The notes under the pieces were generated by a model. That model saw nothing but the letters and a program-made list of their open reading frames with translations, was not told the origin of the DNA and made no database searches. DNA of 63,386 nt, counting the filler, from Reclinomonas americana ATCC 50394 (lineage: Eukaryota): NCBI GenBank assembly GCA_048213135.1. It is 6 parts of 4 records of this genome, joined end to end, with 100 filler letters (N's around TTAATTAATTAA, not from the genome) between each part and the next. Parts side by side here need not be neighbours in the genome. Positions count along the whole stretch, not along the records: positions 5,550 to 33,921 come from PS015267.1; 5 more parts are not named here. One strand, 5' to 3'. This document shows, piece by piece, positions 1 through 63,386 of the stretch. The position numbers were made by a program, and so were the translations under genes. Position 1 is the first letter of the stretch. Every line of letters starts with the position of its first letter.

Positions 1-11640: not shown

Positions 11641-14600
11641 ATGAGTGCAGCACAGGGCAGTGACAGGTATGTGTGTGTTTGTTTCTGGCTTTCTCTTCTC
11701 CTCTCTGACTCTCTCTGACAATTGTTGCTCGTCGACAGTCAACAACAGAGGAGACTGAGATCCTGGGAGATGGCGAGTGATGGCGATGTGAAGGCACTGC
11801 GCGAGTTGGTGGCGCGTGAGGGCGCACACGCACTGCTGAAGAAAGAGGAGATGTTTTACGGCTGCTCGGCATTTCACTCACCGCTCGTGAAGGACATCTC
11901 TCTGTGTTGGAGTACTTGTGGGAGGAGAGTGGTGTCGGGCCACAACTCGCACGAATGGTCGCCGACAATGGCTACACGCCACTGATGGTGGCTGCCGGCT
12001 ACGGGCATCTGCAAGTGGTGGAGTGGTTGCTGGCCGATGAGCGACGATGTCCGCCGGAGATGGTGCGGGCGGTCGACAGCAATCAGGAGACTGCACTGCA
12101 TGATGCTGCCTATAACGGCCACGAGGCCATTGTGCGACTCCTCGCCACTCGCTTCCCCGATCTCATTCCCATGCTCAGGAAGGATGGCAAGACCGCAGCT
12201 GATAGGGCACGTGACAAGGGCAAGCAACAAGTGGCCGAGTTGCTCGACCGCCTCGCTGCGGAGCAACGAGCACCCCCACCACGCCAACAACCCCCACAAC
12301 CTCCCTCTCCGCCTCCACCACCACAGCCACCAGCAGGTGAGAACTCATTTTCGTGTTGCATACACTCCTCCTTGCATCTTTCTCTGCTTGTGTTCACCCT
12401 GCAGAAAAACACGCAGAGCCAGCACGCCCACAACAACGACAGCCACAAATCTCCCTTCCCTCTTCACCACCACCACCACGAGCAGCAGGTGAGATCTCCG
12501 TGTCGTCTTGTGCAGATGGCTGATTGGTTTTCTTTGCCACTCACACTCCTCCATGCGTGTTTCTTTGTTTGCGAGAACACGCAGTCCCGCCACGCCAGGT
12601 GAGAGACTGTTTTATTATGCTTCTGGTCCACTTGTTCCTCATCATACTTGCGTTTGGTGACTGTTCGCTTTCTCATTCTGCTTCTGCGCAGGCAACTGAA
12701 GACACCGCCGTGATGGCACGCCAGCTTGCCGACAGAGACGCACTCATCGCCCACCTCCAGCGCGATCTCGCCGCGTCACAGCGGGAGCGACAGCAGCAGC
12801 AGCGAGAATGGGATCGACGGCGACGAGAGCACGAAGATATCGTGACCCAACTGCAGCAAGCAAGCGCTGAGTTGCAAGAGGCGCATGCCAAAGATCAGCA
12901 ACAAGTTGCACAGCTTCGCGTTGAGGTGGAGCGACGGAACGCTACCATTGCGCAACTGCAACAAGCGAACGGACAGTTGCAGCAATCTGATGCGCAGAGT
13001 CGGCAGCAAGTCGCGCAACTGCAGCGAGCCCATGCAGAATGGCAGCAAGCTCAAGCTCAGCTGGAATCCCAGCTGACTGTGGCATTGCGTGACAAGGACG
13101 AGTTTGCTGCTCAGCTGACCACAGTGCAGCAGCAACTGGAAGAGAAAGACCGACTTGTTTCGCAGCTTCGACAGGAGCTCCTCCTCGCCCAAGGTCTTTG
13201 CATCTATCTCTTGTTGTCCTCGTGCTTCTCCAACCATTCATTTGTTCTCCATCTATCCCTTCCGTCTCATTCCACAGTCGACACTGCCGTGCAGCGCTTC
13301 GAGTGGCCGGAGATTGTGCACTCCACTGACTCATTCTCCCCACGCCTCAAAGTGGGCGAGGGTGGCCAGGGAGCCGTCTTCATCACCCTGCTTCGCGAGA
13401 TGCATGTGGCCATCAAGGTGCTCGATCCCGATGCACCGTGGACGATGGAGTCGTTTGAGAGTGAGGTCTGTCTGTCCTTCTCTCCTTTTCATTCCCTCTC
13501 TCTTTCTCCTCATTCTTCTCTCCTTTTCTCGCAAGGTGGCCACTCTCGGACGCCTGCGCAATCGCCGCATTGTGCCTCTTGTCGGTTATTCGGTGGGCGA
13601 CGACAAGGCTCGCTGTCTCGTGTACAAGGCCCTGCAGTGCGTGTTCCATCTCTCCACTCCTCCCTTCCTCCATCGTCGTCTCACTGTGAAACGCACACAG
13701 AGTTCCCAACCTGGAGGATCTATTGCTGCTTCGCACCAGTCGTGCACCACTGTCTGTCGTGCAACGAGTGCAGATTGGTCTCGGATTGGCTGAGGCTGTA
13801 GCGTTCTTGCACAAGGTGTGTGTTCGATAAAGATGGCAGTCTTTGTTCTCACCAGTCGTCTCGCCTTCTGTTTCGCACTCTTTTTCTCTTTGCTGCAGTG
13901 TTCTATCTCTTTTGTAATCTCAATCTCCCGTGACCCCTACCGTGTTCTGTCTCTTCCGTTCCCTTCTGATATGTATGGAAGGCGTCATTCCCTCTCTTTT
14001 TCTGTCTTGCGGTTCTTTATCGCTTTTTGTGTCTCAGTCTTACGTGACCCCTACGGTTTCCTGCTGTGTTCTGTCTCTTCTGGTCCCTTCCGATATGTAT
14101 GCAAGTCGTCATTCCTTCTGTTTCGCACTCTCCCTCTCTATGCTGCAGTTTTGAATATCTTTTGTTCTCAGTCTCCCGCATCTCTCTGCTTCCTCCTATG
14201 TACTGTCCTCTTTTTTCCTTGTGATATTTATACATGTACTGTGCCTCTCATTTCCTCACTCCCTCGCAGAATGAGGTGGTCCATCGCGACATCAAACCCG
14301 CCAATGTGCTCCTCGATCACCGTTTCGAGCCGTGCCTCGGTGACTTTGGGATTGCGAGGTCGATTGCCGGCGGCAAGGTTTGTTGCCTTGCATCCGTTCT
14401 CTCTGTCGTGATCTCTCACTTTTTCCTTGTGCAGTCAACCGCTGTTGCCGGTACGCCTGACTACTTGGATCCACTGGCCCTCCGCGCCCGGCGTCCACTG
14501 CCCAAGCACGATGTGTACAGCATGGGCGTGGTGCTGGTGCAGCTGGTCACTGGCAAACCCGTGGTGACGGTAGGCGAGTGGTCTCTGGAGTGGGACGACT

Positions 14601-14796
14601 CGCCCGACTCATTGCGCGTCATGGAGCTCGTGGACAGCAGCGAGGGAGTGGTGTGGACACCGCGCATCGCGGAAGCCATGTTTGCCATTGCATGCGATGC
14701 ATGAGTCTGAGACGTGATCGACCGACGGCACAGGAGGTGCTCGAGGTTATGCGGGCGGTGCGTGAGGCGTGTGGCAACTTTACGCTGGAACTCTAA
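11641..14796 (+). pseudogene. ANK-CC-kinase copy 2 with two apparent 1-nt frameshifts
   Basis: Highly similar to copy 1. Frameshift at ~11880 in the ankyrin exon (tttcactcaccgct vs ttttactttgccgct) and at ~14690 in the kinase C-lobe (gccattgcatg vs gtcattggcatg). The second could be a sequencing error. Confidence 0.72.
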
Positions 14797-15125
14797 GTGA
14801 AAGCAAGCTTGCAAAGAAGGAGAGGGAGGGGGTTAGAGCTCAGCATTGAGAGTGTCGAGTGTATCATCAGTGTGAGAGACGAACGGGTGTGGAAATGTGA
14901 GACGAAAATGATGGGAGATGTGCGAAAGTCAGTAAGTGAGTTGGATTCAGTGAGGAAATGAGTGTGTGAGAGAGTGAAAGAGCGAGAGTGACTCTTGCAC
15001 TGATTGATTGATCGATCAGAATGCATGAGAGTTGTCGCTGAATCACTCTCTCTCTCTCTCTCTCTCTTACTCCGTGTGTATGTATGTGTGTATGTTTGTT
15101 TGTGTGTGTAAGAGTGACACAGCAC

Positions 15126-15188
15126 TCTGTACACATATCCATAAGTTCCCTCTCCGAGAAGGATCTTGCTCTTGATGTATCTCTCCAT
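15126..15188 (-). pseudogene. Orphan first exon of a CDK/CMGC-like kinase (MERYIKSKILLGEGTYGYVYR), head-to-head with ANK copy 3
   Basis: 63-nt ATG-initiated exon ending at a GT donor; GEGTYG Gly-loop typical of CDKs; no catalytic exons follow. Confidence 0.6.
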
Positions 15189-15392
15189 TGCTTCGTTGTT
15201 GTGGAGAGAGAGAGAGAGAGCACAGACAGAGAGGCACACTCTCTCACGCGGGTGTGCGTCTGTCTCTCGCTCACTCAGTGGCGCGTGTGACTGAGAGATA
15301 TCTAGATGTCCTGTGCGTGTCATGAATCGCGAGTTGTGAGCTTCATAAACACGAACGCACGCACTCTCGCACACAGACACAGAGAGAGAGAG

Positions 15393-18300
15393 ATGGGTGC
15401 AGCACAGGGCAGTGACAGGTGTGTGTGGCTCTCCCTTCTCCTCTCTGACTCTCTCTGACAATTGTTGCTCGTTGGGCAGTCAACAACAGAGGAGGAAAGC
15501 ATGTGAGATGGGAAGGGATGGCGATGTGAAGGCACTGCGCGAGTTGGTGGCGCGTGAGGGCGCACAGACACTGTTGAAGAGAGAGGAGATGAATGGTTGC
15601 AGCTCGGCATTTTACTATGCCGCTTGGTGTGGCCATCTCTCTGTGTTGGAGTATCTGTGGGAGGAGAGTGGCGTCGGGCCACAACTCGCACAAATAGTCG
15701 CCGACGGTGGCTGGACGCCACTGATGGGGGCTGCCTCCCATGGGCAACTGCAAGTGGTGGAGTGGTTGCTGGCCGATGAGCGACGATGTCCGCCGGAGAT
15801 GGTGCGGGCGGTCGACATTGATCAGTTTACTGCGCTGCATATTGCTGCCGCGAATGGTCGCGAAGCCATTGTGCGACTCCTCGCCACGCGCTTTCCCGAC
15901 CTCATTCCCATGGTCAACAAGGAGGGCAAGACAGCGGCTCAGAGGGCACGCGACCAGGGCAAGCGACAAGTTGCCGAGTTGCTCGACCGTCTTGCTGCGG
16001 AGCAACGAGCACCTCCACCACGCCAACAACAACCACAACCTACCTCTCCGCCTCCACCACCACAGCCACCAGCAGGTGAGATCTCATTTCTTCTGGCACA
16101 CACTCCTTGCGTCTTTCTTTGTTTGTGTTCACCCTGCGAAAACAAGCAGAGCCTGCACGCCCACAACAACGACAGCCACAAATATCCCATCTCTCTTCAT
16201 CACCACCACCACCACGAGCAGCTGGTGAGATGTCAATGTCGTCTTGAACAGACGATTGATTGGTGTTCTTCGCCACTCACACTCCTCCATTCGTGTTTCT
16301 TTGTTTGTAATGTCTTGCAAAAACACGCAGTTCCGCCGCGCCAGGTGAGAGACTGTGCCATCTCGCTTGTGCTTTCGCATTGTTCATCATGTTTGCGCTC
16401 TGCATCTGCGCAGGTGATTGACGACGCCGCCGACAAGGACACACTCATCACACAACTCCAGCGCGATCTCGCCGCCGCACAGCAGGAGCGACAACAGCAG
16501 CACCAAGAGTGGGATCGATGGCGACGAGAGCACGAAGATATCGTGGCTCAACTGCAGCAAGCCAACGCTGAGCTGCGTGAGGCGCATGCCAAAGATCAGC
16601 GACAAGTTGCACAGCTGCGCGTTGCACCATTGCGCAACTGCAGCAAGCGAACGGACAGTTGCAGCAATCTGATGCGCAGAGTCGGCAGCAACTGCAGCGA
16701 GCCCATGCAGAATGGCATCAAGCTCAAGCTCAGCTGGAATCCCAGCTGACTGTGGCATTGCGTGACAAGGACGAGTTTGCTGCTCAGCTGATTATCGTGC
16801 AGCAGCAACTGGAAGAGAAAGACCGACTTGTGTCGCAGCTCCGACAGGAGCTCCTCCTCGCCCAAGGTCTTTGCATCTCTCTTGTTGTCCTCGTGCTTCT
16901 CCAACCATGCATTTTTTCTCCATCTTTCCCACCACCTCATGCCACAGTCGACACTTCCGTGCAGCGCTTCGAGTGGCCGGAGATTGTGCACGCTACCGAC
17001 TCATTCTCTCCCCGCCTCAAGGTCGGCGAAGGTGGCCAGGGCGCCGTGTTCATCACTCTGCTTCGTGAGATGCATGTGGCCATCAAGGTGCTCGATCCAG
17101 AGGCACCGTGGACGATGGAGTCATTCGAGAGTGAGGTCTGTCTGTCCTTCTCTCCTTTATTCCCTGTCTTTCTCCTCATCCTTCTCTCCGTTTCTCACAA
17201 GGTGGCCACTCTCGGACGTCTGCGTGACCGTCGCATTGTGCCTCTTGTCGGCTACTCTGTGGGCGACGACAAGGCTCGCTGTCTCGTGTACAAGGCCCTG
17301 CAGTGCGTGCCCCGCACCTCTCTCTCTTTTTCTCCATCGTCGTCTCAGTGTGAACGCGCGCAGAGTTCCAAACTTGGAGGACCTCCTGCTGCTTCGTACA
17401 GGTCGCGCACCACTCTCTGTCTTGCAACGAGTGCAGATTGGTCTCGGATTGGCCGAGGCTGTGGCTTTCTTGCACAAGGTGTGTGTTCGATAAAGATGGC
17501 AGTCTTTGTTTCTCACCAATCGTCGTGCCTTCTGTTTCGCACTCTCTTTCTTTCTCTATGCTGCAGTTTCATATCTCTTTTGTTTTATCTCAGTCTCTCG
17601 TGACCCCTACGGTTTACTGCTGTGTTCTGTCTCTTCCGTACCCTTGTGATATGTATGCAAGTCGTCATTCTTCTGTTTCGCTTTCTTTTTCTCTATGCTG
17701 CACTTTTGTATATCTTTTGTTGCCTCAGTCTTCCGTGACCCCTACCGTGTTCTGTCTCTTCCGTTCCCTTCCGATACTCATGCACGACGTCATTCCTTCT
17801 GCTTCGCACTCTCTTTCTCTATGCTGCAGTTTCATATCTCTTTTGTTATCTCTGTCTCTCGTGACTGCTACGGTATCCTGCTGTGTTCTGTCTTTTCCGT
17901 TCCCTTGTGATATGCATGCAAGTCGCCATTCCTTCTGTTTTGCACTTTCTTTCTCTATGCTGCAGTTTTGTTCTCAGTCTCCCGCTTCTCCCTGTTTCCT
18001 CCTATGTACTGTCCTCTTTTTCTCTTCTGATTTGTATGCATGTACTGTGCCTCTCATTTCACCACTCCCTCGCAGAATGAGGTGGTGCACCGCGACATCA
18101 AACCCGCCAATGTGCTCCTCGATCACCGTTTCGAGCCGTGTCTCGGTGACTTTGGCATTGCGCGGTCGATTGCCGGTGGCAAGGTGCACTTCTCTCCTAT
18201 CTCGTCTTCCTAGATCTCTCCTTTCGATCTCTTACCTGCACAAGACAACCCCCGCCGCTGGCACACCCGACTACTTGGATCCGCTGGCCCTCCGCGCCCG

Positions 18301-18607
18301 GCGTCCACTGCCCAAGCACGATGTGTACAGCATGGGCGTGGTGTTGGTGCAGTTGGTCACGGGCAAGCCGGTGGTGACGGTGGGCGAGTGGTCGCTGGAG
18401 TGGGACGACTCGCCAGCCTCGTTGCGCGTCATGGAGCTGGTGGACAGCAGTGAGGGAGTGGAGTGGACACCGCGCATCGCTGAAGCCATGTTCGCTATCG
18501 GCATGCGATGCATGAGTCTGCGACGTGATCGGCCGACGGCACAGGAGGTGCTCGAGGTGATGCGGGCGGTGCGCGAGGCGTGTGGCAACTTTACGCTGGA
18601 ACTCTAA
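15393..18607 (+). pseudogene. ANK-CC-kinase copy 3; net 19-nt deletion in the coiled-coil exon disconnects the kinase (predicted ANK-CC truncation, stop at 16749)
   Basis: cgcgttg-c-accattgcg at ~16624 vs cgcgttg-aggtggagcgacgggacgct-accattgcg in copy 1; ankyrin and kinase exons are otherwise open. Confidence 0.75.
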
Positions 18608-18895
18608 GTGAAAGCAAGCTTGCAAAAAGAAGGAGGGGGTGGAGGAGAGAGCTCAGCATTGAGAGTGTCGAGTGTATCATCAGTGTGAGAGACGAACGGG
18701 GTGTGTAAATGCGATACGAAAAGGATGGGAAATGTGCGAAAGCCAGTAAGTGAGTTGGATTCAGTGAGGGAATGAGTGCGTGTGAGAGAGAAAGAGAGAG
18801 AGTGACTCTTGCGCTAATTGATAGATCACAGAATGCATGCGAGTTGTCTCTGAATCTCTCTCTCTCTCTCTGTGTGTGAGTGTGAGTGAAAGCAC

Positions 18896-18958
18896 CCTGT
18901 ACACATATCCATAGGTTCCCTCGCCGAGAAAGATCTTGCTCTTGATGTATCTCTCCAT
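18896..18958 (-). pseudogene. Second orphan CDK-like first exon (MERYIKSKIFLGEGTYGYVYR), head-to-head with ANK copy 4
   Basis: Near-identical to 15126-15188; a degenerate third copy lies at ~11365-11421. Confidence 0.6.
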
Positions 18959-19149
18959 TTCTTCGTTGTTGCAGAGAGAGAGAGAGAGAGAGCACAGACA
19001 GAGAAACACACACTCTCTCTCTTATGCGAGTGTGCGTCTGTGTCTCGCTCACTCTGTGTCGCGTGTGACTGAGAGATGTCCTGTGCGTGTCATGAATCGC
19101 ATTGCATTCACAAACGCACGAACGCACACAGACAGAGCTGCAAAGAGAG

Positions 19150-20179
19150 ATGGGTGCAACACAGGGCAGTGACAGGTGTGTGTGTGTGTCTTTGTTTCTG
19201 GCTTTATCGTCTCCTCTCTGACGTTGTTACTCGTTGGGCAGCCAACAACAGAGGAAGGAAGCATGGGAGATGGCGAAGGATGGCGATGTGAAGGCATTGC
19301 GCGAGTTGGTGGCGAGTGAGGGCGCGGAGACGCTGCTGAAGAGAGAGGAGATGTATGATGGTGGTTGGTCGGCATTTTACTATGCCGCTCAGCAAGGCCA
19401 TCTCTCTGTGTTGGAGTATCTGTGGGAGGAGAGTGGTATCGGGCCACAACTCGCACAAATGGTCGACGACGTTGGTTGGACGCCACTGATGTCGGCTGCC
19501 TACCATGGGCAACTGCATGTGGTGGAGTGGCTGCTTGCCGATGACCGACGATGTCCGCCGGAGATGGTGCGGGTGGTCGACAAAGGAGACCAGTGGACTG
19601 CGCTGAACTGCGCTGCTGTGAATGGTCACGAAGCCATTGTGCAACTCCTCGCCACGCGCTTTCCCGACCTCATTCCCATGGTCAACGAGGATGGCAAGAC
19701 CGCGGCTGATAGGGCACGCGACAGAAGCAAGCAGCAAGTGGCCGAGTTGCTCGACCGCCTCGCTGCGGAGCAACGAGCACCTCCACCACGCCAACAACCC
19801 CCACAACCTCCCTCTCCGCCTCCACCACCACAGCCACCAGCAGGTAAGATCTCATTTTCGTGTTGCTGCACACTCCGCCTTGCGTGTTTCTCTGCTTGTG
19901 TTCACCCTGCAAAATATACGCAGAGCCAGCACGCACACAGCAGCAACAGCCACCAATCTCCCCTCCCTCTTCACCACCACCACAAGCAGCAGGTGAGATT
20001 TCATATTTGTCTTGTGCAGATGGTTGATGTGTGCTTTTCTCCTCTCTCACACTCTCCTCGATGTTTGCTTCGCTTACTTTTCGTCTTGCAGAAAATACAT
20101 CGCCATCACGCCAGGTGAGACACAGTGTCGTCTCGCTTGCGCATGTTTGCTTCTCATCGTGCGTGTTCTCTGACTCCCA

Positions 20180-20210
<31 letters not shown>

Positions 20211-22995
20211 TGCTCTGCGCAGGTGATTGACGATGCCACCGACAAGGACGCACTCATCACCGAACTCCAGCGCGATCTCGCCGCGGCACAGCAGGAGCGA
20301 CAGCAGCAGCAGCGAGAATGGGATCGGCAACGACGAGAGCTCGAAGATATCGTGGCTCAACTACAGCGAACCAATGCTGAGCAGAGTCACACCTTAGCTG
20401 AACAGCAACAACGAATCGATGAACTGCAGCAAGCTCAAGCTAAGAGCCAGCAACAAGTCACGGAGCTGCAGACCAACCTCACCGCTGAACGGCACAGGGT
20501 GCGCAACATGGAAGGCCAACTTAGCGCACTCTTCAACATGGACTTTCTCAGGTTTCTTCGTGACTCATTCTCCCTGTTTTGTTCTTGTCGTGAGTCATCT
20601 CACTCTTGGCTGCACAGTGACCGCCGTCCAATCTTGATGCTCACGGAAGTCGTGCACGAGATTATTCCCCTGGCACTCGGCTCGTTGCTGCAACAACTCA
20701 TCGCGGACTTCTTCCCTGCCGAGTTCGACATTGAGCAATTTTGCCTTCCAGCTCCATCATCGAGGTGCTGAGGGAGGGACAGTCTTGTATGTGTTGTATC
20801 TTCTGCGCTCATGCTGCCTAACAGATATTGCCGAATGACTCTGGACAGGCGCGGCAACATTCGCATGCGCTCCGTCGAGCTATTCTCGTCCAACTACGAG
20901 ACAATTCGAGAGTTCAAGCGGAGTGGAGTGACCACGGGCATGGATGTGTCGCTGTTGTGCACGCTGCTGTTGTACACAACTTTCGTTCCCGTTGCTGCTT
21001 GCCGTGATGCGGATCTACGGAAGGGTTCTGTCCGTCTCGATCCTGTTACAAACGAAGACCGTGTGGCTGTGCGAATGCTCGCTGACCCCGCCAAGGTGTG
21101 CTCTCTGCTTGTGCCATCATAACTGACGAGTGTTCTCAAGGCCAGTGTGCTTTGCAGATTCGAGCCGTGGAGAACTTGCGAGACGTGCGCCATCGTGTGT
21201 CTCACCTGGCCCGTCTCTCTGCACTCGAAGACGCAGAGTATGTGAGCGTTATGCGGCTGGTTCGCGACTCGCTCCACACGCTGTTCCCCGACGGGCAGCA
21301 CGAGAGCATTCGTCTTCTGTTCCAAGCATACGAGAGTTACGGCTGCAGCATGGCCATTATGTGTCCTCATTCTCTCATCTACACTCCGTCGGCACAGATG
21401 TGTGTCGCATCAATGTGACGGCCGAGCTGGTGACGGAGAGAGCAGCCAGATTCGCTATTCGCGCCCCAGTTGTGTCGTTCTCTGACTTGACGACCTCGAG
21501 ACAACTTGACGGCGGTGTGATTATCTGTGTATGCCTGCATCTGCATGAACAATCAGAAGCTCATCGTGTCCGTTTTCCATCGCAGGTCAAAATGCTGTCT
21601 TCCATGCCTCTCTCCGCCTCGGCGGTGTGTCACAGACCGTGGCTTACAAGCGATACTTGGTCAGGAGGCAAGCTCGAGATGCACAATCGGCGGACTGGAG
21701 ACGCGTTCATGCGTGCTTCGAGAACGAACACTCTCTGCTGATGCAACTCGAGTTGCGTGCTTGGCGATGATCGCTGCACTTGCATGCTGACCGTCGTCGC
21801 TCATGCGCCTGCACACAGTCACCCGCACATTGTGAAACTGATGGCCGTGTGCAACGACGACCCGAGTGGTCTTGGTCTCGTGCTCGAATATGTCGGTGGC
21901 GAGGAGGGCATTGCCGAGACGCTGCACGACCTGGTGAAGGACGAGCATATGGCGACTACGCACCTGCTCAATTTGCTTGTACAGGTCGCGTCGGCGGTGG
22001 TGCACATGCACTCGCGACGAGTGGTACATCGTGATCTCAAGCCGCAGAGTTGCGTCTTGGAGAGCGCAATGGGAGAGAACGAGACTGCAAGAGAAGAGGA
22101 TTACGAGATGCTGACGCAAGAGAAGATGAGAGGAAGAGGGAGAGAAAGCAGGCGAGTGAGGTCAGTCTGCTCGTGCAAGTACCATCACCGGTGGTGCGCA
22201 CTCGCGTCGAGTGCTGCATCGTGATCTCAAGCCACAGAAATTCGTTTTGGAGCGGGTTATGCGAGAATGCAAGACTACAAGAGAGAAGGGCTATGGCACG
22301 TTGATGGAAGAGAGTGGATGTGTGAGAGAGAGAGGGCAGTGGAACCTCTTCCAGGTCAATGTGCTTCTTTATCTGCTGACCCGTTTCTCTCTCTGCATGG
22401 TCACAGACATACTCATCAGCGAGGACCGACTCGTGGCCAAGGTGTGCGACTTTGGAGAGGCCAAGATTCACGGCACTCTTGGCAAGATGCAATCGAACCA
22501 CGGCACGGCAGCGTATGCTGCGCCGGAGGCCATGTTGGATCAGGAGGTGAATTGGTGACATTCTCATCTCTTGCTGAGCAGCTGTGAGAGTGGTGTTCAC
22601 ACATGCTTCGTTCACCACTCGCAGTACGATGAAAGGGCGGATGTGTATGGACTTGGCTCGCTGCTCTGGTTCATCGCCACTCGTCAGGAACCGTTCAGCG
22701 GAGTGTCGTTGCCTGTTATCATGCGCCACATGCATGACGGCATTCCACCCGCCGATCTTGAGGATGAGGGTGTGCGGGCTGCCGTGCTGGAGGACGTTCG
22801 CAATCTGATTCGGCAGTGCTGGGTTGCGTTCTGGTCAAGTAGATCGTGTTGCTGGAAGAGGTGTACGCTTATTGCGCGTGTGTGATGCAGAGGCCACAAG
22901 CAACCCGCGTGTCGGCAGCGTATGTACTGGACGAGCTGAGGCGCTTAAGCGAGGCTGCAGAGGGAGGAGCAGGACCGGCTGGGCCTTCACAGTGA
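19150..22995 (+). CDS. ANK-CC-HEPN-kinase copy 4: ankyrin repeats, coiled coil, putative DZIP3-like HEPN domain, TKL-like kinase; apparently intact
   Basis: Phase-compatible GT-AG model from MGATQGSD to ...GPAGPSQ*. HEPN-like MDVSLLCTLL ... ENLRDVRHRVSH (RxxxxH at 21188-21205). Kinase motifs VAYK, HPHIVKL, HRDLKPQNIL, VCDFG, GTAAYAAPE, DVYGLGSLLW. Confidence 0.8.
22160..22330 (+). repeat. Degenerate local duplicate of the HRDLKPQ exon end and adjacent intron, lying inside an intron of copy 4
   Basis: catcgtgatctcaagccacaga at ~22217 repeats catcgtgatctcaagccgcaga at ~22027, and the flanks align; the donor GT is lost in the duplicate. Confidence 0.75.
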
Positions 22996-23040
22996 GCAGG
23001 AGAGTTATGATCTGTTGGGATCATTACAAGCACTGCAAGT

Positions 23041-23245
23041 AGATGCATGTGTGGGTCGTATGCTGCCTGCTCCTGTGTCTGTGGTACGTGTGCGGCTGAT
23101 GAAGACTTTTCTCATCTTCCCACTGACTCACTCTTTTGTTGATCCGCAGGTGCGTGGATCATCGAAACGCTCGTCGTCCCATCGCCGAGCAGATGGCGAA
23201 CGAGCTGCGCGACCTGGCGGCGATGTCGGTGCGACGGTGTTCGAG
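23041..23245 (+). pseudogene. Stranded remnant of the copy-5-type kinase C-terminal/RING exon
   Basis: RCVDHRNARRPIAEQMANELRDLAAMSVRR matches copy 5 RCVDQRDARRPTAEQLANELRDLAALSARR; upstream gatgcatgtgtgggtcgtatgctgcctgctcc matches the copy 5 DARVGRVWPAP coding sequence; the RING is absent. Confidence 0.8.
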
Positions 23246-23351
23246 ACACGTGCGGACATCAAGTGCTGGGAGGAAGCAGAGAATGCACCATACGAGCGAG
23301 ATGGGGCAGTGCTATCAACATTTATGAAAGCACTGCTATATTTCCCCTTTC

Positions 23352-23820
23352 TCACTGCCCCGCCGCCGCCCCCACAGCCACCCACGTCACATACGTCTCC
23401 TCCACTCCCGCTCCACTCGCCACCACAATATCCAGCTGCCCAAACGACCCTACCGCCGCCGACCCGCGCGACGGCGTACCACTCTGATGCAACACCGACG
23501 GCGAGACGGCGCCCACAGCCGCGACACTCGACGTCTTCCACCCATGCAAAAACACCGCGTACTTGAAATCGCTCTGCAGCAACCCGAACGGCGCCTTGTC
23601 GTTGACCATCAGCGAAACAATCACGTGTTGCCCGGCCGCATGAGAGGTTTCGCCCGAGAGCAACGCCAGGCCAGAGCGGTTGTCCGTCGGCGAGCCGGCC
23701 ACCAGATACCGCGCCGTCATGAACTGCACGCGGCAGTCGTCGCGCACCGTCATGCGCAGCTCGGAACTGGAAATCGACTCTGCGTGGCTATGGAGATGTC
23801 GAAAACATCCTGAGCGACGC
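23352..23820 (-). CDS. Unassigned coding-looking exon, possibly the terminal exon of the RRM gene
   Basis: GC-rich open frame of >130 codons ending TGA at 23352, same strand as and downstream of the RRM exons; no recognisable domain. Confidence 0.35.

Positions 23821-63386: not shown

What the first reader, a model, noticed from the sequence alone, without database searches (positions are those of the whole stretch)
20620..22995. Copy 4 combines ankyrins, a putative HEPN RNase and a kinase: RNase L-like domain set in a different order
Seen: after the coiled coil, three in-frame exons encode a ~190-aa, probably helical, region with MDVSLLCTLL and ENLRDVRHRVSH (R-H-x3-H at 21188-21205), followed by a kinase unrelated to those in copies 1-3. 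Established: HEPN nucleases use an R[NDH]xxxH motif and act as dimers; the DZIP3-like HEPN family has an upstream D-hydrophobic-[ST]-LL motif; RNase L is ankyrin-pseudokinase-KEN/HEPN. Inference: ligand binding by the variable ankyrins plus coiled-coil dimerisation could switch on an RNase, as a convergent analogue of RNase L.
Basis: partly seen in the sequence, partly recalled or inferred. Interest (0 to 1): 0.85.

Follow-up and report, generated by a model that had tools for sequence, protein, structure and literature searches.

The report
Ankyrin–coiled-coil–possible HEPN–kinase chimeric gene
One member of a tandem family of ankyrin and kinase genes in an unidentified eukaryote carries an extra 199-residue region with the signature motif of HEPN RNA-cutting domains, but whether it really has that fold could not be tested here.

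Summary
Copy 4 is a clean 13-exon GT-AG gene (19270-22995, +, 852 aa): ankyrin repeats, a Pro/Gln linker, a 109-aa coiled coil, a 199-aa unassigned region (exons 5-7, 20618-21335) and a Ser/Thr kinase that keeps the Lys, HRD, DFG and APE motifs. Exons 6 and 7 cannot be skipped without frameshifting the kinase.

The HEPN reading is plausible but unproven.
- **For:** the motif has the canonical form. In a fragment model it lies at the end of a helix before a loop, as published for HEPN. Both motifs in that order and spacing arise in 0.016% of shuffles. A language-model look-alike search of exon 7 independently returned mollusc clusters carrying HEPN_DZIP3 and DUF4559.
- **Against:** there is no Pfam, PADLOC or NCBIfam match for any of the three exons. 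No credible homologue turned up among 1.84 billion proteins. No fold evidence exists, because the spliced domain could not be given to the folding or profile tools.

The RNase L analogy (ligand-gated dimeric RNase) is inference only. Paralogues carry IRAK-like kinases or kinase-RING on the same ankyrin and coiled-coil module, and a decayed RING exon lies just after copy 4. That points to effector swapping in an immunity-like gene array.

The parts
19270..19843 (+). Exon 1 of copy 4: start codon, ankyrin repeats and the start of the Pro/Gln-rich linker
   Evidence: Pfam Ank_2 E 2.8e-21, with Ank_4, Ank, Ank_3 and Ank_5 also matching. It is 67-81% identical to five other ankyrin exons in the window.
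19924..20114 (+). Exons 2 (19924-19992) and 3 (20092-20114): Pro/Gln/Ser-rich linker
   Evidence: GT-AG boundaries that keep the frame. Read from the sequence only.
20223..20551 (+). Exon 4: 109-aa coiled-coil segment
   Evidence: It has no Pro and one Gly, and is rich in Gln, Ala, Leu, Glu and Arg. The best heptad register has 14 of 26 a/d positions hydrophobic, against an overall hydrophobic fraction of 0.29. It gives weak matches to many coiled-coil Pfam families. It is 41-59% identical to the same segment of the other copies.
20618..20764 (+). Exon 5: first 49 residues of the unassigned region; possible first helix
   Evidence: Gene model and best codon-usage frame. No family match. Intron 4 upstream (66 nt) is in frame without a stop.
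20825..21095 (+). Exon 6: about 90 residues including MDVSLLCTLL (from 20940); candidate helix 2 carrying the acidic residue, followed by an insert
   Evidence: Sequence. No family match at E <= 10. No credible homologue. The AlphaFold2 fragment model is uninformative at pLDDT 39.
21158..21335 (+). Exon 7: 59 residues with R-H-x3-H at 21188-21205; candidate helices 3 and 4 of a HEPN-like bundle
   Evidence: AlphaFold2 fragment model with pLDDT 73.7 and helices 2-19, 25-42 and 49-56; the motif is at residues 11-16. ESM Atlas look-alikes include DUF4559 (0.87) and HEPN_DZIP3 clusters (0.86 and 0.76). No Pfam hit. Foldseek found nothing specific.
21398..22995 (+). Exons 8-13 (21398-21526, 21586-21751, 21819-22048, 22407-22546, 22625-22822, 22891-22995): short linker, then a Ser/Thr protein kinase and the stop codon
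   Evidence: Pfam Pkinase on exons 10, 11 and 12 (E 2.6e-13, 2e-6 and 0.049). VAYK Lys at residue 595, HRDLKPQN at 699, DFG at 720 and APE at 744; the glycine loop is non-canonical. The nearest solved kinases are generic Ser/Thr kinases.
22162..22313 (+). Inside intron 10: a diverged tandem duplicate of the 3' end of exon 10 plus the start of the intron
   Evidence: Direct repeats 21968-22006 / 22162-22200 (72%) and 22008-22123 / 22198-22313 (75%). The copy lacks a GT at the position of the donor site.
23146..23270 (+). Decayed relic of a kinase-end plus RING exon, just downstream of the copy-4 stop codon
   Evidence: It aligns with the last exon of copy 5, acceptor site included. The two are near-identical over the first ~95 nt; a 20-nt gap and loss of similarity follow. 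No RING match remains.

Best explanation
**What the gene is.** Copy 4 is an intact chimeric member of a tandem family of ankyrin and coiled-coil genes. The family's usual C-terminal effector (an IRAK-like kinase, or a kinase plus RING) has been replaced. In its place are a 199-residue helical region and a different, apparently active, Ser/Thr kinase.

**What the 199-residue region most likely is.** It is most likely a divergent HEPN-superfamily domain of the DZIP3/CXorf38-like kind. On this reading:
- exon 5 gives helix 1;
- the MDVSLL segment gives helix 2 with the acidic residue (D421);
- residues ~438-471 are the variable insert;
- exon 7 gives helix 3, ending in R482-H483-x3-H487, and helix 4.

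**Proposed working.** This is inferred, not shown.
- The coiled coil holds two chains together, so that two HEPN-like domains can form the composite metal-independent RNase site typical of HEPN enzymes.
- The ankyrin repeats bind a ligand or partner.
- The kinase either regulates the nuclease by autophosphorylation or acts as a second output.
- The protein would be one effector variant in an immunity- or conflict-type sensor family.

**Shown:** the gene structure, the motifs, the ankyrin, coiled-coil and kinase identities, and the paralogue architecture.
**Inferred:** the HEPN fold, dimerisation, RNase activity and regulation.
For: **Gene structure.**
- The ORF is intact across 13 exons with canonical splice sites, and the mid exons are required to keep the kinase in frame.

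**Motif.**
- It has the published canonical form: R, then a polar H, then x3, then H (PMC3710099 passages).
- It sits at the end of a helix, before the loop to a long second helix, in the exon-7 model at pLDDT 73.7. This matches the published position.
- An acidic residue in a hydrophobic segment lies 61 residues upstream. That is compatible with the helix-2 acid plus a helix-2/3 insert described in the paper.
- The joint motif arrangement occurs in 0.0155% of 200,000 shuffles.

**Look-alikes.**
- ESM Atlas on exon 7 gave recognition 2421, above the tool's mark of 2300.
- The best family-bearing look-alikes were DUF4559 (0.87, 176 of 256 features) and HEPN_DZIP3 clusters (0.86 with 177 features, and 0.76).

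**Context.**
- DZIP3-like HEPN domains are reported fused to ankyrin, RING, NACHT and Death domains. They are expanded in Nematostella, oyster and Capsaspora (PMC3710099 Table 1 passage) and in cnidarian NLRs (PMC8260672 passage).
- The paralogues here carry IRAK4-like kinases and a RING finger.
Against: **Profile searches.**
- 0 of 3 mid exons, and 0 of 2 enclosing ORFs, match any Pfam family at E <= 10. That includes PF18738, PF15112, PF05168 and the KEN domain.
- PADLOC matched 0 of 4 pieces and NCBIfam 0 of 3.

**Homologue searches.**
- phmmer with exon 6 against 1.84 billion representatives gave 3 hits. All 3 are internally repetitive proteins (Big_7, HEAT and SPMAP1-like repeats) that scored through 6-11 stretches, so 0 of 3 are credible.
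- Word-indexed searches found none of 113 candidates for exon 6 and none of 11 for exon 7.
- Metagenome and viral contig scans found no relative.

**Look-alike caveats.**
- The top two Atlas look-alikes are unnamed small viral proteins (0.91 and 0.90).
- Only 3 of the 10 best family-bearing hits share a family. By the tool's own calibration this means the family is 'probably wrong'.

**Structure.**
- The exon-6 model is unusable at pLDDT 39.
- Foldseek on the exon-7 model found only generic helical bundles, none at E <= 0.001.

**Other.**
- There is no Ex3[KR] motif.
- No conservation data exist, because the region has no paralogue in the window.
Confidence: 0.45

Rival explanations
1. The 199-residue region is a lineage-specific helical linker or regulatory extension of the kinase, with no nuclease function. 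The R-H-x3-H and DVSLL strings are chance matches to short degenerate patterns.
For: There is no profile, sequence or fold match to any HEPN family. R[NDH]xxxH alone occurs in 6.1% of shuffles and 60 times in the window's six-frame translation. The Atlas hits below 0.9 are called leads only, and the best hits are unnamed helical miniproteins. PHROGs gives a weak match of exon 7 to a 55-residue family of unknown function (E 0.037).
Against: The joint motif arrangement is rare in shuffles at 0.0155%. The motif sits at the helix end, as in HEPN domains. Among roughly 24,700 Pfam families, the family-bearing look-alikes were precisely the HEPN_DZIP3 and DUF4559 clusters.
Confidence: 0.33
2. The region is another all-helical adaptor or executioner module that commonly precedes kinases in immune signalling. 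Examples are a Death-fold domain (as in IRAK/Pelle) or a four-helix bundle plus brace (as in MLKL). It would act by protein-protein assembly rather than RNA cleavage.
For: The paralogues carry IRAK4-like kinases, and IRAK-family kinases classically carry an N-terminal Death domain (established knowledge, recalled). Exon 7 is helical. Foldseek returns only generic helical bundles.
Against: There is no Pfam Death, CARD, DED or other match at E <= 10 for any exon. Copy 4's kinase is not IRAK-like or MLKL-like; its exon 10 is closest to generic Ser/Thr kinases. The Atlas look-alikes named HEPN-type families and not Death-fold families.
Confidence: 0.08
3. Copy 4 is a recent chimeric rearrangement product that is not expressed, or not functional, as annotated here. 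On this reading the 852-codon frame is a young fusion on its way to decay.
For: A decayed RING exon lies just after the stop codon. There is a diverged tandem duplication inside intron 10. The glycine loop is degenerate. No RNA data are available.
Against: All 12 introns have GT-AG boundaries. The frame is open through 13 exons. The coding frame scores best of six frames in exons 5-8. The kinase catalytic motifs are intact.
Confidence: 0.1

Closest known systems
DZIP3/hRUL138-like HEPN domain proteins (Pfam PF18738) of animals and Capsaspora
   Same: - It is a candidate Rx4-6H domain inside a multidomain protein with ankyrin repeats, in a lineage-specific tandem expansion.
- A RING finger is present in a paralogue and as a relic next to copy 4. 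DZIP3 itself combines HEPN with RING (PMC3710099 Table 1 passage).
- Exon 7's look-alikes include PF18738 clusters.
   Different: - There is no HMM match exon by exon.
[quoted passage not shown]
- The source organism is not any species with deposited proteins. The best ankyrin hits were only 27-38% identical.
RNase L and Ire1 (kinase or pseudokinase followed by the KEN/HEPN RNase)
   Same: - It has the same set of domain types as RNase L: ankyrin repeats, a kinase-fold domain and a candidate HEPN.
- HEPN RNases of this kind act through the Rx4-6H motif (PMC3710099 passages).
   Different: - The order is reversed. The candidate HEPN lies before the kinase, and a coiled coil is inserted.
- There is no KEN-domain match.
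- The kinase keeps Lys, HRD, DFG and APE, so it is not an obvious pseudokinase.
- Any resemblance would be convergent and not a sign of membership.
IRAK/Pelle-type immune kinases with variable N-terminal adaptors
   Same: The paralogues (copies 1-3) join the same ankyrin and coiled-coil module to a kinase whose closest solved relative is IRAK4 (E 1.6e-13). This suggests a signalling family built on induced proximity.
   Different: Copy 4's own kinase is of another type. No Death domain is detected anywhere in the family.

Membership tests
HEPN superfamily | Rx4-6H motif with a polar residue (N, D or H) right after the R | tested here: met
   R482-H483-R-V-S-H487, at 21188-21205. The definition comes from PMC3710099 passages.
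HEPN superfamily | [quoted passage not shown] | tested here: inconclusive
   In the model of exon 7 alone (pLDDT 73.7) the motif occupies residues 11-16 of helix 2-19, followed by a loop at 20-24 and a helix at 25-42. This is consistent, but it is a fragment folded out of context.
HEPN superfamily | Four-helix up-down bundle, often with an insert between helices 2 and 3 | not testable with these tools
   The domain is split over three exons. The spliced sequence could not be handed to the folding or fold-search tools. Exon 6 alone gave pLDDT 39. The complex predictor was unavailable.
HEPN superfamily | Conserved acidic residue in helix 2 (often Ex3[KR]) | tested here: inconclusive
   D421 lies in a hydrophobic segment 61 residues upstream. 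No Ex3[KR] motif is present, and the helix assignment is unverified.
DZIP3/hRUL138-like HEPN (PF18738) | Match to the family profile at or above the Pfam gathering score | tested here: not met
   0 of 3 exons and 0 of 2 enclosing ORFs matched at E <= 10. The test was exon by exon only; the spliced domain was not scanned.
DZIP3/hRUL138-like HEPN (PF18738) | Detectable sequence relatives that carry the family | tested here: not met
   There are no credible relatives of exon 6 or exon 7. The only link is a look-alike lead from ESM Atlas (0.86 and 0.76).
RNase L / Ire1 (KEN) | KEN RNase domain directly C-terminal to the kinase or pseudokinase | tested here: not met
   The candidate domain lies N-terminal to the kinase. 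The gene ends 34 residues after the kinase's last exon junction. There is no KEN match.
RNase L / Ire1 (KEN) | N-terminal ankyrin repeats (RNase L) | tested here: met
   Ank_2 E 2.8e-21 on exon 1.
Eukaryotic protein kinase | Pkinase profile match and the catalytic Lys, HRD, DFG and APE motifs | tested here: met
   Pkinase E 2.6e-13 on exon 10 and 2e-6 on exon 11. The motifs are at residues 595, 699, 720 and 744. The glycine loop is non-canonical.

The most novel reading that the evidence does not exclude
A unicellular or early-branching eukaryote has independently built an RNase L-like innate sensor. Variable ankyrin repeats sense a ligand. A coiled coil pairs two chains. A DZIP3-like HEPN RNase is the executioner, and an active kinase wired after it gates or amplifies the response. 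It would be one cassette in a tandem array that swaps effectors (IRAK-like kinase, kinase-RING, HEPN-kinase) on a constant sensor module.
Probability: 0.18. Interest if true: 0.75.

Novelty: new variant of a known kind. Interest (0 to 1): 0.42.

Why it matters
**If the region is a working HEPN RNase.** It would be the first ankyrin, coiled-coil, HEPN, kinase arrangement that I could find described.
- The HEPN survey's list of DZIP3 fusions has no kinase (PMC3710099 Table 1 passage).
- My three literature searches turned up no such architecture.

It would also be a second, independent coupling of a kinase fold to a HEPN nuclease outside RNase L and Ire1. That would make the question of how kinase-fold domains gate HEPN dimers testable in a new system.

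**Independently of the HEPN question.** The locus is a compact example of effector swapping in a tandem array:
- the same ankyrin and coiled-coil front end is joined to three different back ends;
- a relic exon marks the replacement.

**If the region is only a linker.** The finding is then an ordinary lineage-specific kinase paralogue.

Tried and rejected
**Profile libraries, exon by exon.**
- Pfam at E <= 1 and E <= 10, PADLOC and NCBIfam gave nothing for the mid exons.
- PHROGs gave three weak hits for exon 7, all of unknown function (best E 0.037).

**Homologue searches.**
- Exon 6 against longer proteins: 0 of 113 candidates.
- Exon 7: 0 of 11 at E <= 10.
- Ankyrin exon: 9 generic ankyrin proteins at 27-38% identity, and 0 of 9 carry PF18738.
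- phmmer of exon 6 against 1.84 billion representatives gave 3 hits. All were rejected as artefacts of repeat proteins after reading them and scanning them with Pfam.
- Metagenome contigs with exon 6 and viral contigs with exon 7 gave no relatives.

**PDB sequence search.** Exons 6 and 7 gave only chance-level rows (E 0.7-1.7).

**ESM Atlas.** Exon 6 gave no usable hit.

**Structure.**
- Exon 6 alone was unusable.
- Foldseek on the exon-7 model gave generic bundles only.
- The complex predictor, which I wanted in order to co-fold the three exon products, was not available.

**Resources that were not available.**
- No whole genome is held.
- Sequencing runs: none was listed, and no RNA holder was listed.
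- The HEPN paper's supplement held here is only an index page without alignments. The family alignments it points to may bear on the D-h-[ST]-LL claim, and I could not see them.

**Crude local check.** A Chou-Fasman-style helix estimate was too noisy to use.

**Readings rejected.**
- That the mid region is shared with the other copies: tblastn finds it only in copy 4.
- That exons 5-7 could be an optional cassette: only exon 5 can be skipped in frame.
Full report
**What is there.**

The window is eukaryotic nuclear DNA with short GT-AG introns (59-358 nt). No whole genome, earlier notes or sequencing runs were available for it.

Reading the region and listing stop-to-stop frames let me build a gene model, which a script verified:
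- It has 13 exons on the + strand: 19270-19843, 19924-19992, 20092-20114, 20223-20551, 20618-20764, 20825-21095, 21158-21335, 21398-21526, 21586-21751, 21819-22048, 22407-22546, 22625-22822 and 22891-22995.
- All 12 introns start with GT and end with AG.
- The joined frame is open for 852 codons and ends at the TGA at 22993-22995.

Pfam confirms ankyrin repeats on exon 1 (Ank_2, E 2.8e-21). It also confirms a protein kinase on exons 10-12 (Pkinase, E 2.6e-13, 2e-6 and 0.049).

Exon 4 is a 109-residue segment without Pro. It is rich in Gln, Ala, Leu, Glu and Arg and has a clear heptad register, with 14 of 26 a/d positions hydrophobic.

Between the coiled coil and the kinase lie exons 5-7. They encode residues 332-530, which is 199 aa.

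**Checking the observation.**

MDVSLL starts at 20940, and R-H-R-V-S-H is at 21188-21205.
- The frames chosen for exons 5-8 each have the best codon-usage score of the six frames.
- Skipping exon 6, exon 7, exons 6+7 or exons 5+6+7 shifts the frame and gives an early stop. The kinase can therefore only be translated through these exons.
- Exon 5 alone could be skipped in frame, and intron 4 could be retained in frame.
- In 200,000 shuffles of the 199 residues, the two motifs in that order and 30-90 residues apart appeared in 0.0155%. The patterns were picked after the fact, so this is an upper bound on significance.
- tblastn shows six ankyrin and coiled-coil genes in the window, at about 8184, 11770, 15508 and 19270 on the + strand and at 31160 and 33085 on the - strand. 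The 199-aa region occurs only in copy 4.

**Is it a HEPN domain?**

The domain is split across three exons, and the tools that fold or search remotely take only unspliced window translations. All remote tests therefore had to be done exon by exon, and that limits their power.

*Negative results*
- No Pfam family matched at E <= 10 for exons 5, 6, 7 and 8 or for the two enclosing ORFs.
- Nothing matched in PADLOC or NCBIfam.
- PHROGs gave only weak hits of unknown function for exon 7.
- phmmer of exon 6 against 1.84 billion representatives returned three hits. All three are internally repetitive proteins that matched through 6-11 stretches (Ig-like, HEAT and a sperm-protein repeat). I reject them.
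- Word-indexed searches with exon 6 and exon 7 found nothing. Metagenome and viral contig scans also found nothing.
- PDB sequence searches gave chance-level rows.
- AlphaFold2 on exon 6 alone failed, with pLDDT 39.
- Foldseek on the exon-7 model returned generic helical bundles, none at E <= 0.001.

*Positive results*
- The motif has the canonical form described by Anantharaman et al. 2013: Rx4-6H, with the residue after R 'mostly N, D or H'. I read the Table 1 and text passages of PMC3710099.
- In the AlphaFold2 model of exon 7 alone (pLDDT 73.7) the motif occupies residues 11-16 of a helix spanning 2-19. A loop and an 18-residue helix follow.
- The paper also describes a conserved acidic residue in helix 2 and frequent inserts between helices 2 and 3. 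D421, in the hydrophobic MDVSLL segment 61 residues upstream, would fit that layout. I could not verify the helix itself.
- The ESM Atlas feature search with exon 7 had a recognition value of 2421, above the tool's mark of 2300. After two unnamed viral miniprotein clusters (0.91 and 0.90), it listed three mollusc clusters:
  - one with DUF4559 (0.87, 176 shared features);
  - one with PF18738 HEPN_DZIP3 (0.86, 177 shared features);
  - a larger one with PF18738 on 55% and DUF4559 on 12% of its members (0.76).
- By the tool's own calibration, hits under 0.9 are leads only, and '3 of ten' family agreement is a poor sign. Even so, this unsupervised search named the very family proposed from the motif.
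- From memory and unchecked, DUF4559 is the CXorf38 family, which the 2013 paper also classes as HEPN.

*Weighing the two sides.* I put the probability that the region is a HEPN-superfamily domain at about one half. The probability that it works as an RNase L-like gated nuclease is clearly lower.

**Context.**

The same ankyrin and coiled-coil front end is attached to different back ends in the window:
- Copies 1-3 have a kinase whose closest solved relative is IRAK4 (E 1.6e-13).
- Copy 5, on the - strand, ends in a kinase plus a C3HC4 RING finger (zf-C3HC4_3, E 6e-11).
- In copy 6, no kinase was found in the frames examined.
- Copy 4's kinase is only 28-48% identical to the others over short stretches. 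Its exon 10 resembles generic Ser/Thr kinases.

Immediately after copy 4's stop codon, at about 23146-23270, lies a relic of the copy-5-type last exon:
- It includes the acceptor site and is near-identical over the first ~95 nt.
- A 20-nt gap and decay follow.
- No RING match is left.

This shows that copy 4 once had the family's kinase-RING end, and that the mid region plus the new kinase replaced it. A constant sensor and oligomerisation module with swapped effectors in a tandem expansion is the pattern described for immunity and conflict proteins. HEPN domains are among the recurring effectors in those proteins (PMC8195603 passages; PMC8260672 passage; PMC3710099).

**Mechanism.**

The best-supported reading has three parts:
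- The coiled coil holds at least two chains together.
- The candidate HEPN domains next to it could then pair. HEPN RNases use the R and H of the motif as a metal-independent active site.
- The ankyrin repeats would provide recognition, and the kinase would provide regulation or a second output.

None of this was tested. The glycine loop of the kinase is non-canonical, while Lys595, HRD, DFG and APE are present. Activity is therefore likely but not certain.

**Comparison with known systems.**

- **RNase L/Ire1.** It works like these only by analogy. The order is reversed, there is no KEN match, and the kinase is not an evident pseudokinase.
- **DZIP3-like HEPN family.** Membership fails the one profile test I could run (exon by exon). 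I therefore do not file it as a member. It is at most a divergent relative.
- **Kinase fusions.** A kinase fusion is not among the DZIP3-type architectures listed in 2013. My three literature searches showed none. They cover open-access text only, and I read only passages of three papers.

**Verdict.**

The gene structure is real and interesting, and the chimeric origin is well supported. The HEPN assignment is plausible but unproven, and the RNase L-like mechanism is speculative.

The decisive tests are a fold prediction and a profile search on the spliced 199 residues. Both are simple, but neither could be run here.

Noticed in passing
window 8076-18604 (+) and 28114-33154 (-): This is a tandem and inverted array of six ankyrin plus coiled-coil genes. 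The ankyrin exons are 67-81% identical to copy 4. Copies 1-3 end in IRAK4-like kinases, and copy 5 (31160 to 28114, - strand) ends in a kinase plus a C3HC4 RING.
   Followed up: partly
window 31300-33154 (-): Copy 6 has ankyrin repeats (33085-32597) and a coiled coil (32262-32071). No kinase was found before the next gene starts, and the 127-aa frame at 31596-31976 has no Pfam match. It may be truncated, or it may carry an unrecognised end.
   Followed up: partly
window 23146-23270 (+): A decayed copy of the kinase-end plus RING exon of copy 5 lies just after copy 4's stop codon. It marks the replacement of the original 3' half of the gene.
   Followed up: yes
window 21968-22313 (+): There is a diverged tandem duplication (72-75% identity, about 190-nt spacing) of the end of exon 10 and the start of intron 10. 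It includes a second in-frame HRDLKPQ-coding stretch that has no GT donor.
   Followed up: partly
window 5450-5549, 33922-34021, 52800-52899, 59613-59712, 61916-62015: Five places show the same odd pattern: two runs of exactly 44 N separated by 12 bases. There are also larger N runs of 227-613 bases, and 3830 N in the window in all. I did not examine whether these are assembly gaps or masked stretches.
   Followed up: no
window 6049-7538, 25074-25748, 36548-37732, 41294-47569, 60897-61499: The neighbouring genes by Pfam on open frames are a TRAPP subunit, an RRM protein (- strand), a RasGEF, a class I/II-type PI3-kinase (C2, PIK and catalytic domains) and an M76 peptidase. This gene set is typical of a eukaryote with Ras/PI3K signalling. 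The organism was not identified.
   Followed up: no
(proteins P0001-P0003): A 90-residue query drew E-values down to 1e-16 from proteins made of 6-11 near-identical repeats, because weak per-repeat scores add up. Hits of that kind to short exon queries need to be read before they are believed.
   Followed up: yes
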